Origin: Escherichia phage C6
Sequence record: MW679410.1
Direction: 5' to 3' (one strand)
DNA: 64,000 nt
Shown here: piece by piece, positions 1-64,000 of the stretch
Numbering within the stretch: position 1 is the stretch's first letter
How the letters are laid out: the number at the start of each line of letters is the position of its first letter
Notes under the pieces: model-generated
Databases searched by the model: none
Seen by the model: the letters and a program-made list of their open reading frames with translations, nothing else
What the model was told of the DNA's origin: nothing
Position numbers and translations under genes: made by a program

Positions 1-786
1 ACTTAATGATGGTGAAATATTGAAGTCATTAGGAACCTGTGAACGTTCTAGTGCCAGGACACAAGTTTCTTCATACACACCAGCCAATTTAATAGCTTCA
101 GGCAAAGCCTCGAACTTCTCACGAGAAGTCATGACTTCAGAACCTTCCTTCATATAAAAGGTATATGCAGGGCGTCCGGCCAATGCCACAGCTTCATGGA
201 TAGAGTCATGGTCTAGGGTATAAATGGTGTCATTAAAGAACGATGATTTGTTTACATCTAATTTAGGATGAGAATAGCTCAACGTTTCTTTTTGACGTTG
301 CAGCATAATTTCCTGGAGTTCTTCATTCAGGGTGATACCTTTATTACGAAGGTATTTGATGTGGGACATAGTTTTCAGGAAGAACGGATTATTCTTCAGG
401 AAACGATGAGAGGTTTTGATAGCCAGACAGATATCAGGCGTAGCCCAATAGAAACCTGTAAGACGGTCCTTTTTAATATGATTTTCAGCATATTTCAGGA
501 GACGATAACTTGAGGTGAAATCTTCGTCTTGGAGCTCACCAGTGATTTCACGTACGTTAGTCAGAGCACGAACGATATATGCTTCAAAATAGGTTTCTTT
601 ACCGTTGTACATGCATTTAAAAGCCTGGACATCAGGGTTATCCACAGGAACATGGGCGCCGAACATCCGAGCTTTAAAGTGATTCCATGAGCCTTGGTCG
701 GCAATGAAATCCCAATCAGAATTTTCGATATACTTATTTTCAATCAGACCAGCGTGGTGCAGTGCACGAGAACCAATAACTAGCAT
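1..786 (-). CDS. hypothetical protein, partial (ATG at 786-784, reading frame open to window edge; 3' end outside window)
   Basis: Own reverse-complement translation MMLVIGSRALHHAGLIENKY... runs in frame to position 1 with no stop; absent from ORF track, which appears to list only stop-terminated ORFs. Confidence 0.5.
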   Translation of the reverse strand, partial: MLVIGSRALHHAGLIENKYIENSDWDFIADQGSWNHFKARMFGAHVPVDNPDVQAFKCMYNGKETYFEAYIVRALTNVREITGELQDEDFTSSYRLLKYAENHIKKDRLTGFYWATPDICLAIKTSHRFLKNNPFFLKTMSHIKYLRNKGITLNEELQEIMLQRQKETLSYSHPKLDVNKSSFFNDTIYTLDHDSIHEAVALAGRPAYTFYMKEGSEVMTSREKFEALPEAIKLAGVYEETCVLALERSQVPNDFNISPSLS

Positions 787-808
787 CATAATATTTTCCT
801 CAGTAAAC

Positions 809-1048
809 TTAAATTTCGGCAACGTAAGTGTTATGCAATTCCCACATATCATTGGAATTACTCTCAACGATAGGAATTATCTCATTAGAAATTTCTTCTG
901 CATAAGGGTCATTGATACAGTGAGCATCTTCAAAACGAACACCGTAATCAGACTTCTTATAAGCAAAGCCATAAATCTTTTTAAACTTGGCACGAGTAAT
1001 GCGTACTGGTTCATTAGACTTATCGGACATCGGAGCGTAATACCACAT
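809..1048 (-). CDS. hypothetical small protein (79 aa)
   Basis: ORF track; SD GAGGAG 5 nt upstream of ATG at 1048. Confidence 0.5.
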   Translation of the reverse strand: MWYYAPMSDKSNEPVRITRAKFKKIYGFAYKKSDYGVRFEDAHCINDPYAEEISNEIIPIVESNSNDMWELHNTYVAEI

Positions 1049-1091
1049 ATGTTCTCCTCATGTTTGTGTAGGGTAATAGTAACACGTATTT

Positions 1092-1421
1092 TTAGAGTTG
1101 TACATCACTTCTGCAATATTCTAAAAATAATTTATCGTTGTCTACCGTATCCCAACGACGCCAAGATGGATTCCAGACCAAAGCGTTGTCACCACAATCA
1201 TTGAGCTTAAAATGGTCGTAGTACATAGCTATACGTCTAGTTTCGTCACCAGAGAACCCCAGTATAGGCTCGCCATGGGTGTGATACATATGATGGTGCA
1301 TTGAGAGGTCGCATTTGTAAAACATCTCACGTTTACCACGAACGAACAAGAAAGCTTGCCCATTCATATAGAATTCTTTATCTGTTTTCAAAAGATATTT
1401 GAATACTGAATCTTTATGCAT
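1092..1421 (-). CDS. hypothetical protein (His-rich segment HHHMYHTH)
   Basis: ORF track; start moved to ATG at 1421 preceded by GGAGG. Confidence 0.5.
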   Translation of the reverse strand: MHKDSVFKYLLKTDKEFYMNGQAFLFVRGKREMFYKCDLSMHHHMYHTHGEPILGFSGDETRRIAMYYDHFKLNDCGDNALVWNPSWRRWDTVDNDKLFLEYCRSDVQL

Positions 1422-1451
1422 AAATCCTCCTACCACATCCATGTGGTTAAA

Positions 1452-1679
1452 TTATTTTCCTAACGAAACACGAGTAGGTTTTTTACCAAAATAGTCTTCA
1501 TAAGAACCATCTAAACGGCCTGCTTTAGACCGACAATACGAATCATACTTTTTGTAATAAGTCATCTCGGTATTATAACGTGGGTGTCTATCGGCCATAA
1601 TAATACTTAGTGGCCAACCTTTGGCATAATCGCGAAGACTGTTTATTTTACGAATGTATCGTTTTTTCAATTTTAGCAT
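1452..1679 (-). CDS. hypothetical basic small protein (75 aa)
   Basis: ORF track; ATG overlaps last codons of upstream paralog (ATGCTAA). Confidence 0.45.
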   Translation of the reverse strand: MLKLKKRYIRKINSLRDYAKGWPLSIIMADRHPRYNTEMTYYKKYDSYCRSKAGRLDGSYEDYFGKKPTRVSLGK

Positions 1680-1897
1680 GAGCTTGGGTACCAGATTTCA
1701 CCATCGGCACGAGCAACGAAGGTACGACCAGCTTCTTCACCATAACAAGAGCTGTTCAGCCAATCTTCGAGACGAACTTCGCCGTCATAATCGTCGAGCT
1801 CAACACCAAAATCCTGAGCAGAAGCCATATCTTTTACTTTCTTATACAGTGCAGCCAGTTCAAGTGCCGCTTTTTCTAATTCATTAATAGTAGTCAT
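1673..1897 (-). CDS. small acidic protein, paralog 5 of tandem family, C-terminus ...EIWYPSSC
   Basis: ORF track trimmed to ATG at 1897 (SD AAGGTG); C-terminal W-x-x-SS-C motif shared with four upstream genes. Confidence 0.6.
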   Translation of the reverse strand: MTTINELEKAALELAALYKKVKDMASAQDFGVELDDYDGEVRLEDWLNSSCYGEEAGRTFVARADGEIWYPSSC

Positions 1898-1907
1898 TTT
1901 TATCACC

Positions 1908-2117
1908 TTAGCAAGACATAGAGGATGTAAACCAGAAACCTTCACCTTCTGGAATACCGTAATCATCACGGACCCATTCGTAATCATCATATTCCGGACT
2001 AGAAGCTGGAATATATTCTTCGCCACCAGCGTGGAAGTGCTGACCTGTTTCGTCAGCCACGGACTGGCCTTTACGTACTAATTCGCGGATTTGTTTTTCA
2101 ATTTCATCAATAGTCAT
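1908..2117 (-). CDS. small acidic protein, paralog 4, C-terminus ...GFWFTSSMSC
   Basis: ORF track trimmed to ATG at 2117 (SD AAGGAA); conserved junction sequence with paralog 5. Confidence 0.6.
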   Translation of the reverse strand: MTIDEIEKQIRELVRKGQSVADETGQHFHAGGEEYIPASSPEYDDYEWVRDDYGIPEGEGFWFTSSMSC

Positions 2118-2127
2118 TTTTATTTCC

Positions 2128-2325
2128 TTAGCATTCGTAAGAGGAGGACACCCAAGAGGTACCACTAATAGTAATACAACCGTTATAAAGCGTGATATGT
2201 CGTTCTAGGTCACGAACACCATCGATATAGATATCAGCTTCTTCGCGTTCTTCTTTACAAATCTGGATAACGTTTTCAATAGCTGCCGCGGCAGTACGGA
2301 TTGCACAATCTAGTTCACGAGACAT
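2128..2325 (-). CDS. small acidic protein, paralog 3, C-terminus ...SWVSSSYEC
   Basis: ORF track; SD AAGGAA overlapping stop of paralog 2. Confidence 0.6.
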   Translation of the reverse strand: MSRELDCAIRTAAAAIENVIQICKEEREEADIYIDGVRDLERHITLYNGCITISGTSWVSSSYEC

Positions 2326-2334
2326 AATAATTCC

Positions 2335-2616
2335 TTAACATTCAGAAGAAGAGGATACCCATCCACCATTTTCTAGGCTGGTAGTGTAATCATGTTGGTT
2401 TACAATAGCGTACTGAGCTTCACCGTATTCTTCCCAGTGGGCAAGGTCGGCTTTCAGGGCGCCAGGAGAATAATAGTCACCGCCCATACCGCGAGCAGGG
2501 TATATATTAAAATGAGTCTCATATTTGTTAGCAATTTCCTCAGCACGACGAATAGCTTTATGGATATCATTTACTGCTTCAGCCAGTTCTTTATTTTTAC
2601 GGTAATCATTCATCAT
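2335..2616 (-). CDS. small acidic protein, paralog 2, C-terminus ...GGWVSSSSEC
   Basis: ORF track; SD AAGGAA overlapping stop of paralog 1. Confidence 0.6.
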   Translation of the reverse strand: MMNDYRKNKELAEAVNDIHKAIRRAEEIANKYETHFNIYPARGMGGDYYSPGALKADLAHWEEYGEAQYAIVNQHDYTTSLENGGWVSSSSEC

Positions 2617-2625
2617 AGCGTTTCC

Positions 2626-2916
2626 TTAGCACATTGCTGAAGAGGAGACCCAAGCACCAACTGTAACGACGCCGTTTTCAACTTCACCGCCGTTGTTTTC
2701 AATTTCATCTTTAAACCACTGGGAGCATTCATAACCGACAGGATAATATGTACGGCCTGAACCATAATCACCGGTACCGAATTGGATACCATACTTATCG
2801 GCAATAGCTTCACATTCATGTTCGATGGTATTCACTTTACGCAACAGGTCATAGATGGCTTTTTCTGCAGATTTTTCGTCGTTGTGTTCTGGGATTTCAA
2901 TTTCAATTTTATTCAT
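2626..2916 (-). CDS. small acidic protein, paralog 1, C-terminus ...GAWVSSSAMC
   Basis: ORF track; ATG overlaps stop of upstream membrane protein gene (ATGA). Confidence 0.6.
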   Translation of the reverse strand: MNKIEIEIPEHNDEKSAEKAIYDLLRKVNTIEHECEAIADKYGIQFGTGDYGSGRTYYPVGYECSQWFKDEIENNGGEVENGVVTVGAWVSSSAMC

Positions 2917-3266
2917 GATTTACATTCCTTAATAAAGATTTCAAGGTCATTACGTTTAGTTTGATTTACATACTCATTATAATTAGCCATCTCTAAAGCA
3001 TATCTCTTACGGATGGGAGCATTCAAAGCGTTTGTATGGCAAATATCATACACAACAGGGATAAAATAAGCCACGACAGCAGGAGCGATTATCATATAGA
3101 AACCCATCTCAATAGGCATGACTCCTTCGATTGCCGCCATAACCGTGGTCATTACCAGACCAACCAGACCTCCTAGCATACCGGTGACAATTCCCATAAA
3201 TAAGGAAATAGCAATATCATATTCAGCCAATTGATAAACATGTGATGAAAGACTAGGCCGTTCCAT
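2913..3266 (-). CDS. small hydrophobic (predicted membrane) protein, 117 aa
   Basis: ORF track 2913..3440 trimmed to internal ATG at 3266 just past stop of upstream gene; long hydrophobic stretches. Confidence 0.55.
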   Translation of the reverse strand: MERPSLSSHVYQLAEYDIAISLFMGIVTGMLGGLVGLVMTTVMAAIEGVMPIEMGFYMIIAPAVVAYFIPVVYDICHTNALNAPIRKRYALEMANYNEYVNQTKRNDLEIFIKECKS

Positions 3267-3795
3267 TTTGAACCTCTTTAGCGTATTCGCGACATTCAGC
3301 AATAAAACGATTAAGCTTCCGTTGTTGTTTTCGAATCTCTGATGTATACTCATTAGCCAAAATAATAAGCTCATCTTTATCGTAATTTTTAATATCCGAA
3401 TAACTCGGGCGGCGGTCGACCATACCAAAGTGGTCACCATTTTCTAACATCAAATAGCATACTAAATGGTAATCATCGTCAGCATCAACAAGCTGTTTAC
3501 AATCACTTGGTTCATTTAAAGCGTATACTGAATAGCATAATCCAGAGAATTCCACTCGTTGAATACCCAGATTTAAGTCAATAATTTCTAAAGCTTCTGC
3601 AAAAGAAAGGTCCTCAGCTAAAGCAAAGATAAAAGGTAATTTGCTAGTGTATCCACGGCTATTTGTTCGACTTAAGAAATCATTGGAATAACCTAAGTCT
3701 TGGCGAATTCTATAAAGAACTGAATTAGTTTCATGTGAAAGACCACTATGCTTAAACCAATCAATATTTGATATCAGGTCATCATATAAACTCAT
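3253..3795 (-). CDS. hypothetical protein (180 aa)
   Basis: ORF track; SD GGAGGAGAGG upstream of ATG at 3795. Confidence 0.6.
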   Translation of the reverse strand: MSLYDDLISNIDWFKHSGLSHETNSVLYRIRQDLGYSNDFLSRTNSRGYTSKLPFIFALAEDLSFAEALEIIDLNLGIQRVEFSGLCYSVYALNEPSDCKQLVDADDDYHLVCYLMLENGDHFGMVDRRPSYSDIKNYDKDELIILANEYTSEIRKQQRKLNRFIAECREYAKEVQNGTA

Positions 3796-3818
3796 AATAT
3801 TCTCCTCTCCTCCAAATA

Positions 3819-3836
3819 GGGAGACCGAAGTCTCCC
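3819..3836 (-). terminator. GC hairpin GGGAGACUUCGGUCUCCC (UUCG loop) followed by U-rich tract on minus strand
   Basis: Inverted repeat read directly; same hairpin recurs at 5335-5350 and 41705-41722. Confidence 0.5.
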
Positions 3837-3843
3837 GGTAACA

Positions 3844-4437
3844 TTACTTAAGTGAATTAATGTAGTCGTCGATATCAGCAGAAGTCGTATCCATTCCAAC
3901 TTGTGGGCCTTTAAATGTTTCTACACGCAGCAGGGTATCTTCAATATCAATCTTAGTCAATGCAGCGATTTCAACAACATCATCGGCAGTAGCAATACCA
4001 AGGGCAGCCATATTACGAGTTTCACGGATGTACTCGAGCTTAACGGCTAGTTCCTGACGAGAGTCATCAAGTTCCTTGACCTTCAGTTTAATTTCATTAC
4101 GCATTTCGATATAATCATCGGCTTTCTTACGAAGCTGAGTAGCTGTACGACGATAAAGGAGACCGAGTTTAGCATGTACCTGGACATCAGCGCCTTCGGC
4201 AATCAGTTTACGAATTTCACGTTCTTTAGAAGCAGCGAGCTGGTCTTTTTCATTAGCCAACGCACGAATACGTTTTTCTTCATTCACAGACTTAACATGA
4301 GCAGTCTGGAGTTCAGTGATTTTATCAATCAGGGTAGAAGCAGCTTTAGTATACTGGTCTTCGATTGACAGGTTCTGAGTCATTGCGGTGCCCAGTTTAG
4401 AACGAATGAATTCAACGAGTTTCTTTAAAGTGTTCAT
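3844..4437 (-). CDS. hypothetical coiled-coil-rich protein (197 aa)
   Basis: ORF track; heptad-like charged/hydrophobic pattern. Confidence 0.6.
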
Positions 4438-4479
4438 AGTATTTCCTTCAGTTGATTAAGATTTATAATCCATGAGGAC

Positions 4480-4509
4480 ATTATACCCTGTCCTCTGAGG
4501 GTTGTAAAC
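4480..4509 (-). promoter_or_regulatory. early-type sigma70 promoter (GTTTAC -N18- TATAAT) for gene 3844..4437
   Basis: -35 GTTTAC and -10 TATAAT read on minus strand, -10 embedded in short inverted repeat. Confidence 0.45.
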
Positions 4510-4512
4510 ATT

Positions 4513-4785
4513 TTATTTCATTTTTGCTAGGCAGATTTCATTGGCTTCCCATTGAGCTTGCTTAATAATAGCTTTGGATACAGGAGCCCTTTGGCCATAA
4601 GTTTTTGACGTTGAGAGAACAATACATTTGTTTGCTTCATTATGCCAGCCCCATGATTTTTCGCCATGGGTACCTTTAACTACAGCTGACACCTCAACAG
4701 AGCAACCACCATCAGAAATCTTGGTTTCGACAATCCATTCATTTCTCTCGGCTGCTTCAAGTTCTAATCTAGTTTTTTTCTTCAT
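4513..4785 (-). CDS. hypothetical protein (90 aa)
   Basis: ORF track. Confidence 0.5.
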   Translation of the reverse strand: MKKKTRLELEAAERNEWIVETKISDGGCSVEVSAVVKGTHGEKSWGWHNEANKCIVLSTSKTYGQRAPVSKAIIKQAQWEANEICLAKMK

Positions 4786-4969
4786 ACATGGCAGCCCAAT
4801 CAGTTTTTGCCAAGTTGAAAGTAAGAGCTTTCTCTAATTCTTTGGCAGCTTTTTGTTGTTCAGGTGTTAATGAATTATACAACTCTTGCATTTCTTTATC
4901 TTCGATATTCATTATGTTCTCCTCAAATTACGGGCTCATAATATCTTAATCATGAGCCCATGTAAACTT

Positions 4970-5233
4970 TTATTTCATATTATTGAAATAATCTTCCGCA
5001 TCAAAATCGTTATCATGATAAACTTTGGTAGACGATTTGGCGTAACCTTCAGCTGAGAACATATTAATCACAACTTTAATTGTATACCACTGTCCATCTT
5101 CATTACCCATTACTGCATAGGTTTCATACACTGGGTGTTCAGGACCGATAACCTTAATATCGTTAACTGTGGCACCAAATTCTTCCGGAACGCATTTCAT
5201 AAAGAAATTAAACAATTCACCATAATTATCCAT
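4970..5233 (-). CDS. hypothetical acidic protein (87 aa)
   Basis: ORF track start is GTG; moved to ATG at 5233 preceded by AAGGAG. Confidence 0.55.
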   Translation of the reverse strand: MDNYGELFNFFMKCVPEEFGATVNDIKVIGPEHPVYETYAVMGNEDGQWYTIKVVINMFSAEGYAKSSTKVYHDNDFDAEDYFNNMK

Positions 5234-5268
5234 TTTACTCTCCTTCACTCTGTTGTTTTGATAGGTCT

Positions 5269-5297
5269 ATAGTATCATGTTTAAAGTAGGTGTAAAC
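5269..5297 (-). promoter_or_regulatory. early-type promoter GTTTAC -N17- TACTAT
   Basis: Motif read on minus strand upstream of gene 4970..5233. Confidence 0.45.
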
Positions 5298-5334
5298 AAC
5301 TTTGTGAAATTATTTTTAGTCTAAACCCCCAAAA

Positions 5335-5350
5335 AGGAGACCGAAGTCTC
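5335..5350 (-). terminator. GC hairpin GGAGACUUCGGUCUCC + U5 on minus strand
   Basis: Inverted repeat followed by TTTTT immediately downstream of stop of gene 5357..5974. Confidence 0.55.
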
Positions 5351-5356
5351 CTTTCA

Positions 5357-5974
5357 TTATTTACGGGTCTTTTCGAACTGAGCGGCGTCACCAGCAAGGC
5401 GGCGTGCTTGACGAAGTTTGTTGTCGATTTCTTCGTGCATAGGCTGGGTATACTTAAGGCCTTCAACCGTCAGATAGAGACGATAAAGGTCTGGGGTATC
5501 CAGGTTGTTAATGTGCTGTCCGTTACGAAGAGCATTGAACTCTCGAACGAGTTGTTTAGTTTCAGATTCGATTTCCGAAACCAAAGAAGCCAGTTGATTA
5601 TATTTTTTAACTATAGTGCTGGTGTCAAACTTGATTTTAGGTTTAGGAGCTTCTTTTACCGGTTCGGCTTTAGGCGTTGGTTTCGGCGCTGCAACTTTGG
5701 TCTGGGCCACAGGTTTAGCAACAGGAGCTTTAGCTGGTTTAGCAGGCTTAGTAGCGCCGCCAGCTACGATATCTTTAAAAGCTTTGGAAGCTTTGTAATA
5801 TTCTTTCTGGTTACTAGTATCAAAACCATACATATCATAAACGTTTTTAAAGAACTCAGTACTAGTTTTAGCCCCAGAAATTTTATCATAAGCGGCTTGC
5901 CACATATCTTTAGTCATGCGCACGCCGGCTTCAGTCAGAATGTTTTCGTTCAAAAATTCATTGTAAGTTTTCAT
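5357..5974 (-). CDS. capsid internal protein, IPIII-like, with N-terminal capsid targeting sequence MKTYNEFLNE and Ala/Pro/Lys-rich low-complexity linker
   Basis: N-terminus matches the T4 internal-protein targeting sequence MKTYQEFIAE as recalled; position between tRNA cluster and early genes. Confidence 0.7.
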   Translation of the reverse strand: MKTYNEFLNENILTEAGVRMTKDMWQAAYDKISGAKTSTEFFKNVYDMYGFDTSNQKEYYKASKAFKDIVAGGATKPAKPAKAPVAKPVAQTKVAAPKPTPKAEPVKEAPKPKIKFDTSTIVKKYNQLASLVSEIESETKQLVREFNALRNGQHINNLDTPDLYRLYLTVEGLKYTQPMHEEIDNKLRQARRLAGDAAQFEKTRK

Positions 5975-6002
5975 TATTGTTTCCTGTGTTAATTAACTTA
6001 TC

Positions 6003-6010
6003 TATTTATA
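6003..6010 (-). promoter_or_regulatory. late promoter TATAAATA for IPIII-like gene
   Basis: Exact TATAAATA on minus strand about 29 nt upstream of ATG 5974. Confidence 0.5.
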
Positions 6011-6017
6011 CAAAAAA

Positions 6018-6039
6018 GGCCCAACCTTTCGGAAGGGCC
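6018..6039 (-). terminator. GC-rich hairpin followed by U6 on minus strand, downstream of tRNA cluster
   Basis: GGCCCAACCTTTCGGAAGGGCC with flanking A/T runs; near-identical copy at 48161-48188. Confidence 0.5.
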
Positions 6040-6217
6040 TTTAACCTAGGGTAACCTTGTCGGGGTTCCACCTGCTAGGCAAGTGTTCAAAAATAAGGTG
6101 CGCCGTTTCAGCTGTGAGATAAGGGACTTTAAGAGGAACTCATGTACGCCTTAAAGTCGGGTCTTATTCAGGGAACTTCAGTCCGACGACTTACCGGTAG
6201 CGACCCGGTTTCTTGTT

Positions 6218-6293
6218 TGGCCGAGACAGTAGGGATCGAACCTACGACCCAGGACTTAGAAGGTCCTTGCTCTTCCTTCTGAGCTATGCCTCG
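6218..6293 (-). tRNA. tRNA-Arg (anticodon TCT)
   Basis: Hand-folded cloverleaf: 7-bp acceptor stem, GCTC/GAGC D-stem, anticodon loop CTTCTAA, T-loop GGTTCGATCC, encoded CCA. Confidence 0.8.
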
Positions 6294-6297
6294 TATT

Positions 6298-6372
6298 TGG
6301 CGGACATGCATGGATTCGAACCATGGACCAATTGATTAACAGTCAACTGCTCTGCCACTGAGCTACACATCC
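6298..6372 (-). tRNA. tRNA-Asn (anticodon GTT)
   Basis: Anticodon loop CTGTTAA, T-loop GGTTCGAATCC, acceptor stem pairs with G-U wobbles, encoded CCA. Confidence 0.75.
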
Positions 6373-6376
6373 AAAT

Positions 6377-6450
6377 TGGTGGCCCTGGGTGGAATCGAAC
6401 CACCATCCAGCGATTATGAGTCGCTCGCTTGACCGTCCAGCTACAGGGCC
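6377..6450 (-). tRNA. tRNA with CAT anticodon (Met or lysidine-type Ile2)
   Basis: Perfect 7-bp acceptor stem GGCCCTG/CAGGGCC, anticodon loop CTCATAA, T-loop GGTTCGATTCC; anticodon arm resembles E. coli tRNA-Ile2 as recalled. Confidence 0.75.
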
Positions 6451-6455
6451 TTAAT

Positions 6456-6722
6456 TTAAATTACAAATCCAGCAGGAGCATTATCATCTTTAGCCATGTG
6501 CTGAATTGTATGATAAGTCATTTCTTCAGGAGCAACCAGATAAGCCGCAGCGTTAACTAGTGGAATTATTTTTGGTTTAGCGAATGTGCTATCGGCAATT
6601 GTCATAAAGGGCTCGCCGTCGGTCTCAACTTCGCCAAATTGACATTCATATGAAATAGAACAACGTTTGGTAGTTGTTGTCTTGGTTTCCGGGTCATAAA
6701 AAGCTAATTTTAATACTAACAT
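6456..6722 (-). CDS. hypothetical protein (88 aa)
   Basis: ORF track trimmed to ATG at 6722 with SD GAGGTG. Confidence 0.5.
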   Translation of the reverse strand: MLVLKLAFYDPETKTTTTKRCSISYECQFGEVETDGEPFMTIADSTFAKPKIIPLVNAAAYLVAPEEMTYHTIQHMAKDDNAPAGFVI

Positions 6723-6852
6723 AAACACCTCAAATAAAAATTAAGTAAAGTAAGTTTGATTAATAGACCTTGTCTATTATGAAAGGTTCTTTGAGGGAAG
6801 AACCTTTGGTAATAGAGGGTATTAATGATAGAGTAATAATATCACATAATTC

Positions 6853-7329
6853 TTAAAGCATATCAAGTGCTTTAACACTAGGTATTTGGATTTCTTCTTC
6901 AACGATGTACAGCTTAACATAAGAAATTACGCGCATGAAATCGCCGTCATATTCACAAGCCATACCAAGGAGCTCAGTAAGGGCTTCATTCAAGTAGTAT
7001 GCTTCTTCATCGTCATTCAACAAGGCTTCTAAGTCTTGAATACCTAGGACCTTATCCAAAAATTCAGGAGTCAACTGACCGGATTTTACACCAGATTCAA
7101 TGTGAGCAATAACCAAATGCTTAACTACGTCCCAGTCTTCGTTACCACATTTATTGTGGTTGTTGCAATGCGAACCATGGAAAAGTTCTAAGATGTATTT
7201 GTACTGTTGGATTTCCTGTTCTTCTACACCAAATACAGTCTGGGTTTTATAGTTATCACCATCATTTTCCCAAGTTTCGATTTCAAGAACATAACCTTTA
7301 GGAATAACTTGTCCAAATTTAATATTCAT
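6853..7329 (-). CDS. hypothetical acidic protein (158 aa)
   Basis: ORF track start is GTG; ATG at 7329 overlaps upstream stop (ATGA). Confidence 0.55.
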   Translation of the reverse strand: MNIKFGQVIPKGYVLEIETWENDGDNYKTQTVFGVEEQEIQQYKYILELFHGSHCNNHNKCGNEDWDVVKHLVIAHIESGVKSGQLTPEFLDKVLGIQDLEALLNDDEEAYYLNEALTELLGMACEYDGDFMRVISYVKLYIVEEEIQIPSVKALDML

Positions 7330-7616
7330 TGTGGCCACATATTAATGTAATCAAGTTTAATAGAAGCAATCTTCAAAGGATTTTTAAATATGTCATATTC
7401 GACCAATCCGTTTTCAGTTGCGGTATAAAAAGTAAAGTTAACAGAATTATAACGATGGCTGTTAACTTTGAGTTTAACATCACTTGAACTACGGCCAATA
7501 TTAACCTGTTGAACATCAAGCACAGCATCTTTGCCGTAATTTCGAATCAACAACTCGGCTGCAACCTGATCGGATTTATAGCCATTCTCTGGATTAGTAA
7601 CCTTAACGTATAGCAT
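7326..7616 (-). CDS. hypothetical protein (96 aa)
   Basis: ORF track; start abuts upstream stop (TAAATG). Confidence 0.5.
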   Translation of the reverse strand: MLYVKVTNPENGYKSDQVAAELLIRNYGKDAVLDVQQVNIGRSSSDVKLKVNSHRYNSVNFTFYTATENGLVEYDIFKNPLKIASIKLDYINMWPQ

Positions 7617-7997
7617 TTAACCCTCGTCTACAATTGTGTGGGTATTGGCATTAACAATTTGCCACCAGTCAAAACGATTAGACCCATATTGAGGCTTATT
7701 CTCGTTTTCTTTAATGATATCACGTAGTTCATCTTCAGTAGCAGCTTTTGCGATTAAGTCGGCATAGCCGCCACGAGGATAATAGTTATCACCTGCGAAA
7801 AGTAAAAAGTTTGTTTTGATATTATTGAACTCTTCAAGAGTAATAACCGTTCCGTTTGGTTGAACAATATCTATATAACTATATCCTAATTTCTGAGCTT
7901 CGGAAACCGCTTCAAGCAGGGTATCATGGGCCCATCCAATTTGACAATCGGGTTTTTCGGATGGATTAGCTTGGTAGTCCGCATACACTTTATACAT
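7617..7997 (-). CDS. hypothetical protein (126 aa)
   Basis: ORF track trimmed to ATG at 7997 (SD GGTGAG). Confidence 0.55.
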   Translation of the reverse strand: MYKVYADYQANPSEKPDCQIGWAHDTLLEAVSEAQKLGYSYIDIVQPNGTVITLEEFNNIKTNFLLFAGDNYYPRGGYADLIAKAATEDELRDIIKENENKPQYGSNRFDWWQIVNANTHTIVDEG

Positions 7998-7998
7998 T

Positions 7999-8184
7999 TT
8001 ACTCACCTTTAGAGATTTTATCCATAACAAAAGAGATTGAACCAATTAAAAATGCCACTACTAAAGAGATTATATTCTCGGAAGTTGAAAGCATATCGAG
8101 CATGAATCCTGCAAACATACTAAAGCCAAAAGCAGTAACGGCGGCCAGTGCAGTAACATTTCTAATTAATTCACAACGTTTCAT
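7999..8184 (-). CDS. small membrane protein (61 aa, two hydrophobic segments)
   Basis: ORF track start is TTG; ATG at 8184 preceded by GGAG. Confidence 0.5.
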   Translation of the reverse strand: MKRCELIRNVTALAAVTAFGFSMFAGFMLDMLSTSENIISLVVAFLIGSISFVMDKISKGE

Positions 8185-8220
8185 TTTATTCTCCAATCAC
8201 TCATTTGTTTTGATAGGGCT

Positions 8221-8250
8221 ATAGTACCATCACTAGAGCCCGTTGTAAAC
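8221..8250 (-). promoter_or_regulatory. early-type promoter GTTTAC -N18- TACTAT
   Basis: Motif on minus strand upstream of 7999..8184 operon. Confidence 0.45.
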
Positions 8251-8252
8251 AA

Positions 8253-8525
8253 TTATTTTAAATAAATTGCATACTTTTTATAACCAGCCGTTTCGTGACG
8301 CAGCCCTTTTTCATTAGCAAAACGTTCAATATTGTTAATTTGATTCCGGTCAAGCTCTGAAGTATCAAAAACAAAAAAATTTCGCTTATTGCCTAAAGTT
8401 ACGTGATTAGTCAAATCAATGTTATAGAGATGATTTATATCATCAATCATAGTCTTAACAGATTTGTTAATTTTTACTTCCTCATTAAGAATAGATTCAG
8501 AGATAAATTCTTGATAAGTTTTCAT
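8253..8525 (-). CDS. capsid internal protein (IPI-like) with capsid targeting sequence MKTYQEFISE
   Basis: N-terminal targeting-sequence match; located immediately before 57B as IPI is in T4 (recalled). Confidence 0.65.
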   Translation of the reverse strand: MKTYQEFISESILNEEVKINKSVKTMIDDINHLYNIDLTNHVTLGNKRNFFVFDTSELDRNQINNIERFANEKGLRHETAGYKKYAIYLK

Positions 8526-8526
8526 T

Positions 8527-8752
8527 TTATTCTACGCCAGCGGCTTTCAAAAGTTTTTTAAGATTGGCCGTGCCTTGAGCAGAAAATGTGACCTTGCCGT
8601 CTTTTTCGCCGATACTCCCGGTCAATTTAGCAAGTTTATCACTAGGGATTTTTTTAAAATCAGCCAATGTACCGTCAAAGGTTTTTGTAACAACTGGCAG
8701 TTGGTCTTCGTGTTTTTTTAGCTTCGGTAATAAATTCTTGATAAGTTTTCAT
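8527..8752 (-). pseudogene. internal-protein-like gene (CTS MKTYQEFITE) interrupted by frameshift at A7 homopolymer
   Basis: ATG at 8752 gives MKTYQEFITEAKK then premature stop; frame shifted by one nt is open to TAA at 8527. Removing one A from the 7-A run (plus-strand T7 at 8713-8719) restores a 74-aa ORF. Confidence 0.5.
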
Positions 8753-8789
8753 TTTGATTTCCGTTTGGTTAGTTTGTTTTGATAGGTCT

Positions 8790-8818
8790 ATAGTATCATG
8801 CCTATAGACCTTGTAAAC
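8790..8818 (-). promoter_or_regulatory. early-type promoter GTTTAC -N17- TACTAT
   Basis: Motif on minus strand upstream of internal-protein genes. Confidence 0.45.
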
Positions 8819-8825
8819 AACTTTT

Positions 8826-9503
<678 letters not shown>

Positions 9504-9511
<8 letters not shown>

Positions 9512-10265
9512 TTTTATTTCCTAATAATTTATCAATAGTAGTGTATAGTTCAGAAAGAGTGCCGTTATTTTCAACAACAACGTCACCAGGTAAAATTGGT
9601 AGACCCGCTTCAGTGATGTGCGAGTCTTGTACTTGACCGGTTTCAGAGCGAACCACATGAATAATCGTAGCACCCATCGCTCTGAGCGAATCAATTTCGT
9701 GTGTTTGACGAACATCAGGTACGACATAGTATTTCGCATCAGAGTATATTTTATCAAAATAGTCTAAAGCGAACAACTTAACCCAATACATCTTATCAAA
9801 TTGGTTAACAATAATATCAGTCCCAAGGGTCTGCATGAGACGACGTACTGACCAATTGTTATTTTTATTTATTACTTCAAACAGTTGGTCTTTTGTTTCT
9901 TCAGACAGATACTGGACTGGGGTAAGACCATAATGATATGCGGTACGAACATCCATTCCTGGAATAGGAAGGATATTATTCAGTTTGACAATAGCATTTT
10001 CAAAGATATCAATCACATCATATGGTTTTAAAGGAAGGATTTCTTCACGGTCGTAACCTATACCTTCAAAACAGTTAAAATCGAGTTTAGGCATATAACT
10101 ACGGTCGAATACAGGGTCATCAGAGATGTATTCATAAGCTTCAGCCAGATACTTTTTAATAGGACCTGCGAGCTGAAATTTTACCGAATCCATATTTTCG
10201 ATTACATAGTTAGCAACGGTATCCTTACCGCTACGTTTGATTCCTACAATTGATATTAGTTTCAT
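9504..10265 (-). CDS. 1: gp1 deoxynucleoside monophosphate kinase
   Basis: P-loop GIKRSGKDT near N-terminus; size and synteny. Confidence 0.9.
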
Positions 10266-10855
10266 TATTTTCTCATAGATGGATGCATAGACATACGAGC
10301 CACTCGTTGTTCGGCATACGAATCAATTTGTGGACGACCTGTAACTATTGTACCATCTATTTCTACAGCAAACGATTTGAAGTTGAATGTTGCTGTGGCA
10401 ATTATCGCTGGGTCAGAATCCTCTTTATAAGAGTACTGGATTTCCGAGAGGTCGGATGGCCAACCACCGTAGTAATGAATGCTCATTACTATTTTCTGTT
10501 TGTTGTTATCAAGGATGTGGAGGGTGATAGCTTCTGGTTGACCTTTAGGATGCCAGGCTTCTGAATCATGGGTTACGTAGTTGTTTAATGACAACATCCA
10601 CTTATAAACGTCAAGCCATGATTTCAATTCACGGTCTACAAGAAAGTTCACAATCAATGGGTCGAATTCTACAGTAGAACCTGGAAGCTTAGCACGATGT
10701 ATACCCTGGGTCGATCCTGGGACGTCTGAGATCGGAATATGGATACCAGGTAGTGTTACATCTTGCACGTTCAATTTGAATGCCTGCGTCATTCCTGCAT
10801 CACTAACCTCTAAGATAAAGTTGGTGGTGTTAGTTTGGTTAAATAAACCGTTCAT
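10265..10855 (-). CDS. 3: gp3 tail completion / tail tube terminator protein
   Basis: Synteny between gene 1 and gene 2; size. Confidence 0.7.
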   Translation of the reverse strand: MNGLFNQTNTTNFILEVSDAGMTQAFKLNVQDVTLPGIHIPISDVPGSTQGIHRAKLPGSTVEFDPLIVNFLVDRELKSWLDVYKWMLSLNNYVTHDSEAWHPKGQPEAITLHILDNNKQKIVMSIHYYGGWPSDLSEIQYSYKEDSDPAIIATATFNFKSFAVEIDGTIVTGRPQIDSYAEQRVARMSMHPSMRK

Positions 10856-10868
10856 AGGATTCCTATAT

Positions 10869-10894
10869 TGCTTAAGTCCCAGACAGTGTATAAT
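10869..10894 (+). promoter_or_regulatory. middle-promoter-like element: MotA box TGCTTAA, 13 nt, extended -10 TGTATAAT
   Basis: Read on plus strand between gp3 start and HNH gene end; points antisense into HNH gene. Confidence 0.35.
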
Positions 10895-10937
10895 GGTCCT
10901 AGGTCTGTTCCATTCAATAACTGGCTGGGATAATAGA

Positions 10938-11588
10938 TTATTTTATAAATTCACGTAGTCTTACTGGTGTCATAAAAGGCCATTTGGCTATAGTTGGTTT
11001 TATCCAGTATCTTTCGTGACATGTAGCTTTAAATGCCCGAACCATATCTTTGGCCTCTTCTATAGTATCCACACCAAATTGTTCACAAGTTTCCTTTCTG
11101 GCTTTATCCCATCTCCTTTTAGAAAGCTCTGATTGGAGTTCTTTATTGGCAAAATGGCCATTATTCCTATTATGAGTGGTTCCTTTTGTAGGACTCCATC
11201 CTCGTCCCTTTACAAATCCTTCAGGAATCGGTTCACCCGGAAACAGCTTAATACACTTCTTGCCATTATTATAATAAACCTTTCCTGTTTGGGTTGCCGT
11301 GATATTCTCAGAGTGCTTACGTTTAAGCCAGCCGTAAAGCTTATTATAACGACGAGGGCCTTGAGTCATTGTCATAGCTGCAAAAGTTAGACCAGGATGT
11401 CCTGGATGCATTTTAACTAATAGTTGATGTGCTAAATAATGTTCTTCAGGAGTTAAATCAACTAAGTTTGTAGATTCATCACCTCCACCCATACATCTAG
11501 GTAAAATATGATGAGATTCGGTATAACAGGATAGTGCTCGTCCTTGAGCACGTGTAATTAATGAAGAATATATTTTCTGGTAATTCAT
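10938..11588 (-). CDS. HNH-family homing endonuclease (free-standing, inserted between genes 3 and 2)
   Basis: Motif SHHILPRCMGGGDESTNLVDLTPEEHYLAH (H-H...N...H); not part of T4 3-2 junction as recalled; start moved to ATG 11588 overlapping gp2 stop. Confidence 0.75.
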   Translation of the reverse strand: MNYQKIYSSLITRAQGRALSCYTESHHILPRCMGGGDESTNLVDLTPEEHYLAHQLLVKMHPGHPGLTFAAMTMTQGPRRYNKLYGWLKRKHSENITATQTGKVYYNNGKKCIKLFPGEPIPEGFVKGRGWSPTKGTTHNRNNGHFANKELQSELSKRRWDKARKETCEQFGVDTIEEAKDMVRAFKATCHERYWIKPTIAKWPFMTPVRLREFIK

Positions 11589-12424
11589 TATGCATTCTTC
11601 CAAACTTTCTGAGCTGAGTAACGCTTGCCTTTCGATACAAATTGCTGAAGTGGTAATCCTATTACATTAGCCCAATCAGCAGGTTTTATCTCTACTAAAG
11701 GTCCTTTAATATTTCCAGGGATATAAGCCTTAATCATCACGTCGGCTCCAGCGAATCCTTTTACCTTACTCCAATCGATTTTTAATTTAGTCGAGTTCGT
11801 AATGGTAGGCGTACTCGCGTATTGCTTCAGCAATTCTTCCAGAAATTGTTGGCGTGCTTTAGGCGGGATATAGTGTAAGTTCAGCCCGTACATTAAATTA
11901 TGCTTACCTAACCCAAGATAAATGATTAAAGGATATTTGTCCCAGTATGGTAGGGTATCCTTATGTTTGGCATCATAGATATAAGCATAAAGCTTACCGG
12001 GAGATGGTTTAGATACCTGGTGTCCACGAATTCCTTTCTTTAATGTTTCTGTAAACCATTTAGCTGATTTATTGTTTACAGCGGCGCCTTCGTTAGCAAT
12101 CTTATCACGAATACTCTTTCTAAAACTATTCACCAAAATTAATTGGCGTTCGGCTTTGGTTAATTTATTGCCAGGTTTATTCTGAAGTTTTTCAACCTGT
12201 ACAGCAGTTTTAATTCGACTCGAATATCGAGACATCGCAGATGTAAAGCTAGAATATTTAATGCCTTTATCTTCAGCGAATTTCTTAGCCGAGACACCTT
12301 TAGCCTTAGCTTTAGCGTATTCAACACCTAAAGCTATCCATTGTTGTTCTGAACGGGTAGGCTTGGAACCCTTTGTGGTTTCAGTAGCCTCATTGATGTA
12401 GGAAAATATACTCATCCTTTCCAT
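11588..12424 (-). CDS. 2: gp2 DNA end protector protein
   Basis: Size and synteny. Confidence 0.85.
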
Positions 12425-12861
12425 CCTAATTTTTTCAGTGAATGTTCGGTAATCAATCTAAAGGTGATACCCATTTTATCTGCTGTAGCTTTAGCTGCTT
12501 TCCACTTATCAGTATTAACAGACCAAGTATAATGTTCGTTGATATATCTCTTTTTAGCAGCTGTAGTCATTTTAACAGGCACCGCAGGAGCATGGGTTTC
12601 TTTAAAAGGTTTGACTTCAAAAAAGAATTGTTGGCCTGTATCAAATTTAACCCAGAAGTCCATAAAATATCGTCTTTTCTTTCCTTCGGCATTGCAAAAG
12701 TATGGGATAACCACCTCTTCTGAATTCCACTGGACTACATTAGGATGGTTGTCAAGCCAACGCATAAACCATGCTTCCCAAGAGGAACGATATTGGATTT
12801 TCTTCCAATCACCTTTATATTTTTGTAAGTTTGTAGGTTTAAATTTCCCTGAGTAAGCCAT
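12412..12861 (-). CDS. 4: gp4 head completion protein
   Basis: Size and synteny; divergent from gene 53. Confidence 0.85.
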
Positions 12862-12872
12862 AGTTGCCTCCT

Positions 12873-12895
12873 TATAAATATTAATATTATTTATA
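12873..12895. promoter_or_regulatory. divergent late promoters: TATAAATA plus strand 12873-12880 (gene 53), TATAAATA minus strand 12888-12895 (gene 4)
   Basis: Two exact TATAAATA boxes back to back, each about 27 nt from its ATG. Confidence 0.65.
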
Positions 12896-12907
12896 CTCGG
12901 AGGCCCT

Positions 12908-13510
12908 ATGCTCTTCTCATTTTTCGATCCTATCGATTACGAATCAAAAACAGTCAAGCCGGATTCGGGCTCATTAACAAATGCCGATGTACTGAGCGTG
13001 CCGATGACTGATATATTTAGAAATTATAAAGAATATTTTGATAAAGTGGCTAAAAATTATACACTAAAGACTTATTATATCAACGGGGCTCCTCGTCCAG
13101 AAGAATTGGCCAATCAACTTTATGGCAACGTCCAATTATATTGGGTTTTATTGATGTGCAATAATATATATGACCCCTATTACGGCTGGATTACAGGTCA
13201 AGAAGTTGCATATCAAGCGGCAATCCAAAGATATTCTACTGCAGGTGGTAATCAAGTTCTTTATCACGTTAATGAAAAGGGTGAGAAATTCTGGAATCTT
13301 GTTAATACTCCAGAAAACCCGTATACTTGGTATGATAAAGGCGATACAGAAAAACGTTATCCTCAATATGAGGGCCCTTTGGCCGCAGTAGATATTTACG
13401 AGGATGCTATTCGTAAAAATGAATATAAGCGCGAAATAAAGATTGTAGACCCTAATGATATTGAGTCCTTTATTTCTGCCCTTATTCGCGAAATGGAGAA
13501 AGCCCTCTAA
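12908..13510 (+). CDS. 53: gp53 baseplate wedge protein
   Basis: Size and synteny before gene 5. Confidence 0.9.
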   Translation: MLFSFFDPIDYESKTVKPDSGSLTNADVLSVPMTDIFRNYKEYFDKVAKNYTLKTYYINGAPRPEELANQLYGNVQLYWVLLMCNNIYDPYYGWITGQEVAYQAAIQRYSTAGGNQVLYHVNEKGEKFWNLVNTPENPYTWYDKGDTEKRYPQYEGPLAAVDIYEDAIRKNEYKREIKIVDPNDIESFISALIREMEKAL

Positions 13511-15252
13511 TGATTAACATGTCTGATAATGTAAGTTGGTTCGTCGGTGTAGTTGAAGACCGAATGGACCCACTCAAACAGGGCCGCGTGCGTGTACGCG
13601 TATGGGGTATGCATCCCTATGAAAAAGTACAGGGCCCTGTAAAAGGCCTTCGTACAGAAGATTTACCATGGATGTCGGTATTAATGCCTACATCTTCTGC
13701 CTCTGTTTCTGGTATACAAACCGCTATGACTGGTATGGTCCCTGGTACACAAGTTTATGGCCACTTTCTTGATAAATGGAAATTAAACGGGCTTGTCCTT
13801 GGTACATACGGTTCCGCTTCAAAACAAAAAGCAAACCCTAATGAAGGCTTTAGTGACCCAACAGGCCAATATCCGCTTTATTTAGGTAACGATGCCGCTG
13901 CACTAAACCGAGGTGGTGAAGTTGGATATGATGCAACTTCTAACGTAATACAAGATGCAAACACTGATGTAGGTATTAATCCTGATGGTTTAGATTTAAG
14001 TCAAGTCAAGCCTGACGATAATCCTAATTTCACAATAGAAAACATGCTTCATCGTGATGAAGGGCTTAGACTGAAGGTATATTGGGACACTGAAGGATAT
14101 CCTACTATAGGTATAGGTCACCTTATTACGCCACAACCTATTAGAGATATGAACCAGATAAACAAAATATTATCTAATCAGGTAGGTCGAGAAGTTAAAG
14201 GTAACCCTGGTGCAATATCAATGGACGAGGCTTCTAAATTATTCCAAGAAGACCTTAAAAAAGTCCAAAACGATATAGGCAGGCATAGTGTTGTAGGTCC
14301 TGTTTACAATAAAGAAAACCGTTCAAGGCAAATGGCTCTTGAAAACATGGCTTTCCAAATGGGATTAGGTGGATTGGCTAAATTCCGTGGTATGCTCAGT
14401 GCTATGTTAATAGGTGATTATAAAAAGGCATTTGAGGAAGCTCGTAATTCAGTGTGGTTTAACCAAACTAAAGGACGTGCATCAAGGGTGTCAATGATTA
14501 TCCTCACAGGTAACATGGAATCATATGGTATTATGGCCCCTAAAGAAAGGTCATTTAAAGGGCGTTCGTATAGAATGATTCAAACCTTTGCAGCCCCTAC
14601 AAATTCAGACCCTGCCGACCCATGGACTCCAGAAGATACAAGGATTCTTTTTAAAGAACCCGATTCTAGTTATAAAGGCGAATATCCATATGTCCAAACC
14701 ATGCAAACTGAAGGTGGACATGTCCAAGAATTTGATAACACCCCAGGTCAAGAACGTTATCGTTTAATCCATCCAACCGGTAGTTATGAAGAAGTTGCTC
14801 CTGATGGTCGCAAAACTTCTAAGACGGTAGCCGATGGGTATTATATGACCCAAGGCGATTCTAATACTTATGTTGGTGGTAATAATAAAGTCAACATAGG
14901 TGGTGATGAAACCTATTATAATATGGCAAACGTGCGCCGTCAAACTGACGGGTCCGAAAGCATCCATATTCGTGGTAATGAAACCAAAACAGTAGAAGGT
15001 GATGGAACCCTTATTGTTAAAGGAAACGTTACGGTTATTGTCGAGGGTAATGCAGATATAACTGTTAAGGGTGATGCAAAAACACTAGTTGAAGGCAACC
15101 ATGATTATACAGTAAATGGAAACGTTAAATGGTCGGTAAATGGAAACGTTGATATGACTGTTGCAGGCAATTGGTCTGAAACTATGTCAACCATGAGTTC
15201 TATCGCATCAGGTCAATATACTATTGATGGTTCGAGGATTGACATTGGCTAA
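13510..15252 (+). CDS. 5: gp5 baseplate hub / tail-associated lysozyme
   Basis: T4-lysozyme-like motif DTEGYPTIGIGHL in middle; C-terminal VxGxxxxx beta-helix repeats. Confidence 0.95.
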   Translation: MINMSDNVSWFVGVVEDRMDPLKQGRVRVRVWGMHPYEKVQGPVKGLRTEDLPWMSVLMPTSSASVSGIQTAMTGMVPGTQVYGHFLDKWKLNGLVLGTYGSASKQKANPNEGFSDPTGQYPLYLGNDAAALNRGGEVGYDATSNVIQDANTDVGINPDGLDLSQVKPDDNPNFTIENMLHRDEGLRLKVYWDTEGYPTIGIGHLITPQPIRDMNQINKILSNQVGREVKGNPGAISMDEASKLFQEDLKKVQNDIGRHSVVGPVYNKENRSRQMALENMAFQMGLGGLAKFRGMLSAMLIGDYKKAFEEARNSVWFNQTKGRASRVSMIILTGNMESYGIMAPKERSFKGRSYRMIQTFAAPTNSDPADPWTPEDTRILFKEPDSSYKGEYPYVQTMQTEGGHVQEFDNTPGQERYRLIHPTGSYEEVAPDGRKTSKTVADGYYMTQGDSNTYVGGNNKVNIGGDETYYNMANVRRQTDGSESIHIRGNETKTVEGDGTLIVKGNVTVIVEGNADITVKGDAKTLVEGNHDYTVNGNVKWSVNGNVDMTVAGNWSETMSTMSSIASGQYTIDGSRIDIG

Positions 15253-15286
15253 TATTTTACCTATGAGCACAGATTTAGGAGACTCC

Positions 15287-15784
15287 ATGGAAGGAAGCTC
15301 TATCGATGTTACGTTTACCGCTCAATTAGAAACAAACGAAACATTAGTTGAAATAAATATAACAGAATATGAGCCTACAGAAGGCATTATTGTCGATGGG
15401 GCCCGTTTATATGGAACCTATGAATCAGTATTTGGATTCTCTGAGGATGCATTAAAATACCGATTAAATGATGAATTTAAAACTGCAGGCTCATGGAAAG
15501 ATTTACCAGAGGACAAGAGCACTCAATTATACCTCTGGAAAGCTCCTAGTAATCTCCAGAAGACGTTTTCTTACACAGTCACATTAACCTATGACTTTCA
15601 AGAAGAGTCATCAGGAGGTGATACAGGGAGCTCAGGAGGGAGTAATTCTAGAGCCGGTAACGAAACAGACCCTCCTCCAGCACCTGTAAGAAAAACCCTT
15701 ACTAAGGTTTATACCAAGGTTATAGTGGGTAATTGGAGCAAGTGGGCTTCACAATTAAGAGAATATGTATACGCGAGGCCATAA
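15287..15784 (+). CDS. 5.1: gp5.1-like protein
   Basis: ORF between 5 and 5.4; start chosen at ATG after AGGAGA. Confidence 0.55.
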
Positions 15785-16077
15785 TGTCAGGCTTAAGTTA
15801 TAACCAATGTATAACAGCAGGTCATGAAGCATGGCCTCCTACAGTAATAAATGCCACCCAAGGTAAAGTATTTACAGGTGGTATTCCTGTATTAGTTGCA
15901 GGAGACCCTATTACAGAACACACAGAAATTAAAAAACCATATGAAACCCACGGTGGGGTAACCCAACCTAGAACATCTAAGGTATATGTTACAGGCAAAA
16001 AGGCTGTCCAGATGGCAGACCCTATTTCATGCGGAGATACAGTCGCACAAGCCTCATCCAAAGTATTCATAAAATAG
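15784..16077 (+). CDS. 5.4: gp5.4 PAAR-repeat baseplate spike tip protein
   Basis: 97-aa product from internal ATG overlapping 5.1 stop; synteny. Confidence 0.8.
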
Positions 16078-16085
16078 GAATTAAA

Positions 16086-18044
16086 ATGGCTACTCCTACG
16101 AATTACCAATTAACAAGAACCGTTAACGCTATCCCAAAAGTATTTGTGGGAGCTACGTTTGAAGAAATTAAAAAGAATATTATAGATTGGCTTTCTAGCC
16201 AGGACGAATTTAAGGATTATGATTTCGTTGGTTCTCGAATGAATATCCTTATTGATATGCTTGCTTATAATACCCTTTATATGCAACAGTTTGCTAACAC
16301 CGCGCTCTATGAATCATTTATTGGTACGGCTAACATGCGTTCTTCAGTAGTCCAGGCTGCACAAGATAATGGGTATCTTCCTAGTTCTAAATCAGCGGCA
16401 AAAACCACCGTAATGCTTACGTGTACTCAAGCCCTTAATGAAAAGAATATTCGTATTCCACGTGGTACTAAATTCCTGGCTTATGCTCGTGATACATCCG
16501 CCGATCCATATGCTTTTGTGACCACTGATAACGTTATTGCAGTTCGTGATGTTAATAACCAGTATTGGCCCATTGTTTCTCTGGCTCAAGGACGTATTAT
16601 TCGTACCGAACTTAAATATGACCCTAAAACTCCTATTCTTATTCGTGACCCGGATATTGATAGACAAGAAGTTAAACTTTATGTTGATGGTGCAGAATGG
16701 ATTAACTGGACCAATAAATCAATGGTTCATGCTGGTAGCACCTCGACAATTTACTATATGCGCGAAACCGTAGATGGTAATACTGAATTCTTCTTTGGTG
16801 AGGGTGAAGCCGAGAAATCTGTTGCAGGTGGAGTATTAGAAGCTAATTATATTGGCGGTCTAAAACCTGTTAAAGATTCTACCATTGTTATAGAATACCT
16901 TCGTACAGATGGTGAAGTTGCAAACGGTGCTGTCGACTTCAGTTATGCCGACTCCTTGGCTTATATTACTGTAGAAAAAATTACCGAAAACTATAACGAC
17001 GACCCTGATTATGTTGGCGCCGATGGTGGTGGTGACCCTGAAGATATTGAACGTATTCGCGAGTTGGCTGTAGTTAAGCGCGAAGCCCAGATGCGTGCTG
17101 TAACAGGAACCGACTACGATACATTCGTATCCGAACGTTTTGGTTCTATTGTACAAGCAGTACAAACCTTTACAGACCCAAATAAACCAGGTTATGCTTT
17201 TGTAACCATTAAACCTAAATCAGGGTTGTATTTGACCGCGGTCCAACGTGAAGATATTCAAGACTACCTAAAAGAATTTAACTTGGCCCCTATTACCGCT
17301 TCTGTTATTTCTCCCGATTATTTGTTCTTAAAGCATAAAATTAAGGTTTCGTATGCCTTGAATAAATTACAGGAATCTGAACAGTGGTTATCGGCTCAAA
17401 TTCTTTCTCAGATAGACCGTTATTATATTAACGAAGTAGAAATTTTTAACCATGGATTTGCCAAGTCAAAAATGCTGACTTATATTGATAATGCTGACCA
17501 TAGTATTTTAGGCTCCTCTGCTACCATAACAATGGTTCGTGAAGTATTGAACTTTTTCAAAACCCCTGAATCAGGTATTAAATACTATAATCAATACACT
17601 AACCGTTCTGTGGTTTCTAGTGAATTTGAGTTTGTCCCTACTATCGTTTCTGAAGACAGCCTGGCATATAATGTCAGAATTGCGGCTACAGATAAAGACG
17701 AACGTGGTGATGGTAAAATTGTTATTGGTCCTTTCCGTCCCGGAGATGTAATCGAAAACCAATATATTAAACCATATACAGGAAATGACTTTGATAAAAT
17801 GCCTGCTCCTGCAGACCAATCCGTTTATTACGTTATAGGTGAAATTGATTATTATTCAGATTTCATTTTCTGGGACATTGCGGCTATCGGTTTATCGTCC
17901 GATCGTTTTGAAGTTCAATCTATAGAACTTTATGCGGGACCTGACCAAGACAACATCTTTACCAAAGACGGTTCGTTAATCGTATTTGAAGATGACCTCC
18001 GCCCTCAATACACGACCATTGAATTAGAACCTATTACAATATAA
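16086..18044 (+). CDS. 6: gp6 baseplate wedge protein
   Basis: N-terminus MATPTNYQLTRTVNAIPKVF matches recalled T4 gp6 start; start moved to ATG with AGGAA SD. Confidence 0.95.
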   Translation: MATPTNYQLTRTVNAIPKVFVGATFEEIKKNIIDWLSSQDEFKDYDFVGSRMNILIDMLAYNTLYMQQFANTALYESFIGTANMRSSVVQAAQDNGYLPSSKSAAKTTVMLTCTQALNEKNIRIPRGTKFLAYARDTSADPYAFVTTDNVIAVRDVNNQYWPIVSLAQGRIIRTELKYDPKTPILIRDPDIDRQEVKLYVDGAEWINWTNKSMVHAGSTSTIYYMRETVDGNTEFFFGEGEAEKSVAGGVLEANYIGGLKPVKDSTIVIEYLRTDGEVANGAVDFSYADSLAYITVEKITENYNDDPDYVGADGGGDPEDIERIRELAVVKREAQMRAVTGTDYDTFVSERFGSIVQAVQTFTDPNKPGYAFVTIKPKSGLYLTAVQREDIQDYLKEFNLAPITASVISPDYLFLKHKIKVSYALNKLQESEQWLSAQILSQIDRYYINEVEIFNHGFAKSKMLTYIDNADHSILGSSATITMVREVLNFFKTPESGIKYYNQYTNRSVVSSEFEFVPTIVSEDSLAYNVRIAATDKDERGDGKIVIGPFRPGDVIENQYIKPYTGNDFDKMPAPADQSVYYVIGEIDYYSDFIFWDIAAIGLSSDRFEVQSIELYAGPDQDNIFTKDGSLIVFEDDLRPQYTTIELEPITI

Positions 18045-18072
18045 GCCTCTTAGGAGGCTTTGAGGAGATTTA

Positions 18073-21000
18073 ATGTCTGTGCAAGCGCCTTCCGTTACTA
18101 GTTTGAGAATTGATAAACTCTCGGCTAACCATGTAAGTATTCTTTGGGATGACGTAGGCGCCAATTTCTATTATTTCGTAGAACTGGCCCAAACCAAGGA
18201 TGCGGGTGAATCTATACCCGATGATAAGTTATTTTGGAGAAATTTAGGTTACACCCCGAACAATAACTGGTTCGAAGAAAGATTTATTTCTCCTAATTCG
18301 TTTTATAAAATGCGTGTCGCTGTAGCTGCTCAAGGATTTGAACAATCCGACTGGGTTTATACAGAAGAATTCGAGACATTTTCTACTAACGCATATACCT
18401 TCGAGCATATGCGTGAATTCACTTTATCCAATAAATTCATTGAAGAAAAATTTACCAAAAATAACCAGAGTTACGTGGATTTTAATAGTGATGCCATTAT
18501 GGCTTCTATGATGACCGAAGATTTTACTTGGACTCCGGCATATTCACACCTTTCTTCAATTTCCAATTATGTATTAAAAGCCGACCGCTTCCACGAGATT
18601 CAAGGAAGTATCCAAGCTGTTTGTAAAGACCCTAATCGTTCTATTTTAATGGAGCTTGGTGGCGTACTTTACCTTTTAGAAAGATTCCAGAACACTGCTA
18701 AGGTATCTAACGATAAGGCCCAGAACTGGCATTATATCCGTTTGTTTAATGATAGAGTAGGTAATCCGGTTTCACGTACGGCTCATTATCAAACAGACAC
18801 GACAACTTATGTTCTAGGTTATGACCGTATATTTTACGGACGTAAATCAAGTGATATTCGTTGGTCTGCTGATGATGTACGATTTAGCTCACAAGACGTG
18901 ACATTTGCCAAAATTGGTAGTGATATCGACCTGGACTTTGAAATCGAAATTTTCGGTTCTTATGCTCGTTTACCATTAGCTATTTCTACTATCGCAGAAG
19001 CTATGTGCGCTTCGGATGATTTTATTTACGTTGCTGCTCGTGACAGAGTTTATAAAGCAAAAACTACTGATGCCCCTATTGATACCGACCCGGGTTCTCC
19101 TACTTATGGTGAAAAAATATTTGAAAGCGGATATTCGACAATAACCGGTAATCCTAAAGCAGTTTGTTATAAATTGGATTCTATCCAAGGAAATACCTTT
19201 GCCTTAATTACGGGTGAAGTTAAAGAAGAAAGAATGGACCCTACTAAAGAAGAAAACGTGGTTGATTCCGAATCTAAAGGTGTTTATTGGTTGGATGTCG
19301 AAACTGATACATGGACCCGAGTATTTGGTAATACTGAAGAAGAGAGACGTCGTATTGAGCATGGTTATACTAGCATGTCTACCGATGGCGAAGAAATATT
19401 CTTTAGCTCAAGTAACTTCAAATATGAAGTAGAAGTTGATAACGAATTACCTTTGGAATACCCTATTATGGCTTCAGCGGTAAAATACGTTAAGGACGAA
19501 CAGTGGATTCACGATAAACATTATCTGATGATGAGCTTTAGAGCTAACAGTAAGTCAGATTTTAAAGAATTCAAACCTGGTCGAATGGCCTATTATGCTG
19601 AACCATTCTTTAGTTGGTCTAGACGTGACGGGACCCGTTCTTGGATTACCACAAGTAATCATGCAATGGTTGTTTATAATGATGCCTTGTATCAGAAAAT
19701 TATTGATTTAAACAGTGGTTCTTCTCCTGAACGTATTATTCGTGAAATTTGGGATAAAGGCTTTTGTACCGTAACATGTCCTAACATCGAATTCAATGGG
19801 TTTAAAAAATACTCTTCAGGTATAATGATTCACAAATCATCGGGTGAATTGGTTGGATATTTCGAGTTCGACTACCGAGTTCGAGATGAAGTTAGAATAA
19901 TCTGGAAGCCTAAAGAAATAATGTTTACGGCTGAACTTCAAAACCAAGAGCATGAAATTCCATGGACCCCTAAAGAGGAAACCGGCGAACAAGACCCAGA
20001 TTTGCGTCCTTTATTGGTTAAAATGGTTCCTGATAGTTATTTGCTTCAAGATTCTAACTTTGAAAAATTCTGCGAATATTACCTCCAGTTTATTAGTGAT
20101 GGCTCCGGCACTCATTATAATAATCTATTAAATCTTATTCGTAACCAATACCCTAGAGAAGAAGATGCGTGGGAATACTTATGGTCTGAAATCTATAAAC
20201 GCAATATCTATTTGTCTAAAGAAAAACGCGACGAAGTAGTTCGTTTCTTCCAAGCAAGACAATCGGATTTCTGGTCTACAAAAGGTACCGAAGCTTCATA
20301 TAAATTCCTGTTTAAATTGCTTTATAACGAAGATGTTGAAATTGACATCGAGTCCAAGAACTCGATTGAATATGATATCATCGTAGAATCCGACAATATC
20401 AGTGAAGATATCGTAGGCCAAACGATTTATACCCCTACAGGAAGAAGTAATGTTACTTATATAGAACGAAATTACAAAGATGGTAAATTGCAATGGCGTT
20501 TAACCATTCACAATCTTTTAGGCCGTTTTATAGTTGGACAAGAGATTAAATCTGAACGCACCTCATTTAAAGGTATGATAGTGCAGGGTGTACGCGGTAA
20601 AGAATTGTTAAGTAACAATATCGATTATATTAACCGTAACCGTTCTTATTATGTTATGACTATTAAATCCAACCTCCCTACTTCTCGATACCGTAATGAC
20701 GTGTTGAGATTTGTCCACCCTGTAGGATTTGGTTTTATAGGTATTACGTTGCTTTCTATGTTTGTTAATGTTGGTTTGACATTAAAGCACACGGAAACCA
20801 TTATTAATATACTTAAGAACTATAAGTGGGACTCAGGTCTTCCGTCCGAGTGGTACGATAGAGTTGCTGTAATCGGATTTGATGGTAATATAGAAAGAGA
20901 CCCTAGAACAGGACTTCCGGTTTATAACGTTGGACCTAAAGCAGGCGAGCCGTTCCCTATTCCTGTTGATTATGATGCAGAAAATGATTTCTCTGTATTC

Positions 21001-21165
21001 CAAGGTCAATTACCTCATGAACGTATTAAAAAGCATAGTCCTTTATTTGACCAAAGTGCAGTAACATTTTCAAAATGGCGTGCTTTAGTTGATGACAGAC
21101 TTAAAGCTGATATTGGAAACCCTAGAGACCCGCAAGACCCAACTCAGGTAAAAATTGATGATTAA
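18073..21165 (+). CDS. 7: gp7 baseplate wedge protein
   Basis: 1030 aa; synteny. Confidence 0.95.
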   Translation: MSVQAPSVTSLRIDKLSANHVSILWDDVGANFYYFVELAQTKDAGESIPDDKLFWRNLGYTPNNNWFEERFISPNSFYKMRVAVAAQGFEQSDWVYTEEFETFSTNAYTFEHMREFTLSNKFIEEKFTKNNQSYVDFNSDAIMASMMTEDFTWTPAYSHLSSISNYVLKADRFHEIQGSIQAVCKDPNRSILMELGGVLYLLERFQNTAKVSNDKAQNWHYIRLFNDRVGNPVSRTAHYQTDTTTYVLGYDRIFYGRKSSDIRWSADDVRFSSQDVTFAKIGSDIDLDFEIEIFGSYARLPLAISTIAEAMCASDDFIYVAARDRVYKAKTTDAPIDTDPGSPTYGEKIFESGYSTITGNPKAVCYKLDSIQGNTFALITGEVKEERMDPTKEENVVDSESKGVYWLDVETDTWTRVFGNTEEERRRIEHGYTSMSTDGEEIFFSSSNFKYEVEVDNELPLEYPIMASAVKYVKDEQWIHDKHYLMMSFRANSKSDFKEFKPGRMAYYAEPFFSWSRRDGTRSWITTSNHAMVVYNDALYQKIIDLNSGSSPERIIREIWDKGFCTVTCPNIEFNGFKKYSSGIMIHKSSGELVGYFEFDYRVRDEVRIIWKPKEIMFTAELQNQEHEIPWTPKEETGEQDPDLRPLLVKMVPDSYLLQDSNFEKFCEYYLQFISDGSGTHYNNLLNLIRNQYPREEDAWEYLWSEIYKRNIYLSKEKRDEVVRFFQARQSDFWSTKGTEASYKFLFKLLYNEDVEIDIESKNSIEYDIIVESDNISEDIVGQTIYTPTGRSNVTYIERNYKDGKLQWRLTIHNLLGRFIVGQEIKSERTSFKGMIVQGVRGKELLSNNIDYINRNRSYYVMTIKSNLPTSRYRNDVLRFVHPVGFGFIGITLLSMFVNVGLTLKHTETIINILKNYKWDSGLPSEWYDRVAVIGFDGNIERDPRTGLPVYNVGPKAGEPFPIPVDYDAENDFSVFQGQLPHERIKKHSPLFDQSAVTFSKWRALVDDRLKADIGNPRDPQDPTQVKIDD

Positions 21166-22162
21166 TTCAACAGTAATATACCGTTCTATTGTTACTTCTA
21201 AATTTAGAACGGAAAAGATGTATAACTTTTACAGAACAATCGGTGATGGTGAAGACCAGAACACGATGTATGTATCTTTCGGGAGAGCCCAACCATGGGC
21301 TCCTAACGAAAACGACCCAGGCTTTGCACCACCTTATCCTGTAGATGATTCTGAGGGCGTAGAAGACGTCTGGACAAACATGATGGGTTGTGTTAAGGTT
21401 TATAAGAGTATGTTGGATTGTGTTGTTCCTCGCAAAGACTGGGGCGATACCTCTTATCCTAACCCTTTCACTTTCCAAATCGGTGAAATTGTAGTGGCTA
21501 ACAGCCAACCTCAAAACCGTACTGATGTTGGTGCAGGTTGGATGGTTTATCGTTGTGTAGACGTGCCTGAATCAGGAGCATGTTCTATTTTATCTCTTGA
21601 TAACAAAACCGAGTGTATTAAACTTGGCGGTAAATGGACTGCTAACGTTCCTTCAGTTAAAGCTCCAGCAGGACAAGGCGATACGGAAGGTATGGTAGAC
21701 ACTGGTGATGGTTATCTTTGGGAATACCTTTATGAGATTCCACCTGATGTAAGTATCAACCGTTGCACTAATGAATATATTGTGGTTCCATGGCCAGAAG
21801 AAATTGCTGAAGACCCTGAACGTTGGGGATACGAGAATAACCTTACTTGGCAGCAAGATGATTATGGTTTAATTTATCGTATTAAAGGCAATACTATTCG
21901 TTTTAAAGCATTCTTGGATTCAGTTTACTTCCCTGAATTTAGTCTGCCTGGTAACAAAGGGTTTAGACAGCTTTCGATAATTTCTAACCCGTTAGAAGCT
22001 AAAGCTCACCCATCCGATCCGATCATTAAAGCTGAAAAAGAGTACTATGATGTTATAGACCTCTCCCGCCATTCAGGTGAAATGATTTATATGGAAAACC
22101 GTCCTCCGGTTATTCGTTCCATGGACCAAACAGAAGAAATTAACATTATCTTCGAATTCTAA
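21158..22162 (+). CDS. 8: gp8 baseplate wedge protein
   Basis: ORF track start is TTG; ATG at 21158; strong similarity to recalled T4 gp8. Confidence 0.95.
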   Translation: MINSTVIYRSIVTSKFRTEKMYNFYRTIGDGEDQNTMYVSFGRAQPWAPNENDPGFAPPYPVDDSEGVEDVWTNMMGCVKVYKSMLDCVVPRKDWGDTSYPNPFTFQIGEIVVANSQPQNRTDVGAGWMVYRCVDVPESGACSILSLDNKTECIKLGGKWTANVPSVKAPAGQGDTEGMVDTGDGYLWEYLYEIPPDVSINRCTNEYIVVPWPEEIAEDPERWGYENNLTWQQDDYGLIYRIKGNTIRFKAFLDSVYFPEFSLPGNKGFRQLSIISNPLEAKAHPSDPIIKAEKEYYDVIDLSRHSGEMIYMENRPPVIRSMDQTEEINIIFEF

Positions 22163-22165
22163 TAA

Positions 22166-22183
22166 GGGCCGCAAGGCCCTTTC
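22166..22183 (+). terminator. hairpin GGGCCGCAAGGCCC (GNRA loop) + T-rich tract
   Basis: Read directly after gp8 stop. Confidence 0.5.
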
Positions 22184-22188
22184 GGGGG

Positions 22189-22196
22189 TATAAATA
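22189..22196 (+). promoter_or_regulatory. late promoter TATAAATA for gene 9
   Basis: Exact box 27 nt upstream of ATG 22223. Confidence 0.65.
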
Positions 22197-22222
22197 CATT
22201 ATATCAATAATGAGGCATACCT

Positions 22223-23083
22223 ATGATTAAGCAAACTGGTAAGTTACTAATTGACGTCGGTGAGATTGGTAATGCCAGCACCGGCGACATCTTATATGAC
22301 GGTGGTGTTAAACTGAACACCGACTTAAACAACATCTATAATACTTTTGGCGACCAACGTAAAACAGCCCTTACAGGCGAAACTACCGGTCAAAAATTAC
22401 ATGCCACTGGATACTATCAAAAATTCGGTGATACTGACCAAGCAGGTTCTGTTGATTTAGGCTCTTTGGTGGATGTCGATGCTTCTACGGGTTCTATAGT
22501 TTTAACAACTGTAAAAGGAGCTGTGGGCGAAGGTATTGAAATAATTAACTCTAATGGAAGTATTTCAGCTACCAACTATCTTGAAATCCGTATATTGGAT
22601 TCGTTTTTGAACCATCCTACATCAAGCTTAAGAATAGTAACTCCTTATACTCGAATTCTTTTATGGTGTGTAAGTGATATAAATGGTATAGCTGTATGGG
22701 ATTATTCTATTGAGAGTATGTTTGGTGACAAACGAGTACCATTAAATAGAACATATAACATTTCTAACGTACCTAGAGATATCCCAGTGGTTTTTTCAGG
22801 TCAATATTCTTTAGTTAAGCTTTTAGTTACGGCAGTAAATGCCAATGAAACCATTTATAAAGCTTCTGAATATCTTTTGTTTATGGATAACCAAGCTAAA
22901 AAAATATATTCTACGGAATACGCTGTTATCCGTCGTGGACAAGCCACTGATGAAGACGAAATTTACAATCTCGATTTTAAATTTGATACATCCAACTATA
23001 TAGTGGCTACGGCATCATCTGAAATCCCTATGAGATTGGCAATTAAAGTCGTAGATACCCAAACTATTGGAGTCCCAGTATAA
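22223..23083 (+). CDS. 9: gp9 baseplate wedge, long tail fibre attachment
   Basis: Similarity to recalled T4 gp9; synteny. Confidence 0.95.
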   Translation: MIKQTGKLLIDVGEIGNASTGDILYDGGVKLNTDLNNIYNTFGDQRKTALTGETTGQKLHATGYYQKFGDTDQAGSVDLGSLVDVDASTGSIVLTTVKGAVGEGIEIINSNGSISATNYLEIRILDSFLNHPTSSLRIVTPYTRILLWCVSDINGIAVWDYSIESMFGDKRVPLNRTYNISNVPRDIPVVFSGQYSLVKLLVTAVNANETIYKASEYLLFMDNQAKKIYSTEYAVIRRGQATDEDEIYNLDFKFDTSNYIVATASSEIPMRLAIKVVDTQTIGVPV

Positions 23084-24894
23084 TGAAACAAGAATTAAAA
23101 ATCGGCCAGGCCGTTGACGATGGCTCCGGAGATTACCTGCGCGCAGGTGGTCTAAAAATCAATAATAACTTTAATGAGTTATATTATCAATTAGGTGATG
23201 GAGATAATCCACACGCTGCTGGTGCCTGGAAACAATATTCTACTGCAGACGGTCCTTTACTTAATGCCGTTATGGGTCATAGCTATACATTGAATACTCA
23301 AGGTGGAAGGATTAACGTTCAACTTCCTAAAGGCACCCCATCAGAATATAACTTTGTAATTCGTTTACGTGACGTTTATTCCTCTTGGCAAGCTAACCCT
23401 GTGACTATTATACCGGCCCCAGGCGATACAATTAAAGGTTCCGCTGTACAGGTTGAAATAGCTCGTAATTTTGCTGACCTTGAACTTGTTTACTGTGCCC
23501 CAGGACGTTGGGAATATGTTGAGAACAAGCAAGTTAACCGTATTCCAAATAACGACCTCGCTACTGTAGCAACTAAACAGTTTATTGCCACTGAAGGCCA
23601 GACCGATTTCTTGGATATTTTCCCAGGTCTAACCTATAATATTTCAAGTCTTAGCGTTATCCAACGTGGTAACAACTTGTTCTACGGTGTGGATGATGTA
23701 TTTGATGAAGCTACTTCTGAGTTTGGTAGCCCAGGCGCAAACCCGGGTGAATTAGTTGAATTGAACGGTAAAGATATCCGTTTGAAATATCCTTGTGAAG
23801 CTGGCGATACGGTAATTATTAAATCATATAACGATGGATTGGCCCAATGGCGTAGTTCTTATAATCGTCGCGATATTACTATTTTAGATAGAACCCTGAC
23901 CCATGAAACCACAGTTAATGGTTCTAAAGTAGTATTAGACCTTTCTACTATACAGACTATTACATCGGCAGAATTAAACGTTTCTCCTACAAGCCCTATT
24001 AACCCTAATGCTTGTCAGGTAATGCTTAACAGTACTTTATTGCATCAAGCTGGTACTGCAGGGTTCCCTGCTTTCTATTGTGAAGGTGTTGATACAGATG
24101 ATGCAGGCCTTTGTGCAGATTCAGGTGGTGTATGGACCCAATCTAAATCTGATTATATTTTGAATATAGCAGATGATGACAAAATAGAGTCATTTGAATT
24201 TGGACGTAAACTGGAACATGGCGATATCCTTACTGTGATTTGGTATAATAACGATATCGGTACCACTATGACTATTGATGAGATTTTAGATACCACAAAC
24301 GATATCTATATTTCTCAAGGTCCTTCGGTATCTTTGACTGGCCAGGTTCGTATTACTGATGTGGATAATCCATTTTCTCCTAACTTTGAACCTGTAGCAG
24401 AATCTGAAGTTTCTATTAATACGGCAGCAGTGATGTTTGATTTGTTCCACCCTATTGGAACGATTTATGAGAACACCGTGAACCCTAATAACCCTGCAAC
24501 TTATATGGGTATGGGTAGCTGGAAACGTCTGTCTGATAGTTTCCTTGTAGGTTGGTCTCCGGATGCTGACTCGTTGTTCAATGCGAACAATAATGATTTA
24601 GACTCTGGTGGTGTTCCTAAATCTACTGCAGGCGGTACAGGTGGTTCTCATAATATTTCCATTAAATATGAAAACGTTCCTGAACTTAATACAGACGACA
24701 ATGTATTAGTTGCTGATGATAATGGCCCTATTGTTATTGGTGGTTGTTTGGTAGACCCGGATGCCCAAGGCCCGGCTTATACAAAATATCGTGAAGATAA
24801 AGCTACGATAAACAAACAGCAATCTACATCGCCTATTCCTATTGATACTTTGCCTCCATATACAACCGTTTATCGCTGGGTGAGGATTGCGTAA
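23083..24894 (+). CDS. 10: gp10 baseplate wedge protein
   Basis: Size and synteny. Confidence 0.95.
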   Translation: MKQELKIGQAVDDGSGDYLRAGGLKINNNFNELYYQLGDGDNPHAAGAWKQYSTADGPLLNAVMGHSYTLNTQGGRINVQLPKGTPSEYNFVIRLRDVYSSWQANPVTIIPAPGDTIKGSAVQVEIARNFADLELVYCAPGRWEYVENKQVNRIPNNDLATVATKQFIATEGQTDFLDIFPGLTYNISSLSVIQRGNNLFYGVDDVFDEATSEFGSPGANPGELVELNGKDIRLKYPCEAGDTVIIKSYNDGLAQWRSSYNRRDITILDRTLTHETTVNGSKVVLDLSTIQTITSAELNVSPTSPINPNACQVMLNSTLLHQAGTAGFPAFYCEGVDTDDAGLCADSGGVWTQSKSDYILNIADDDKIESFEFGRKLEHGDILTVIWYNNDIGTTMTIDEILDTTNDIYISQGPSVSLTGQVRITDVDNPFSPNFEPVAESEVSINTAAVMFDLFHPIGTIYENTVNPNNPATYMGMGSWKRLSDSFLVGWSPDADSLFNANNNDLDSGGVPKSTAGGTGGSHNISIKYENVPELNTDDNVLVADDNGPIVIGGCLVDPDAQGPAYTKYREDKATINKQQSTSPIPIDTLPPYTTVYRWVRIA

Positions 24895-25559
24895 TGACTT
24901 TAACAGAAATGAAAAGCGGGTTAAAATCCCGCCTTGCCGACTTTTTAGAATTTTCTTTTACAACTAATCAACCTGCCGCAGTGGCAGGTCAACGCCCTAT
25001 TGGTGGTCCATCGGCAAACCAAACCCAAAAAGGCGTTTATTATCCTACAGTCCAAAGTGCTATTGATGATATTGCTTTCCGTGCAGAACTTCCCGTTAAT
25101 GCAGTGATAACTACTACTGAAAACAGGGCACCTGGCTTTATTCAACAATCAGATAAATTAACTTTCTCTGGCTCCATTTCTTCTGGTGGCGAATTAGGCG
25201 ATACGGTTATTATTAAGGTATTCGGTTTGCCTGTTGAAGTTATTGTAGGTGATTCTTCGGTCCTGGTTGCTTCTAAAGTTAACGATGCTTTTATAAGCGC
25301 TATTGCCGATAGTTATATTTTGGCAGAAACGTCTATCGACCCTCTAGACCAGTCTACTTTAAACATTAAATATAATGACTACCAAAACCATATTTTTGAG
25401 CCATTTAAACAAGCAGGATGCACCATTTCTCAGACTATAGTTCAAGAGCCTCGTGCAGGTTATGGATACTGGGAATATTTAGGTTCTACTACAGAATCTA
25501 TGACAGGTGGAACCGTAAATGGAACAACAACCTTATATCACTATAAGCGAGTAAGTTAA
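24894..25559 (+). CDS. 11: gp11 baseplate wedge, short tail fibre attachment
   Basis: Size and synteny. Confidence 0.95.
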   Translation: MTLTEMKSGLKSRLADFLEFSFTTNQPAAVAGQRPIGGPSANQTQKGVYYPTVQSAIDDIAFRAELPVNAVITTTENRAPGFIQQSDKLTFSGSISSGGELGDTVIIKVFGLPVEVIVGDSSVLVASKVNDAFISAIADSYILAETSIDPLDQSTLNIKYNDYQNHIFEPFKQAGCTISQTIVQEPRAGYGYWEYLGSTTESMTGGTVNGTTTLYHYKRVS

Positions 25560-27091
25560 TGTCTACAAATACACTAAAACACATAAGTGATAAATCAGAA
25601 TTTAAAACATTCGACCCTACCGGGTCGAATTTTGACCCCTCTATTACTAATGTCCAGGATGCATTGGCGTCTATTTCCGCTATAGGTGTTACAGGTAATA
25701 TACCTTCGGCTTCTGAAACAGAACAGGGTATTATTAGATTAGCGACCCAACAAGAAGTTATTGATGGCACTGATACTTTCTCTGCGGTAACTCCGGCCAC
25801 TTTAAAAGGCCGTTTAGATATTCCTACTCAAGCAACAGAAACTTATGTAGGTATCACCCGTTACGCCACTAATGCTGAAGCCATTGCTGGGACAGAAACC
25901 CAGGCTGCAATCGTAGCATCGTCTTTGAAAGCTACTATAGATTATACGTTCACCAATCGTTTAGCCACAGAGAACACTACAGGCGTACTCAAGATTTCAA
26001 CCCTGCCGGCTGCTCTAGCAGGTACAGACGATACAACGGCAATGACACCTCTGAAAACCGCTCAGGCAATTGGTGCCGCTACATCCGCATTACCGACTTA
26101 TGCCAGTGCTACTCAAACTACTGAGGGTATTGTTAGAATCGCAACAAATGCCGAAGTGGCAAGTGGGTCGTTAACTAATGGTGTGGCTATTTCTCCATCA
26201 GGGCTTATTTCTTTAACTTCTAATACTTCTCGACGTGGACTGGTTCAATTAGCCACTGGAGCTGAAGTTTCAGCCGGAACTGACCCTAATAAAGCTATTA
26301 CACCTCAAACACTTTTGTCAAGAACAGGTAATACCGGTAGAATAGGCCTTCTTAAAACCACAACTACCGTAGGTTCTGGTGATAGTAATACGGCATTGGC
26401 ATATAATGCTAACGTTATTTCTACCACAGGCGGCACCATTAATGGTACTTTAAACGTTAACGGTACTTTACGTCGCAATGGGCGTGATGTTGTTACTATC
26501 GACCAATTAAAAGATTCTGTCCCTATCGGTACTATTGTTATGTGGGGAGGCCAGATTAATAATATCCCTGCAGGTTGGGCTGTTTGTGATGGTGGTAACT
26601 CCGGTGAACAAGGATTCCGAAATGTAGTTGGTAGTAAATGGGGTTCAACCGGCGCTCGTCCTGATTTCCGTGGATTATATCCTCGCGGTGCAAACCAAAC
26701 TAATGACGGTGGATTAAAAGAATGGGACGCTAACGTCAGAATTAGAGATGCCAAAGGTAATGATGCCAAAGGTAAACCTAAATTAGGTGTAGGTTGTGGT
26801 TCATATGGCCATGGTACTGTACAAGCCCAGCAACTTCGTTTCCATAAACACGCCGGCGGCTTTGGTGAACATGACAATGCGGGTGCATTTGGTAATACCG
26901 TTCGTTCCAACTTTGCTGGTACTCGTAAAGGCCTGGACTGGGATAACCGTTCTTACTTTACAAACGAAGGATACGAAATTGACGGTTCAGGTTCACGAGA
27001 TTCAAGAACTACTCTAAACAGCGAAGGGTTGGTTGGTAACGAAAACCGTCCTTGGACTATGTCCATCCTATTCATTATTAAAGTTGCTTAA
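25559..27091 (+). CDS. 12: gp12 short tail fibre
   Basis: Size and synteny. Confidence 0.9.
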   Translation: MSTNTLKHISDKSEFKTFDPTGSNFDPSITNVQDALASISAIGVTGNIPSASETEQGIIRLATQQEVIDGTDTFSAVTPATLKGRLDIPTQATETYVGITRYATNAEAIAGTETQAAIVASSLKATIDYTFTNRLATENTTGVLKISTLPAALAGTDDTTAMTPLKTAQAIGAATSALPTYASATQTTEGIVRIATNAEVASGSLTNGVAISPSGLISLTSNTSRRGLVQLATGAEVSAGTDPNKAITPQTLLSRTGNTGRIGLLKTTTTVGSGDSNTALAYNANVISTTGGTINGTLNVNGTLRRNGRDVVTIDQLKDSVPIGTIVMWGGQINNIPAGWAVCDGGNSGEQGFRNVVGSKWGSTGARPDFRGLYPRGANQTNDGGLKEWDANVRIRDAKGNDAKGKPKLGVGCGSYGHGTVQAQQLRFHKHAGGFGEHDNAGAFGNTVRSNFAGTRKGLDWDNRSYFTNEGYEIDGSGSRDSRTTLNSEGLVGNENRPWTMSILFIIKVA

Positions 27092-27100
27092 GGAAATAAA

Positions 27101-28645
27101 ATGATTGACAAACTGAGTATTAAAGAACTTCCGTTTGTCGATGGTGTACCCGATGCATCCCAAGAGCGTATCCGTTGGATACGCAATGGAGAATGTATTG
27201 AAGGAGCCACGACTAAATACGGTCACGACGGTAATTTGAATGCCCCTGCTTTAGGAGTACAAACCAACGTAGTTAGATTAGAAGAAAACAGTATAGCTTC
27301 TAAAGACAAAATTAACGAGCTTGTGGATAACGTTAATTTGATTAATGAAGCCCTAGATATTTCTACTGATACGGGTGTTATTCAGCAAATTGAAAAGAAC
27401 CGAGTTGATATACTGGCTGTGGATGAAAAGGCTTCCGAAACTAAACAAGAATTGGGTGACTTAACCGTTAATTTTAATTTTTTAGAAGAAGATGTAGGTT
27501 ATTACGACCCGTCTTTAGATGGCCCATATCTCACCGTCAGAGAAAATATAAATCTTCTTAAATCTGAAATTGGTCATTATGCGAACCAGGATATAAACAG
27601 CCAACCGCTTCCTCCAGGTGAAACTTCTGAAGCCACCGGCATGAAACGTCGCATTATGGATAATACCAGTGCTATTGTCGACCATTCACAACGTATAGAT
27701 ACCCTTGAAAAGAATTACGAAGATTCTGATGTAGGGCAACTTGGGCTTAAGATTAACGAAATTCGTGAAGAACTCGGCCCTCATATCGATACCGTAGGTA
27801 AACAACCAGCGTATACCAGGATTTCTACTCTTGAAACTGCTGCTATAAGCTTTAACGAATCAATAGATTCTATCAAAACCAGTATAGGTTTTAATAAAGG
27901 CCCTATTGATACAAGAGTAACCACGCTGGAAACTAAAACTTCCACTTTAGAAAACACGGTTAATAACGGTTTGGTTCCTAGAGTTACTGCGGTGGAAACC
28001 GCTATCGGTGCGGCAGATACCCCTACTTCTATTAACGGTAGATTAGGTGGCTTACGTACCGATGTTAATGAACTAAAAACTATAGTAGGTGCTAGTTCAT
28101 CCGAAGGGCTTCGTTTCCAGGTTTCCGATATAGACCGTAAAATTGGTGCCGATGTAAGTCCGGCTGCGGGAACAATTAATAAACGTTTGAATGACCTTAC
28201 GACTCAAGGTAATACTTCAGCCTCAACTATTCAGGATTTACAGGCTGAAATTGGTAACAACCAAACGGGTATTAAAGGTTCTATTCTTAAAATTACCAAC
28301 CAAATTGAAGGAACAAACCCTAACGGTAGTACTGTAGAAGAACGAGGGTTAATAAATTCTGTTAAAGGCCTTGAAGCTCAAATGCCTACTAAATTGAGTG
28401 ATGCTCCTGCCGATGGTAAATTATACGGACGTAAAGATGCGGCTTGGGCTGAAATCCTTGGCACTACAGAAATTGATACAGTCAAAGCTTCTTTATTGGT
28501 GGCTGAAGGTAAAATCACTGCACTAGAAACTGAGTTGGCTAAACGCCCTCCTGTTGCTCCTGTGGCTGACGGACTTCCGTATGTTCTGGTTGATAACGCA
28601 TGGGTACTATTGTCAGATTTTGTGACTTTAAACCCAGCACCATAA
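27101..28645 (+). CDS. wac: fibritin (whisker antigen control), coiled coil with C-terminal foldon-like end
   Basis: Long coiled-coil sequence, C-terminal ...YVLVDNAWVLLSDFV; synteny after gene 12. Confidence 0.9.
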   Translation: MIDKLSIKELPFVDGVPDASQERIRWIRNGECIEGATTKYGHDGNLNAPALGVQTNVVRLEENSIASKDKINELVDNVNLINEALDISTDTGVIQQIEKNRVDILAVDEKASETKQELGDLTVNFNFLEEDVGYYDPSLDGPYLTVRENINLLKSEIGHYANQDINSQPLPPGETSEATGMKRRIMDNTSAIVDHSQRIDTLEKNYEDSDVGQLGLKINEIREELGPHIDTVGKQPAYTRISTLETAAISFNESIDSIKTSIGFNKGPIDTRVTTLETKTSTLENTVNNGLVPRVTAVETAIGAADTPTSINGRLGGLRTDVNELKTIVGASSSEGLRFQVSDIDRKIGADVSPAAGTINKRLNDLTTQGNTSASTIQDLQAEIGNNQTGIKGSILKITNQIEGTNPNGSTVEERGLINSVKGLEAQMPTKLSDAPADGKLYGRKDAAWAEILGTTEIDTVKASLLVAEGKITALETELAKRPPVAPVADGLPYVLVDNAWVLLSDFVTLNPAP

Positions 28646-28646
28646 T

Positions 28647-28668
28647 AAAAGGGCTTCGGCCCTTTTTT
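28647..28668 (+). terminator. hairpin GGGCUUCGGCCC + U6
   Basis: Read directly after wac stop. Confidence 0.6.
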
Positions 28669-28670
28669 GC

Positions 28671-28678
28671 TATAAATA
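28671..28678 (+). promoter_or_regulatory. late promoter TATAAATA for gene 13
   Basis: Exact box upstream of ATG 28700. Confidence 0.65.
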
Positions 28679-28699
28679 CGGTTATTAGAGGAATAAAAC

Positions 28700-29632
28700 A
28701 TGGCAAGCGAATCATTTAACCCTAAGCAACTCAAGGACGCTATCCTGCGCCGCCTGGGTGCGCCGATTACAAATATTGAAGTAACTACAGACCAAGTATA
28801 CGATTGCATCCAGCGAGCCCTAGAGCTCTACGGTGAGTATCATTATAACGGGTATAACAAAGGTTATCAGGCTTTTTATATCGGTCATGACGATGAAGAA
28901 AAATTCCGTAATGGGGTATTTGACCTTAAAGGCCGTAATATATTTGCAGTGACACAAATTTTGAGAACCAATGTAGGTTCTTTAACATCTATGGACGGGC
29001 AAGCAACTTATCCATGGTTTACTGATTTTGTATTAGGCCTAGCCGGAATTAATGGTGGGTTAGGGTCTTCGTGTAACAGTTTCGGACCTAATGCCTTCGG
29101 TGCTGACCTTGGTTATTTTACCCAACTAATGCAATATCGTTCTATGATGCAGGACCTTTTGGTTCCACTACCTGATTATTGGTATAATGATGCCACTGAA
29201 CAGTTGAAGGTAATGGGTAACTTTGTTAAAGGCGATTTTATTGTAATTGAAGTTTATACTCGCTCTTTTAATGGGGTTGATTCTATGGTAGGAAATACCG
29301 TAGGATACGGTTATGCTTCAGCTTGTGGTGAAGATGCATGGAGCCCGGGTGCTATTTGGGATAATCCAGCGCGTCGTATTTCTGGTATGCGTGTAGGTGA
29401 GGACCTTGGTCTTCAAGATGGTGCATATAATAACCGTTGGGTTAAAGATTATGCTACGGCATTGGTTAAAGAAGTCAATGGTAATATTTTGGCCAAACAC
29501 CAAGGCATGCAACTTGCAGGTGGAACCACCGTGGATGGTATTCGATTGATTGAAGAAGCTCGTTTAGAAAAAGAACGTCTTCGTGAAGAATTAGATTTGC
29601 TCGACCCACCAACACCTATTTTAATTGGATAA
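28700..29632 (+). CDS. 13: gp13 neck protein
   Basis: Size and synteny. Confidence 0.9.
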
Positions 29633-29634
29633 TT

Positions 29635-30408
29635 ATGGCTACTTTCGATTCGAGTTTATTCGCTAAGCTAGAAGATAATACTGGCTATGCTAATACGAAC
29701 GAAACTGAAATAATGAACCCTTTCGTCAACTTTTATCGCCATGAGAATACCCAAACATTGGCTGATGCTTTAGTTGCTGAGTCTATTCAAATGCGTGGTA
29801 TTGAGCTTTATTATATACCACGTGAATACGTTAAACCAGACCAGCTATTTGGCGAAGACCTTCAGAACAAATTTACTAAAGCCTGGAAGTTTGCAGGATA
29901 TTTGGATTCCTTTGAAGGTTATTCCGGTGACAATACTTATTTCAGTAAGTTCGGTATGATGGTTAATGATGAAGTAACAATCACAATTAACCCTAACCTT
30001 TTTAAACATCAATGCAATGGCACTGAACCTGTTTCAGGCGACTTGATTTATTTCCCAATGGACAACAGCCTATTCGAAATTAACTGGGTACAACCTTACG
30101 ACCCATTCTATCAAGTGGGTGCTAACGTCCAGCGTCGAATCACTGCTACCAAGTTCATTTACAATGGTGAAGAACTTCGTCCTGAATTACAGAGAAATGA
30201 AGGTATTAATATTCCTGAGTTTAGTGAGCTTGATTTAATGCCTGTTAAGAATATCGACGGGTTGGCTGATATCTCTGACATTCAATACGAAGAGGTCAAT
30301 GAGATTAATGCTGAAGCGGCTGAATTCGTACATCCTTATGTTGTAATTAATGGACGAGGAGAAAATGCTCCTCCTACAGCATTTGATGATGCTTTTTTAG
30401 ATGATTAA
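29635..30408 (+). CDS. 14: gp14 neck protein
   Basis: Size and synteny. Confidence 0.9.
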
Positions 30409-30446
30409 ATAATACATGGCGCATGGTGCGCCATTTAGGAGGTTTG

Positions 30447-31309
30447 ATGTTTGGACATTGGTATAATAGTTCGCTACGTCGCTATATTGTTTTGATGGGT
30501 GATTTATTTTCCCATGTTCAAGTAGCACGTCAAAGAGAAGATACAGGACTTAAATTTATTAAGGTTCCTATTACGTATGCTTCTAAAGAAAGATTTATGG
30601 CAAATTTGGGTAAATGGACTGCTGTTCAAAATATTCCAAACCCTAATATGTCTCCTAAAGAACGAGCTGAACAAAAAGCTAAAGTGGAAACAGTTCTTCC
30701 ACGTATGAACCTTCAAATGGTTGATATGCTTTATAACTCACAATACAAAACAGCTCTTCAGAACAGAACCCAAATTCAATTTGAGAATGGTGACCCGAGA
30801 AAACGAGTTAGCCAATATTCTCCTACTCCGGTTAAAATGATTTTCGAACTGGGTATTTACACTAGAACCCAAGATGATATGTTCCAAATTGTGGAACAGA
30901 TTATGCCTTATTTCCAACCTCATTTTAATACTACAATTACCGAACTCTATACAAACGAGATTAAATTTGACCGTGATATTCGTATTGTGTTCCAGTCTAT
31001 TGCAATGGACGAACAATTAGAAGGTGATACCTCTTCTCGTCGTCGTTTAGAATGGTCTATGATGTTTGAGGTTAACGGGTGGTTATATCCTCCAGTTAAA
31101 GAAATGGAAGGCGAAATTAAAACCATTTATCTTGATTTCTTTGCTAATTCAAAGGAACTCGCTCCTGAAGGTAATTTCGAATCGGTTGATAGCGAAGTGG
31201 TTCCGAGAAATGTAGAACAAACAGAATGGGATGGAAGCTCCGTTCAAACATATTCACAAGATATTCCAGTGCCTGTCGAGCCCGCGCCTCCAGCACCAAG
31301 GAGAAACCC

Positions 31310-31313
<4 letters not shown>
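30447..31313 (+). CDS. 15: gp15 tail sheath stabiliser / tail terminator
   Basis: Start moved to ATG after GGAGG; synteny. Confidence 0.9.
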
Positions 31314-33620
<2,307 letters not shown>

Positions 33621-33652
33621 ATAACAATAAAGCATAACCAAGAGGATTCAAA

Positions 33653-35635
33653 ATGTCTTTATTATCACCGGGCATTGAGCTCAAAGAAACGTCCGTACAG
33701 AGTACTGTCGTTCGTAACGCAACGGGTCGTGCAGCGCTGGTTGGTAAATTCCAGTGGGGCCCTGCTTTCCAGGTAACTCAAATTACTAACGAAGTTGAAC
33801 TGGTGGATTTGTTTGGAGGTCCTAACAACGAAGTGGCAGATTATTTTATGTCTGGTATGAACTTCCTCCAGTATGGTAACGACCTTCGTACTGTTCGTGT
33901 TGTTAACCGTGAATTCGCTAAAAACGCATCTCCTGTTGCAGGCAATATAGAAACCACTATTACTACGGCTGGTTCTAACTATGCAGTAGGCGATAAAATC
34001 AATATTAAATATAACCAAACTGTAATCGAATCTGAAGGCCGTGTGACTTCTGTAGATACGGATGGTAAAATTCTTTCCGTGTTTATCCCATCAGCAAAAA
34101 TTATTGCTTATGCACGTTCTTTAAACCAGTATCCTACCCTGGGTCCGGCTTGGACGGCTGAAGTTACTTCCGCTTCTTCTGGTGTTTCTGGTACTATTAC
34201 CGTAGGTAAAATTGTTACCGATTCTGGTATTCTTTTGACTGAAGCCGAGAATAGTGAAGAAGCTATTACTTCTCTTGAATTCCAAGCCTCTCTTAAGAAA
34301 TTTGCTATGCCTGGCGTAGTGGCTCTTTATCCAGGCGAAATTGGTTCTACTCTGGAAGTAGAAATCGTTTCCAAAGCAGCTTACGATGCAGGTTCTACTA
34401 AAATGCTGGATATTTATCCGGGTGGTGGTTCTCGTGCTTCTATTGCCAAGGCGGTATTTAATTACGGTCCACAAACAGATGACCAATACGCGATTATTGT
34501 TCGTCGTGATGGCGCTATCGTAGAATCCGTCGTACTTTCTACCAAAGAAGGTGAAAAAGACGTTTACGGTAATAACATTTATCTCGATGACTATTTCGCT
34601 AAAGGCACTTCTAACTATATTTTTGCTACCTCTTTGAACTGGCCTAAAGGCTTCAGTGGTATCATTAATCTGATGGGTGGTGTATCTGCTAACGATCAGG
34701 TTACTGCAGGTGATTTGATGCAGGGTTGGGATTTGTTTGCCGACCGTGAAGCACTCCATATTAACCTTTTGATTGCTGGTGCTGTTGCTGGTGAAGGCGA
34801 TGAAGTTGCTTCTACCGTTCAGAAACACGTGGTGAGCATTGCTGATGAACGTCAAGATTGCTTAGCCTTTATTTCTCCTCCTAAAGGACTGTTGGTTAAC
34901 GTTCCATTGACTCGTGCAGTAGATAACCTTATTGACTGGCGTACAGGTGCAGGTACTTTCGATACCAACAACATGAACATTAGCACCACTTATGCTGCTA
35001 TTGATGGTAACTATAAATATCAGTATGACAAATATAATGACGTAAACCGTTGGGTGCCTCTGGCAGCCGATATGGCCGGTTTGTGTGCGCGTACAGATGA
35101 TGTTTCTCAGCCTTGGATGTCTCCGGCTGGTTATAACCGTGGTCAGATTCTTAACGTTCTGAAATTGGCAATTGAACCGCGCCAAGCTCAACGTGACCGC
35201 ATGTACCAAGAAGCTATTAACCCAGTTGTTGGTTTTGCTGGTGGTGATGGTTTCGTATTGTTTGGTGATAAGACTGCAACTAAAGTTCCATCTCCGATGG
35301 ACCATATTAACGTTCGCCGTCTGTTCAACATGCTTAAGAAAAATATCGGTGATGCCTCTAAATATAAACTGTTTGAATTGAACGACAACTTCACTCGTTC
35401 AAGCTTCCGTATGGAAGTTTCTCAGTACTTAGATGGTATTAAGGCACTTGGTGGGATTTATGAAGGACGTGTGGTTTGCGATACTACAGTGAACACCCCT
35501 GCGGTTATCGACCGTAATGAGTTTATTGCTAATATCTACGTTAAACCGTCGAGATCAATAAATTACATCACGTTGAACTTCGTTGCAACGAGCACTGGTG
35601 CTGATTTTGATGAATTGATTGGACCTTTAGTATAA
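33653..35635 (+). CDS. 18: gp18 tail sheath protein
   Basis: 660 aa; synteny. Confidence 0.95.
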   Translation: MSLLSPGIELKETSVQSTVVRNATGRAALVGKFQWGPAFQVTQITNEVELVDLFGGPNNEVADYFMSGMNFLQYGNDLRTVRVVNREFAKNASPVAGNIETTITTAGSNYAVGDKINIKYNQTVIESEGRVTSVDTDGKILSVFIPSAKIIAYARSLNQYPTLGPAWTAEVTSASSGVSGTITVGKIVTDSGILLTEAENSEEAITSLEFQASLKKFAMPGVVALYPGEIGSTLEVEIVSKAAYDAGSTKMLDIYPGGGSRASIAKAVFNYGPQTDDQYAIIVRRDGAIVESVVLSTKEGEKDVYGNNIYLDDYFAKGTSNYIFATSLNWPKGFSGIINLMGGVSANDQVTAGDLMQGWDLFADREALHINLLIAGAVAGEGDEVASTVQKHVVSIADERQDCLAFISPPKGLLVNVPLTRAVDNLIDWRTGAGTFDTNNMNISTTYAAIDGNYKYQYDKYNDVNRWVPLAADMAGLCARTDDVSQPWMSPAGYNRGQILNVLKLAIEPRQAQRDRMYQEAINPVVGFAGGDGFVLFGDKTATKVPSPMDHINVRRLFNMLKKNIGDASKYKLFELNDNFTRSSFRMEVSQYLDGIKALGGIYEGRVVCDTTVNTPAVIDRNEFIANIYVKPSRSINYITLNFVATSTGADFDELIGPLV

Positions 35636-35760
35636 TCTATTATCCCAGGCTGTAATATAAAGAACCTAAAACTATTATACCATGTGTTTGGTTACAGCGT
35701 ACATCACGTAGAATTGCGCCTGGGATTGATTATTCTTTAGGAATATGATTTATCAACTGT

Positions 35761-35768
35761 TATAAATA
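35761..35768 (+). promoter_or_regulatory. late promoter TATAAATA for gene 19
   Basis: Exact box in 18-19 intergenic region. Confidence 0.6.
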
Positions 35769-35781
35769 AATTAATCAGAAC

Positions 35782-35802
35782 GTTCCTGGTGTGTCCAGGA
35801 AC
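35782..35802 (+). promoter_or_regulatory. 5' UTR hairpin GTTCCTGG-tgtgt-CCAGGAAC between late promoter and gene 19 SD
   Basis: Perfect 8-bp inverted repeat read directly. Confidence 0.4.
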
Positions 35803-35820
35803 TGACTTATGAGGCATCCC

Positions 35821-36312
35821 ATGGAGTTGACAGATATCACTCGTGCATTTGAGTCAGGTGACTTTGCACGCCCTAACCTTTTCGAAGTGGAAATTCCATT
35901 TCTCGGTAAAAACTTTAGCTTTAAATGTAAAGCAGCACCTATGCCGGCAGGCATTGTAGAAAAAGTACCGGTTGGCTACATGAACCGTAAAATTAACGTA
36001 GCTGGTGACCGTACGTTTGATGATTGGACTATTACCATTTATAACGATGATGCACATGACACTCGTCAAGCAATTGTTGATTGGCAGAATCTCTGTCATG
36101 GTATGACCAATGAAATTACGGGTGCAGCACCTGCAGAATATAAGAAACAAGCAGTAGTTCGCCAGTTCCATCGTGACGGCAAGACTGTGACCAAAGAAGT
36201 TACAATTTACGGCTTATGGCCTACTAACGTTGGTGAAGTCCAGATGGATTGGGATTCAAACAACGAAGTTGAAACGTTTGAAAGTACGTTCGCTATCGAT
36301 TGGTGGGAATGA
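35821..36312 (+). CDS. 19: gp19 tail tube protein
   Basis: 163-aa product from ATG 35821 closely matches recalled T4 gp19. Confidence 0.95.
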   Translation: MELTDITRAFESGDFARPNLFEVEIPFLGKNFSFKCKAAPMPAGIVEKVPVGYMNRKINVAGDRTFDDWTITIYNDDAHDTRQAIVDWQNLCHGMTNEITGAAPAEYKKQAVVRQFHRDGKTVTKEVTIYGLWPTNVGEVQMDWDSNNEVETFESTFAIDWWE

Positions 36313-36313
36313 G

Positions 36314-36321
36314 TATAAATA
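36314..36321 (+). promoter_or_regulatory. late promoter TATAAATA for gene 20
   Basis: Exact box upstream of ATG 36370. Confidence 0.6.
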
Positions 36322-36369
36322 GAATTATCAAGGAGCTTCGGCTCCTTATCCCATTCATCGGAGACTCTA

Positions 36370-37944
36370 ATGGCAAACTTTAATACAATATTAAGTTTTC
36401 TTAAGCCATGGGCTAATGAAGACGAAAAAGAATATAAACAACAAATTAATAACAATTTAGAGTCTGTCACCGCACCTAAGCTTGATGATGGCGCTCGCGA
36501 AATTGAGACACAAGAGCAAAATATTCCTTATAATGCTCTTATGCAACAGATGTTTGGTAGTAATGAGCCTGAAGTTAAAAATACCAGGGAACTTATTGAT
36601 ACCTACCGTAATTTAATGAATAACTATGAAGTCGACAACGCCGTACAGGAAATTGTGTCTGATGCTATTGTCTATGAGGATGATAAAGAAGTAGTTGCAT
36701 TGAATTTAGACGGGACAGAATTTAGTCAAGCAATTAAAGATAAAATCTTGGCCGAATTCAGTGAAGTTTTAAACCTTTTAAATTTCCAACGTAAAGGCAC
36801 TGACCATTTCCAACGCTGGTATGTAGACTCAAGAATTTTCTTTCATAAAATTATAAACCCTAAAAAAATGAAAGAGGGCGTACAAGAGCTTCGTCGCTTG
36901 GACCCACGCCAAGTCCAATATATTCGTGAAATCGTTACACGTATGGAAGACGGTGTTAAAATTGTAGACGGATATCGTGAGTTTTTCGTTTACGACACAG
37001 GTCATGAAAGCTATTGCGCAGATGGACGCATTTATTCAGCTGGGACTAAAGTTAAAATTCCTCGTGCTGCTGTGGTTTATGCCCATTCAGGATTATTAGA
37101 TTGTTGTGGTAAAAACATCATTGGCTATTTGCAACGTGCTATTAAGCCTGCAAACCAGCTTAAATTGATGGAAGATGCAATGGTCATCTACCGTATTACA
37201 CGTGCTCCTGACCGTCGTGTGTTTTATATCGATACAGGTAATATGCCTTCACGTAAGGCTGCAGCACAAATGCAACATATCATGAACACGATGAAAAACC
37301 GTGTGGTGTATGATGCTTCGACAGGTAAAATTAAAAACCAACAACACAATATGTCCATGACTGAAGACTATTGGTTGCAACGTCGTGACGGTAAAGCGGT
37401 AACAGAAGTTGATACAATGCCAGGTGCTACTGGTATGAGTGATATGGATGACGTTCTTTATTTCCGCACAGCACTTTATCGTGCGCTGCGTGTTCCTGAA
37501 TCACGTATCCCTAGCGAGTCTAATTCTGGTGTTATGTTTGATGCCGGTACAGCAATCACTCGTGACGAATTAAAATTCTCTAAATGGATTCGTCAGCTAC
37601 AAAACAAATTTGAAGAAATTTTCCTAGACCCATTAAAAACAAACCTCATTCTTAAAAAGATTATTACAGAAGATGAGTGGGAAAAGGAAATAAATAATAT
37701 TAAAGTTACGTTTAACCGTGATAGCTATTTCAGTGAAATGAAAGATGCTGAAATCATGGAACGCAGAATCAATATGCTAACGATGGCTGAACCATTTATT
37801 GGTAAGTACATTTCACATCAAACGGCTATGAAAGATTTCCTCCAAATGACTGACGAAGAAATTAATCAAGAAGCTAAGCAAATTGAAGAAGAGTCTAAAG
37901 AGGCTCGTTTCCAAAACCCAGATGAAGAAGAAGAGGATTTCTAA
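36370..37944 (+). CDS. 20: gp20 portal vertex protein
   Basis: 524 aa; synteny. Confidence 0.95.
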
Positions 37945-38198
37945 TGGAAGATTTAATCGAAGCTATTAAATCAAACGACCTCGTAGCAGTTCGTAAAGCA
38001 GCAGCCCCGCTTATCGAATCTCGAGTAGCCGCTTTGATTGAAGCCCGTAAAGCAGAAATTGCTCGCTCCGTTATGATTGAAGGCGAAGAAGCTGACGAAG
38101 ATGACGAAGACGAAGATGACAAAAAATCCGATAAAGCAGATAAGAAAGACAAAAAAGAATCTGACGATGCGGATGATGACGACGAGGACGATGAATAA
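37944..38198 (+). CDS. 67: gp67 prohead core protein (acidic C-terminus)
   Basis: Size and synteny. Confidence 0.85.
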
Positions 38199-38626
38199 TG
38201 TTCCTTATCCCTGATGATTACGAATTAACTCTAGAAAGCGTAGAGGCCAAAATTCCAGAAGCACAGGGACGTTTTGCTGCTCTTTCTGAAGCGCTAGAGA
38301 AAAGCGATATAAATAATCTTGTAGAGAACATGATTGCTGAAGGCGATATCGAATGTGCTATCGCTCTTGGTTCTTTAAATGAATCAATGGCTCTTAACGA
38401 ATTTATCGTTAAACACGTTTCCTCTAAAGGTGTGCTTACTCGTACTAAAGATATTAAAACCCGTCAACGTAACGCATTCCAAACGACCGGGTTATCTAAA
38501 GCAAAGCGTCGTCAGATTGCTCGTAAAGCATCTAAAACCAAACGTGCTAATCCATCTACTCAAGTACGTGCCGAACGTAAGCGTAAGAAAGCCCGTTCTA
38601 AACGTAAAGCTTTTGGACTTAACTAA
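38198..38626 (+). CDS. 68: gp68 prohead core protein
   Basis: Size and synteny. Confidence 0.85.
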
Positions 38627-39261
38627 TGAAACCTGAATTGCTCATCGAACATTGGGGACAACCAGGTGAAATTATCGATGGGGTTCCTATGTTGGAATCT
38701 CATGATGGAAAAAATTCTGGGCTTGCTCCCGGCCTTTATATAGAAGGCATTTTCATGCAAGCAGAGGTAGTTAACCGTAATAAACGCCTTTACCCAAAAC
38801 CTATTTTGGAAAAAGCCGTTGCCGATTATATGGCGGAACAGGTTGCTACTAAACAAGCTTTAGGAGAATTAAACCACCCACCTCGTGCTAACGTTGACCC
38901 TATGCAAGCCGCTATTATTATTGAAGATATGTGGTGGAAAGGTAATGATGTTTATGGACGTGCACGTATCATCGAAGGTGACCATGGCCCAGGTGATAAA
39001 CTAGCTGCAAATATCCGAGCAGGTTGGGTTCCTGGTGTTAGTTCTCGTGGTCTTGGTTCTTTAACCGAAACCAACAAAGGATATAAGCGTGTAAACGAAG
39101 GTTATAAATTAACCGTCGGTGTTGATGCAGTATGGGGACCATCTGCTCCTGATGCTTATGTAACTCCAAAGCAAATTACAGAATCACAAACGGTAGAAAC
39201 CGATACCAGTGCCGATGACGCCTTTATGGCTCTCGCAGAGGCCATGAAAAAAGCGTTATAA
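38626..39261 (+). CDS. 21: gp21 prohead core scaffold / prohead protease
   Basis: Size and synteny. Confidence 0.9.
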   Translation: MKPELLIEHWGQPGEIIDGVPMLESHDGKNSGLAPGLYIEGIFMQAEVVNRNKRLYPKPILEKAVADYMAEQVATKQALGELNHPPRANVDPMQAAIIIEDMWWKGNDVYGRARIIEGDHGPGDKLAANIRAGWVPGVSSRGLGSLTETNKGYKRVNEGYKLTVGVDAVWGPSAPDAYVTPKQITESQTVETDTSADDAFMALAEAMKKAL

Positions 39262-39264
39262 ATA
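39257..39264 (+). promoter_or_regulatory. late promoter TATAAATA for gene 22, overlapping gp21 stop
   Basis: Exact box. Confidence 0.55.
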
Positions 39265-39291
39265 TTATTATCTAAACAACAGGACTACAAA

Positions 39292-40107
39292 ATGCTTAAA
39301 GAACAACTGATCGCCGAAGCACAGAATATTGATGCTTCCGTTGCTCTTGACAGTATTTTCGAATCAGTTAATATTTCTCCGGAAGCAAAAGAAACTTTCG
39401 GCACTGTATTCGAAGCTACCGTCAAGCAACACGCCGTGAAACTGGCTGAATCTCACATCGCTAAAATCGCTGAAAAAGCGGAAGAAGAAGTCGAGAAAAA
39501 TAAAGAAGAAGCTGAAGAAAAAGCCGATAAGAAAATCCAAGAAGCTGCCGGTCGTTTCCTTGACCACGTTGCTAAAGAATGGATGGCTGAAAACCAGCTG
39601 GCTGTTGATAAAGGTATTAAAGCCGAACTGTTCGAATCCATGTTGATGGGTATGAAAGAACTGTTTGTTGAACACAATGTGGTTGTTCCAGAAGAAGCAG
39701 TAGATGTTGTTGCTGAAATGGAAGAAGAGCTCCAAGAGCAGAAAGATGAAACCGCTCGTCTGTTCGAAGAAGTTGGTAAGCGCGATGCGTATATTAATTA
39801 CGTACAGCGTGAAGTTGCTGTTACGGAAGCAACTAAAGACCTGACTGAATCTCAAAAAGAAAAAGTTAGTTCTCTGGTAGAAGGCATGGATTATTCCGAT
39901 GCATTCGGTAAAAAAATTGGCGCTATTGTTGAAATGGTTAAAGGTCAGTCCGACGTTGAAAACCCAATCACCGAAGCCGCTATAAATAAAAATGTAGACG
40001 ATGCTGCGGCACTGAATTACATTTCAGAAGCAGTTGAAGAAAAAGGCGCTAAGCCTACCCTGTCCTTCGCGGACCTGTCTGCAATCGCAGCATCACGAAT
40101 TTCTTAA
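39292..40107 (+). CDS. 22: gp22 prohead core scaffolding protein
   Basis: Acidic coiled-coil; synteny. Confidence 0.9.
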   Translation: MLKEQLIAEAQNIDASVALDSIFESVNISPEAKETFGTVFEATVKQHAVKLAESHIAKIAEKAEEEVEKNKEEAEEKADKKIQEAAGRFLDHVAKEWMAENQLAVDKGIKAELFESMLMGMKELFVEHNVVVPEEAVDVVAEMEEELQEQKDETARLFEEVGKRDAYINYVQREVAVTEATKDLTESQKEKVSSLVEGMDYSDAFGKKIGAIVEMVKGQSDVENPITEAAINKNVDDAAALNYISEAVEEKGAKPTLSFADLSAIAASRIS

Positions 40108-40128
40108 TTTAATAAGGTTATACAACAC

Positions 40129-41688
40129 ATGAAAAAGAATGCATTAGTTCAAAAATGGTCCGCTCTGCTGGAAAACGAAGCCCTTCCTGAAATCGTGGGT
40201 GCTTCTAAACAAGCTATCATCGCTAAAATTTTCGAAAATCAGGAACAAGACATCCTGACTGCCCCGGAATACCGTGATGAAAAAATCTCCGAAGCATTTG
40301 GTTCTTTCCTGACCGAAGCTGAAATTGGTGGTGACCACGGTTATGATGCTACCAATATCGCAGCTGGCCAGACTTCTGGTGCTGTAACTCAGATTGGGCC
40401 GGCAGTAATGGGTATGGTTCGTCGTGCTATTCCTCATCTGATTGCTTTTGATATTTGTGGTGTTCAGCCTCTGAATAACCCTACCGGCCAGGTATTTGCC
40501 CTGCGCGCAGTTTATGGTAAAGACCCTATTGCTGCTGGCGCTAAAGAAGCTTTCCATCCGATGTATGCTCCGAACGCTATGTTCTCTGGTCAGGGCGCTG
40601 CTCAGACTTTTGAAGCACTGGCTGCAAGCAAAGTTCTGGAAGTTGGTAAAATTTATTCCCACTTCTTCGAAGCTACCGGTTCTGCACACTTCCAGGCTGT
40701 TGAAGCTGTAACCGTTGATGCAGGCGCTACTGATGCCGCTAAACTGGATGCTGCTGTTACCGCTTTGATTGAAGCTGGTCAGTTGGCTGAATTGGCTGAA
40801 GGTATGGCTACTTCTATCGCTGAACTTCAGGAAGGTTTTAACGGTTCCCAGGATAACCCGTGGAACGAAATGGGCTTCCGTATCGACAAACAAGTTATCG
40901 AAGCTAAATCCCGTCAGCTGAAAGCAAGCTACTCTATCGAACTGGCACAGGACCTTCGTGCAGTACACGGTATGGATGCAGATGCTGAACTGTCCGGTAT
41001 CCTTGCTACCGAAATTATGCTCGAAATCAACCGTGAAGTTATCGATTGGATTAACTACTCTGCACAGGTTGGTAAATCTGGTATGACCAACACCGTTGGC
41101 GCTAAAGCTGGTGTGTTTGACTTCCAGGACCCGATTGATATCCGTGGTGCTCGTTGGGCCGGTGAGAGCTTTAAAGCCCTTCTGTTCCAGATTGATAAAG
41201 AAGCAGCCGAAATCGCTCGTCAGACCGGTCGTGGTGCTGGTAACTTCATCATCGCTTCCCGTAACGTAGTTAACGTACTGGCTGCAGTTGATACTTCTGT
41301 AAGTTATGCAGCTCAAGGTCTGGGTCAAGGTTTCAACGTTGACACAACCAAAGCAGTATTTGCCGGTGTTCTTGGTGGTAAATATCGCGTTTACATCGAC
41401 CAGTATGCACGTTCCGATTACTTCACCATCGGTTATAAAGGCGCTAACGAAATGGACGCAGGTATCTACTATGCTCCGTACGTTGCACTGACCCCGCTGC
41501 GTGGTTCCGATCCGAAGAACTTCCAACCGGTAATGGGCTTCAAAACTCGTTACGGTATCGGTATCAACCCGTTTGCTGACCCGTCTGCACAGGCTCCTAC
41601 CAAACGTATTCAGAGCGGTATGCCTGACATCGTTAACAGCCTTGGTCTGAATGGTTACTTCCGTCGCGTATATGTTAAAGGTATCTAA
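40129..41688 (+). CDS. 23: gp23 major capsid protein
   Basis: Strong similarity to recalled T4 gp23. Confidence 0.97.
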   Translation: MKKNALVQKWSALLENEALPEIVGASKQAIIAKIFENQEQDILTAPEYRDEKISEAFGSFLTEAEIGGDHGYDATNIAAGQTSGAVTQIGPAVMGMVRRAIPHLIAFDICGVQPLNNPTGQVFALRAVYGKDPIAAGAKEAFHPMYAPNAMFSGQGAAQTFEALAASKVLEVGKIYSHFFEATGSAHFQAVEAVTVDAGATDAAKLDAAVTALIEAGQLAELAEGMATSIAELQEGFNGSQDNPWNEMGFRIDKQVIEAKSRQLKASYSIELAQDLRAVHGMDADAELSGILATEIMLEINREVIDWINYSAQVGKSGMTNTVGAKAGVFDFQDPIDIRGARWAGESFKALLFQIDKEAAEIARQTGRGAGNFIIASRNVVNVLAAVDTSVSYAAQGLGQGFNVDTTKAVFAGVLGGKYRVYIDQYARSDYFTIGYKGANEMDAGIYYAPYVALTPLRGSDPKNFQPVMGFKTRYGIGINPFADPSAQAPTKRIQSGMPDIVNSLGLNGYFRRVYVKGI

Positions 41689-41704
41689 GATATAACCTTA
41701 TTAT

Positions 41705-41722
41705 GGGAGACTTCGGTCTCCC
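41705..41722 (+). terminator. hairpin GGGAGACUUCGGUCUCCC + U-rich after gene 23
   Basis: Read directly. Confidence 0.55.
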
Positions 41723-41737
41723 ATTCTTGTTTCTGTA

Positions 41738-42004
41738 CTATGCAATCTTAACTCGACGATTGATGATATCACGGAAGTCAATACGATTTTCTTGGATTTT
41801 CAGCCAGTTACCAGATTTGTCTTTGGTATGGGTAGAGTATTCACCGTTCCACCAGAAGTCAGTTTCATAAGCTAGGGCTTCGTATTTCTTAACCAATGCA
41901 TTAACTGCATTACCGTTAGGATTGGTACCAAATTTTTCTACCAGAGCTTTGATGTCTTTGTCAAGGTTAGAAAGTGTAGTACGGATAAAGTTTAATTTGT
42001 TCAT
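41738..42004 (-). CDS. hypothetical protein (88 aa) antisense-oriented between genes 23 and 24
   Basis: ORF track trimmed to ATG 42004 with GAGGAG SD; own early-type promoter upstream. Confidence 0.5.
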   Translation of the reverse strand: MNKLNFIRTTLSNLDKDIKALVEKFGTNPNGNAVNALVKKYEALAYETDFWWNGEYSTHTKDKSGNWLKIQENRIDFRDIINRRVKIA

Positions 42005-42033
42005 TTTTAATCTCCTCATGTTTTGATAGGTCT

Positions 42034-42063
42034 ATAGTAACACGACGCTTTTTGTGTGTAAAC
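42034..42063 (-). promoter_or_regulatory. early-type promoter GTTTAC -N18- TACTAT
   Basis: Motif on minus strand. Confidence 0.45.
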
Positions 42064-42069
42064 CACTTT

Positions 42070-42077
42070 TATAAATA
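42070..42077 (+). promoter_or_regulatory. late promoter TATAAATA for gene 24
   Basis: Exact box upstream of ATG 42107. Confidence 0.6.
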
Positions 42078-42106
42078 AAATTATATTCTCAATAAGGAAA
42101 ATAGCA

Positions 42107-43387
42107 ATGGCTAAAATTAACGACCTTTTAAAAGAGTCGACCACTACTTCGAGTTCTTCGATTGGTCGTCCAAATTTAGTAGCTTTAACCAGAGCTACGA
42201 CCAAACTGATTTATACCGACCTTGTAGCTCAGCAGCGTACTAACCAACCTTTGGCTGCTCTATATGGTATCAAATATCTTACAGAAAAAAACGAATTATC
42301 TTTCCAGACAGGTGCTACTTATTCTGGTGCAGTATCCGCTAAAGACCGTGCCTCTATCCCAGTTTTCACTGCAGGTGCTGTTTACGCTAAAGATGATTTG
42401 TTCCAATTTGAAAACGTAGTTTATAAAGCTTTGGTAGCAACACCATTTGCAGGTGCTACTGGCGATGAATACGAACAACTTCAAGAAGCTATTGTTAAGT
42501 TGACTATTCGTATTATGTCCGAAGCCGCACTGACTGAGCGTTTTGAAGGCCTCCAGGATGTAGATGTTTCTGAAGCCAAATTCGTCGTTAATAAATGGAA
42601 CGCTCCAGTTAAATCCCGTAAGTTGAAGAGTACTGTTACTGTAGAACTGGCTCAAGACCTCGAAGCAAATGGTTTCGATGCCCCTAATTTCTTGGAAGAC
42701 CTCCTGGCTACTGAAATGGCTGATGAAATCAACAAAGATATTCTTCAGTCCCTGGTTACGGTTTCCAAGCGTTATAAAGTTGAAGGTTTGTGTGATGACG
42801 GCTTAATTGACCTGAGTTATGCTAACTCACCGGAAGCTTCTCGCAAGCTTTATGAAATAGTTTGTGAAATGGTTTCTCATATCCAGCGCGCAACCTCTTA
42901 TACGGCAACTTATGTAGTAGCGAGTACTCGCGTAGCCGCTGTTCTGGCTGGTTCTGGCTGGTTAAGACATACCCCACAGAACGACAAATATCTTTCTGCA
43001 AATGCATACGGATTCCTGGAAAATGGTTTGCCTGTGTATTGTGATACCAACACGCCAATTGATTATGTTACTGTAGGTGTTAAAGAGGAATTTGGTGGGA
43101 AAGAAGCAGTAGGTTCTTTGTTCTATGCGCCGTATACAGAAGGCCTTGATTTGGCTGACCCTGAACATGTGGGTACATTTAAAGTGGTCGTTGACCCTGA
43201 AAGCCTGCAACCATCTATTGCATTAATGGTTCGTTATGCACTGGCTGCTAACCCTTATACGGTTACTTCCGATGATAAACAAGCCCGTATTATTGATGCG
43301 ACTAATATGGATTTGATGGCGGGACGTTCTGATATGTCCGTATTGCTTGGTGTGAAACTTCCTAAAGTTTTGACTGAATTAAACTAA
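42107..43387 (+). CDS. 24: gp24 capsid vertex protein
   Basis: Size and synteny. Confidence 0.95.
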   Translation: MAKINDLLKESTTTSSSSIGRPNLVALTRATTKLIYTDLVAQQRTNQPLAALYGIKYLTEKNELSFQTGATYSGAVSAKDRASIPVFTAGAVYAKDDLFQFENVVYKALVATPFAGATGDEYEQLQEAIVKLTIRIMSEAALTERFEGLQDVDVSEAKFVVNKWNAPVKSRKLKSTVTVELAQDLEANGFDAPNFLEDLLATEMADEINKDILQSLVTVSKRYKVEGLCDDGLIDLSYANSPEASRKLYEIVCEMVSHIQRATSYTATYVVASTRVAAVLAGSGWLRHTPQNDKYLSANAYGFLENGLPVYCDTNTPIDYVTVGVKEEFGGKEAVGSLFYAPYTEGLDLADPEHVGTFKVVVDPESLQPSIALMVRYALAANPYTVTSDDKQARIIDATNMDLMAGRSDMSVLLGVKLPKVLTELN

Positions 43388-43389
43388 CA

Positions 43390-43413
43390 AAAAAGGGACC
43401 TTACGGTCCCTTT
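43390..43413. terminator. bidirectional hairpin GGGACCUUACGGUCCC flanked by A6 and U3
   Basis: Between convergent genes 24 and rnlB. Confidence 0.55.
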
Positions 43414-43419
43414 GTCGTC

Positions 43420-44424
43420 TTACGACACTAATTCAATCCATACTGCTCGTAGGGTATCTTTTACACACTCAACGAGCTGCTTTTTAACTTCAACAGGATT
43501 TTCTGCATCGGTTAATTCTAATTCTTCACGGGCGGCTTCTTCTAAGATATCTTGGACTGTCAAGCCCATTACCTTTCCGAAATCCTTTTTAGATACTTCG
43601 CCAATCTTACTGATGACATTATTAATGCGGTTAACAGTCACATAATCGGTGAATTGCCACATCAAATCCATATCGTCTTGGGATAAAACTACCACAGTCT
43701 TGATAGGCTTATCGGACTTTTTCTTCTCGCTGAATTTAGAGTTCTTACATTTAATCGCTACGCGATTTCCGTTTGGAAGCCAGGTAGGAATATCAGGTTT
43801 AAGTACAAAGCCTTCGGCTGTAAATACTTTACCTTCTACCTTAGGAATAAAGTCTGTCGAGTTTGCAATAGTTAGGCCAGCGTTATCCACTGCAAAATTA
43901 TAATCAGGAATAACTGAATCAAAGTCGTTAGGTAATTTAATAAGGTCTTCAAAGCTACCGGTGGCCAGACATGGAGCTACCTTAAACTTATGGATAATAC
44001 AGAAGGCTTCCATCAATGTATCGGTTAGAACAGATTCTGAACCATCTTCCTTAGTAACTCGGATATCGAACACATAAAAGTCTTTATCGCCGTAGTCCAC
44101 ATTCTTCTGGATACCTGTCCCAGCGAATTCGCCATAAATCTGGTACGACTGATAATTAATCGATTCAATTAGATGTTGAACAGATTTAATAGAATCAGCA
44201 TAGTTCTTAAGTACAATTTCATAACCATAGAAATCTTCAGCAGGGAGGATAGGGCCAGTGCGCTTGGCGCATGTGACTGCGTCACGTTCTATGATTAAAC
44301 TAAAGTTGGTTCCATGAATCTTCTCACGTGCCACCCATTCACCACTGGTCAAACCATTAGTACGGAGTTTTTCGATAAACTTACTGTTGTAGTGGTTTTC
44401 GAGACTGCTATATTTCTTGAACAT
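43420..44424 (-). CDS. rnlB: RNA ligase 2 (Rnl2)
   Basis: Nucleotidyltransferase motif I KIHGTN; very high similarity to recalled T4 Rnl2. Confidence 0.95.
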
Positions 44425-44510
44425 AAATCACCATAATAAATATAATTAAATAGAAGAGCTAGTAGTCTTCTGTCACCAAGCCAAATGGTTTAACGGAAGG
44501 ACCTAGACCC

Positions 44511-44536
44511 ATTATAACACACCTAAATTTAAAGCA
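44511..44536 (-). promoter_or_regulatory. middle-type promoter: MotA box TGCTTTA, 13 nt, TATAAT
   Basis: Read on minus strand upstream of rnlB. Confidence 0.45.
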
Positions 44537-44538
44537 TA

Positions 44539-44748
44539 TTACTTTGAACTAGAACGCGCTTTGCGCCGAACCTTGTTGTTCAATCTTTTACGATAAACAA
44601 CCTTTTCTTTCGCTTTAAATTTGGCCTTGGCTTGTTCTACATCAACCCATGCTTTGGCCATGTCCTTAGCGGTCCCGCCCATTTTTTTAGCAATTTCTAT
44701 AAAATTCAACCCAGATTCGTGTAAAAAATGTACTTTAACCTTATCCAT
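44539..44748 (-). CDS. hypothetical small basic protein (69 aa)
   Basis: ORF track. Confidence 0.5.
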   Translation of the reverse strand: MDKVKVHFLHESGLNFIEIAKKMGGTAKDMAKAWVDVEQAKAKFKAKEKVVYRKRLNNKVRRKARSSSK

Positions 44749-44834
44749 AACAATTCTCTCGTTGAGTTGGTAAAACCCATCTTAACATAGAATTTTTAAC
44801 TTGTAAACAGGAATTTTGTACTTTAACGCAAAAT

Positions 44835-44848
44835 GGGCCTTGCGGCCC
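44835..44848 (-). terminator. hairpin GGGCCGCAAGGCCC + U-rich on minus strand after hoc
   Basis: Read directly. Confidence 0.5.
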
Positions 44849-44852
44849 TTAA

Positions 44853-45701
44853 TTAATAAACGTAATCGTATATAATACCAGCTTCTAAAGCGGTGCGATG
44901 AATAATTCGACCATTACGAGATTCTTGTACATCAACCTCCGGATAGTCGGTAATCATTTTTTGAAGTGTGTATCGGTGCAAATAATACGGGCTATCCGGG
45001 TCATCTGTTTTCCAGTCTTGCCCAGCAATAGTCATTTTCTGAATTTCATCCATAACCCACCAACCACACCAGATATAAGCCGAATTGCGTACTGGCAATG
45101 GATGCACATAAGGTAATTCACCGTCAGGAACAGGTGCTACTTTAGCTGTGACTGTTACATTACCAGTTTTCGTAACAGTCGTCGGGTTATAATCAGTCGC
45201 CGAAACCACAACAGAAACTTCAATAACCTGTGAACCTTCAGCGCCTGTATCGATTGCTAGAGTATCCGTGGTGCCAGCAACAGGAGAACCGTCTTTCTTC
45301 CAAGAATAGGCAAAAGTAGCTCCACTCGGTGCGCCGACGACATCCGCTTTAAAAGAGGCCGGGGTGTCTTCCGGAACATTAATTGATTCTGGGGTTAATG
45401 TCACAGAAACATCAGACATAGTTTTATTCTGGATAGTTAAAGTTGTTTCGGCTTCAGCAGTTTCCGGTTCGCCTTCCGTTGGTGTAGTTGTTGCAACAAC
45501 TTTAATAGTCTTACTGCCTGCTGGACCAGCTGCGACATAATCCATTGCTGCAGTCACAGAAGATTGAGGAACGCCATCAACGGTCCAGACAAATGATTCG
45601 GTACCTTCAGCTGCAGCACCGGAACCGGTCGCAGTGAAATTGGTTGTTGCTCCAATAACGGCCGTAGCCGCCAAAGGAGCAATAGTTACGGTATAAGCCA
45701 T
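44853..45701 (-). CDS. hoc: Hoc-like outer capsid decoration protein (Ig-like domains)
   Basis: Thr/Val/Ala-rich Ig-like repeats; synteny before inh. Confidence 0.8.
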   Translation of the reverse strand: MAYTVTIAPLAATAVIGATTNFTATGSGAAAEGTESFVWTVDGVPQSSVTAAMDYVAAGPAGSKTIKVVATTTPTEGEPETAEAETTLTIQNKTMSDVSVTLTPESINVPEDTPASFKADVVGAPSGATFAYSWKKDGSPVAGTTDTLAIDTGAEGSQVIEVSVVVSATDYNPTTVTKTGNVTVTAKVAPVPDGELPYVHPLPVRNSAYIWCGWWVMDEIQKMTIAGQDWKTDDPDSPYYLHRYTLQKMITDYPEVDVQESRNGRIIHRTALEAGIIYDYVY

Positions 45702-45710
45702 AATAAACCC

Positions 45711-46382
45711 TTATTTTAAAGTGACAAAAGATGAGTTACGAGTTTCTCGTACTAGAACAGACCCATTACGATTGATGTAATAAATCAAGCTGAATAGTGT
45801 TTGGTGTGCGGTAGGATGTTGGAAACTGGTCGGGCGTTCTTTCCAATCCGGAGTTTCAGAAATCCATTGATAAATCCACCAAGGAACGGTGCAATAACCT
45901 GGGTTCTTACCAATAAGCAAAAGATTAGGACTGAAGTTTTCAGGTAAAGAGAATACAGGTTTTTCCAATTCAACAACCTTGGCTACAGCTTCTTTGAATT
46001 TCTCTTCGTCAAACGGAACATCCTCTTCAATAATCTCTACCTTAGGATGTTCGGCTACCTCAACGACTTCAACAACTGCCTCAGGAGCATCGAACAACAG
46101 GGTTGCTTCTTCTTTAGCAGGTTCAGCACCATCAACAAATTCGTTAGCACCTGTAAGTTCGTCGGCAGCATCAATCAAATCAGAAATGGACAACCCTTCG
46201 GTTTCCGGAAGTGGTTCGTCGGCCAAGGCTTTAAGACCTTCAGTGATATCGATAATCAAATTATCAAACGAACGGGTTTTCTTAAGTTTTAAACCGAACT
46301 GTTCACCGTATTCGATTAACTTAGCTTTAGCTTCTTTTTTATCTTCGAGTGCACGAAGCTCTTCAATATATTGAGTATCCAT
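45711..46382 (-). CDS. inh: Inh-like inhibitor of prohead protease
   Basis: Synteny between hoc and uvsW; size. Confidence 0.7.
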   Translation of the reverse strand: MDTQYIEELRALEDKKEAKAKLIEYGEQFGLKLKKTRSFDNLIIDITEGLKALADEPLPETEGLSISDLIDAADELTGANEFVDGAEPAKEEATLLFDAPEAVVEVVEVAEHPKVEIIEEDVPFDEEKFKEAVAKVVELEKPVFSLPENFSPNLLLIGKNPGYCTVPWWIYQWISETPDWKERPTSFQHPTAHQTLFSLIYYINRNGSVLVRETRNSSFVTLK

Positions 46383-46402
46383 AATTAGTCTCTTGTTGGT
46401 GT

Positions 46403-46423
46403 ATAAATATAACTATATTTATA
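46403..46423. promoter_or_regulatory. divergent late promoters: TATAAATA plus 46403-46410 (uvsW), TATAAATA minus 46416-46423 (inh)
   Basis: Two exact boxes read directly. Confidence 0.6.
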
Positions 46424-46437
46424 ACTGAGAATTACTT

Positions 46438-47934
46438 ATGCAAATTCAAGTACATTTTGATAATTTTAGTCATGTCCGTATTGAATGCGATGAATCTACA
46501 TTCTACGAACTCAGAGACTATTTTAGCTTTGAAGCTGATGGATATAAATTCAACCCTAAATTTCGTTATGGACAATGGGATGGTCGTATTCGTCTTCTGG
46601 ATTATAACCGTAAACTGCCTTATGGATTGGTTCCACAGATTAAAAAATTCGCTGAACAATTTGAATACTCTCTGTGGATTGACCCACGTATTCTTGAACA
46701 GGAAGATATTTCTCGTGAAGATTTTGACTCATGGGTTGCTTCTCAAGAAATTTATTCAGGGTCTACCAAGATTGAGCCTCATTGGTATCAGAATGAAGCC
46801 GTATACAACGGCCTGACAAAACGTCGCGCAATTCTGAATTTACCTACATCCGCAGGTAAATCATTAATCCAGGCACTCCTGAGTCGATATTACGTTGAGA
46901 ACTATGAAGGTAAAATCCTTATTCTGGTTCCTACTACTGCACTCGTTGACCAGATGATTAATGACTTCATTGATTATCGTCTGTTCCCTAAAGCAGCAAT
47001 GCTTGGTATTCGTTCAGGTACTGCTCGTGATTCTGATGCAATGATTTACGTTTCGACTTATCAAACCGCTATCAAGCAACCTAAAGAATGGTTCGCTCAG
47101 TTTGGTATGTTTATGAACGACGAATGCCATTTGGCCACAGGTAAATCTATTTCTACTATCATCGAAGGCCTAACCAACTGTATGTTTAAATTCGGTTTGT
47201 CCGGTTCTTTAAAAGATGGTAAAGCTAATTTAATGCAATATATGGGTTTGTTTGGTGATGTGTTTAAGCCGGTATCCACTTCACAGTTGATGGAAGAAGG
47301 ACAGGTTACTGACCTTAAAATCAACAGTATTTTCCTTCGATACCCAGACGAATTCACAGTTAAGATGAAAGGTAAAGATTACCAATCAGAAATTAAAGTC
47401 ATTACTAAGGCTACTCGTCGTAATAAATGGGTTGCTAATTTAGCTGTTAAACTCGCTAAGAAAGAAGAGAACGTATTCCTGATGTTTAAAAACATCGAAC
47501 ACGGTAAAACTCTTTTTGAAATGGTTAAAGAGCAACATAAAGAAGTTTATTATGTATCAGGTGAAGTTAATACCGAAACGCGTAATGCTCTGAAAGTAAT
47601 GGCGGAAAATGGTAAGGGTATTATTGTTGTGGCAAGTTACGGTGTGTTCTCTACCGGTATTTCCGTTAAGAACCTTCACCACGTTGTATTTGCCCATCCA
47701 GTAAAATCTAAAATCATTGTACTCCAGACAATTGGTCGTGTACTCCGTAAACATGCTTCTAAATCAACAGCACAAGTATGGGATATCATCGACGACATGG
47801 GTGTTAAGCCTAAATCAGCTACGGCTAAAAAGAAATATGTTCATTTGAACTACGCCCTCAAACACGCTTTAGAACGTATTCAACGTTATGCTGATGAGAA
47901 ATTTAATTACGTAATGAAACAGGTGGATTTATGA
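46438..47934 (+). CDS. uvsW: UvsW helicase
   Basis: Strong similarity to recalled T4 UvsW incl. helicase motifs (LPTSAGKS, DECH). Confidence 0.97.
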   Translation: MQIQVHFDNFSHVRIECDESTFYELRDYFSFEADGYKFNPKFRYGQWDGRIRLLDYNRKLPYGLVPQIKKFAEQFEYSLWIDPRILEQEDISREDFDSWVASQEIYSGSTKIEPHWYQNEAVYNGLTKRRAILNLPTSAGKSLIQALLSRYYVENYEGKILILVPTTALVDQMINDFIDYRLFPKAAMLGIRSGTARDSDAMIYVSTYQTAIKQPKEWFAQFGMFMNDECHLATGKSISTIIEGLTNCMFKFGLSGSLKDGKANLMQYMGLFGDVFKPVSTSQLMEEGQVTDLKINSIFLRYPDEFTVKMKGKDYQSEIKVITKATRRNKWVANLAVKLAKKEENVFLMFKNIEHGKTLFEMVKEQHKEVYYVSGEVNTETRNALKVMAENGKGIIVVASYGVFSTGISVKNLHHVVFAHPVKSKIIVLQTIGRVLRKHASKSTAQVWDIIDDMGVKPKSATAKKKYVHLNYALKHALERIQRYADEKFNYVMKQVDL

Positions 47935-48158
47935 AAACCTTTAAAGAAGTTATTCAAGAAGCATCTATTGAAAGCTTCATGTCTAAAATTAGTTCTTGTC
48001 AGACCATGGACGGTCTGGAGGAATTGGAGAAGTATTACAAAACTCGTAGTAAGGAAGCCGAACTTCGTGATTCGGATGATATTAGCGTGCGCGATGCATT
48101 GGCTGGTAAGAGAGCTGAATTGGAGTCGATGGACGACGAGGAAGAGGAAGATTTCTAA
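47931..48158 (+). CDS. uvsW.1: UvsW.1 small acidic protein
   Basis: Size and synteny. Confidence 0.85.
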   Translation: MKTFKEVIQEASIESFMSKISSCQTMDGLEELEKYYKTRSKEAELRDSDDISVRDALAGKRAELESMDDEEEEDF

Positions 48159-48165
48159 ACAAAAA

Positions 48166-48188
48166 GGGCCCAACCTTTCGGAAGGGCC
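48166..48188 (-). terminator. GC hairpin followed by U5 on minus strand (near-identical to 6018-6039)
   Basis: Read directly. Confidence 0.5.
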
Positions 48189-48218
48189 AATAACCATAAA
48201 ATGGCTATACACACTAGA

Positions 48219-48386
48219 CTAAATTAATAATTGGGTTTCGTTCAGCTGTTCTTCAGTGTTTTCCGTAACTGGCAAGCTTTGAACGTAATTATAGCATGGA
48301 CCCGGATGAACCGGACCTTTTTCTGTTTCAACAACCAATGCAGCATCGATTGGAGTTTTACAGACAACGCAAATCTTATCTGACAT
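48219..48386 (-). CDS. small Cys-containing protein (55 aa, CVVC...C), uvsY.-2-like
   Basis: Own translation MSDKICVVCKTPIDAALVVETEKGPVHPGPCYNY...; SD AAGGAG; below ORF-track size cutoff. Confidence 0.55.
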   Translation of the reverse strand: MSDKICVVCKTPIDAALVVETEKGPVHPGPCYNYVQSLPVTENTEEQLNETQLLI

Positions 48387-48512
48387 GATTGTCTCCTTAG
48401 TTTAACTTACATATCTATTTATTACTTGCTAAAGCGGCATTAATGAATTCTTGGAGAAGTTTCATCTTATCGGCATCTACTTTAATGGGTTTGGTATTTT
48501 TAGTACGTCTCA

Positions 48513-48947
48513 TTATTTACCTGCCTCAAATTGTCTCATCTCATGCATAGTCTTAAGGTTAAAACCACGCGCCTTAATAGCATCAAGTGCCGAACTACAG
48601 AAGTCCTGTAATAAAGCCCAATACTGGATTGATGTATCGATTTTAATTACACTAGAATCTGCAGCCATTACAGTCTTTAATTCAGACTTCTCATATTGGT
48701 CCATACAAACCTCATCACCAGGCTCTCCGCGTCCCGTGTAGAAATCTAATCGCTTCTTAAGTGAGGTCTTTTTCTGGATTTCTAATCTCATTATTTCTTT
48801 CTTACAATTCGTATACAGTCTTAGCCATTTGCTGTGCAGCAAAACGTTGTTCTGTACTTCATACTGTAACCGAGTTCCATCAATCTTTAAATCTTCATCC
48901 AAAGCATCTTGAAACGACTCTAATTTATATTCAATCTCTTTACTCAT
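48513..48947 (-). CDS. uvsY: UvsY recombination mediator
   Basis: Similarity to recalled T4 UvsY; start moved to ATG 48947. Confidence 0.9.
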   Translation of the reverse strand: MSKEIEYKLESFQDALDEDLKIDGTRLQYEVQNNVLLHSKWLRLYTNCKKEIMRLEIQKKTSLKKRLDFYTGRGEPGDEVCMDQYEKSELKTVMAADSSVIKIDTSIQYWALLQDFCSSALDAIKARGFNLKTMHEMRQFEAGK

Positions 48948-48978
48948 CGCATGTTTCCTGTGTAATAACCATAGGACC

Positions 48979-49006
48979 ATTATACACTATTCATTTGAAT
49001 AGCAAT
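48979..49006 (-). promoter_or_regulatory. middle-type promoter: MotA-like box TGCTATT, 13 nt, extended -10 TGTATAAT
   Basis: Read on minus strand 32 nt upstream of uvsY ATG. Confidence 0.45.
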
Positions 49007-49395
49007 TAACCACTCTGTGAGAGCTGGATTCTAATTTGCTCTAATGTATCAGGGTCATCAACGATACTAAACTGAACGGTCACGATAATCGAGTTATCAT
49101 CGTACACAGGTGTCACACCTACAGCCAGGGCAGAAATTCTAGGTTCGAAGTTCCGCACAGCGGAAACTATATTACGCTTAATAGTATCCGTGATTAATGG
49201 GGTGATATTCTCAAACAATTGGTTACTGATGTCGCAACCAAATTCCGGCATAAAAGGGCGTGAACCTTTGCGAGTAGTAATAATGCCTAACAAACTATTT
49301 TTTACTGCACGAGCGCCTGTAGCTTTAGCGACGTCTCTATTCCAAGACGTCCTCATTTCAGGGTCTAAATCCGAATACATTTTATTGATATTCAT
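49006..49395 (-). CDS. 25: gp25 baseplate wedge protein
   Basis: Strong similarity to recalled T4 gp25. Confidence 0.95.
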   Translation of the reverse strand: MNINKMYSDLDPEMRTSWNRDVAKATGARAVKNSLLGIITTRKGSRPFMPEFGCDISNQLFENITPLITDTIKRNIVSAVRNFEPRISALAVGVTPVYDDNSIIVTVQFSIVDDPDTLEQIRIQLSQSG

Positions 49396-50018
49396 TACAT
49401 CACCTTAAAGAACTCTTTAAGTCCCTCAATAACGTGGACGGTATGTTCACCACATTCACAAGAAATAGGTATGGCCAAAATAGGCTTAGGGGCGACTAGG
49501 GCATCATAAACTTCTTTTATATCTTTTTCTGTTATCACAGAATAAAGGTCATCAAGTTCCGCATCGCTTAAATCGGAAAGAAAAAGCTTTTCGCCTGCAG
49601 AAGTTAAAATATAATCGATACACCCTGCGACCATCATAGCCCTATTTTTATCTTCAAAGAGTTTAGGGTATCTGAAAACAATTTTAAAGTTGCCAAAGTC
49701 TTTAATAACATCAGGCTCTTTACCTAATGTTGCGCGAGTTAGTGTCATAGGGACAACCTGTGAGCGACCACAACTACAAACCCACTCACGTTCTATATTC
49801 ACTTCAGCTAATGAATGGGCCCACAGGTTTATCACCAGGAGCTCAGATTCTTGCTTGTTTAAATCACGAGCATCTGTGCAATTGGAAATGAGTTCATTGA
49901 TAAAGGACTCTATTCTGCCTTCTAATTTAGCTTGGAGCAAGTCCTTATACTCTCTGAGGGTAAATGCTCTGCATTTTATGGTTTTGTTTTTAATTTTTAC
50001 GTCAAAAGTATAATTCAT
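49395..50018 (-). CDS. 26: gp26 baseplate hub protein
   Basis: Size and synteny. Confidence 0.9.
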   Translation of the reverse strand: MNYTFDVKIKNKTIKCRAFTLREYKDLLQAKLEGRIESFINELISNCTDARDLNKQESELLVINLWAHSLAEVNIEREWVCSCGRSQVVPMTLTRATLGKEPDVIKDFGNFKIVFRYPKLFEDKNRAMMVAGCIDYILTSAGEKLFLSDLSDAELDDLYSVITEKDIKEVYDALVAPKPILAIPISCECGEHTVHVIEGLKEFFKVM

Positions 50019-50036
50019 TGTCTTCTCCTTTAAGCT

Positions 50037-50048
50037 TATTTATAAATA
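50037..50048. promoter_or_regulatory. overlapping divergent late promoters within palindrome TATTTATAAATA (minus box 50037-50044 for gene 26; plus box 50041-50048 for gene 51)
   Basis: Read directly. Confidence 0.6.
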
Positions 50049-50068
50049 CATCAATAAGAGGACACCCT

Positions 50069-50821
50069 ATGGCTAATATAGTACGTTGTGAAATGCCTGA
50101 TGGAGTCCACCGATTTAAACCTTTTACAGTAGCTGATTATCGTGATTTTATTTTGATTCGAAATGACATGAATAATAAATCACCTGAAGAGCAAAAACAA
50201 ATTTTAGATGAGTTACTGGAAGAATACTTCGGTGAATATCCTATGTCATGGCGCCCGTATATGTTCATTGAACTTTACACGTCATCACTCGGCAAGACCA
50301 AAATTCCTATCCGATACACTTGCAGTAAGTGCGAAAAGGATAGACAAGTTTTATTCAATTTGAAACAGGCCAAGTTAGATAATCCCACAATTGAAGTGGC
50401 GGGCTTGAAGCTAACATTCAAATTTCCGGAAATAGAATATCCAGACAAATCTGAATTGATTTTGAACACCCTCCAAACCGTAGAAGATGAAAACGGAAAA
50501 TATAATTGGACTGACCTTTCTGAAGAAGACCAATTAGCCGTAATAGATGCTATAGACTTATCCACTTTAGAGGATATAGTCAAACAAACCAGCCCTATTA
50601 ATTTCGAACTCAAATATGGATGTTGTAATCGTAGAACGATTGCGTATACCGATATTTTAGAGGTGTTTAAGCTTATAGTCAATCCGGATGAGATATTTTT
50701 ATTTTACCAAATAAACCATTTATTGGTAAAGAACAATTATTCATTAGAAAGCATTATGCAGATGATTCCAATCGAACGCGGTATTGCTTTGTCTTTGGTT
50801 GAAAAGGACCTTAAGAAATGA
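50069..50821 (+). CDS. 51: gp51 baseplate hub assembly protein
   Basis: Start moved to ATG with AAGAGGA SD; synteny. Confidence 0.85.
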
Positions 50822-51987
50822 GTTCAAAAACTATGCAACGTGAAGGCTTTCCTAATATCAGTATACGCCTTTACGAAGATTATGACGCCTGGTTAGAGCA
50901 TCGTTTTGTTGAACTAGGCGCTACATTTACTACTCTAACAATGCGAGATGGACTTTACGGTAGTAATGAAGGGTTGCTCCAGTTTTATGATGCAAAGAAC
51001 CTTCATACTAAAATGGATGGCGAACAGATTATTCAAATTTCTGTTAAGAATGCTAACTCCGAGCGTACCCAATCAAGAATTTATGGAAGTAAACACTTTG
51101 CTGTAGGAGTGGATTCGAAGGGCGACAATATCATAACAATACAACTCGCCCCAATCCACTTTTTAGAAAATCTTAAATTCGGGCGTATGTTCTTCCCTAG
51201 TGTCCAAGAAACATTAACTGAAATGATTGGTGTTATTTACCAAGACCGTCCACTTCTTGCACCTCCATTGAACGGGATAAACGTTTATGTTCCTAATGTT
51301 CCTTGGTGTGATTCAATGGACCGTTATATGGAATTTGTACGAGAAGTAGGTATGGCCGTTGAATCTGATAAATTTGTATTTGTCTGGGAAGATATAGATG
51401 GTATTTCTATCATGGACTACGAATTTATGGTTAATCAAGAGCCAATTAATTTTGTGGTAGGTGAGCCTCGTTTAATAGGCCAATACGTCCAAGATATGGA
51501 CACTCCTATCGCATTTGATTTTGAATGGTTAACTAAAGCCAACCAGCATTCCAGAAAACCATATGAAAACGCTACTGTATACGCACACTCTTTCTTAGAC
51601 AAAAACGCCACACGAATTACTTTTGGTGATGGGCAAAACAGTATATTGGTTTCTCGCTCTGGTGGATATTCTGATTATACCTACCGAAATGGATTTGAAG
51701 AAGCCGATAGATTAGTTACTATGGCCCAATACGATGGCTATGCTCATTGTAAGGTATACGGTAACTTTGAACTAACTCCAGGCGATAAGATTAATTTCTA
51801 TGACCCTAAAAACCAATTCCAATACGATTTTTATGTAGACGAAGTTATTCATGAAGTGAGTAACAATACATCAATTACAAACCTTTATATGTTTACTAAT
51901 GGTAAGCCTATTAAGATTGAAGAACCACCGAAGGTTAAAAATGAACTTAAAACTGATACTCCCGATCAAGAAAATAACGCTGGGTGA
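50818..51987 (+). CDS. 27: gp27 baseplate hub protein
   Basis: Size and synteny. Confidence 0.95.
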
Positions 51988-52468
51988 CAAAGAGATTTCT
52001 ATTCCTAAATTGGGCCTTAAACACCAGAAATTGGTTAAAGATGAAAAGGACCCTTACAAGGCTCTTCACATATTAATGAATTCCATTTATAAAGGTTTAT
52101 CTGCGGCAGAGACCGATTTTGCAGCTCTTCATCTTTTAGAATTTAATGGAAGATTAAAAAGTAAAGTAACCAAAGACGGATTTACTTATAACTTAAATGA
52201 CCTTTATATCTGCCAGCGACTTGAATTCCAATTCCAAGGTAAAACATTTAAATTTAAATCACACGAACCATTTCAAACATTTGGTCCTGTTGATAGTGTA
52301 TTACAATCTCTTTACCTTGGTGATGATGTACCAGATTTTCTGGATATGCCTGCCTTTGTTGCTACATGGGCCGACGATATAACTTCTACCATAGCTATCC
52401 CTGGTCCTAATGGTCCTATCAAAGGATTGCTTAAAATCATGGATATCTTAAATGAAGAACGAATCTAA
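51941..52468 (+). CDS. 28: gp28 baseplate hub distal protein
   Basis: Start moved to internal ATG 51941; similarity to recalled T4 gp28. Confidence 0.85.
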
Positions 52469-54188
52469 TCAGAATAGTTTTCGTCGCAATAAACTGATTG
52501 AAGAAATGGCTCCTCAGCGTCGTGCTGAGGCGCTAGCCCAAACTCAGAACGACGAATTAGGAAATATATCAGATGTTTTATCCGATTCCCAGGCGGCGTC
52601 TGAATTGCTCTCTGAAGTGGTTGAGACAAAGTCCAATCAGATTATTAGTTCTGTAGACCGAGTAGATAAAAGCGTCCAAGACGTTGTCGCTGGAACAGAA
52701 TTAACAGCCGAAGCTATATCAGAACAAACCCAACAGTCTAAAGCTCTTTCGGATGCATTAAACGAAAAGATTAATAAGCTTTCTAATATGTTGGAGGCTA
52801 AATTTTCTGGTATTTCTATTCCACCGGAAGGGAGCTCATTAAAGGTTATTGAAGACTCTATTCCTGAAGAACCTAAGGCCGAAACTCCTAAAGTTCCTGC
52901 CGTTATTGAAGATATTCTCCCTCCGGAAGACAATAAACCTGACGCTGAATTTGTGCCTGAGCCTCCTAAAAATTCAGATGAAGGTAAAGAAGGTGATAAG
53001 TCTTCTCTTTCTGATAAAATTGAAGCCCTTACTAAAATAACTGAAAAGGGATTTAAAGCTTCTGTAAGTGTCGCTGATAGAATTTCAGGCATGCTTTTTA
53101 AGTATACCATTACTGCCGCCGCTGAAGCTGCTAAACTCGCCGCAGGTTTAGTCCTTTTAATATTTGGTATAGATGCCATTCGTGTATACTTCCAATATTT
53201 CATGGACCAATTTGAGTCAGGGTGGAAAGAATTTAACGATAAGTTTAAAGAGTGGGGCCCGTTACTTGAAGGGCTAATGACATGGGCCAAGAATGCCGAG
53301 GCTATGTTTAGTGAAGGGAACTGGTTAGGCCTGGCCGAAGCTATTATTCGCGGTATGGTTAATCTTACTAAAAATATGGCACAGCTTTTAATGCTCGGTA
53401 TTTCTAAGTTGATTTCGGCTATTTTAAGTAAAATACCTGGTATGGGTGATTTGGCTGAAAACGTAGAGGCTTCCGCTTTAATGTCGTATCAACAAAATAC
53501 TGGAGCCACTTTAGATGACGAAGACCAAACTAAAGTAGCCAAGTACCATGATAGACGTTCTGCTGAGGCTTTAGAAACAGCCGAGAAAATGAATAAGAAG
53601 TATAAGGATAAACCCGAGCTTATAAACCAGGCAGAGAAATACGGTAATCTTACTAAAGAACAAGCCGACCAATTACGCGCAGGTGGAATTGACACAAGCT
53701 TCCGTGACCTCCCTGAAGAAGAACGTTTAGATTATTTCAAGAAACGTGATAAAGCCCAAGCTGATATTATTCGTTTGACCCAAACTGCCGATAATATAAT
53801 GAAGCCTGATTCTAAAGATATCGAAAACGCTAAAGCATATAAAGCTGATATCGAGAAACAATTGGCTGACCCTATTATGGCTAAAGGTGGTGCACCGAAG
53901 GACCTTAATATCCAGCAATTACTTGATAAGATGAATAAATCTTTAGAGAAATTTAACGAAGCTGAAAAGCCTAAACCTGCTTCTGTAGCTGAATCCCCTG
54001 AAAATACCCAGGTTAAAAAGGTTGATGAGCAAATGAGAGCAAAGGAAAATGCTAAATATAGTCAGCAGGCTCCAACACAAATAAATCAGCAAACGAATAT
54101 CAAGAAAACGAGTAAGACTAGTTATAATTTACCTCCACAGTCCTCTACTCCGGCTCCTGGTATGCGTCAAGCTACTAAAGTTAATTAG
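52452..54188 (+). CDS. 29: gp29 baseplate hub / tail length determinator
   Basis: Size and synteny. Confidence 0.9.
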   Translation: MKNESNQNSFRRNKLIEEMAPQRRAEALAQTQNDELGNISDVLSDSQAASELLSEVVETKSNQIISSVDRVDKSVQDVVAGTELTAEAISEQTQQSKALSDALNEKINKLSNMLEAKFSGISIPPEGSSLKVIEDSIPEEPKAETPKVPAVIEDILPPEDNKPDAEFVPEPPKNSDEGKEGDKSSLSDKIEALTKITEKGFKASVSVADRISGMLFKYTITAAAEAAKLAAGLVLLIFGIDAIRVYFQYFMDQFESGWKEFNDKFKEWGPLLEGLMTWAKNAEAMFSEGNWLGLAEAIIRGMVNLTKNMAQLLMLGISKLISAILSKIPGMGDLAENVEASALMSYQQNTGATLDDEDQTKVAKYHDRRSAEALETAEKMNKKYKDKPELINQAEKYGNLTKEQADQLRAGGIDTSFRDLPEEERLDYFKKRDKAQADIIRLTQTADNIMKPDSKDIENAKAYKADIEKQLADPIMAKGGAPKDLNIQQLLDKMNKSLEKFNEAEKPKPASVAESPENTQVKKVDEQMRAKENAKYSQQAPTQINQQTNIKKTSKTSYNLPPQSSTPAPGMRQATKVN

Positions 54189-54196
54189 GATTAATA

Positions 54197-55285
54197 ATGA
54201 AAGCAAAAGAACTTGACTTTGATGTAGCCTCCTTGTTTAAAGGAGGTTCAAAGACCTCCGCCGGGCAGTCTAAAGCTAAACCGGCTCAAACTACGGTAAC
54301 GGCCCAATACCCGGCAGAAAGGGCCTCTGGCAATGACACCTCTACAGATATGGTGTTAAGCGATTTATATAAAAACGGCTTACTTTTTACAGCGTATAAT
54401 TTTAGCTCTCGTGTATCACCTGATTTGCGTAATGACCGATCAAGTCAAATGACTAAAAAGTTTTCAAAAGCCTCTAGTAAACTTACCGGTAATACCGGAG
54501 GATTCAGCGCGGTTAAAAACTTGTTCAGTAATAACTCTAAAGGAGTTAAATTTGACAACCAAGCTTTGGCAAATATTTTACTCCCACGTTCTAAATCTGA
54601 CGTAGATTCGGTATCGCATAAATTTAATGATGTCGGTGAATCATTAATTACTAAAGGTGGTGGTACTGCTACAGGTATTTTAAGTAACATTGCAAGTACT
54701 GCTGTATTTGGTGCATTGGAATCTGTAACTAACGGCGTAATGGCTGATTCAGGTGAACAGATATACACCACTGCCCGTAGTATGTACGCCGGCCCAGATA
54801 ACCGTACTAAGGTATTCACTTGGGAAATGACTCCACGAAACGCTCAAGACCTTATCCAGATTATTAAAATATACGAAATCTTTAATTACTATTCTTATGG
54901 TGAAACCGGCAACTCAGCCTTCGCTGGTGAATTAAAAGAGAAGATTGATACCTGGTATCGTTCTACGTTTAAAAAAGAAGCTATTGACAAGTTTGACGGT
55001 AAGCTATTAGGGGAAAGTATTACAAGCTTCCTTTCTAATGTTATTGTGGTAAGTAACCCGACCATTTGGTATATCCGAAACTTTGGCGATAGCAGTTCAT
55101 ATGATGGTCGTGAAGATATTTTTGGTCCATGCCAAATCCAAAGTATACGATTTGATAAAACCCCTGATGGTCATTTTAACGGATTGGCTATTGCTCCTAA
55201 CTTACCATCTACATTTAGTTTAGAAGTTACTTTCCGTGAAATCATTACTTTAAACCGTGGCTCACTTTATACGGAAGGATTCTAA
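54197..55285 (+). CDS. 48: gp48 baseplate-tail tube junction protein
   Basis: Size and synteny. Confidence 0.9.
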   Translation: MKAKELDFDVASLFKGGSKTSAGQSKAKPAQTTVTAQYPAERASGNDTSTDMVLSDLYKNGLLFTAYNFSSRVSPDLRNDRSSQMTKKFSKASSKLTGNTGGFSAVKNLFSNNSKGVKFDNQALANILLPRSKSDVDSVSHKFNDVGESLITKGGGTATGILSNIASTAVFGALESVTNGVMADSGEQIYTTARSMYAGPDNRTKVFTWEMTPRNAQDLIQIIKIYEIFNYYSYGETGNSAFAGELKEKIDTWYRSTFKKEAIDKFDGKLLGESITSFLSNVIVVSNPTIWYIRNFGDSSSYDGREDIFGPCQIQSIRFDKTPDGHFNGLAIAPNLPSTFSLEVTFREIITLNRGSLYTEGF

Positions 55286-56238
55286 TGTATACTTTACAAG
55301 AATTTCAGAATCAGGCAATTAATATTGACCTACAAAGGAATAACCTGTTTAGTGTAGTATTTGCTACAGTTCCTTCTTCTAAATCTCAAGCGCTCCTCGA
55401 CCAGTTCGGTGGAGCTTTATTTAACAATATCCCATTGAATACCGATTTGTTTGGTATTACACAAGGAGAGTTGACCCAAGGTGTTACGACATTAGTGACA
55501 GCGGGCACTCAGAAGTTGATTCGTAAGTCAGGTATAAGTAAATATCTGATTGGAGCTATGTCATCCAGGGTTGTGCAGAGCTTACTAGGAGAGTTTGAAG
55601 TAGGTACATATCTGATGGATTTTTTCAATATGGCTTATCCTACGGCAGGTCTTTTAGTCCACGCCGTTAAAATCCCGGATAATACTTTGAACTATGAAAT
55701 GGATTTGAACCACAACTCGCCTAATATCAAAATTACCGGAAGAGAATATTCTCCTCTGGTATTAAGCTTCCGTATGGATTCTGAAGCTGCCAACTACCGT
55801 GCTTTTAATGACTGGGTCAATAGTGTTCAAGACCCAATTACACAATTAAGAGCATTACCTGAGGATGTTGAAGCTGACATTCAAGTCAACCTTCATTCTC
55901 GTAATGGATTACCCCATACAGTAGTAATGCTTAATGGGTGTGTTCCTGTTAGTGTTTCGTCACCGGAATTATCCTACGACGGTGATAACCAAATTGCTTC
56001 GTTTGATGTTACATTTGCTTATAGAAGTGTGCAGACGGGTGCAGTCGGTAAACAGGCGGCTTATGAATGGCTGGAAGATAAAGTCCTTAAAGGAGTGGCG
56101 GGCATAAGTGAGAGTAATTCACTGAGTTCTTCAGTAGCTAAATTAAGCCGACTTTCAGGAGCTTCTAGTGGATTAACAGGATTGGTTAATACATTTGGTG
56201 GGCGTGCTATTAATAGTGGAATATCGAGGTTGCTATAA
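55285..56238 (+). CDS. 54: gp54 baseplate tail tube initiator
   Basis: Size and synteny. Confidence 0.9.
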   Translation: MYTLQEFQNQAINIDLQRNNLFSVVFATVPSSKSQALLDQFGGALFNNIPLNTDLFGITQGELTQGVTTLVTAGTQKLIRKSGISKYLIGAMSSRVVQSLLGEFEVGTYLMDFFNMAYPTAGLLVHAVKIPDNTLNYEMDLNHNSPNIKITGREYSPLVLSFRMDSEAANYRAFNDWVNSVQDPITQLRALPEDVEADIQVNLHSRNGLPHTVVMLNGCVPVSVSSPELSYDGDNQIASFDVTFAYRSVQTGAVGKQAAYEWLEDKVLKGVAGISESNSLSSSVAKLSRLSGASSGLTGLVNTFGGRAINSGISRLL

Positions 56239-56245
56239 CAAAAAA

Positions 56246-56263
56246 GGAGAGCGTACGCTCTCC
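56246..56263. terminator. hairpin GGAGAGCGUACGCUCUCC between convergent gene 54 and minus-strand gene
   Basis: Perfect 7-bp inverted repeat flanked by A5 and T3. Confidence 0.5.
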
Positions 56264-56271
56264 TTTAGGGG

Positions 56272-56562
56272 TTATTTACGGAACGAAATGAAACCTGCTG
56301 TGGTCATTAGCGGTTGCTTTTTAACAAACACCGTAACTGAAATAGGAGCTTCAGATTCGAGTTGTCCTGTCACTACACCGTTAAAAATGTTTTCGGTTTG
56401 TTCTGGATGAGAAAAATTCTCAACAGGTCGGATATCAAACTGTTTGTCTTCACCGAAAACTCGACGTAATTCATTACCCACTGCACTGTCAAACTCTTCA
56501 GAAGCAGGGATAACGTTTTCAACTACCAGTTCTTGACCATTAAAACGGAATGCAGATTTCAT
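56272..56562 (-). CDS. hypothetical protein (96 aa)
   Basis: ORF track; GGAG SD; early-type promoter upstream. Confidence 0.5.
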   Translation of the reverse strand: MKSAFRFNGQELVVENVIPASEEFDSAVGNELRRVFGEDKQFDIRPVENFSHPEQTENIFNGVVTGQLESEAPISVTVFVKKQPLMTTAGFISFRK

Positions 56563-56590
56563 AATGTTCTCCTCATGTTTGTGTAAGGTA

Positions 56591-56620
56591 ATAGTACCAC
56601 ATCCTTGTGGTGTTGTAAAC
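56591..56620 (-). promoter_or_regulatory. early-type promoter GTTTAC -N18- TACTAT
   Basis: Motif on minus strand. Confidence 0.45.
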
Positions 56621-58743
56621 TACATTTTGAATTTATTTGGCAGAGCAGAGATATCCAAAGATGCAGCAAGGATTTCCATAGCTTCGTTGCTTTCAGAAAC
56701 GGATTCATTAACCAAGAATTGACTGAATCCATGCATCAGGCGAACTTCACCAGTTTCCATCAAATGGTCGCCATCGTAAACAGATTCGCTGAGCTCTGAA
56801 GGAGGTGTTACTGTAGCTTCCATAAGATATTTGTGAGATACCCTATCATTCATAGCAAAAGCCGCTACTTTATCAACCTTCAACAATAATCCACGCGGAA
56901 GGATAATTTCTGCTTCTTCGGCATATTCTGTAAGGTCACCAGGAGCGATAACTTTAACTGCTTCAGCACCTCGAATAACCATACCAATTTCAGCAATTCT
57001 ATCCGCAGGACCTTCAGGTGCAATTGGATTACCAAACTCGTCTTCTTCCCATTCTACCTCTTCGTCATCGACTTCACCCACATCAGATGAACTACCACTA
57101 GCCAATTTAAACAACTCATCAGCGGAGGATAAAGAACCTTCACCACCAACAAAAACGGCTTGGTTGTCGAGGGCCATATAATTTTTACCAAATTCACCAA
57201 AGATGTTAGGCTTTAATGAGGCTGACACAAAGTTCTTAAAGTAAAATGTTTTGTTATCGATATTATGACGCAGAATTTTGTATGGCAAATCCTGACCACG
57301 ATACAAAATAGTACCCTTAGGAAGTTTAATACCCTTAGTAAATGCTGAGTCTAAATCCTTAATCAATTTAATAGCCGTTGTATTGTTTTCGGATTCAGGT
57401 TTACCTAAAAGGAACAAGTTCATAGGAGCATATTCAGCTGCGCAATATTCAATAATAGCATTGCTTTCGTCTTTGGTTAGGTCCTTAGGTTTAATGAGCT
57501 CACCTGAATAAGCATATGCATCACTAATAGAATCGTTAATTAGTTTATAAACGGCTTCCATAGCGAAAGCAATTCGAGAGGCCTTTTCTGAAGGGGAGCC
57601 TTTAAAACGGGTACTCAGGTTATTAACAATTTTCTTAATAATATCCAGACTATTGGTTGTATTGATTTGCGAAAGACCGCTTAAAAGTCTATCGACTTCT
57701 GTATTAAAAAATGCCATATTATTAGAGTAAATTTCAAACCCTTGTTTATCTCTATTAGCATAATTTAGTTTAAATTTACTATCAGTCATTAAAGCGTGCG
57801 TGAGAGCAATGGTGTATCTAAAGTTGGCAAGGTCCTCGCTCTTAGATTTAAACTGAGAAGCCTGGCGCATTTTGGTAATAGCACCTTTTTTAAAGTTCTG
57901 ACTAATCTGTTCAATACCTTCATTCTCAGGGCCTTCAGCCGTGTGAACCGGTACAGAAGCTTCAAACTCGTTATAAACCTGCAATTCTTTAGGGGACAAA
58001 GTTTCAGGCTCAGCAGTAGAATACTGCGCGGCTGCTGCCATACGACGCGAAATCTTAGTACGAGTAATGACAGCCTTATCAGTACGTTTTTCTTCAACTT
58101 GTGCAATAGATGCCGCTACGGCTTCGACCTTACTTACGGCCTGGCCGGTTTTCTTAGAAACATACACTTCGCCAACTTTAGACTCAACTTTAGTATAAAG
58201 ATCGGCATTAATTTCAGGCATACCCTTGATATCTTCAATATTAGCCCCGCGACGTACTAAAAGAACGTAGGTATGTTTTCCGCTGAATTGGAACATGTCG
58301 TCAACAACTTTAAACTTACCACCGGTACGGGCCATAGCCAAACGAGCTAATACGCGCTGAACGGTAGGGCCTTTACCTTTCATTTTCTTAGTAGGGAAAC
58401 GGAATAAAACCGCGTCCATTTTAAGTTTGTTTATTTGTTCATATATGGTATCGAAAATGGTGTTCAGTGTACCGAGTGGATCGGTACCCAAACCACCCTT
58501 GAGTTCTGCCGGAGCGCCTTTAGCAGATAAACTCATTAAGATAACATGGACGTACTTATCGCCCGCCTTAACCATCTTAATAGCGTCGCCTTCAGACGCA
58601 TAAGATACCATACGTGCTACTAAATTGTCATTACCAGGAGCATGTACCGCAAAAATCTGCGGTACGCCTGAGCCAGGTTTAAGATTTGTTACTGGGTAAT
58701 TTTTTTTATCACTTTTATCAAAAACTTCGTTTAAATTTTCCAT
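56620..58743 (-). CDS. alt: Alt-like ADP-ribosyltransferase, paralog 3 (707 aa)
   Basis: Location between gene 54 and gene 30; R-S-E-type motifs (YRGQ, FVSASL, EAEIILP) in C-terminal third; N-terminal ~235 aa shared with two upstream paralogs. Confidence 0.75.
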   Translation of the reverse strand: MENLNEVFDKSDKKNYPVTNLKPGSGVPQIFAVHAPGNDNLVARMVSYASEGDAIKMVKAGDKYVHVILMSLSAKGAPAELKGGLGTDPLGTLNTIFDTIYEQINKLKMDAVLFRFPTKKMKGKGPTVQRVLARLAMARTGGKFKVVDDMFQFSGKHTYVLLVRRGANIEDIKGMPEINADLYTKVESKVGEVYVSKKTGQAVSKVEAVAASIAQVEEKRTDKAVITRTKISRRMAAAAQYSTAEPETLSPKELQVYNEFEASVPVHTAEGPENEGIEQISQNFKKGAITKMRQASQFKSKSEDLANFRYTIALTHALMTDSKFKLNYANRDKQGFEIYSNNMAFFNTEVDRLLSGLSQINTTNSLDIIKKIVNNLSTRFKGSPSEKASRIAFAMEAVYKLINDSISDAYAYSGELIKPKDLTKDESNAIIEYCAAEYAPMNLFLLGKPESENNTTAIKLIKDLDSAFTKGIKLPKGTILYRGQDLPYKILRHNIDNKTFYFKNFVSASLKPNIFGEFGKNYMALDNQAVFVGGEGSLSSADELFKLASGSSSDVGEVDDEEVEWEEDEFGNPIAPEGPADRIAEIGMVIRGAEAVKVIAPGDLTEYAEEAEIILPRGLLLKVDKVAAFAMNDRVSHKYLMEATVTPPSELSESVYDGDHLMETGEVRLMHGFSQFLVNESVSESNEAMEILAASLDISALPNKFKM

Positions 58744-58746
58744 TAT

Positions 58747-60792
58747 TTACCCTTGGGTGAATTTTTCTGGGATTTCGTCAAAATTAATACATGAAGCCAA
58801 AAGAGGCATTATATCCACCTTGGTCGATTTGACAAATGAATCAAAAGACACAGGGTTGTCGGTCTCTGTTTCTACGCCTTGGTAAACAACCAATTCGCCG
58901 GTTTCCATCAATGCATCACCATCATAGATAACCGCATTTTCTGCTAGTTGGTCTGTGGTCTGGATATCAGCTTCCAATAATTTGGTGTTGTAGTTTCCTT
59001 TATATGAGGCATCTGTAATTTTAGTAATCTTAACAGTAGTTCCACGTGGAAGAATAACCTCTTGTTCTGTTGGAGAACCTGACAATTCACCGGGCACAAT
59101 TACGTTAATAGAGTCTGCACCGGAAATTTTCCAACCGATGTTCATCATTGTATTTTCGGAACTCGTCAGCATACTTGGAAGAACAATTTCATTATCGCCT
59201 TGGAAAGATGTCCCAACGCGATAGTCCTGATGAACTGCGGCCATTGCGACGTTTGATACCCAGCCGCCAAAGATAATCGGCTTAAGGGACGTTGATACAT
59301 AGTTCCTGAAATAAAACAATTTTGAGTGTTTGATTTTATCAAAAGTGTTAACATTTAAATATTGACCACGCCAAAGTGTAATATCAGGTGGCAATTTATG
59401 GCCAATTTCAAATGCCGCATCCATATCATTAATTACTTCAATTACGCGATAACTATCAATAAATTCTGCATCCTCTTCATAATAATTACCCAACAAATAA
59501 TTATTAACATCGGTATAATATTGGCCGCAATAAGAAGAAATAGCCTCACGCTGCTCATACTCAAATCGATTATCGCTATAACTGGCTGTAAAATGCATAA
59601 CACTTTCTGACGCTTCATTAGCAAAATCGGTAACAGCAGCACTTATACGTTGAGCATACTCTTGTTCCCAAAGCTCTGCCGCATATTCGGCCGCATCCAT
59701 ATTAGGAGGAGCCTCATTCATTTTTCTTTCGATAAATGCAGCTTTGCGAAGGTTAAGAACCTCTGCACATGATTCGGCAAAAATCTGCATCTGCTTCATA
59801 CTGCCGACAGGAGCACGTTTAAGTTCACGATGCATACGGTTAAAAATTGGGTCAGAGTCTTCGACTCGAATTTCTTCTTTCCAAACACCGTTTGCTCGCA
59901 TAGCCATATCTGCCGCGCGCATACGCTCCATAGTATTCGTTTCAGAAGGTTGAATAAAAATTTCTAGTTCTTCATAATCGTCGATAAGTTCCGCTGTTGC
60001 TGGGGCACTAAATTTTGATGCCTCTGCATCAATCTCATTCCAACCTTCCGGAACTTCATCTCGAGGAGAATACTGGGCTGCGGCTACAGCACGCCTAGAA
60101 ATCTTGGTAGTAGTAATAACGGCCTTATCCGTACGTTTTTCTTCGACTGCCGCTATACTAGCAGATAGTGCTTCTATTTTGGTTACCGATTGGCCTGTTT
60201 TCTTGGATACATAAACCTCACCAACTTTAGACTCAACCTTAGTGTAAAGGTCTGCATCAATTTCAGGCATACCTTTTATGTCCTCAATATTAGCTTGTTT
60301 ACGAACCAGTAAAACGTATGTATGTTTGCCTGTAAATTGATACATATCATCGACAACTTTAAACTTGCCGCCAGTACGAGCCATCGCCAAACGTGCCAAT
60401 ACACGTTGAACAGTAGGACCCTTACCTTTCATTTTCTTGGTAGGGAACCGGAAAAGAACTGCATCCATACGAAGAGCTTTAACTTGTTCGTATACAGTAT
60501 CGAAAATGGTGTTCAGTGTACCAAGTGGGTCAGAACCTAACCCGCCTTTCAACTCGGCTGGGGTACCCTTAGCAGACAAACTCATCAAAATAACATGAAC
60601 ATATTTGTCGCCCGGCTTAACCATTTTAATAGCGTCTCCTTGAGACGCATAAGATACCATACGAGCAACCAGATTATCATTACCTGGTGCTTGGATAGAG
60701 AAAATCTGTGGAATACCGGAACCCGGTTTAAGATTTGTTACTGGATAGTTTTTAGCGGAATCACTATCAAAAACCTCATTTAAATTTTCCAT
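58747..60792 (-). CDS. alt: Alt-like ADP-ribosyltransferase, paralog 2 (681 aa)
   Basis: As above; motifs WRGQ, YVSTSL, DNEIVLP. Confidence 0.75.
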   Translation of the reverse strand: MENLNEVFDSDSAKNYPVTNLKPGSGIPQIFSIQAPGNDNLVARMVSYASQGDAIKMVKPGDKYVHVILMSLSAKGTPAELKGGLGSDPLGTLNTIFDTVYEQVKALRMDAVLFRFPTKKMKGKGPTVQRVLARLAMARTGGKFKVVDDMYQFTGKHTYVLLVRKQANIEDIKGMPEIDADLYTKVESKVGEVYVSKKTGQSVTKIEALSASIAAVEEKRTDKAVITTTKISRRAVAAAQYSPRDEVPEGWNEIDAEASKFSAPATAELIDDYEELEIFIQPSETNTMERMRAADMAMRANGVWKEEIRVEDSDPIFNRMHRELKRAPVGSMKQMQIFAESCAEVLNLRKAAFIERKMNEAPPNMDAAEYAAELWEQEYAQRISAAVTDFANEASESVMHFTASYSDNRFEYEQREAISSYCGQYYTDVNNYLLGNYYEEDAEFIDSYRVIEVINDMDAAFEIGHKLPPDITLWRGQYLNVNTFDKIKHSKLFYFRNYVSTSLKPIIFGGWVSNVAMAAVHQDYRVGTSFQGDNEIVLPSMLTSSENTMMNIGWKISGADSINVIVPGELSGSPTEQEVILPRGTTVKITKITDASYKGNYNTKLLEADIQTTDQLAENAVIYDGDALMETGELVVYQGVETETDNPVSFDSFVKSTKVDIMPLLASCINFDEIPEKFTQG

Positions 60793-60795
60793 TAT

Positions 60796-62880
60796 TTACC
60801 CTTGGATGAATTTTTCTGGGATGTCATAGAGGTCTATGCATGAAGCCAAAAGAGGCAGTACATCAAACCGTGTAGATTTAACAAATGAATCAAAAGATAC
60901 AGGGCTTTCGGAAGTATCGAAGTCATCTTGATATACGACCAACTCGCCGGTTTCCATTAGTACGTCACCATCATATACCACAGATTCTTGAAGCTCATCT
61001 GTTGTCATAACTTCAGCTTGGATGAGTTTTGTATTACTAGATGTTGTTCCATCATTATTAGAAGCATCTGTTATTTTATTAACTTTGACCATTAATCCAC
61101 GCGGTAGAATAACTTCGGCTTCAGTTGCTATTCCGAGATTTCCTGGATATACTACATTAACTTTATGAGCCCCATCAATAGCCCATCCTATTTGAACTTT
61201 AACGTAATCAGGATTTTCCTTATACGCCCTTATTTCATTAGGGTTAATAGTTATTCCTTCTTCATTTTTATCGACTGTCAATTCATTACGAACTTCCGGT
61301 TCTAAAAGACCGATACCAGCGTGTGTAACACCAAATCGTCCAAAAATGATAGGGGTTAAAGAAGTAGATACAAAATTTCTGAAATAGAACACTTTATTTT
61401 TAACTAGTGCTTCGTATATAGGAGCAGTCATACTCTGTGCACGATAAACTGTAATGCCTTCTGGTATACGGTCACCATTTTCAAAAGCAGAATCCAAATT
61501 ATTAACTGCAGATTCGATATCTTTTTCGCTCATAACCTCATAGTTCTGAGGATTATAACGTCCTAAAAGAAGATTATTTATGTCTGTATATCCTGAACCA
61601 CAATATTCTCTGATGCCGCGCTTTTGTGATGGGGTATATTTAGAGCCCTCACGAGCAATAGTAATATCGACCATAATACCACCACCCACACCAGCAAAAC
61701 TATATACACGTTTTTTAATGAACTTGGTCTTGGCGGCTTTCCACTTCGCATCGGTCAATTCATTCCAGAGGTCGTCAGGTTGGCCTTTACGAGTTTTGTT
61801 ATGCCGGGCCAGCCATTCACCTTTGTATTCTTCGAAAACGGTATTAATAGCAGAGGCATATTTTTCTAGAGCTTTAACAGATGTCAAAGGTTCGTTTTTG
61901 ATGGCCGTAAGAATTTTATCTTTAATTTTCTCTTGGATTTCACCTATACCGTGAAGAGGAAACATTTTATAATCGTAATGCAATTCTTCAGCAGTGCCTT
62001 CAGCCACTATATTAGCAACCTTATTTTTAGCCGCAGGAGAATTGTTATTAGTAACCATTTCCTGAGCCTCAGGGATTAATGGAACTGTTGCTGGTTTATT
62101 AAAATCCGCTGCAGTAGCTTCATATTTCTTAAACAATTCACTTTCATTACGATAAGATTCCAATGATTGGCTTGCTGCAATAGCACGTCGCGAAATCTTA
62201 GTCTTGGTTATAACCATTTTATCAGTGCGACGTTCTTCAACCTTAGCAATACTGCCGGCAATAGCAGTTTCTTTAGTAACCTGCACACCTTCTTTTTTGG
62301 AAATATAAACTTCACCGACATCAGAATCTACCTTAGTGTATAATTCGGAATTAATTCCTGGCATACCTTTGATATCTTCGATATCAGCTTGTTTACGAAC
62401 TACTAAGATGTAAGTATGTTTACCGGTAAATTGGTACATAGCCGGAACTACTTTAAAACGTCCACCAGTTTTCTGTGCTACCAAACGTTGGATAATCCGT
62501 TGGACAATAGGTCCTTGTCCTTTCATTTTCTTGGTAGGAAAACGGAACATCACGGCATCCATACGAAGCTTTTTAACTTGGTCATAAACCACATCAAAAA
62601 TAGTATTAATCGCATCTACGGGAGTAGGGCCAAGGCCACCCTTAAGTTCGGCCGGAGTACCTTTAGCTGAAAGGCTCATAAGGATAACGTGGGCATATTT
62701 ATCACCCATTTTAACTTGTTTAATAGCATCACCTTCAGAAGCGTAGGATACCATACGCGCGACCAATTGGGATTCAACGTCTCCAATTTTCCAAATCTGG
62801 GGTACTTTAAGTTTAGGGTTCAAGTTTACTGTAGGCAGAGTGCCTTCGGACTCAAACACTTCATTTAATTGTTCGGTCAT
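60796..62880 (-). CDS. alt: Alt-like ADP-ribosyltransferase, paralog 1 (694 aa)
   Basis: As above; motifs YRAQ, FVSTSL, EAEVILP. Confidence 0.75.
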   Translation of the reverse strand: MTEQLNEVFESEGTLPTVNLNPKLKVPQIWKIGDVESQLVARMVSYASEGDAIKQVKMGDKYAHVILMSLSAKGTPAELKGGLGPTPVDAINTIFDVVYDQVKKLRMDAVMFRFPTKKMKGQGPIVQRIIQRLVAQKTGGRFKVVPAMYQFTGKHTYILVVRKQADIEDIKGMPGINSELYTKVDSDVGEVYISKKEGVQVTKETAIAGSIAKVEERRTDKMVITKTKISRRAIAASQSLESYRNESELFKKYEATAADFNKPATVPLIPEAQEMVTNNNSPAAKNKVANIVAEGTAEELHYDYKMFPLHGIGEIQEKIKDKILTAIKNEPLTSVKALEKYASAINTVFEEYKGEWLARHNKTRKGQPDDLWNELTDAKWKAAKTKFIKKRVYSFAGVGGGIMVDITIAREGSKYTPSQKRGIREYCGSGYTDINNLLLGRYNPQNYEVMSEKDIESAVNNLDSAFENGDRIPEGITVYRAQSMTAPIYEALVKNKVFYFRNFVSTSLTPIIFGRFGVTHAGIGLLEPEVRNELTVDKNEEGITINPNEIRAYKENPDYVKVQIGWAIDGAHKVNVVYPGNLGIATEAEVILPRGLMVKVNKITDASNNDGTTSSNTKLIQAEVMTTDELQESVVYDGDVLMETGELVVYQDDFDTSESPVSFDSFVKSTRFDVLPLLASCIDLYDIPEKFIQG

Positions 62881-62917
62881 AATAATTCCTCTTTAATAAC
62901 CTTATTTATGCCAGAAA

Positions 62918-62931
62918 AGGCCCGAAGGCCT
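62918..62931 (-). terminator. hairpin AGGCCUUCGGGCCU + U-rich on minus strand
   Basis: Read directly; overlaps stop of 62931..63113. Confidence 0.5.
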
Positions 62932-63113
62932 TAAAGTGGTAGCAACGTACGGTATACTTCAAATTTAGGACCCTTTTCATAGCGGTCGAAATTATCTTTA
63001 AAATCGGCGAACGCGATTTCATTTTCAAATTCAAGGACAATTTGGGACACCGCAGTGGAGACATCGCCACCTTCTTTATATCCAATAACCACGGTTTCTA
63101 AATAAACTTTCAT
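62931..63113 (-). CDS. hypothetical small protein (60 aa)
   Basis: ORF track trimmed to ATG 63113 adjacent to ligase stop; start uncertain. Confidence 0.4.
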   Translation of the reverse strand: MKVYLETVVIGYKEGGDVSTAVSQIVLEFENEIAFADFKDNFDRYEKGPKFEVYRTLLPL

Positions 63114-63114
63114 A

Positions 63115-64000
63115 TTATAACCCAGTTTGAGACCAATCACCGAATACATCTTCAAATGTATCAGCTTCTGTTTTATCGAAACGCCAACCTTTAATAATTG
63201 GAAGGAAAATACCTACGGTATCAGTACGTCCTTTAGAATGAACCCAACCATTACATTCACAGTCGGCAATACGGCCAATCAATTTACCTTCACGAGCTTG
63301 TTTCATAAGAAGTTCACGGTCTAAATCAGGACGGTCTTCCAATGGAATCAATACCTTTTTACCTGATTTATCTTTCTTATGGGTAGTATCTTTAAAGCCT
63401 GAACCACAGTCACTTGTAATTCGACGACAACGTGATACCAACTCGACACCACCTAGTTTGTTAGGGTCCTTCGAGTGTTCATAATAACCTACCACTTCTA
63501 AAGCAATATCAATTACTTCTTTGAACTTGATAAGATTCTTAGAACGGCGGTTTTCCCAGTAGGAGTCCATGTTCTTAAGGATAATACCTTCCAGGCCCTG
63601 GTCGACATATTTCTTATAAACGACTTTAGCTTCTTCAAGATTATTAACCCACTGGTTTTCGATAGCTTCAACACGCGTTGTACCATGCAATACGACATTA
63701 TGAGCAACCATAAGTTCTAAGGCTGTAAAGCGTACATCATACTTATCGCCTTTAATTTTACCTTCGGAATATACGACATCCAATGGGACATAATCCCACG
63801 CCTGTAATACCATACCAGCGGCTTCGGTCGGAGTAATAGTTCCTTGAAGAGCCTTGTTAGCCAAGCCGTTTGACGTGGAACGATCGGCGACAGTTTGGAA
63901 TTCCTTAGCCTTACTTAATTCAGGAAGTTCCTCATCAAACATACTAAACAAATCATTAGATGCTTTAGGTTCTACCTTAGGAGTATGGTAAACTAATTCG
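63115..64000 (-). CDS. 30: ATP-dependent DNA ligase, C-terminal portion (5' end beyond window)
   Basis: Ligase motifs IV (EGIILK) and V (LIKFK); synteny next to alt. Confidence 0.85.
   Translation of the reverse strand, partial: ELVYHTPKVEPKASNDLFSMFDEELPELSKAKEFQTVADRSTSNGLANKALQGTITPTEAAGMVLQAWDYVPLDVVYSEGKIKGDKYDVRFTALELMVAHNVVLHGTTRVEAIENQWVNNLEEAKVVYKKYVDQGLEGIILKNMDSYWENRRSKNLIKFKEVIDIALEVVGYYEHSKDPNKLGGVELVSRCRRITSDCGSGFKDTTHKKDKSGKKVLIPLEDRPDLDRELLMKQAREGKLIGRIADCECNGWVHSKGRTDTVGIFLPIIKGWRFDKTEADTFEDVFGDWSQTGL

Follow-up and report, generated by a model that had tools for sequence, protein, structure and literature searches.

Near the beginning of the 64,000 nucleotides of Escherichia phage C6 that were analysed here (the window, sequence record MW679410.1), five small genes follow each other whose products all end in a serine-rich C-terminus with a last cysteine. 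The locus raises the question whether these genes form a protein family in its own right, whether their common tail is maintained as protein or arises at the nucleotide level, and in which functional context the five proteins belong.

The gene array and its surroundings

A preliminary description of the sequence had reported five consecutive minus-strand genes of 65-96 aa with a common tail, and this could be confirmed (window 1673-2916). Among the 575 window ORFs of at least 40 aa, a regular expression for the tail, which takes the form W-x-(x)-S-S-(x)-C in the array, has exactly five matches, namely paralogs A-E, a result that goes beyond chance. All five proteins are acidic, as had been stated as well (pI 4.18-5.06). 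The array is part of a hyperplastic early region flanked by e.2 on one side and by e.4/e.6 on the other, and the locus comprises the following features:

1..789, minus strand: 5' part (263 of about 319 codons) of a DUF7277-DUF7275 gene, hereafter the enzyme gene, with its start at 789; it runs past the window start
809..1048, minus strand: ORF between the array and the enzyme gene, 79 aa (phrog_3723, unknown function)
1092..1442, minus strand: intervening ORF of 116 aa, probably 109 aa from an ATG at 1421 (phrog_9796, unknown function)
1452..1679, minus strand: intervening basic protein, 75 aa, pI 10.0 (phrog_7065); its ATG lies within the last codons of paralog E
1673..1897, minus strand: paralog E, 74 aa, pI 4.18, ATG at 1897, end ...EIWYPSSC
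1891..1934, no strand assigned: junction repeat, copy 1 (end of D, Shine-Dalgarno sequence, start of E)
1908..2117, minus strand: paralog D, 69 aa, pI 4.20, ATG at 2117, end ...GFWFTSSMSC
2111..2154, no strand assigned: junction repeat, copy 2 (end of C, Shine-Dalgarno sequence, start of D)
2128..2325, minus strand: paralog C, 65 aa, pI 4.48, end ...SWVSSSYEC
2335..2616, minus strand: paralog B, 93 aa, pI 5.06, end ...GGWVSSSSEC
2626..2916, minus strand: paralog A, 96 aa, pI 4.45, end ...GAWVSSSAMC (from ORF and translation)
2913..3266, minus strand: upstream membrane protein, 117 aa (phrog_2330); stop and start codon of A overlap as ATGA
4480..4508, minus strand: sigma-70-like promoter (TTTACA, 17 nt, TATAAT; 11 of 12 matches), upstream of the e.6-like gene

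Each stop in the array is a TAA joined to GGA or GGT, and the Shine-Dalgarno sequence formed in this way serves the following gene, 7-9 nt 5' of its ATG. This is the overlap of stop and ribosome-binding site that had been noticed before, and the five genes A-E are translationally coupled. The similarity of two of the junctions was also correctly observed, as the repeats at 1891-1934 and 2111-2154 form a direct repeat of 44 nt with 73% identity at a spacing of 220 nt. The proposed expansion of the array by recombination fits this repeat as well as the copy number, which ranges from 1 to 6 among related phages, and the gene order, which likewise varies among them. Paralog D is absent from the annotation of the IME08 record, and the 79-aa ORF (phrog_3723) is confined to the enteric T4-like group.

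No terminator-like site was found on the minus strand between the promoter at 4480..4508 and the window start. This promoter is a consensus match, from which the genes downstream would be co-transcribed.

A phage-restricted family with a conserved C-terminus

A profile search yielded 344 family clusters at 50% identity, and the family consensus consists of an N-terminal helix, a YGMGGTYYP hairpin and the C-terminus GGW-x-S-S-S-x-x-Cys. When a family HMM built without the window sequences was applied, paralogs A (E = 2e-23), B (E = 4e-24) and D (E = 6e-16) proved to be full members, D with a shortened hairpin. The same three proteins match phrog_899 with E-values of 3e-23, 3e-20 and 9e-13, respectively. 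In paralogs C (E = 0.03) and E (E = 0.08, not significant) the tail alone is aligned by the HMM; C matches phrog_4882 (E = 2e-36) and E matches phrog_899 (E = 8e-10). Both are reduced members which keep the N-terminal helix, the tail and their position in the array, and C is devoid of the YGMGGTYYP hairpin. The claimed paralogy therefore extends over the whole domain in A, B and D. For these three, the earlier view that the bodies are divergent and only the tails alike had to be given up, since helix and YGMGGTYYP hairpin are common to them; in C and E the likeness is reduced to helix and tail.

The reduced types are not peculiar to this phage. The 65-aa type of paralog C is kept in RB69-like and Klebsiella phages, and the end typical of paralog E, ...W(Y/Q/H)(P/T/S)SSC, is kept across several genera. 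With A-E as tandem paralogs, the array belongs to a family of small acidic alpha/beta proteins that is widespread among phages and restricted to them.

This family has already been catalogued as PHROG 899 (A, B, D and E) and PHROG 4882 (C) with the remark 'unknown function', but these entries contain neither a function nor a description of the motif nor a link to the enzyme (phrog_2141). The preliminary description had not recognised the family, and none of the searches gave it a curated name or function. The array proteins have no Pfam match above the cut-off and their homologs carry no Pfam annotation, NCBIfam and PADLOC gave no matches for the array proteins, defence-related models included, and a literature search on phrog_899, DUF7275/DUF7277 and the RB69 ORF names revealed nothing relevant. 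The AlphaFold (AF2) model of paralog A is confident (pLDDT 90) and predicts an alpha/beta fold without a neighbour in the PDB. A comparison of the family profile with PDB sequences matched designed helical proteins only, which is not meaningful.

The hallmark of the family is the C-terminus G-G-W-x-[S/A/P]-S-S-x-x-Cys. An exact C-terminal Cys is present in 138 of the 148 family clusters listed, out of 344, and among these Cys-ending members W is found at -8 in 136 and S at -5 and -4 in 137. Their median pI is 4.46, and 79 of the 138 possess a lone Cys, as does paralog B, where the terminal Cys is the sole one. Ser-Ser and Cys are 0 to 3 residues apart, and the tail persists where the body has diverged past HMM detection. 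Additional internal W-x-S-S(-C) motifs are enriched, as they occur in 26 of the 138 proteins compared to 3.4 ± 1.9 in shuffled sequences. In the window, paralog E has such a second, internal copy (DWLNSSC) 22 residues ahead of its C-terminus (IWYPSSC).

A tail of this kind might be an artefact at the nucleotide level, brought about by the overlapping ribosome-binding site, by gene conversion or by RNA structure. The window by itself would be in accordance with this, as every stop is fused to the next Shine-Dalgarno sequence and the two junctions resemble each other over 44 nt. However, the 140 distinct tails make the explanation practically negligible. All six Ser codons are in use at both Ser positions, so that AGC and AGT occur there in addition to TCN, and the Cys codon is TGC in 102 and TGT in 33 cases. 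The stop codons TAA, TGA and TAG all occur, the downstream context differs, and the motif is kept where the next gene starts by an ATGA or TAATG overlap or past a spacer. Judging from this diversity of codons, stops and contexts, the tail is under selection at the protein level, as the preliminary description had supposed, and the by-product of a ribosome-binding site, which it had named as the opposing explanation, is ruled out.

Near-obligate linkage to a nucleotidyltransferase gene

The new point of our analysis is the linkage of the small-protein family to the enzyme gene. In a forward test, 80 IMG/VR loci were chosen by the enzyme only, with enzyme identities down to 36%. At least one HMM-positive family member was found in 67 of these 80 loci, and the number rises to about 75 if tails alone are counted. 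The members are nearly always encoded on the same strand, 0-2.8 kb (about 0-3 kb) upstream of the enzyme, in arrays of 1-6 genes. A recount that considered only same-strand members near the enzyme left 15 negative loci, 10 of which still have tail-bearing ORFs upstream and two of which have no upstream sequence. In the zone upstream of the enzyme, 230 of 1561 ORFs matched the regular expression for the tail, versus 13 of 15,259 background ORFs elsewhere (80 other phage loci). For the reverse test, loci were chosen by a DNA pattern for AYGMGGTY, 18 of the 39 pattern matches being unrelated sequences. The enzyme gene follows just downstream in 17 of the 21 loci. In the remaining four the sequence breaks off within 500 nt downstream, which means 17 of 17 for the loci with enough of it. 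The genomic linkage is near-obligate in both directions.

Plain synteny does not explain this linkage, since no other neighbour travels together with the enzyme outside the enteric T4-like group. Of all neighbours at 52 divergent loci, only the family travels along (31 loci as BLAST cluster; next-best cluster 7), and at many loci no more than 2-16 nt separate the last family gene from the enzyme gene. Array (1673-2916) and enzyme gene (start at 789) share the minus strand in the window, with three unrelated small genes between them. The array genes can no longer be regarded as a free-standing multigene family. The conserved module has two parts, of which they are the upstream one; the downstream one is the enzyme gene, which lies partly in the window (1-789), outside the region that had been described before. 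As a rule for annotation, the linkage can be applied to thousands of genes now called 'hypothetical'.

The same data bear on the earlier suggestion that the small proteins are diversifying early effectors for anti-defence or host takeover; they would then be independent of the enzyme and have it as neighbour by inherited gene order only. Small, acidic, tandemly amplified proteins of variable copy number in a hyperplastic early region would suit such effectors, and so would the strong early-type promoter upstream (a consensus match) and the three unrelated genes that separate array and enzyme in the window. We nevertheless consider this quite unlikely: the linkage is found in both directions and without other common neighbours (31 of 52 divergent loci versus at most 7), the distance to the enzyme gene is very short at many loci, defence-related models are not matched, and T4 contains neither the small-protein family nor the enzyme.

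The N-terminal part of the enzyme encoded in the window reads MMLVIGSRAL...NSDWDF. Motifs I and II of the Pol-beta fold (hG[GS]...D-x-[DE] and a third carboxylate) are present, and G5, S6, D24, D26 and E68 are invariant in 50 enzyme homologs. The fold of the AF2 model (pLDDT 92) is similar to the MenT structures, and MenT/AbiEii proteins are the nearest structural relatives. According to its fold and the invariant GS...DxD...E residues, the enzyme is a catalytically intact Pol-beta-fold nucleotidyltransferase. At the sequence level, Pfam assigns only DUF7277 and DUF7275 and no DUF1814, and the enzyme profile did not find a nucleotidyltransferase among the PDB sequences. Further invariant residues are K124 (in K-L-S-H-R), H193 and D194, and D192 is nearly so; K124 and D192-H193-D194 are candidates for motifs III and IV of DUF1814, as they sit where these are expected. 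These C-terminal motifs provide a Lys for base stacking (III) and an Asp that is unique to DUF1814 (IV) (PMC7450476). Two other assignments were discarded. An identity with the RNA-ligase-associated nucleotidyltransferase RlaP (PMC7824862) does not agree with the Pfam result of DUF7277 and DUF7275 only, and the 'nucleotidyltransferase' nrdC.11 of T4 is not homologous to the enzyme.

Since the MenT/AbiEii enzymes act on tRNA acceptor stems (PMC10435456), the phage enzyme may act on tRNA or RNA 3' ends. Because there is no match to DUF1814 or MenT at the sequence level, tRNA targeting is a mere analogy. Genes for tRNAs are located nearby in 8 of 8 enteric T4-like loci scanned and in 13 of 52 divergent loci, a weak hint at a tRNA substrate.

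The hosts of phages with the module include Escherichia, Klebsiella, Enterobacter, Aeromonas, Acinetobacter, Pseudomonas and Stenotrophomonas. Among the carriers are therapeutic-type phages and jumbo phages, and the module is also present in phages that are not T4-like, e.g. Otagovirus. Distant enzyme homologs exist in actinophages and KVP40-like phages, where a different small protein is adjacent. Neither half of the module has been characterised, yet both are abundant: the small proteins account for 344 clusters and the enzyme for 734 phage records, with 476 hits (clusters at 90% identity) in the homology search for the latter. The absence of the module from T4 probably explains why it has not been studied. 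The module is restricted to phages. In 100,044 species genomes, the enzyme was found on only 3 MAG contigs, two of which have tail-bearing ORFs upstream, so that an origin from a cellular toxin-antitoxin or defence system is unlikely.

Possible roles of the small proteins

The small proteins would best be explained as protein partners dedicated to the enzyme, i.e. pseudosubstrate regulators or adaptors, an explanation we believe and doubt in about equal measure. The invariant tail would engage the enzyme, regulation or the choice of target would be tuned by the bodies, variable and tandemly amplified as they are, and the logic would be comparable to that of MenA1 acting on MenT1. MenA1 is a helical protein of 68 aa that is encoded upstream of MenT1 and blocks the MenT1 active site, and the MenA partners are diverse (PMC10435456).

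The phage module resembles MenAT1 from Mycobacterium tuberculosis in that a small, largely helical protein is encoded directly upstream of a Pol-beta-fold nucleotidyltransferase and on the same strand, and in that the partners vary by subfamily in MenT as well as in the phage enzyme class. However, the enzymes show no sequence similarity to each other, and neither do the small proteins to any chain in the PDB, MenA1 among them. About 120 additional, highly conserved residues extend the phage enzyme at its C-terminus, and it is accompanied by 1-6 partner paralogs instead of one. These partners possess a beta-sheet and the invariant W-x-S-S-x-x-Cys end, both of which are missing in MenA1. In addition, array and enzyme are separated in the window by the three small genes mentioned above, and the phage module is limited to lytic phages, whereas MenAT1 is a chromosomal toxin-antitoxin system. 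The relation to AbiE and MenAT3 is different again, as the partner there, AbiEi or MenA3, is a large COG5340 protein whose action involves phosphorylation of the toxin (PMC7205606, PMC10435456). No counterpart of AbiEi or MenA3 is found near the phage gene, and the enzyme lacks the Pfam DUF1814 match.

The functional claims for the module rest on gene neighbourhood and fold. On these grounds we infer that the small proteins would physically interact with the enzyme, that the tail would have a role in this interaction, and that the effect would be one of inhibition, adaptation or use as a substrate. Some observations count against protein partners. Several distinct antitoxin-like partners for one enzyme would be unusual, and the strictly lytic, phage-only distribution fits poorly to a classical toxin-antitoxin role. 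The intervening genes in the window and those loci at which the enzyme is present and no family member was detected (L028 and L046/L047) have to be counted here as well. Moreover, the invariant Ser-Ser-...-Cys with its free C-terminus looks more like a chemical site, for a substrate or a ligand, than like a docking peptide.

The small proteins might accordingly be substrates or scaffolds, in which the enzyme nucleotidylates the invariant Ser-Ser (O-NMP) or otherwise processes the W-x-S-S-x-x-Cys tail. They would be switched on in this way, or a modified C-terminus or a released product would result, following a PTM- or RiPP-like logic. We regard this as a real but minor possibility. It is in line with the fact that the best-conserved positions are reactive residues (two Ser and the terminal Cys), with the survival of the tail beyond HMM detection of the body, and with several precursor-like genes upstream of a single enzyme whose catalytic residues are invariant. 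The enrichment of internal motifs and the two motifs in paralog E would be expected of repeated modification sites. Pol-beta-fold enzymes do nucleotidylate proteins, for instance GlnD modifies PII and MntA modifies HepT (type VII toxin-antitoxin), and in these pairs a nucleotidyltransferase acts together with a small protein that has a conserved hydroxyl acceptor, which is reminiscent of the phage pair. Unlike the phage tail, the site modified there is a Tyr located in a loop, and the fold that carries it is well known; no homology of the phage proteins to GlnD/PII or MntA/HepT was detected.

Other properties of the module are hard to reconcile with small proteins that serve as substrates. In the AF2 model of paralog A the tail is part of the compact, confident fold and not a free peptide (W89-S91 in a beta-strand, pLDDT of the last block 70), the nearest structural relatives of the enzyme target tRNA and not proteins, and the distance from Ser-Ser to Cys is variable. 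Tandem RiPP precursors with a C-terminal Cys (epidermin or cypemycin type) are similar to the array insofar as several small genes for proteins with a Ser/Cys C-terminus are located upstream of an enzyme gene. In contrast to such precursors, folded domains are predicted for the phage proteins (pLDDT 90), and their whole sequence is conserved, not a leader only. Genes for LanB, LanM, LanD, a protease, a transporter or other maturation functions are not conserved among the neighbours of the array (Pfam, neighbour clusters), and the same is true for a dehydratase, a decarboxylase, a lyase, a cyclase or an exporter.

In its most far-reaching form, modification of the small proteins would mean that large lytic phages possess a new protein-modification system, with a MenT-like enzyme acting on the encoded W-x-S-S-x-x-Cys C-terminus of proteins with a new fold, which we consider unlikely. 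Ser-O-nucleotidylation or a chemistry of the terminal Cys may in this case give rise to modified effectors or to a protein mimic of a tRNA 3' end during infection.

The terminal Cys also allows for a function in metal binding or thiol chemistry. Together with the free carboxylate, and contributed by several subunits or combined with the invariant Cys in the enzyme motif K-V-C-T-S-I-T-S-G-W-F-R-E, it could bind a metal or form a disulfide or persulfide, which is very unlikely in our opinion, and just as unlikely is that the family acts as a cofactor carrier or redox switch. The invariant position of the Cys at the very end, its being the sole one in so many members and the Cys in the enzyme would agree with this, but the small proteins offer no second conserved residue as a ligand, and the idea is pure speculation.

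As the nearest relatives of the enzyme disable tRNAs, the phage version and its invariant-tailed partners could manipulate or repair the translation machinery, and the module could also be a new pair of enzyme and partner or of enzyme and substrate. The sharply defined motif, with W at -8, S-S at -5/-4 and C as the last residue, offers ready point mutants.

The small-protein array and its family

The array consists of five consecutive minus-strand genes, and their reading frames and C-terminal tails are exactly those of the preliminary description.

Small-protein genes and junction repeat
2626-2916, minus strand: paralog A, 96 aa, C-terminus GAWVSSSAMC
2335-2616, minus strand: paralog B, 93 aa, C-terminus GGWVSSSSEC
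2128-2325, minus strand: paralog C, 65 aa, C-terminus SWVSSSYEC
1908-2117, minus strand: paralog D, 69 aa, C-terminus GFWFTSSMSC
1673-1897, minus strand: paralog E, 74 aa, C-terminus EIWYPSSC
1891-1934 and 2111-2154: junction repeat, 44 nt, copies 73% identical

Of the 575 ORFs in the window with 40 aa or more, a regular expression for the tail matches exactly these five, whose pI values range from 4.18 to 5.06. All five stop codons are TAA and, as already proposed, are fused to the GGA or GGT of the following gene's Shine-Dalgarno sequence; the two near-identical junctions noticed earlier are likewise real. Since, in addition, an ATGA overlap joins the upstream membrane-protein gene to paralog A, and the 75-aa gene that follows the array has its ATG inside the last codons of paralog E, the whole run is translationally coupled. 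Over bases 1400-3500 the window shares 96% identity with Dhakavirus genomes (T4-like, JS98 group), that of Escherichia phage IME08 among them. In terms of the T4 map, the locus falls between e.2 and e.4/e.6, with the tRNA genes of the phage a few kb away. The IME08 record (HM071924; locus coordinates 3274-3663 in our L002) has no CDS for paralog D, and its orf120 is paralog E annotated with a long N-terminal extension that overlaps D.

Searches of Pfam, NCBIfam and PADLOC gave no match for the small proteins. PHROGs assigned A, B, D and E to phrog_899 and C to phrog_4882, both of "unknown function". A profile search of 1.84 billion representative proteins, of the kind that the preliminary description had proposed, yielded 344 clusters at E ≤ 1e-3, and among the 148 matches listed 138 have cysteine as their very last residue. 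The consensus runs from an N-terminal helix (..EAExIADExGxxFxF) through AYGMGGTYYP and an acidic, W-rich variable linker to GGWxSSSxxC. The bodies, described earlier as divergent, are so in the linker, whereas the helix and AYGMGGTYYP are conserved. With an HMM built without window sequences, A (E = 2e-23), B (E = 4e-24) and D (E = 6e-16) are full members, while C and E retain the helix and tail alone; the five genes are paralogs, as had been suspected. Internal copies of the tail motif sit in the acidic linker, for instance DWLNSSC as the second motif of paralog E and RWESSSEGWESSSEGWVSSSSQC in the family member P0083; P0159 and P0175 are further members with such copies.

Linkage to a nucleotidyltransferase-like gene

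Two distant family members were traced on long metagenomic contigs (395 kb and 143 kb); on each, a DUF7277-DUF7275 protein of about 300 aa (hereafter the enzyme) is encoded one to three genes downstream of the family gene. Its counterpart beside the array, three genes 3' of it, is IME08 orf116 / SP18 gp132 / RB69 ORF134c:

1-789, minus strand: enzyme gene, partial; the ORF begins at 789 and is truncated by the start of the window

Among 80 IMG/VR loci chosen by the enzyme alone, with identities down to 36%, 67 contain one or more family members detected by the HMM, which nearly always share the strand of the enzyme gene and precede it by 0-2.8 kb. Copy number, which the preliminary description had singled out for comparison, ranges from one to six per array. 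With the count confined to ORFs close to the enzyme gene and on its strand, 15 loci were HMM-negative; ten of these still have small upstream ORFs ending in the tail, and two have no upstream sequence. The HMM-negative locus L082 has five small upstream ORFs with the C-terminus FW(I/V)PSSM(S/E)C. Within the 4 kb upstream of the enzyme gene, the tail expression matches 230 of 1561 ORFs, as against 13 of 15,259 elsewhere (other phage loci). Conversely, 21 family loci were chosen by a DNA pattern for AYGMGGTY; the enzyme gene follows just downstream in 17, and in the remaining four the available sequence ends within 500 nt. In a synteny control of 52 divergent loci, the family was the sole neighbour co-travelling with the enzyme (31 loci by BLAST cluster; runner-up cluster, 7 loci). 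The linkage is therefore near-obligate in both directions. It is left unexplained if the small proteins are an independent family of diversifying anti-defence or host-takeover factors, as first proposed, and we regard this as quite improbable.

By tblastn, the family occurs in 393 phage records from Escherichia, Aeromonas, Enterobacter, Klebsiella, Serratia, Yersinia, Citrobacter and one Pseudomonas Otagovirus. T4 possesses neither a family member, nor a tail-bearing ORF (among 1822 ORFs), nor an enzyme homolog. Since the enzyme is encoded on only three MAG contigs (two of them with tail-bearing ORFs upstream) among 100,044 species-representative genomes of bacteria and archaea, the module of array and enzyme gene is essentially confined to phages.

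The enzyme, the tail and the role of the small proteins

The enzyme has no sequence match among solved structures, and nothing on DUF7275 or DUF7277 was found in open-access papers or bioRxiv. Its N-terminus, MMLVIGSRAL...NSDWDF, carries the Pol-beta nucleotidyltransferase signature G-S...D-x-D, and G5, S6, D24, D26 and E68 are invariant across 50 homologs; the fold is that of a nucleotidyltransferase, and the catalytic residues are intact. By analogy, it would work like a MenT/AbiEii-type nucleotidyltransferase, from which it differs by additional C-terminal motifs of very high conservation (SHRYLKNSPHFLKTM, DHDSIHEA, VLALERSQ.P, KVCTSITSGWFREYAW). Membership in DUF1814 was tested by sequence and failed, so we keep the enzyme outside this family. 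In some records, apparently owing to shifted annotations, it bears the name "prohead assembly scaffold protein" or "major capsid protein". Our alignment A5 of homologs of window 1-789 also contains an invariant cysteine in the W/S/C-rich stretch K-V-C-T-S-I-T-S-G-W-F-R-E, whose composition loosely recalls the tail of the small proteins.

That tail is under selection at the protein level, as the preliminary description had supposed. In 140 distinct tails from related loci, all six serine codons, AGC and AGT included, are in use at the two invariant serines; cysteine is encoded by TGC (102) or TGT (33), the stop is TAA (104), TGA (29) or TAG (2), and the sequence after it varies (TAAGGA, TAATG, TGATG and others). 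This diversity rules out a by-product of the overlapping ribosome-binding site. Among 138 family representatives (median pI 4.46), tryptophan at position -8 is present in 136 and serine at -5 and -4 in 137, and the terminal cysteine is the sole one in 79.

MenT toxins add nucleotides onto tRNA acceptor stems (PMC10435456; PMC7450476). MenA1, a helical protein of 68 aa whose gene precedes that of MenT1, blocks this toxin, and MenA partners are diverse (PMC10435456); the phage small-protein genes likewise lie upstream of the enzyme gene. Distant enzyme homologs (25-34% identity) from one phage each of Streptomyces and Gordonia and from a KVP40-like Vibrio phage have no W-x-S-S-x-C ORFs beside them. 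Their neighbour is instead another conserved small protein, of about 95-110 aa, with the motif ...YFK.TGYY.S(W/Y)D...F.EV.P...:

Alternative small protein at three loci
L127, 4630-4968 and 5011-5328
L128, 4600-4890
L129, 3756-4052

This suggests that the enzyme class generally has a small partner, exchanged between subfamilies. We give about an even chance to the small proteins being dedicated partners of the enzyme, which the tail would engage. We favour a role as regulator or adaptor (pseudosubstrate), given the precedent of MenA1, the location of the genes upstream and the different small protein beside the distant homologs. A serious rival, if an unlikely one, is that they are substrates, modified by Ser-O-nucleotidylation or cysteine chemistry: the invariant tail positions are reactive residues, the tail outlasts the body, and internal W-x-S-S motifs are enriched (26 of 138 representatives, against 3.4 +/- 1.9 in shuffled sequences).

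Promoter, tRNA genes and RNA ligases around the module

Features upstream of the array
4480-4508, minus strand: near-consensus sigma-70 promoter (TTTACA, 17 nt, TATAAT; consensus scan), upstream of the e.6-like gene
6218-6450, minus strand: tRNA genes Arg-TCT, Asn-GTT and Met-CAT, 3.3 kb upstream of the array

Consensus scans of the minus strand revealed no terminator-like site from the promoter-like site (4508-4480) to the window start, so that one early transcript could span e.6, the membrane-protein gene, the array and the enzyme gene. The proximity of tRNA genes lends weak support to tRNA as the substrate of the enzyme. RNA ligase genes precede the module by a few kb in Streptomyces phage Blueeyedbeauty (L127, 1872-2531) and on the jumbo-phage contig of 395 kb (L004, 1-534 and 5967-6614), which hints at an RNA-repair context. 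In a T4-like phage of 165.5 kb (L028, IMGVR_UViG_650627040), seven tRNA genes (8654-9606) directly upstream of the enzyme gene occupy the usual position of the array, and no family member was detected at this locus. In two lineages from metagenomes or phages (L017, 4444-4537; L078 and L080, 1114-1189), ARAGORN also predicted suppressor-like tRNAs near the module; their anticodons are TTA, which pairs with a stop codon, and CTA, labelled "Pyl".

Follow-up and report, generated by a model that had tools for sequence, protein, structure and literature searches.

Candidate internal head protein genes with T4-type capsid-targeting leaders in the Dhakavirus Escherichia phage C6

Introduction

Internal proteins are the earliest phage proteins to meet the host. 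In phage T4, the restriction enzyme GmrSD is blocked by IPI*, whereas infection of E. coli ECOR17 requires IPIII. The capsid-targeting sequence (CTS) of T4 docks such proteins into the prohead core, which is built of the scaffolding protein gp22; its consensus is MKTYQEFIAE (PMC8442874), in which targeting depends on positions 4 and 7 and processing on positions 8 and 10 (PMC9026906). The ipI locus of T-even phages is polymorphic, with the Ip4–Ip13 series attributed to Repoila et al. 1994 where that work is cited in PMC3012670. T4-type phages also possess PeSL (promoter-early stem-loop) cassettes, described by Arbiol et al. 2010, and gene shuffling mediated by these elements has been documented (PMC2839356).

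The stretch of DNA analysed here (the window, 64,000 nucleotides) belongs to a Dhakavirus, a JS98-like (JS98-group) T4-type coliphage. It contains three genes, all on the minus strand, for small proteins that, from their sequences, are probably destined for the capsid and co-injected with the DNA. The initial annotation grouped them by a common MKTY(Q/N)EF start; all three starts are present and two of the reading frames are intact (5357..5974, 205 residues, and 8253..8525, 90 residues), but the third gene (8527..8752) is frameshifted. Two of the genes, among them the one that an additional base disrupts, fall in named families; the 205-residue product of the remaining gene is unannotated. CTS genes as a whole are an already known type and, apart from the 205-residue family and an evolutionary point concerning Ip9, this part of a T4-type genome is ordinary. 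We put the probability that all three are genes of T4-type internal head proteins, carrying a CTS, packed and processed, with the 205-residue protein representing a separate late family, at about 0.78.

Capsid-targeting leaders and their processing

The leaders of the three proteins are nearly identical to those of T4 IPIII and IPII. MKTYQEFISE (90-residue protein) and MKTYQEFITE (ip8-like protein) each share 9 of 10 residues with MKTYQEFIAE, and MKTYNEFLNE (205-residue protein) shares 7 of 10; the positions mapped in T4 are all retained, as Y4, F7, I/L8 and E10. The T4 targeting sequence to which the initial annotation had compared them agrees with the published one. All three leaders are of the 10-residue IPII/IPIII type and not of the 19-residue type found in IPI. 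A degenerate DNA pattern for MKTY(Q/N/K/H)EF matches the window exactly three times, although no more than 0.07 matches would be expected with as many as two mismatches allowed, and a relaxed protein pattern gives 0.03 matches per shuffled window; the shared start is thus far beyond chance. A further match to the DNA pattern at 1371..1391 lies within an ORF and was dismissed as fortuitous. UvsW.1, the packaging of which is not on record, also begins with a CTS look-alike (MKTFKEVIQE↓A, where the arrow marks the putative cleavage point), so the motif alone is insufficient as proof.

The leaders end in gp21-type cleavage motifs, recognised at the motif level only: LNE↓N in the 205-residue protein, ISE↓S in the 90-residue protein and ITE↓A in the ip8-like protein. 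Second candidate sites follow in the first two, ILTE↓A and ILNE↓E, respectively. The (L/I)-x-E motifs of the 205-residue protein are confined to its first 15 residues and, by eye, those of the 90-residue protein likewise fall within the first 15. The same genome encodes the protease and the core protein that recognise a CTS leader. Prohead protease gp21 (38626..39261, plus strand) is 89% identical to T4 gp21 and matches Peptidase_S77 at 6e-103; scaffolding core protein gp22 (39292..40107, plus strand) is 77% identical to T4 gp22 and matches T4_CASP at 6e-90. LTE↓AEIGG, the sequence around the cleavage site of gp23, is retained as well. The gp21 protease is the enzyme expected to cut off the leaders.

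The proposed course of events follows that of T4 IPIII and IPII, with which the three proteins have in common the (I/L)-x-E↓ motif, basic mature proteins, and the same protease and scaffold. The 10-residue CTS at the start of each protein would dock it into the gp22 core, gp21 would cleave after Glu10 within the (L/I)-x-E↓ motif, and the basic mature protein would remain in the head with the DNA and enter the host at infection. Targeting, cleavage, packaging and injection, as well as any DNA-binding or anti-defence target, are predictions. The literature search found no experimental record of the three proteins, or of members of the 205-residue family, in virions and no usable virion proteome for Dhakavirus, Mosigvirus, related genera or any carrier of that family; internal proteins are not mentioned by Petrov et al. 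2010.

The gene pair at the ipI locus

The pair 8253..8752 is flanked by trna.4 and 57B/Acb1 and thus has the position of ipI in T4; the order trna.4 – IP – 57B – 57A – 1 – 3 is the same as in T4. Close relatives differ in the content of this slot, which in JS98 is taken by two other CTS genes. The 90-residue protein belongs to phrog_7673 (7e-56) and shares 79% identity with Ip9 of RB15. A 74-residue reconstruction of the neighbouring product belongs to phrog_8765 (5e-27), matches ip8 of VR5 and scores 85–99% against genes annotated as ip8 or internal virion protein; both PHROG families are annotated ‘internal head/virion protein’. The window pair is, therefore, homologous to RB15/K3 Ip9 and VR5 ip8, but the ip8 copy is frameshifted here. 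A homology search with the mature portions, proposed as a check in the initial annotation, thus assigned two of the three proteins to the Ip9 and ip8 families; T4 IPI, IPII and IPIII align with the three proteins by their leaders alone. The inhibition of GmrSD by IPI cannot be extended to the pair, whose bodies have no relation to IPI*.

The 90-residue protein consists of the leader region MKTYQEFISE↓SILNE↓E followed, from about residue 20, by an alpha-beta-beta-alpha-beta-beta body. This body corresponds to an entire, leaderless 72-residue protein of Kagunavirus, a group of unrelated siphophages, and the leader-plus-cargo construction is thereby shown directly. The same body also recurs at the C-terminus of an Ackermannviridae protein, as a swappable tip.

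The ip8-like gene (8527..8752, minus strand) comprises 226 nt, which is not a multiple of three. The MKTYQEFITE frame ends after 25 codons at a stop at 8675..8677 (minus strand), and homologous C-terminal coding resumes in the +1 frame and extends to 8527. The frame is broken because a run of seven adenines (8713..8719, minus strand) replaces the six found in relatives (IME281 and two IMG/VR contigs); deletion of one A restores a protein of 74 residues. As sequenced, the gene would yield no full-length product; its one additional A is either a genuine inactivating change or a sequencing error. Runs of A are known as slippery, and the extra base might be read as a deliberate recoding site at which +1 ribosomal or transcriptional slippage restores the frame: in GCT AAA AAA ACA C, tRNA-Lys slipping by +1 between AAA and AAA would arrive exactly at the productive frame CAC GAA GAC. 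However, the ip8 homologue is uninterrupted in all 107 of 107 related phage records, the A7 version was found in no other sequence (IMG/VR contains the A6 version and not A7), and no conserved element that would stimulate frameshifting was found around the site. Recoding is, therefore, scarcely credible; it is far simpler to assume that the homopolymer was misread in sequencing or that a single base was inserted recently.

Upstream of the pair, at 8774..8817 (minus strand), there is a PeSL-like element composed of an early promoter, TTTACA-16-TACTAT, and a 10-bp stem-loop that extends across the spacer and the −10 box. A second copy at 8205..8249 (minus strand), downstream of Ip9, drives trna.4 and forms the other border of the IP cassette. 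An early promoter cassette at 5253..5296 (minus strand), with TTTACA-16-TACTAT followed by AGACCTATCAAAACAA, is located downstream of the 205-residue gene and drives e.8. TTTACA-16/17-TACTAT sites lie at 8817, 8249 and 5296. Four copies of the cassette TACTATAGNCCTATCAAAACAA are present, with zero expected, and the z-scores obtained for the stem-loops are −6.0 and −3.3. The arrangement resembles the PeSL of Arbiol et al. 2010 (PMC2839356): the −35 and −10 boxes of a strong sigma-70-type early promoter enclose a stable stem-loop, and the cassettes repeat at accessory-gene borders, flanking non-essential genes of a hyperplastic region. Unlike in RB49 and phi1, from which the PeSL were described, the stems are GGTCTATAG/CTATAGACC and not G/C tracts. 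T4 ipI likewise has an early promoter and stem-loop upstream and lacks TATAAATA, the T4-type late promoter motif. The ip8-like and Ip9-like genes probably constitute an exchangeable cassette in the slot shared with T4, beside the anti-CBASS gene 57B/Acb1, and are transcribed, in the manner of T4 ipI, from the early promoter/stem-loop element.

The 205-residue protein family

The gene for the 205-residue protein (5357..5974, minus strand) is a single-gene late unit, in the order terminator, TATAAATA, gene, terminator. The late promoter (6003..6010, minus strand) is located 29 nt 5′ of the ATG, the same spacing as at the gp22 and gp24 copies; the leftmost 12 kb of the window contain no second one. 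Just upstream of it, a terminator-like hairpin with a U-run (6015..6042, minus strand) ends the tRNA/stable-RNA unit; a second such hairpin (5333..5354, minus strand) is found immediately 3′ of the stop codon. The setting differs from that of T4 ipIII: the gene is located between the tRNA cluster and e.8, and not at denV/e, and it has a late promoter, whereas the upstream regions of T4 ipIII and ipII contain early-type GTTTAC promoters.

The protein belongs to phrog_2280, a family with 143 phage records, every one labelled ‘hypothetical’, which ranges over Dhaka-, Mosig-, Kagamiyama-, Karam-, Marfa- and Winklervirus as well as Kosakonia phages. Both the leader and the late promoter are kept in eight of the eight relatives examined, from seven genera; the promoter is TATAAATA in JS98, IME281, IME08, HX01 and PG7 and a 7/8 match in two, EcS1 and Marfa. 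The bodies fall to about 33% identity, whereas the leader retains [YF]4, [ED]6, [FI]7, [LIV]8 and E10 with synonymous codon changes; this suggests that selection acts on the peptide and not on the DNA.

This conservation bears on the idea that the shared 5′ end is, in this phage, a relic of cassette recombination or a common translation-initiation region and not a protein targeting signal. The near-identical promoter/stem-loop repeats that bound the IP cassette would agree with such an origin, as would the different genes of JS98 at the ipI locus and the shuffling documented for PeSL (PMC2839356). The leaders, however, are conserved at the amino-acid level, with synonymous or conservative codons (TTT/TTC, GAA/GAG, ATT/ATC/TTG/TTA/CTC) exactly at the positions functional in T4, and the 205-residue gene, at another locus and under another class of promoter, keeps its leader across seven genera. 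We consider this origin very improbable; a targeting peptide remains the preferred reading.

An exhaustive profile search with the family against 1.8 billion representatives returned 14 clusters at E ≤ 0.001 and linked no known function to it. The family members read from these clusters carry a CTS-like leader, and P0016, P0034 and P0041 have alternative C-domains; at least one of the clusters, the weak match P0042, is an unrelated repeat protein. Searches of Pfam, NCBIfam and PDB sequences gave nothing significant, the sub-threshold matches being low-complexity ones (DUF1627, Stm1_N, PsaE and the TonB spacer, the latter with an E-value of 0.005 and a score of 17 bits, the cut-off being 315). 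Beyond the leader, the family shows no relation, in sequence or in fold, to T4 IPI, IPII or IPIII: BLASTP against IPIII aligned the leader only (E 0.008 over 25 residues), similarity is undetectable past about residue 25, and the T4 proteins belong to other PHROG families (phrog_5341 for IPIII). A role as an IPIII replacement is ruled out, since Dhakaviruses also keep a true ipIII homologue; JS98 carries both genes, its ipIII homologue being 85.6% identical.

According to its predicted architecture, the protein has a CTS-like leader with a second site, ILTE↓AG, at residues 12–16, a helical N-domain (residues 20–72), an A/K/P-rich linker (residues 76–113) and a C-terminal helical hairpin (residues 119–204), which is coiled-coil-like in the AlphaFold model. 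The pLDDT is 63 overall, 82–88 in the N-domain and about 30 in the linker, which is, therefore, predicted to be disordered. The linker (codons at 5636..5749, minus strand) is the stretch KPAKPAKAPVAKPVAQTKVAAPKPTPKAEPVKEAPKPK; it is 76% A/K/P, with 10 K+R against 2 D+E and a net charge of about +8. Its length and sequence differ among family members and its composition is retained. A Foldseek search of PDB with the model found no match below E 0.8 (best 0.83); the weak top matches happen to be DNA-binding domains and, not being significant, were given no weight.

The initial annotation had called this stretch histone-H1-like and taken it to suggest DNA binding. The stretch was quoted exactly and its composition is indeed H1-like, but neither a linker-histone domain nor another significant DNA-binding domain was found in Pfam, NCBIfam, PDB sequences or by Foldseek. 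The linker shares its composition, predicted disorder and positive net charge with the histone H1 C-terminal tail, TonB/TolA spacers and E2 lipoyl-domain linkers, to which it has no homology; since such segments are equally often inert flexible spacers, DNA binding does not follow. A possible, though doubtful, extension is that phrog_2280 is an unrecognised genus-spanning class of internal protein, late, CTS-docked and gp21-trimmed, that would be held on the genome by its lysine-rich H1-like spacer; such a ‘linker-histone analogue’ would condense DNA or escort it into the cell, with a swappable C-terminal module acting on host targets.

Cut after Glu10, the protein would have 195 residues, about 21.9 kDa and a computed pI of 9.6, near T4 IPIII* (183 residues, 20.4 kDa, pI 9.65) in size and charge and unrelated to it in sequence; with the second site taken into account, the mature product would be 190–195 residues long. 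An alternative is that the protein reaches the prohead core and serves assembly only, in the manner of gp67/gp68, being degraded or expelled before DNA packaging and neither DNA-associated nor injected. Its promoter is late only, like those of head morphogenesis genes, its hairpin is coiled-coil-like, as in scaffolding proteins, and T4 IPIII influences the head assembly rate (PMC9026906). However, the body is free of (L/I)-x-E sites, while the destruction of core proteins involves cleavage at several sites (PMC9026906), and the mature pI of 9.6 is like that of retained internal proteins, the tail of the gp67 core protein in the window being strongly acidic. An assembly-only role is, thus, unlikely. 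We favour an internal protein of a separate unannotated family, transcribed from its own late promoter; this basic protein would be packaged in abundance alongside the DNA and ejected with it.

Implications

Since IPI* blocks GmrSD and IPIII is needed on ECOR17, the internal-protein set of a therapeutic T4-like phage bears on host range. With the 205-residue family, found in at least seven genera and never annotated, virion proteomics and defence-evasion screens gain a concrete candidate. The example of Ip9 shows that a leader of 10–20 residues can convert a free-standing phage protein into pre-loaded cargo.

Common N-terminal leader and prohead machinery

The window is attributed to a Dhakavirus of the Tevenvirinae (JS98 group); a megablast search with 5000..9300 detected the JS98-group phages IME281, UP19, JS98, IME08 and SHP1, at 93–96% identity. 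Gene order around the genes discussed here is T4-like and runs, on the minus strand, e.6, e.8, a 205-aa gene, tRNA-Arg/Asn/Met, trna.2–.4, two small genes, 57B, 57A, 1 and 3. The capsid-targeting sequence (CTS) of T4 internal head proteins is MKTYQEFIAE (PMC8442874). Translation of T4 ipII and ipIII confirmed this start, and in a GenBank record for ipIII the precursor is numbered −10 to 183. According to mutational work summarised in PMC9026906, residues 4 and 7 of this leader act in targeting, and residues 8 and 10 in processing. The initial annotation had assigned such an N-terminus to three genes, and the likeness is real: the four functionally mapped positions (Y4, F7, I/L8 and E10) are retained in all three, and 7–9 of 10 residues equal those of T4. 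Three exact matches to a degenerate leader DNA pattern are present in the window versus 0.07 expected with two mismatches allowed, and a relaxed leader peptide pattern gave 0.03 matches per shuffled window; the common start is beyond chance.

The prohead machinery is encoded in the same window. The prohead protease gp21 (38626..39261; Peptidase_S77) is 89% identical to that of T4 and the scaffold gp22 (39292..40107) is 77% identical; gp67, gp68 and gp23 are also encoded, and the gp23 maturation site LTE↓AEIGG (here and below, the arrow marks the expected gp21 cleavage point) is conserved. By T4 biology, the leader would dock CTS proteins into the gp22 core, gp21 would cut after Glu10 or possibly Glu15, and the basic mature proteins would stay with the DNA and then be ejected into the host. 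We give a probability of about 0.8 to the reading that all three are CTS-type internal protein genes.

A look-alike start, MKTFKEVIQE↓AS, is found in UvsW.1 (PF11637; 47931..48158 (+)), the first six residues being those of T4 IPI. T4 UvsW.1 (about 3700..3941 of the T4 locus) shares the F-x-x-F-L-x-E↓A pattern in its own start, MLLEFKQFLYE↓AS; only from residue 20 on does the sequence belong to the Pfam domain. Since UvsW.1, which is not known to be packaged, also bears such a start, a CTS-like motif alone is no proof of packaging.

The ip8 and Ip9 genes at the ipI locus

Two of the three genes proposed at first are intact ORFs, namely the 205-aa gene (5357..5974 (−), start MKTYNEFLNE) and the 90-aa Ip9 gene (8253..8525 (−), start MKTYQEFISE). 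The third, at 8527..8752 (−), spans 226 nt and its MKTYQEFITE frame ends after 25 codons. Alignment with IME281 shows a single surplus A in a homopolymer run, which is A7 here (8713..8719 (−)) and A6 in IME281, and removal of one A yields a 74-aa protein matching phrog_8765 ‘internal virion protein’ and named ip8 or internal virion protein in relatives. The ip8 homologue is uninterrupted and in a single piece in every phage record having one (107/107), and a search of IMG/VR found the A6 version and none with A7; thus, the surplus A is a sequencing error in the homopolymer or else a null mutation specific to this strain, and it is very unlikely to be a conserved recoding signal. The Ip9 ATG lies 1 nt past the ip8 stop codon (TAA A ATG; 8525..8529 (−)), where no obvious Shine–Dalgarno sequence for it was seen, which suggests that the two genes are translationally coupled. 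If the frameshift is real, early termination about 150 nt upstream could reduce Ip9 synthesis.

Ip9 matches phrog_7673 ‘internal head protein’ (7e-56) and shares 79% identity with RB15 Ip9. The pair occupies exactly the place of ipI in T4, between trna.4 and 57B; sequence comparison found no resemblance of either protein to T4 IPI or IPII outside the leader. The corresponding 650-nt slot of JS98 (5387..5969 of its comparison locus; EF469154 72,190..72,839) was left empty in the original annotation. It contains two different CTS ORFs, MKTYQEFIKE (97 aa) and the GTG-started MKSYKEFLTE (69 aa). Polymorphism of the ipI locus is already known (PMC3012670), and the difference between JS98 and the window is an instance of it.

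A copy of a conserved early promoter cassette lies on each side of the pair. The cassette, TTTACA-16/17-TACTAT and then AG(A/C)CCTATCAAAACAA, has four copies in the window versus 0 expected. Both flanking copies carry a stable stem-loop (z-scores −6.0 and −3.3), an architecture shared with the promoter-early stem-loop (PeSL) elements that have been put forward as drivers of cassette shuffling in T4-type phages (PMC2839356). In T4, ipI is likewise preceded by an early promoter with a stem-loop and lacks a late promoter, so early-type transcription is no argument against a head protein. Both ip8 and Ip9 are very probably CTS-type internal protein genes.

Directly upstream, gene 57B (8826..9281 (−)) corresponds to the anti-CBASS nuclease Acb1 (PF23474, 1e-58), labelled ‘RNA ligase’ in RefSeq relatives; the internal protein cassette thus adjoins a known counter-defence gene. 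The fourth cassette copy (42018..42039, 1 mismatch) precedes a 93-aa ORF (41738..42019 (−)) wedged between late genes 23 and 24, as if an accessory gene with early expression had been placed within the head module.

Modular structure of Ip9

In tblastn and profile searches, the segment of Ip9 from about residue 20 to 90 proved equivalent to a complete 72-aa Kagunavirus siphophage protein (53% identity), which starts MNKATA... and has no leader. In Kagunavirus JSSK01, the leaderless gene (3007..3225 of its comparison locus) heads an operon that diverges from an HTH regulator. The Ip9 body also corresponds to the C-terminal 80 or so residues of a protein of 755 aa in Kuttervirus pertopsoe (991..3258 of its locus). 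This protein starts MAIPSFLNFLEES; residues 1–654 are conserved across Ackermannviridae and the C-terminus is variable, the Ip9 body being one of several alternative C-terminal tips, an arrangement that resembles a conserved carrier with variable cargo. In the AlphaFold model of Ip9 (pLDDT 83), a poorly defined leader precedes a compact alpha-beta-beta-alpha-beta-beta body; fold searches with the model gave no informative match. As judged from these comparisons, Ip9 directly illustrates a ‘leader plus captured cargo’ construction.

The 205-aa protein and its transcription unit

The 205-aa protein belongs to phrog_2280, ‘unknown function’. Using tblastn, the family was found in 143 phage records, including Dhaka-, Mosig-, Kagamiyama-, Karam-, Marfa- and Winklervirus and Kosakonia phages; among the matches listed, every annotated one is hypothetical. 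When 1.8 billion proteins were searched exhaustively with a profile, only a handful of further clusters emerged, and at least one weak match was an unrelated repeat protein. The leader is kept (MYTFNEFLAE, MLKFKEFISE, MLNFKEFITE, MLKFKDILTE, MITFNEFLNE) while the body falls to about 33% identity, with synonymous or conservative codon changes at conserved leader positions. In many members, another (I/L)-x-E↓(A/S) site follows within a few residues; here it is ILTE↓AG, and E15 and A16 hardly vary across the family alignment. Beyond these leader-region sites, the 205-aa protein has no (L/I)-x-E motif.

The gene is a self-contained late unit within the early region. It is preceded by a terminator hairpin (6015..6042) and a T4-type late promoter, TATAAATA (6003..6010), and followed by a second terminator (5333..5354). 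The promoter lies 29 nt before the ATG, the same distance as at gp22 and gp24, and no other copy occurs in the left 12 kb of the window. The promoter is conserved in JS98, IME281, IME08, HX01 and PG7, and EcS1 and Marfa have versions that match at 7/8 positions; the gene likewise lies between the tRNA cluster and e.8 in EcS1, PG7 and Marfa.

The predicted mature product has 190–195 residues (about 21.9 kDa, pI 9.6 if cut after Glu10), near mature T4 IPIII (183 aa, pI 9.65) in size and pI. Homology with IPIII was ruled out by sequence and family comparison, and JS98 also carries a genuine ipIII, so the 205-aa protein is an additional one. The model comprises a helical N-domain (20–72, pLDDT 82–88), a disordered A/K/P spacer (74–113) and a helical hairpin (119–204), and the C-terminal module is swapped in some relatives (profile-search members P0016, P0034 and P0041). 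The low-complexity stretch reported earlier is present at residues 76–113 (38 residues, 76% A/K/P, 10 K+R vs 2 D+E); its ‘H1-like’ label holds for composition only, and sequence and fold searches detected no DNA-binding domain. Leader conservation, transcription unit and mature product together point to a head-targeted late protein, and CTS-type membership of this family is fairly probable.

Between tRNA-Arg and the late promoter (about 6045..6217 (−)), a region aligns partially with T4 rnaD/rnaC (small stable ‘species 2/1’ RNAs), for example in ATCACAGC(T/A)GAAACGGCGCACC and CACTTGCCT(A/T)GCAGGTGGAACCCC; no Rfam family matched it. In JS98 and IME281, the 205-aa gene and the tRNAs are separated by an additional 184-aa gene, orf136, which resembles an ORF of RB43 and is absent from the window and IME08 (window 5975..6217 vs 2545..3099 in the loci of relatives L001 and L002); by this comparison, it is another indel bordering the late-promoter unit. 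Elsewhere in the window, 1673..2916 (−) contains five tandem small ORFs (117, 85, 65, 93 and 96 aa) ending GGWVSSSSEC, GAWVSSSAMC, FWFTSSMSC, TSWVSSSYEC and IWYPSSC; the common motif W-[VFY]-[STP]-S-S-x(0-2)-C marks them as tandem paralogues of one family, whose members end in a cysteine.

Predicted roles

Mature IPI is a GmrSD inhibitor and IPIII is needed on ECOR17; by analogy with these, our best guess is that Ip8 and Ip9 counter host defences. For the 205-aa protein, the foremost candidates are association with DNA and a part in assembly. The CTS protein class and its leader are already established, as are polymorphism at the ipI locus and the Ip8/Ip9 families. As far as the databases and literature consulted show, phrog_2280 as a late-expressed CTS family, and the Ip9 cargo as a free-standing siphophage protein, appear to be new.

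Follow-up and report, generated by a model that had tools for sequence, protein, structure and literature searches.

An ortholog of T4 rnaD and a conserved operon trailer follow the tRNA genes of Escherichia phage C6

Introduction

Three tRNA genes of Escherichia phage C6 (MW679410.1) are followed by 178 nt (6217-6040) that lead up to a terminator hairpin. This raises the question as to whether the stretch is empty or holds a gene of its own and, if so, what kind of product that gene would make. The original prediction described it as about 180 nt of non-coding sequence and, with reference to the small stable RNAs encoded next to the T4 tRNA cluster, proposed that it may be a small RNA. rnaD ("species 2 RNA") is a small structured RNA that has been known in phage T4 since the 1970s. 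Here we analyse the stretch within its window, the whole 64,000 nt of phage DNA under study, by gene prediction, RNA family searches and comparison with related phages. Feature coordinates are collected in Table 1.

Results

Three tRNAs precede the stretch

ARAGORN and the Rfam tRNA model (RF00005) agree on exactly three tRNAs, head to tail on the minus strand, with RF00005 scores of 62-70 bits (E 3e-13 to 4e-11), 4-nt spacers between the genes and a CCA end encoded in each. These are the Arg-TCT, Asn-GTT and CAT tRNAs that the original prediction had named. The CAT tRNA is most likely a lysidine-type tRNA-Ile2 reading AUA, rather than an elongator tRNA-Met. Its acceptor stem GGCCCUG and anticodon loop are common to T4 tRNA-Ile, its homolog in the phage AlbertHofmann record is labelled "tRNA-Ile, codon ATA", and its best E. 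coli matches, at 80.5% over the full length, are annotated as tRNA-Ile. tRNA-Asn is indeed absent from the T4 annotation, as had been stated. The further idea that its presence signals a different codon-supplement strategy does not hold, because sets with tRNA-Asn are common in T-even relatives: the gene is carried by JS98, IME08, ESCO47, Sf25, Ec_MI-02, Moon and others, and Met(CAT)/Asn/Arg or Met/Tyr/Asn/Arg are frequent combinations. The tRNA-Asn gene is the preferred homing site of SegB, and T4 has segB at that position (PMC2330249). The protein genes that flank the T4 cluster, e.6 and trna.2, are matched by neither flanking ORF of the window; the 90-aa ORF upstream differs from T4 trna.2 and the 205-aa ORF downstream from T4 e.6.

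Table 1. Features in and around the tRNA operon (window coordinates).
Feature	Position	Strand	Basis
tRNA with CAT anticodon, likely tRNA-Ile2	6377..6450	-	ARAGORN; Rfam 62.6 bits
tRNA-Asn (GTT)	6298..6372	-	ARAGORN; Rfam 70.1 bits
tRNA-Arg (TCT; codon AGA) with encoded CCA; final tRNA of the cluster	6218..6293	-	ARAGORN; Rfam 62.4 bits
rnaD (T4 "species 2 RNA") ortholog, 120 nt	6097..6216	-	blastn and covariance model
P1, predicted 5-bp hairpin with 7-nt loop (ACCGG-GUCGCUA-CCGGU) near the rnaD 5' end	6193..6209	-	RNAalifold
P2, predicted 5' strand GUCGUCG; partner is 6098-6105 at the RNA 3' end	6184..6190	-	folds and alignment
Core, 5' side: internal loop GACUGA, P3 (AGUU), CCC bulge, base of P4	6162..6183	-	alignment
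Variable apical hairpin, type C module	6125..6161	-	comparison of relatives
Core, 3' side: CUUAUCUCACAGCU and internal loop GAAA	6106..6124	-	alignment and RNAalifold
P2, predicted 3' strand CGGCGCAC, leaving a 3' overhang of about 1 nt	6098..6105	-	folds and alignment
AU-rich 8-nt insertion TTATTTTT between rnaD and trailer	6089..6096	-	junction comparison
Operon trailer: hairpin CACUUGC/GCAGGUG, invariant GGAACCCCGACAAGG, short optional hairpin	6040..6088	-	comparison
Intrinsic terminator of the tRNA/rnaD operon: GGCCC...GGGCC and U6	6012..6039	-	folds
T4-type late promoter TATAAATA, serving the ORF that lies downstream (5974-5357)	6003..6010	-	sequence read

The stretch matches no curated RNA family

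The minus-strand ORFs in 6217-6040 are only 21-47 aa long and overlap the tRNAs or the terminator. ARAGORN found no tRNA or tmRNA in 6217-6040, and no model of the Rfam tRNA clan (CL00001) matched 6040-6217 even at E<=10. Rfam scans were run at the gathering threshold over the full window and at E<=10 over 5950-6500, and the T4 rnaC/rnaD region was scanned too. Across the whole 64 kb nothing except the three tRNAs reached the gathering score of any family in Rfam 15, the best sub-threshold match in the stretch being BjrC68 on the terminator (20.7 bits against a cut-off of 39), and no family covered either rnaC or rnaD in the scan of the T4 region. As these scans returned tRNAs only, there is no curated family for the rnaD RNA. 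The description of a stretch with no convincing ORF or tRNA fold is therefore upheld, its length being 178 nt, and the tRNA and covariance-model search that had been proposed for 6000-6460 bears out the three tRNAs and adds nothing else at gathering score. When 207 nt were searched by blastn (E<=10) against 5,426 E. coli genomes, nothing matched, which argues against a host origin or a long antisense to the host. Within the 64-kb window we found no complementarity of at least 13 nt to the stretch, a second copy of the terminator aside, and 11-12-mers occurred at chance level only.

The first 120 nt correspond to T4 rnaD

Comparison with related phages shows the stretch and its terminator to consist of two conserved modules, which at the sequence level are an rnaD ortholog (6216-6097) and then a trailer with terminator (6088-6012). 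Aligned by blastn with T4 rnaD (NC_000866), the first module shows 94% identity in the 52 nt at its 5' end and 89% in the 27 nt at its 3' end; the centre is unrelated. A covariance model (R1), trained on 25 homologs with the T4 and C6 sequences among them, gives 6097-6216 a score of 125.3 bits (E about 1e-29), and switching its filters off brings up no second copy in the window. Since the C6 sequence sits in the training alignment of R1, it is blastn that provides the independent evidence. In the annotated T4 genome, tRNA-Arg is immediately followed by rnaD and rnaC. T4 rnaD (71171-71053) begins 1 nt past the CCA of tRNA-Arg(TCT), and the C6 ortholog begins at the same distance from its tRNA-Arg CCA, in the same slot and on the same strand, with a length of 120 nt compared with 119 nt in T4. 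A segment of phage EcWhh-1 is 100% identical to the C6 sequence, and the homologous segment in the RB3 record is annotated "rnaD". On the strength of these alignments we are highly confident that 6216-6097 is an ortholog of T4 rnaD, which makes it an ordinary feature of T4-like phages and not a new kind of element. The earlier guess of a T4-like small stable RNA is thus vindicated by homology to rnaD, although this accounts for only 120 of the 178 nt. It is from T4 alone that a stable RNA of this family is known: RNAC and RNAD appear there among the late RNAs, and an RNAC probe was used in a Northern blot (PMC9697503). Reviews give the function of rnaD as unknown (PMC3014915).

Homologs of rnaD are present in 732 phage records, of which one, RB3, bears the rnaD annotation. 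Tequatro-, Mosig-, Dhaka-, Gapriver-, Moon-, Kanagawa- and Marfavirus all have members that carry the RNA, in every case within a tRNA array, and distant copies are found in phages of Citrobacter, Klebsiella, Enterobacter and Kosakonia. The neighbouring genes vary: the tRNA immediately preceding rnaD may be tRNA-His, tRNA-Asn or tRNA-Arg, and in Merlin tRNA-Asp comes next, while in Mosigvirus and in phage ESCO10 an ORF separates it from the tRNA. Phage Sf25 has lost rnaD and retained the tRNAs, rnaC and the trailer. Homolog lengths are 115, 116, 118, 119, 120 and 122 nt. A pattern scan of metagenomes gave 38 loci, 11 of which the covariance model accepts as true homologs, the others being chance matches. 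Columns 9-39 of rnaD (31 nt) are invariant across all close sequences, compared with only 25 of 77 columns across eight phages in the adjacent tRNA-Arg, whose allele here is far from that of T4.

Covariation supports a hairpin and an irregular rod with an exchangeable tip

Folding energy is not a strong guide to structure in this stretch. For the single sequence it is weakly unusual over 208 nt (z = -2.35), and the 120-nt rnaD part on its own does not fold significantly better than shuffles (z = -1.06), so that the case for more than chance rests on comparative analysis. In the consensus fold predicted by RNAalifold, a long irregular rod comes after a small hairpin (P1) at the 5' end. P2 pairs the rnaD 3' end back to nt 27-33, and the base of the rod is formed by a sequence-invariant internal-loop core, GACUGA/GAAA and GUUCCCUG/CACAGC. 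The 5' side of this core varies little or not at all among 35 distinct close sequences; GUUCCCUG is retained by all distant homologs, and CACAGC by distant homologs as well. In Moonvirus, Marfavirus and Kanagawavirus the sequence of P1 is altered and the hairpin kept, and these homologs still have AAGUCGUC, GUUCCCUG, CACAGC and GGCGC. The apical slot, on the other hand, is occupied by at least three unrelated modules (A/B, C and D) in close relatives and by a short fifth form in distant genera, each of which folds as a hairpin. T4 and C6 illustrate this well, as their predicted P1/P2/P3/P4 architecture is the same and their central ~40 nt are unrelated hairpin modules, of T4 type there and type C here.

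Base-pair changes fit this arrangement. With distant genera included, four of the five P1 pairs change on both sides (AU/GC/UA, CG/GC, GC/AU and GC/UA), and the inner G-C pair of P2 becomes C-G in the Moonvirus and Kanagawavirus homologs. Pair 40:110 also covaries (UA vs AU), and such covariation among close relatives could be partly linkage, the sequences being related and recombining. In the alignment of these 35 close sequences, paired cells make up 95%, and sliding the partners by 1-3 columns leaves at most 48%; the covariation score is 0.229, compared with at most 0.086 when slid and with none of 500 shuffles reaching it. Adding the distant homologs gives 94.4% paired cells (at most 48.8% slid), a score of 0.336 (at most 0.082 slid) and changes on both sides in 17 of the 30 predicted pairs; all percentages of paired cells are inflated, because the alignments behind them had been fitted to the structure of the model itself. 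Comparative analysis thus shows a predicted rnaD fold made up of P1 and an irregular rod with P2, an invariant core and an exchangeable tip. Inspected by eye, the consensus of the internal loop fits none of the motifs considered for it (kink-turn, sarcin-ricin motif, T-loop or anticodon-loop mimic).

A trailer and terminator follow in place of rnaC

rnaC (species 1 RNA, 139 nt) is the companion small stable RNA of rnaD in the T4 operon. Unlike rnaD, it resembles a tRNA at the 3' end, with a T-arm-like GGGUUCGAAUCCC and a weak match to tRNA-Sec (17.5 bits). Whereas rnaC follows rnaD in T4, blastn finds no rnaC in the window, and rnaD is followed by the operon trailer after an 8-nt insertion. 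rnaC is also missing from 11 of 38 other loci examined and from about 30 phage records; where present it is 97-100% identical and behaves as a present/absent cassette. Going by these alignments, what C6 lacks relative to the usual order of rnaD, rnaC and trailer is rnaC, as a clean, precise cassette. The insertion TTATTTTT is unique to this phage among 50,697 phage records: every full-length match to the junction is 63/71, meaning that the 8 nt are missing from each.

The trailer is 83% identical in blastn to the T4 sequence 3' of rnaC and is conserved behind rnaD and behind rnaC alike. Its hairpin has one covarying pair (11:18, GC vs AU), and between this hairpin and the terminator lies a 15-nt invariant stretch that is predicted to be mostly unpaired. 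In the terminator, GGCCC at 6039-6035 pairs with GGGCC at 6022-6018, followed by U6 at 6017-6012, which places the hairpin exactly where it had been predicted (6018-6039). Pair 55:74 covaries (CG vs GC), and several phage records label the homologous hairpin "terminator". A simple terminator scan missed it because the 12-nt inner segment is above the loop limit of the scan. The late promoter motif just beyond is kept at the same place in most relatives, and in the fPS-90 record the corresponding position is labelled "predicted late promoter".

Discussion

What could such an RNA do, and how would it be made? The best explanation overall, and in our judgement a probable one, is that the stretch is an rnaD ortholog plus trailer, with rnaD excised from the tRNA transcript, perhaps to act in trans as a protein-binding RNA. 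rnaD would be co-transcribed with the three tRNAs and would lack a promoter of its own. By analogy, host tRNA-processing nucleases would cut endonucleolytically just 3' of the tRNA-Arg CCA, a second cut would fall in the single-stranded spacer past P2, and 3' exonucleases would afterwards trim back to P2. The spacer reads UUAUUUUUGAA in the window and GAAUUA in T4, and in Citrobacter phage Merlin its place is taken by a tRNA with its RNase P site. We propose that rnaD would be stable because both of its ends are within or beside helices. Work on T4 tRNA precursors in the 1980s is reported to have implicated RNase E and RNase P in processing the precursors of species 1 and 2. Excision from the tRNA transcript appears, by this analogy, somewhat favoured as the route of biogenesis; alternatively, the mature RNA could run on as far as the terminator and be about 205 nt long.

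Several other readings deserve consideration. The stretch might be a cis-acting 3' external transcribed spacer that matures or protects the upstream tRNAs, by offering cleavage sites and barring the way to 3' exonucleases, the excised piece being a stable by-product without function in trans. This would suit the position of rnaD, usually 0-1 nt past the tRNA 3' end (T4, the window, Moon, Q7622 and Marfa), and its place in a tRNA transcription unit that ends at the operon terminator. It would also suit the dispensability of the locus: deletions of the whole region are reportedly viable in T4, as reviewed by Miller et al. in 2003, and the SegB paper calls the tRNA region non-essential (PMC2330249). 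Against it, rnaD is retained where ORFs intervene, as in Mosigvirus and ESCO10, and Sf25 keeps its tRNAs, rnaC and trailer without it. Moreover, a 31-nt invariant run together with core motifs shared across genera, where only P1 covaries, is excess constraint for a spacer, and we regard this reading as unlikely. Even less likely is that one module or both act as a base-pairing regulatory RNA, the trailer (6088-6012) above all, which would serve as an Hfq-type 3'-derived sRNA or sponge with GGAACCCCGACAAGG as its seed. The covarying hairpin, the mostly unpaired invariant 15 nt, the Rho-independent terminator with its U-tail and conservation irrespective of whether rnaD or rnaC lies upstream are all in line with it. 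There is also a precedent in E. coli: 3'ETS-leuZ, the 3' external transcribed spacer of a tRNA operon there, is reported to be functional (described by Lalaouna and colleagues in 2015). It is not itself a tRNA and comes from the 3' part of the operon's transcript, ending at the terminator, as an RNA from the stretch would; it has no sequence similarity to the stretch, and the analogy suits the trailer more than rnaD. On the other side are the lack of a target of at least 13 nt in the window and of a blast-detectable E. coli match, although seeds of 6-10 nt pairing with host RNAs may fall below the reach of such searches. A stable trailer RNA is not reported in the accessible T4 literature, and conservation of the trailer may merely reflect the terminator and the overlapping late promoter.

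A pseudo-tRNA or other tRNA-like remnant of cluster decay would be at home in a tRNA array. P1 (5 bp, 7-nt loop) and the 7-bp P2 are sized like a T-arm and an acceptor stem, and T4 rnaC does carry a T-arm-like element. Yet the P1 loop GUCGCUA is no T-loop, the connectivity of P1 and P2 is unlike the top half of a tRNA, and the 3' end has no conserved CCA (CACC, CACA, CAUC, CAAA and CAUU occur). With ARAGORN and the Rfam tRNA-clan models blank in 6097-6216 at E<=10, we rejected a tRNA or pseudo-tRNA, which we consider scarcely credible. Nor do we think it more than very improbable that the constraint acts on a small protein or on the DNA itself, as a recombination anchor or homing-endonuclease target. 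Many GenBank records do place "hypothetical protein" CDSs over rnaD, the swapped modules are flanked by invariant blocks, and recombination and homing by SegB concentrate in this region (PMC2330249). Against this, the ORFs reach 21-47 aa at most and none is conserved; homolog lengths of 115-122 nt, not multiples of three, and the wholesale swapping of central modules destroy any reading frame, and a small ORF was rejected on these grounds. Double compensatory changes, seen in 17 of 30 pairs, are the mark of constraint on an RNA, and the RNA is produced in T4 (PMC9697503).

Returning to rnaD as a trans-acting, protein-binding RNA, we speculate that it would be non-essential and autonomous, in line with the ORF between it and the tRNA in Mosigvirus and ESCO10 and with its loss from Sf25, its invariant core serving as a platform for a host or phage protein and its swappable tip tuning or diversifying binding. 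This putative binding mode is put forward tentatively. Large structured non-coding RNAs adjoining phage tRNA arrays, GOLLD and ROOL, have reportedly been described by Weinberg et al. in 2009 and 2017; they are about five times larger than rnaD and belong to unrelated Rfam families. A single convergent SNP in rnaD was found in all T4-like BW1 lines adapted to the host ECOR34 (PMC12685909). It is a hint of a host-specific role for rnaD, although the paper describes its position within rnaD too ambiguously for it to be located on our predicted structure. A bolder reading, which we consider a long shot, is that the rnaD family is a modular host-interaction or counter-defence RNA whose P2/P3 core would dock on a host or phage protein while the tip selects the host factor or variant, the trailer being separately a 3'ETS-type sRNA. 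Apical modules of rnaD, of which there are at least four unrelated ones, would, in that modular scheme, circulate by recombination. If it were true, rnaD would contribute to host range, and the ECOR34 SNP would be its first phenotype (PMC12685909).

For annotation the outcome is simpler. The gap behind the tRNA genes is an rnaD gene plus the operon terminator, and "hypothetical protein" calls over its homologs should be removed. Few phage non-coding RNAs have been known for as long as rnaD and rnaC, which are still without an Rfam family or an assigned function. The comparison gives a covariation-supported fold, an invariant internal-loop core with a swappable tip, and a range across seven phage genera. 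The covariance model, although it does not in itself reveal function, can be used to annotate rnaD in hundreds of genomes.

A homolog of T4 rnaD follows the tRNAs

The stretch between tRNA-Arg and the terminator hairpin (6217-6040, 178 nt) contains no credible ORF and no tRNA detectable by ARAGORN, and the position originally predicted for the hairpin, 6018-6039, is exact (GGCCC 6039-6035/GGGCC 6022-6018, then U6 6017-6012). An Rfam scan of 6217-6040 returned zero matches even at E<=10, and folding energies are unconvincing alone (z = -2.35 over 208 nt, -1.06 over the inner 120 nt), so that the case for an RNA gene depends on comparative evidence from other phages. In the T4 reference (NC_000866), two "small, stable RNAs" are annotated directly 3' of tRNA-Arg: rnaD (species 2 RNA, 119 nt) and, 6 nt further on, rnaC (species 1 RNA, 139 nt). 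By blastn, the first 52-55 nt of T4 rnaD align with 6216-6163 at 94% and its last 27 nt with 6123-6097 at 89%, with unrelated centres, and 6088-6008 matches the T4 sequence from the 3' side of rnaC to the terminator at 83%; for T4 rnaC itself, blastn finds no match in the window. The 178 nt thus resolve into a one-nucleotide spacer, rnaD, the 8-nt TTATTTTT and a conserved operon trailer with its terminator (Table). The suggestion of a T4-like small RNA beside the tRNA cluster was therefore correct: 6216-6097 occupies the same place after tRNA-Arg, and sequence, position, size and fold all assign it to the T4 rnaD family. It differs from the T4 arrangement in its apical module, in the absence of rnaC and in the 8-nt insertion, seen here only. 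The segment is not tRNA-like, and Rfam holds no family for it or for T4 rnaC or rnaD. This rnaD is newly recognised and unannotated, of a kind already known and no surprise to a T4 specialist.

Table. Features of the tRNA operon and predicted helices of rnaD
Feature	Position	Strand	Basis or remark
tRNA with CAT anticodon	6450-6377	-	ARAGORN and Rfam tRNA model
tRNA-Asn-GTT	6372-6298	-	ARAGORN and Rfam tRNA model
tRNA-Arg-TCT	6293-6218	-	ARAGORN and Rfam tRNA model
Spacer A	6217	-	one nt, tRNA-Arg to rnaD
rnaD	6216-6097	-	blastn vs T4
8-nt TTATTTTT	6096-6089	-	between rnaD 3' end and trailer
Operon trailer and terminator	6088-6012	-	blastn vs T4
T4-type late promoter TATAAATA	6010-6003	-	upstream of next ORF, start 5974
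P1	rnaD 8-12/20-24		7-nt loop; RNAalifold
P2	rnaD 27-33		partner is the 3' end; RNAalifold
Internal loop GACUGA/GAAA	rnaD		RNAalifold
P3 and P4	rnaD		RNAalifold
P5	rnaD		variable tip; RNAalifold

Immediately past the stop codon of the ORF 5974-5357 (205 aa) lies a palindromic hairpin (AAAGGAGACCGAAGTCTCCTTT, 5333-5354), a possible terminator for that gene; the terminator scan flagged it on the plus strand only.

The rnaD fold is conserved across genera

An alignment of 25 rnaD homologs shows three zones. The 5' block has no variation in columns 9-39, the 3' block (UCACAGCWGAAACGGCGC) is almost invariant, and the central ~45 nt are exchanged among unrelated hairpin modules (types A/B, C and D), with type C shared by the window, JS98, VR25 and AlbertHofmann. 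In the neighbouring tRNA-Arg only 25 of 77 columns are invariant (eight of the aligned phages). RNAalifold predicts five helices (Table), and a covariance model of rnaD detects a single copy in the window, whether its filters are at default or off. Across 35 distinct sequences, paired cells amount to 95%, versus at most 48% with partners slid; this alignment, like all those used for pair counts here, was fitted to the structure of the model itself. The covariation score of 0.229 (versus at most 0.086) was reached by none of 500 shuffles; close rnaD sequences recombine, and part of their covariation could be linkage.

With filters off, the model retrieved additional rnaD homologs beyond the reach of blast with the window: in Moonvirus (Citrobacter phages Moon, Merlin and NM4.3), Marfavirus (Klebsiella phages Marfa, F48 and VAC36) and Kanagawavirus (Enterobacter phage Q7622 and Kosakonia phage 305). 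Their P1 sequence differs while the hairpin is retained, with four of the five pairs compensated, the inner P2 pair changes from G-C to C-G, and AAGUCGUC, GUUCCCUG, CACAGC and GGCGC are kept. In this broader alignment both sides change in 17 of 30 pairs, 94.4% of cells pair versus at most 48.8% when slid, and all measures exceed all 500 shuffles. Of these sequence comparisons, the most independent evidence for the predicted fold comes from pairs compensated between genera in P1 and P2. The fold of rnaD is conserved and its sequence is under stronger constraint than that of the adjacent tRNA.

The Marfavirus homologs (loci L070, L069 and L072, 436-574) carry a ~48-nt insertion in hairpin P1, within which lies AGCCCAGAUGGAUG, a sequence shared with the 5' end of the homolog in Kosakonia phage 305. 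In Moon (KM236240, locus L066 1769-3391) the tRNAs are annotated on the strand opposite to the ARAGORN calls, and an unannotated tRNA-His (2033-2108) is directly followed by the rnaD-like RNA.

rnaD is widespread and rnaC is an optional cassette

The rnaD segment alone matches 732 of 50,697 phage records, being 100% identical in EcWhh-1 and labelled 'rnaD' in the RB3 record; T4 rnaC matches 740. Across 39 loci examined in detail, rnaD is found in 38, and rnaC is present in 27 and absent from 12. Shigella phage Sf25 represents a natural loss, in which the last 20 nt of rnaD remain (L021 734-753) 3' of an inserted ORF and the tRNAs, rnaC and trailer are intact. The gap at rnaC-less junctions is precise, GGCGCACC being joined to GAACACTTGCC, versus GGCGCACC-GAATTA-TCGATT...GTACAAACACTTGCC when rnaC is present. 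This rnaC-less junction is common to ~30 records, none with the window's extra 8 nt, which are missing from every matching record among the 50,697 genomes, closest relatives included.

The rnaC gene behaves as a precise present/absent cassette of ~145 nt (slot between window 6097 and 6088; L001 1909-2047 and homologs), and an ORF fills the slot in Yersinia phage P8 and the metagenome locus L063. Across Tequatro-, Mosig- and Dhakavirus, rnaC keeps 97-100% identity wherever found, against only 76-97% for the adjacent rnaD, a pattern suggestive of either horizontal spread or very tight constraint. Many phage records carry 'hypothetical protein' CDSs over rnaD/rnaC (e.g. VR7ORF148c, the end of RB69ORF150c, NM4.3 509-604 and Marfa 460-693), which are likely spurious calls on an RNA gene.

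The trailer follows the last element, be that rnaD or rnaC. Across 22 distinct trailer sequences, four elements can be distinguished: a hairpin of 6-7 bp (CACUUGC/GCAGGUG) shows a single G-C to A-U covariation, GGAACCCCGACAAGG is invariant, a further short hairpin is optional, and in the terminator GGCCC/GGGCC alternates with GCCCC/GGGGC. A second copy of the terminator hairpin (TTGGCCCTTCCGAAAGGTTGGGCCCTTTTT, 92% over 37 nt) lies after another gene at 48159-48195 on the minus strand, and related phages have a further copy ~600 nt beyond the terminator of the tRNA operon; it looks like a reused module.

The tRNA trio and probable codon supplementation

ARAGORN and the Rfam tRNA model concur on the three predicted minus-strand tRNAs, with 4-nt spacers between them and a CCA end encoded in each; at the Rfam gathering score, nothing else matches across the 64 kb. 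The same Arg/Asn/Met(CAT) trio is found in Dhakavirus phages JS98, JS10, IME08, dhaeg and CLB_P2, where the region is 95-98% identical, which places the window in a T4-type phage of the JS98 group. The CAT tRNA is most likely tRNA-Ile2, judging from a GGCCCUG acceptor stem and CUCAUAA anticodon loop in common with T4 tRNA-Ile, the annotation of its homolog in AlbertHofmann (curated, BASEL collection) as an ATA-reading tRNA-Ile, top full-length E. coli genome matches that carry tRNA-Ile annotation, and C4-G69 and C5-G68, reportedly TilS determinants (Ikeuchi et al. 2005). A rough tally of window ORFs of at least 120 aa puts AGA at 17.8% of Arg codons and ATA at 17.4% of Ile codons; E. coli uses both codons rarely, so the usual codon-supplement reasoning applies. 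T4 annotation bears out that T4 lacks tRNA-Asn, but the different supplement strategy read into this does not hold: T2L, RB1 and RB3 have a Met-Tyr-Asn-Arg set, with the preferred SegB homing site within the tRNA-Asn gene (PMC2330249), making possession of tRNA-Asn the common state.

Biogenesis and possible function

Sequence comparison identifies the window rnaD as the ortholog of an RNA that accumulates during T4 infection (PMC9697503). Within tRNA arrays, rnaD starts 0-1 nt after tRNA-Arg, tRNA-His or tRNA-Asn, and in Merlin it ends 6 nt upstream of tRNA-Asp. Because the upstream ORF ends 5 nt before the tRNAs and a promoter scan of that interval gave no convincing sigma-70-type site, we infer that rnaD lacks its own promoter and would be co-transcribed with the tRNAs. 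Excision by host tRNA-processing endonucleases and 3' exonucleases, with trimming to P2, would account for its predicted 1-nt 3' overhang and predicted stability. In T4 (GAAUUA) and in the window (UUAUUUUUGAA), P2 is followed by an AU-rich, single-stranded spacer; in the window, the 8-nt insertion yields the spacer and a U-run directly 3' of P2. The trailer has a loose functional analogue in the leuZ 3'ETS of E. coli, and phage GOLLD/ROOL RNAs, also beside tRNA arrays, are likewise loose functional analogues, homology being implied in neither case.

Since an ORF separates the tRNA from rnaD in Mosigviruses and ESCO10, and the neighbours of rnaD survive its loss in Sf25, genome organisation argues that rnaD is autonomous and not a cis accessory of one tRNA. 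Reviews give the function of RNAC and RNAD as unknown (PMC3014915). The sole phenotype-like datum we found for rnaD is a single convergent SNP in all ECOR34-adapted lines of a T4-like phage (PMC12685909). A search for long antisense pairing against E. coli and within the window found none; short-seed pairing is possible. Speculatively, the invariant internal-loop core could serve as a protein-binding platform, with the exchangeable tip modulating specificity. For an RNA known for 50 years, covariation now supports a structural model in which the invariant core is defined and the modular tip documented.

What the first reader, a model, noticed from the sequence alone, without database searches (positions are those of the whole stretch)
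8527..8752. Internal-protein gene with capsid-targeting sequence broken at an A7 homopolymer
ATG at 8752 encodes MKTYQEFITEAKK, a clear capsid-targeting N-terminus, then hits a stop after 25 codons. The frame one nt over is open for a further 62 codons to TAA at 8527. The break is exactly at a run of seven A (plus-strand T7, 8713-8719); six A would give a clean 74-aa ORF. This is either an assembly/sequencing error, a recent pseudogenisation, or slippage-prone on/off expression of an injected protein.
Basis: seen in the sequence. Interest (0 to 1): 0.6.

Follow-up and report, generated by a model that had tools for sequence, protein, structure and literature searches.

The report
Frameshifted ip8 internal-protein gene
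A small, dispensable gene for a protein that this T4-like phage packs into its head and injects into bacteria is broken by one extra A in a run of A's; this is an ordinary, probably reversible knockout or a sequencing miscall, not a new mechanism.

Summary
The window is a Dhakavirus (JS98/IME08-like T-even phage), almost certainly Escherichia phage C6 (MW679410). On the minus strand, just downstream of 57B (Acb1), lies the ortholog of ip8, a capsid-targeted internal protein gene first named in phage RB15. The ORF starts at 8752 (MKTYQEFITE...), reaches an A7 run (8713-8719) and stops after 25 codons. The next frame encodes the remaining 61 residues of Ip8. All 15 relatives examined have A6, AAAAGA or AAGGGG at this site and an intact 72-74 aa gene. 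That gene is under purifying selection (dN/dS about 0.15). The window's copy shows no other decay, so the break is very recent or artefactual. A second, identical A6-to-A7 break truncates an unrelated accessory gene at 4773-4779. No other gene in the 64 kb is frameshifted. There is no recoding signal, and no relative shares the shifted arrangement, so programmed frameshifting is unsupported. The best reading is a replication-slippage null allele at a hypermutable homopolymer, the kind of tract recently described in T2/T4 as a phage 'contingency locus'. A sequencing error cannot be excluded without reads. Interest is low.

The parts
8675..8752 (-). 5' fragment of ip8: ATG 8752, CTS MKTYQEFITE, then out-of-frame AKKTRRPTASCYKNL and TGA stop (8675-8677); 25 codons
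8713..8719 (-). A7 homopolymer (T7 on the plus strand) where the frame breaks; relatives have A6 (7 alleles), AAAAGA (6) or AAGGGG (1)
8527..8712 (-). Remainder of ip8 in the +1 frame (HEDQLPVV...AAGVE, TAA at 8527-8529), 61 codons, with no stop and no unique amino-acid change
8527..8667 (-). 46-aa TTG-initiated ORF inside that frame; identical to GenBank QVW28295.1 'hypothetical protein [Escherichia phage C6]', a gene-caller product of the broken gene that lacks the CTS
8649..8655 (-). Second A7 run of ip8 (codons F-K-K-I), in frame here. It is A7 in intact alleles with Ile and A6 in those with Val. An independent Logan contig (ERR12726535) has this run one A shorter than the intact A7 alleles, which breaks the gene
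8554..8559 (-). Third long A run of ip8 (A6, codons L-K-K-L)
8253..8525 (-). ip9: intact 90-aa CTS-bearing internal head protein (MKTYQEFISE...). Its ATG lies 1 nt after the ip8 stop with no evident SD, so it may be translationally coupled to ip8
8753..8830 (-). PeSL-like cassette upstream of ip8: TTTACA-16 nt-TACTAT promoter (8817-8790) with a stem-loop (GGTCTATAG...CTATAGACC) overlapping the -10 box
8185..8262 (-). Second PeSL-like cassette downstream of ip9, 85% identical to the first; the two bracket the ip8-ip9 module
8826..9281 (-). Gene 57B = Acb1 anti-CBASS phosphodiesterase (Pfam PF23474, E 1e-58), the conserved upstream neighbour that anchors the polymorphic ip locus
4513..4912 (-). 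Second gene broken the same way: homolog of IME08 orf127 / AnYang ORF075 (132 aa, PHROG 8232, unknown function). A7 at 4773-4779 versus A6 in 6/6 relatives; reads ...AAMYEEKN* and then continues in another frame

Best explanation
This is the ip8 ortholog of a Dhakavirus (probably Escherichia phage C6), carrying a +1 A insertion (A6 to A7) in codons 12-13. Ip8 belongs to the T-even internal proteins. Its 10-residue N-terminal capsid-targeting sequence takes it into the prohead core. The gp21 protease would cut after Glu10. The mature ~64-aa protein would then be injected with the DNA, by analogy with T4 Ip1-3, which each block a specific GmrSD type IV restriction enzyme. The extra A most likely arose by DNA-polymerase slippage on the A6 tract, the classic T4 frameshift hot spot. 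It yields a null allele: a 25-aa product (the CTS plus 15 unrelated residues) and no mature Ip8, possibly with reduced translation of the abutting ip9. Because ip genes are dispensable on hosts lacking the cognate defence, the allele is tolerated. Because A7 slips back to A6 at high frequency, it is readily reversible in a population. What is shown: the anatomy, the orthology, that the A7 is unique, the purifying selection in relatives, and the youth of the lesion. What is inferred: the slippage origin, packaging and injection, the anti-defence role, polarity on ip9, and that the extra A is in the phage DNA rather than only in the assembly.
For: The A7 is unique among 15 related genomes (14 distinct alleles), all with an intact 72-74 aa ORF. 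16 of 19 homologous protein clusters in a 5.8-billion-protein database are 65-74 aa. dN/dS among relatives is about 0.15. The window allele differs from its nearest relatives at 10-11 nt but only 2-3 aa in the Ip8 frame, with one unique base at a third codon position. The gene was therefore under coding constraint until just before sampling. A second A6-to-A7 break lies in another accessory gene. No ORF of at least 60 aa elsewhere in the 64 kb is frame-split, and the other non-3n indels are intergenic or compensated. Only 10 of the 45 runs of 6 nt or more lie in the accessory block 1-9281, so two random miscalls would both land there with P about 0.05. That pattern is expected if selection filtered real mutations. 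CTS residues Y4, F7, I8 and E10 are present. Experiments in T2/T4 show that runs of 6 nt or more mutate at about 3e-4 per read, and that an engineered A6+1 in rIIA reverts about 10,000-fold faster than a SNP.
Against: No read data are available, and the sequencing platform of MW679410 is not stated in the one paper that cites it. Two +1 over-calls, both at A6 tracts on the same strand, is also what a homopolymer-prone platform would produce. The statistical argument against random error is modest (P about 0.05, weaker if non-essential genes elsewhere are counted). No second genome carries the A7 allele. Ip8's packaging, injection and target have not been shown for any member in the sources I could read.
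Confidence: 0.55

Rival explanations
1. Sequencing or assembly artefact: the phage really has A6 at both 8713-8719 and 4773-4779, and the consensus over-called one base in each homopolymer.
For: Both anomalies are +1 at A6 tracts on the same strand. Both alleles are unique to this genome. The downstream ip8 frame shows no decay at all, exactly as expected if the gene is actually intact. Public assemblies show other homopolymer breaks in ip8, such as P0019 from Logan run ERR12726535.
Against: The other 43 runs of 6 nt or more, including seven A7/T7 runs and one T8 that lie mostly in structural genes, leave no ORF of at least 60 aa frame-split relative to the relatives. No ORF of at least 60 aa other than orf127 is split. 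Both events fall in the 15% of the window that is accessory (P about 0.05 under random error). A platform with systematic homopolymer error normally leaves frameshifts in essential genes too.
Confidence: 0.33
2. Adaptive contingency switching: the A tracts of ip8 are selected as a reversible on/off switch, and the OFF state was favoured in this lineage (for example because Ip8 is costly or is sensed by a host defence).
For: T-even homopolymers of 6 nt or more behave as contingency loci experimentally. ip8-ip9 hold 4 of the window's 45 long runs in 500 nt (expected 0.35, Poisson P 5e-4). ip8 is broken at a different A tract in an independent dataset. The gene sits in an anti-defence neighbourhood next to Acb1.
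Against: The tract is not conserved: 6 of 14 alleles read AAAAGA and one reads AAGGGG at this site. The runs are explained by Lys-Lys (AAA AAA) and Phe-Phe codons in an AT-rich (67%) gene for a Lys-rich protein. In T2, the two T6 runs of ipIV showed zero variant reads in the supplementary rows retrieved, at depths of about 2,200-2,500. No fitness trade-off is known for Ip8.
Confidence: 0.08
3. Programmed recoding: full-length Ip8 is made from the A7 template by transcriptional slippage (loss of one A in the mRNA) or by +1 ribosomal frameshifting of tRNA-Lys on AAA-AAA-A.
For: A +1 re-pairing of tRNA-Lys on the A7 would restore exactly the wild-type sequence ...AKK-HEDQ. A runs are known slippery sequences for both RNA polymerase and ribosomes (established knowledge; reviewed in PMC5009743, listed but not read).
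Against: No relative has the shifted arrangement; all encode Ip8 in one frame. There is no stimulatory structure: the RNA fold z-score is 0.08 and 108 of 200 shuffles fold as well. There is no SD-like element upstream and no stop or notably rare codon in the A site (ACA). Efficient E. coli RNA polymerase slippage generally needs runs of about 9 or more (established knowledge). The same gene tolerates an in-frame A7 at 8649-8655, which would be harmful if A7 slipped efficiently. At most a percent-level leak is expected.
Confidence: 0.04

Closest known systems
Ip8 of phage RB15 and its orthologs (GenBank Z35082; Repoila et al. 1994, EMBO J 13:4181; annotated ip8 in vB_EcoM-VR5)
   Same: Same gene family and same locus, immediately downstream of 57B and followed by ip9. 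84.6% nucleotide identity to RB15 ip8 (H75). PHROG 8765 E 5e-27. Same CTS.
   Different: The window's copy has A7 instead of A6/AAAAGA and is split into a 25-codon 5' ORF and a 61-codon out-of-frame remainder.
T4 internal proteins Ip1 (IPI*), Ip2 and Ip3
   Same: A 10-residue N-terminal CTS (MKTYQEFIxE type) with targeting residues 4 and 7 and processing residues 8 and 10. Small, basic, non-essential proteins encoded in hyperplastic regions. Each T4 protein inhibits one GmrSD type IV restriction enzyme.
   Different: The mature domain has no detectable sequence or fold similarity to them. No PDB match reaches E <= 0.001 and IPI* is not recovered. Ip8's target is unknown.
T4 rIIA A6 tract and T2 agt A-tract 'contingency loci' (Gomez, Barrick & Waters 2025, bioRxiv 10.1101/2025.10.21.683753)
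   Same: A +1 A insertion in an A6 run of a T-even accessory or defence-related gene giving a null allele. The engineered rIIA Mut123 is the same kind of lesion and reverts about 10,000-fold faster than a SNP.
   Different: Here the OFF allele is the consensus of a deposited genome, not a minority variant or an engineered mutant. No reversion rate or fitness trade-off has been measured. The tract is not conserved across ip8 alleles.
Programmed +1 frameshift / transcriptional slippage sites (prfB, dnaX of Thermus, IS elements)
   Same: A homopolymeric slippery run at the frame junction.
   Different: No conservation of the two-frame arrangement and no stimulator; the required shift is +1 on a run with an ordinary sense codon in the A site.

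Membership tests
T-even internal (Ip) proteins | N-terminal ~10-aa capsid-targeting sequence with key residues at positions 4 and 7 (targeting) and 8 and 10 (gp21 processing) | tested here: met
   MKTYQEFITE has Y4, F7, I8 and E10. F7, I8 and E10 are invariant in 14 homologs. The N-terminal 24-46 residues alone hit three other Ip PHROGs.
T-even internal (Ip) proteins | Homology and synteny with a named ip gene at the polymorphic locus next to 57B | tested here: met
   PHROG 8765 E 5e-27. 84.6% nt identity to RB15 ip8. 57B/Acb1 lies upstream and ip9 downstream, as in VR5, AnYang and others.
T-even internal (Ip) proteins | Intact reading frame linking the CTS to the mature domain | tested here: not met
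   The frame is broken at the A7; the CTS is linked to 15 unrelated residues. It is therefore an inactivated allele of the family, not a functional member as written.
T-even internal (Ip) proteins | Physically packaged in the head, cleaved by gp21 and injected | not testable with these tools
   Needs virion mass spectrometry or injection assays.
Programmed frameshift / transcriptional slippage site | The two-frame arrangement is conserved among relatives | tested here: not met
   0 of 15 related genomes have it; all have a single ORF.
Programmed frameshift / transcriptional slippage site | Stimulatory element (downstream structure, upstream SD-like sequence, or a stop/rare codon in the A site) | tested here: not met
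   RNA fold z = 0.08. The upstream sequence is UUACCGAAGCU and the A-site codon is ACA.
Programmed frameshift / transcriptional slippage site | Slippery sequence compatible with the required shift | tested here: inconclusive
   AAA-AAA-A allows +1 re-pairing of tRNA-Lys and would restore the wild-type sequence, but A7 is below the length usually needed for efficient slippage (inference from established knowledge).
Phage contingency locus (sensu Gomez et al. 2025) | Mononucleotide repeat of at least 6 nt inside an ORF, with +/-1 length variants that switch the gene on or off | tested here: met
   A6 in relatives versus A7 here. An independent break occurs at the gene's second A run in a Logan contig.
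Phage contingency locus (sensu Gomez et al. 2025) | Measured elevated and reversible mutation rate at the tract | not testable with these tools
   Needs deep sequencing of populations or reversion assays; shown only for T2 agt and T4 rIIA.
Phage contingency locus (sensu Gomez et al. 2025) | Tract maintained by selection / fitness trade-off between ON and OFF | tested here: not met
   The tract is interrupted (AAAAGA or AAGGGG) in 7 of 14 alleles. No trade-off is known.
Homopolymer sequencing artefact | Frameshifts scattered through essential genes at long homopolymers | tested here: not met
   Only two ORFs are broken, both accessory. The other 43 runs of 6 nt or more leave no ORF of at least 60 aa frame-split.
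Homopolymer sequencing artefact | Read-level length heterogeneity or miscalls at the site | not testable with these tools
   No reads are available. The record MW679410 is not in the annotated collection, and the citing paper gives no platform.

The most novel reading that the evidence does not exclude
The A tracts of ip8 (and of the orf127-like gene) act as genuine contingency switches, letting this Dhakavirus toggle injected or accessory anti-defence proteins. The OFF alleles fixed in phage C6 would have been selected because the proteins are costly or are sensed by a defence in its STEC host. This would be the first natural isolate caught with contingency loci in the OFF state in injected-protein genes.
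Probability: 0.08. Interest if true: 0.55.

Novelty: new member of a known kind. Interest (0 to 1): 0.2.

Why it matters
As it stands it matters mainly for annotation. GenBank carries a meaningless 46-aa 'hypothetical protein' (QVW28295.1) where a frameshifted ip8 should be flagged, and a second accessory gene in the same genome has the same defect. If the A7 is real, phage C6 is a natural Ip8-null (and orf127-null) strain. Its A6 revertants would then form a ready-made isogenic pair for finding the still-unknown host defence that Ip8 counters. That is useful because only T4 Ip1-3 have identified targets. It would also be a natural example of the homopolymer on/off variation recently demonstrated in laboratory T2/T4 populations. 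C6 has been used in a phage cocktail, so loss of an anti-defence protein could slightly narrow its host range.

Tried and rejected
(1) I searched for the A7 allele elsewhere. A gapped-pattern scan of IMG/VR found only two A6 genomes. The same scan of JGI metagenomes and GTDB genomes returned nine hits, all chance matches in unrelated contigs with no CTS upstream. Both single-use scans are spent and gave nothing.

(2) I tried to retrieve the source record and its reads. The look-up of encoding contigs found no record for P0017. MW679410 is not in the annotated phage collection. The only paper citing C6 gives no sequencing method.

(3) I tried to infer Ip8's function from its fold. The AlphaFold model is moderately confident (pLDDT 78, a beta-alpha-beta-beta-alpha domain). 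It has no PDB match at E <= 0.001 (weak KH/PNPase-like similarity only, TM about 0.5). In BFVD it matches only its own ortholog in phage Merlin. A PDB sequence search found nothing and Pfam has no family.

(4) I looked for a recoding signal and found no RNA structure.

(5) A literature search for 'Ip8/Ip9' returned only unrelated papers. Repoila 1994 (PMC395341) is not held.

(6) I rejected an old pseudogene, because the allele has no unique amino-acid changes and no secondary stops.

(7) I rejected a genome-wide homopolymer error problem, because only two ORFs are affected.

(8) The 221-aa ORF between genes 3 and 2 has no Pfam hit and is unrelated to AnYang's 221-aa homing endonuclease.

Full report
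**What is in the sequence**

Read on the minus strand, window 8752-8527 begins ATG AAA ACT TAT CAA GAA TTT ATT ACC GAA GCT AAA AAA ACA CGA ... It translates to MKTYQEFITEAKKTRRPTASCYKNL and then TGA at 8675-8677. The run of seven A (plus-strand T7) occupies 8713-8719. The frame one nucleotide over is open from the run to TAA at 8527-8529. It reads HEDQLPVVTKTFDGTLADFKKIPSDKLAKLTGSIGEKDGKVTFSAQGTANLKKLLKAAGVE. Removing one A gives a 74-aa ORF.

**Which genome and which gene**

The window is a Dhakavirus, a JS98/IME08-like T-even phage. The closest annotated genomes, AnYang and IME08, are about 96% identical over 20 kb. The gene order on the minus strand is:
- gene 1, dNMP kinase (9504-10265)
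- 57A (9281-9511)
- 57B (8826-9281)
- the broken gene
- an intact 90-aa CTS-bearing gene (8253-8525)
- trna.4 and trna.3

Relatives annotate the two small genes as ip8 ('internal virion protein') and ip9 ('internal head protein'). The query is 84.6% identical to the original RB15 ip8 record Z35082 (H75). The repaired protein hits PHROG 8765 'internal virion protein' at E 5e-27, and ip9 hits PHROG 7673 at E 7e-56. Pfam has no family for either.

The 46-aa TTG ORF inside the downstream frame (8527-8667) is identical to GenBank QVW28295.1, 'hypothetical protein [Escherichia phage C6]', on a 169,530-bp contig. Phage C6 is MW679410, a Dhakavirus of exactly that length used in a piglet phage cocktail (PMC11048100). 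The window is therefore almost certainly phage C6. Its public annotation has mis-called the remnant of ip8 as a separate small protein.

**The capsid-targeting sequence**

The CTS of T4 internal proteins is the first 10 residues. Targeting depends mainly on residues 4 and 7, and gp21 processing depends on residues 8 and 10 (PMC9026906). MKTYQEFITE has Y4, F7, I8 and E10. F7, I8 and E10 are invariant across 14 Ip8 homologs. The N-terminal 24-46 residues alone match three otherwise unrelated Ip PHROGs, as expected for a shared targeting peptide on diverse cargo. Internal proteins are described as a highly diverse, non-essential set of injected anti-defence proteins that share only the CTS (PMC3012670). 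T4 Ip1, Ip2 and Ip3 each inhibit one specific GmrSD type IV restriction enzyme (PMC12373910). No function is reported for Ip8.

**Comparison with relatives**

I collected the locus from 15 related genomes, giving 14 distinct alleles. Every one encodes an intact Ip8 of 72-74 aa. At the site of the break:
- seven alleles read GCT AAA AAA CAC (A6, Lys-Lys)
- six read AAA AGA (Lys-Arg)
- one reads AAG GGG

The window is the only A7. In a 5.8-billion-protein database, 16 of 19 homologous clusters are 65-74 aa. The exceptions are the C6 fragment itself, a fusion protein in UFV-AREG1, and P0019. P0019 is a 42-aa product from a Logan assembly (ERR12726535) whose gene is broken at the second A run of ip8, reading FKK|SLVINLLN. 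Scans of IMG/VR, JGI metagenomes and GTDB genomes found no other A7 allele.

**Age of the lesion**

Among relatives, ip8 evolves under purifying selection (53 pairs; summed dN/dS 0.14, median 0.17). The window's repaired allele differs from its nearest relatives at 10-11 nucleotides but only 2-3 amino acids. It has a single base not seen in any relative, at a third codon position. Its divergence therefore accumulated while the Ip8 frame was being read. The frameshift is either very recent or not real.

**A second, identical event and a whole-window control**

I aligned the 64 kb against IME08 and AnYang, listed all indels, and ran tblastn with every reference ORF of at least 60 aa against the window. 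Exactly one further frame-split gene emerged. It is the homolog of IME08 orf127 / AnYang ORF075, a 132-aa protein of unknown function (PHROG 8232). In the window it reads ...AAMYEEKN* and then continues in another frame. The cause is again A7 (plus-strand T7 at 4773-4779), where all six relatives carrying the gene have A6. All other non-3n indels are intergenic (RBS-to-ATG spacers, or just after stop codons) or are compensated pairs in divergent stretches.

The window has 45 mononucleotide runs of 6 nt or more, ten of them 7 nt or longer. The 43 others, including seven A7/T7 runs and a T8 that lie mostly in structural genes, leave no ORF of at least 60 aa frame-split relative to the relatives. 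Only 10 of the 45 runs lie in the accessory block 1-9281. Two random miscalls would both fall there with probability about 0.05. This favours real mutations filtered by selection, but only modestly. Two same-strand +1 calls at A6 tracts is also what a homopolymer-prone platform would produce. The platform is unknown and the record is unavailable.

**Is it a recoding site?**

To reach the Ip8 frame from the A7 template, one of two things must happen: the ribosome must shift +1, or RNA polymerase must drop one A. A +1 re-pairing of tRNA-Lys on AAA-AAA-A would in fact regenerate the exact wild-type sequence. Several observations argue against a programmed event:
- No relative has the two-frame arrangement.
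- The surrounding RNA is no more structured than shuffled controls (z = 0.08).
- There is no SD-like element upstream.
- The A-site codon (ACA) is an ordinary sense codon.
- The same gene carries another A7 in frame at 8649-8655, as do the intact alleles of VR5 and an IMG/VR contig.

From established knowledge, efficient transcriptional slippage by E. coli RNA polymerase needs runs of roughly nine or more. A percent-level leak is conceivable; a programmed mechanism is not supported.

**DNA-level switching**

A 2025 preprint (bioRxiv 10.1101/2025.10.21.683753) reports the following for T2, T4 and T6:
- Most runs of 6 nt or more carry +/-1 variants, at an average of about 3e-4 of reads.
- Frameshifts in A tracts of T2 agt give escape from a type IV restriction system and revert about 1000-fold faster than a SNP.
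- An engineered extra A in the A6 tract of T4 rIIA reverts about 10,000-fold faster than a SNP.

The authors call these tracts phage contingency loci. The ip8 lesion is the same kind of mutation. If it is real, it should revert readily, so a C6 population would contain Ip8-ON variants.

Is the tract selected for mutability? The 500 nt of ip8-ip9 hold four of the window's 45 long runs (expected 0.35, Poisson P 5e-4). However, the runs are Lys-Lys and Phe-Phe codons in a 67% AT, Lys-rich gene. Half of the alleles interrupt the tract with G. In T2, the two T6 runs of ipIV showed no variant reads in the supplementary rows retrieved. I therefore treat adaptive switching as a minority possibility.

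**Likely consequences**

These are inferred rather than shown. The A7 allele would give a 25-aa product. After gp21 cleavage at Glu10, this would leave a 15-residue basic peptide that might still be packaged, because the CTS alone suffices to target foreign proteins. No mature Ip8 would be made. The annotated 46-aa ORF lacks the CTS and has no convincing RBS. The ip9 ATG lies one nucleotide after the ip8 stop (GAA TAA A ATG) with no evident Shine-Dalgarno. Terminating 150 nt upstream could therefore reduce Ip9 synthesis if the two genes are translationally coupled.

**What Ip8 itself is**

An AlphaFold model built from 14 homologs shows a disordered CTS followed by a compact beta-alpha-beta-beta-alpha domain (mean pLDDT 78; 83-90 over residues 21-70). 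It has no significant match in the PDB: the best hit is E 0.26, there is weak KH-like similarity, and T4 IPI* is not recovered. There is no sequence match to solved structures. Only its own ortholog is found among predicted viral structures. Its target remains unknown. The neighbourhood is anti-defence: 57B is Acb1, the anti-CBASS nuclease (Pfam PF23474, E 1e-58). The ip8-ip9 pair is bracketed by two 85%-identical promoter-plus-stem-loop elements. These match the PeSL cassettes proposed to mediate modular shuffling in T4-type hyperplastic regions (PMC2839356).

**Verdict**

It is a frameshifted allele of a known, dispensable internal-protein gene at a known type of mutational hot spot. My probabilities are:
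- about 0.55 for a genuine, recent, reversible replication-slippage null allele
- about 0.33 for a sequencing miscall
- about 0.08 for selected contingency switching
- about 0.04 for expression-level recoding

It is a new instance of a known kind, of low general interest. Its practical value is for annotation, and, if real, as a natural Ip8-null/revertant pair for finding Ip8's target.

Noticed in passing
window 4513-4912 (-), run at 4773-4779: A second gene is broken by the same A6-to-A7 change: the homolog of IME08 orf127 / AnYang ORF075 (132 aa, PHROG 8232, unknown function). It reads ...AAMYEEKN* and then continues in another frame. 6/6 relatives have A6 and an intact ORF.
   Followed up: yes
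window 5357-5974 (-): A third CTS-bearing ORF lies in the window (205 aa, MKTYNEFLNE...; counterpart of IME08 orf129 / JS98 gp135). It is annotated only as hypothetical in relatives, has no Pfam hit, and is probably an unnamed internal protein.
   Followed up: partly
window 8753-8830 and 8185-8262 (-): Two 85%-identical ~60-nt elements (TTGTTTACAA -35, a stem-loop overlapping a TACTAT -10, then CTATCAAAACAAA) bracket the ip8-ip9 pair. They match the published PeSL (promoter-early stem-loop) cassette architecture linked to modular shuffling.
   Followed up: partly
window 8826-9281 (-): Gene 57B, the conserved neighbour of the ip locus, is Acb1, the anti-CBASS cyclic-nucleotide phosphodiesterase (Pfam PF23474, E 1e-58). 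RefSeq relatives label it 'RNA ligase'.
   Followed up: yes
L002 (IME08) 375-660; L020 (EcWhh-1) 4672-4881; also IME341, IME281, UP19: Several relatives carry an extra ~210-nt segment (a 69-aa ORF, EcWhh1_248, without a CTS) between 57B and ip8 that is absent from the window. IME08's own records leave its intact ip8 unannotated.
   Followed up: no
L034 (Logan ERR12726535 contig) 869-997; P0018 (UFV-AREG1): There are independent damaged ip8 alleles in public data. One is broken at the gene's second A run (FKK|SLVINLLN). One is fused to unrelated sequence after ...GSISE.
   Followed up: partly
window 8253-8752: ip8 and ip9 together hold 4 of the window's 45 homopolymer runs of 6 nt or more in 500 nt (expected 0.35, Poisson P 5e-4). 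This is probably a by-product of Lys/Phe-rich, AT-rich coding.
   Followed up: partly
window 10938-11603 (-): A 221-aa ORF (contains ...SHHILPRCMGGGDESTNLVDLTPEEHYLAHQ..., HNH-like by eye) sits between gene 3 and gene 2, where AnYang has only an 83-nt gap. It has no Pfam hit and is unrelated to AnYang's 221-aa homing endonuclease. It is possibly a mobile endonuclease insertion.
   Followed up: partly
window 2117-2121, 27098-27101, 28663-28668, 43389-43394: Other homopolymer length differences from the relatives all fall in intergenic spacers (RBS-to-ATG spacers or just after stop codons). This is the pattern expected of real, selection-filtered variation.
   Followed up: partly
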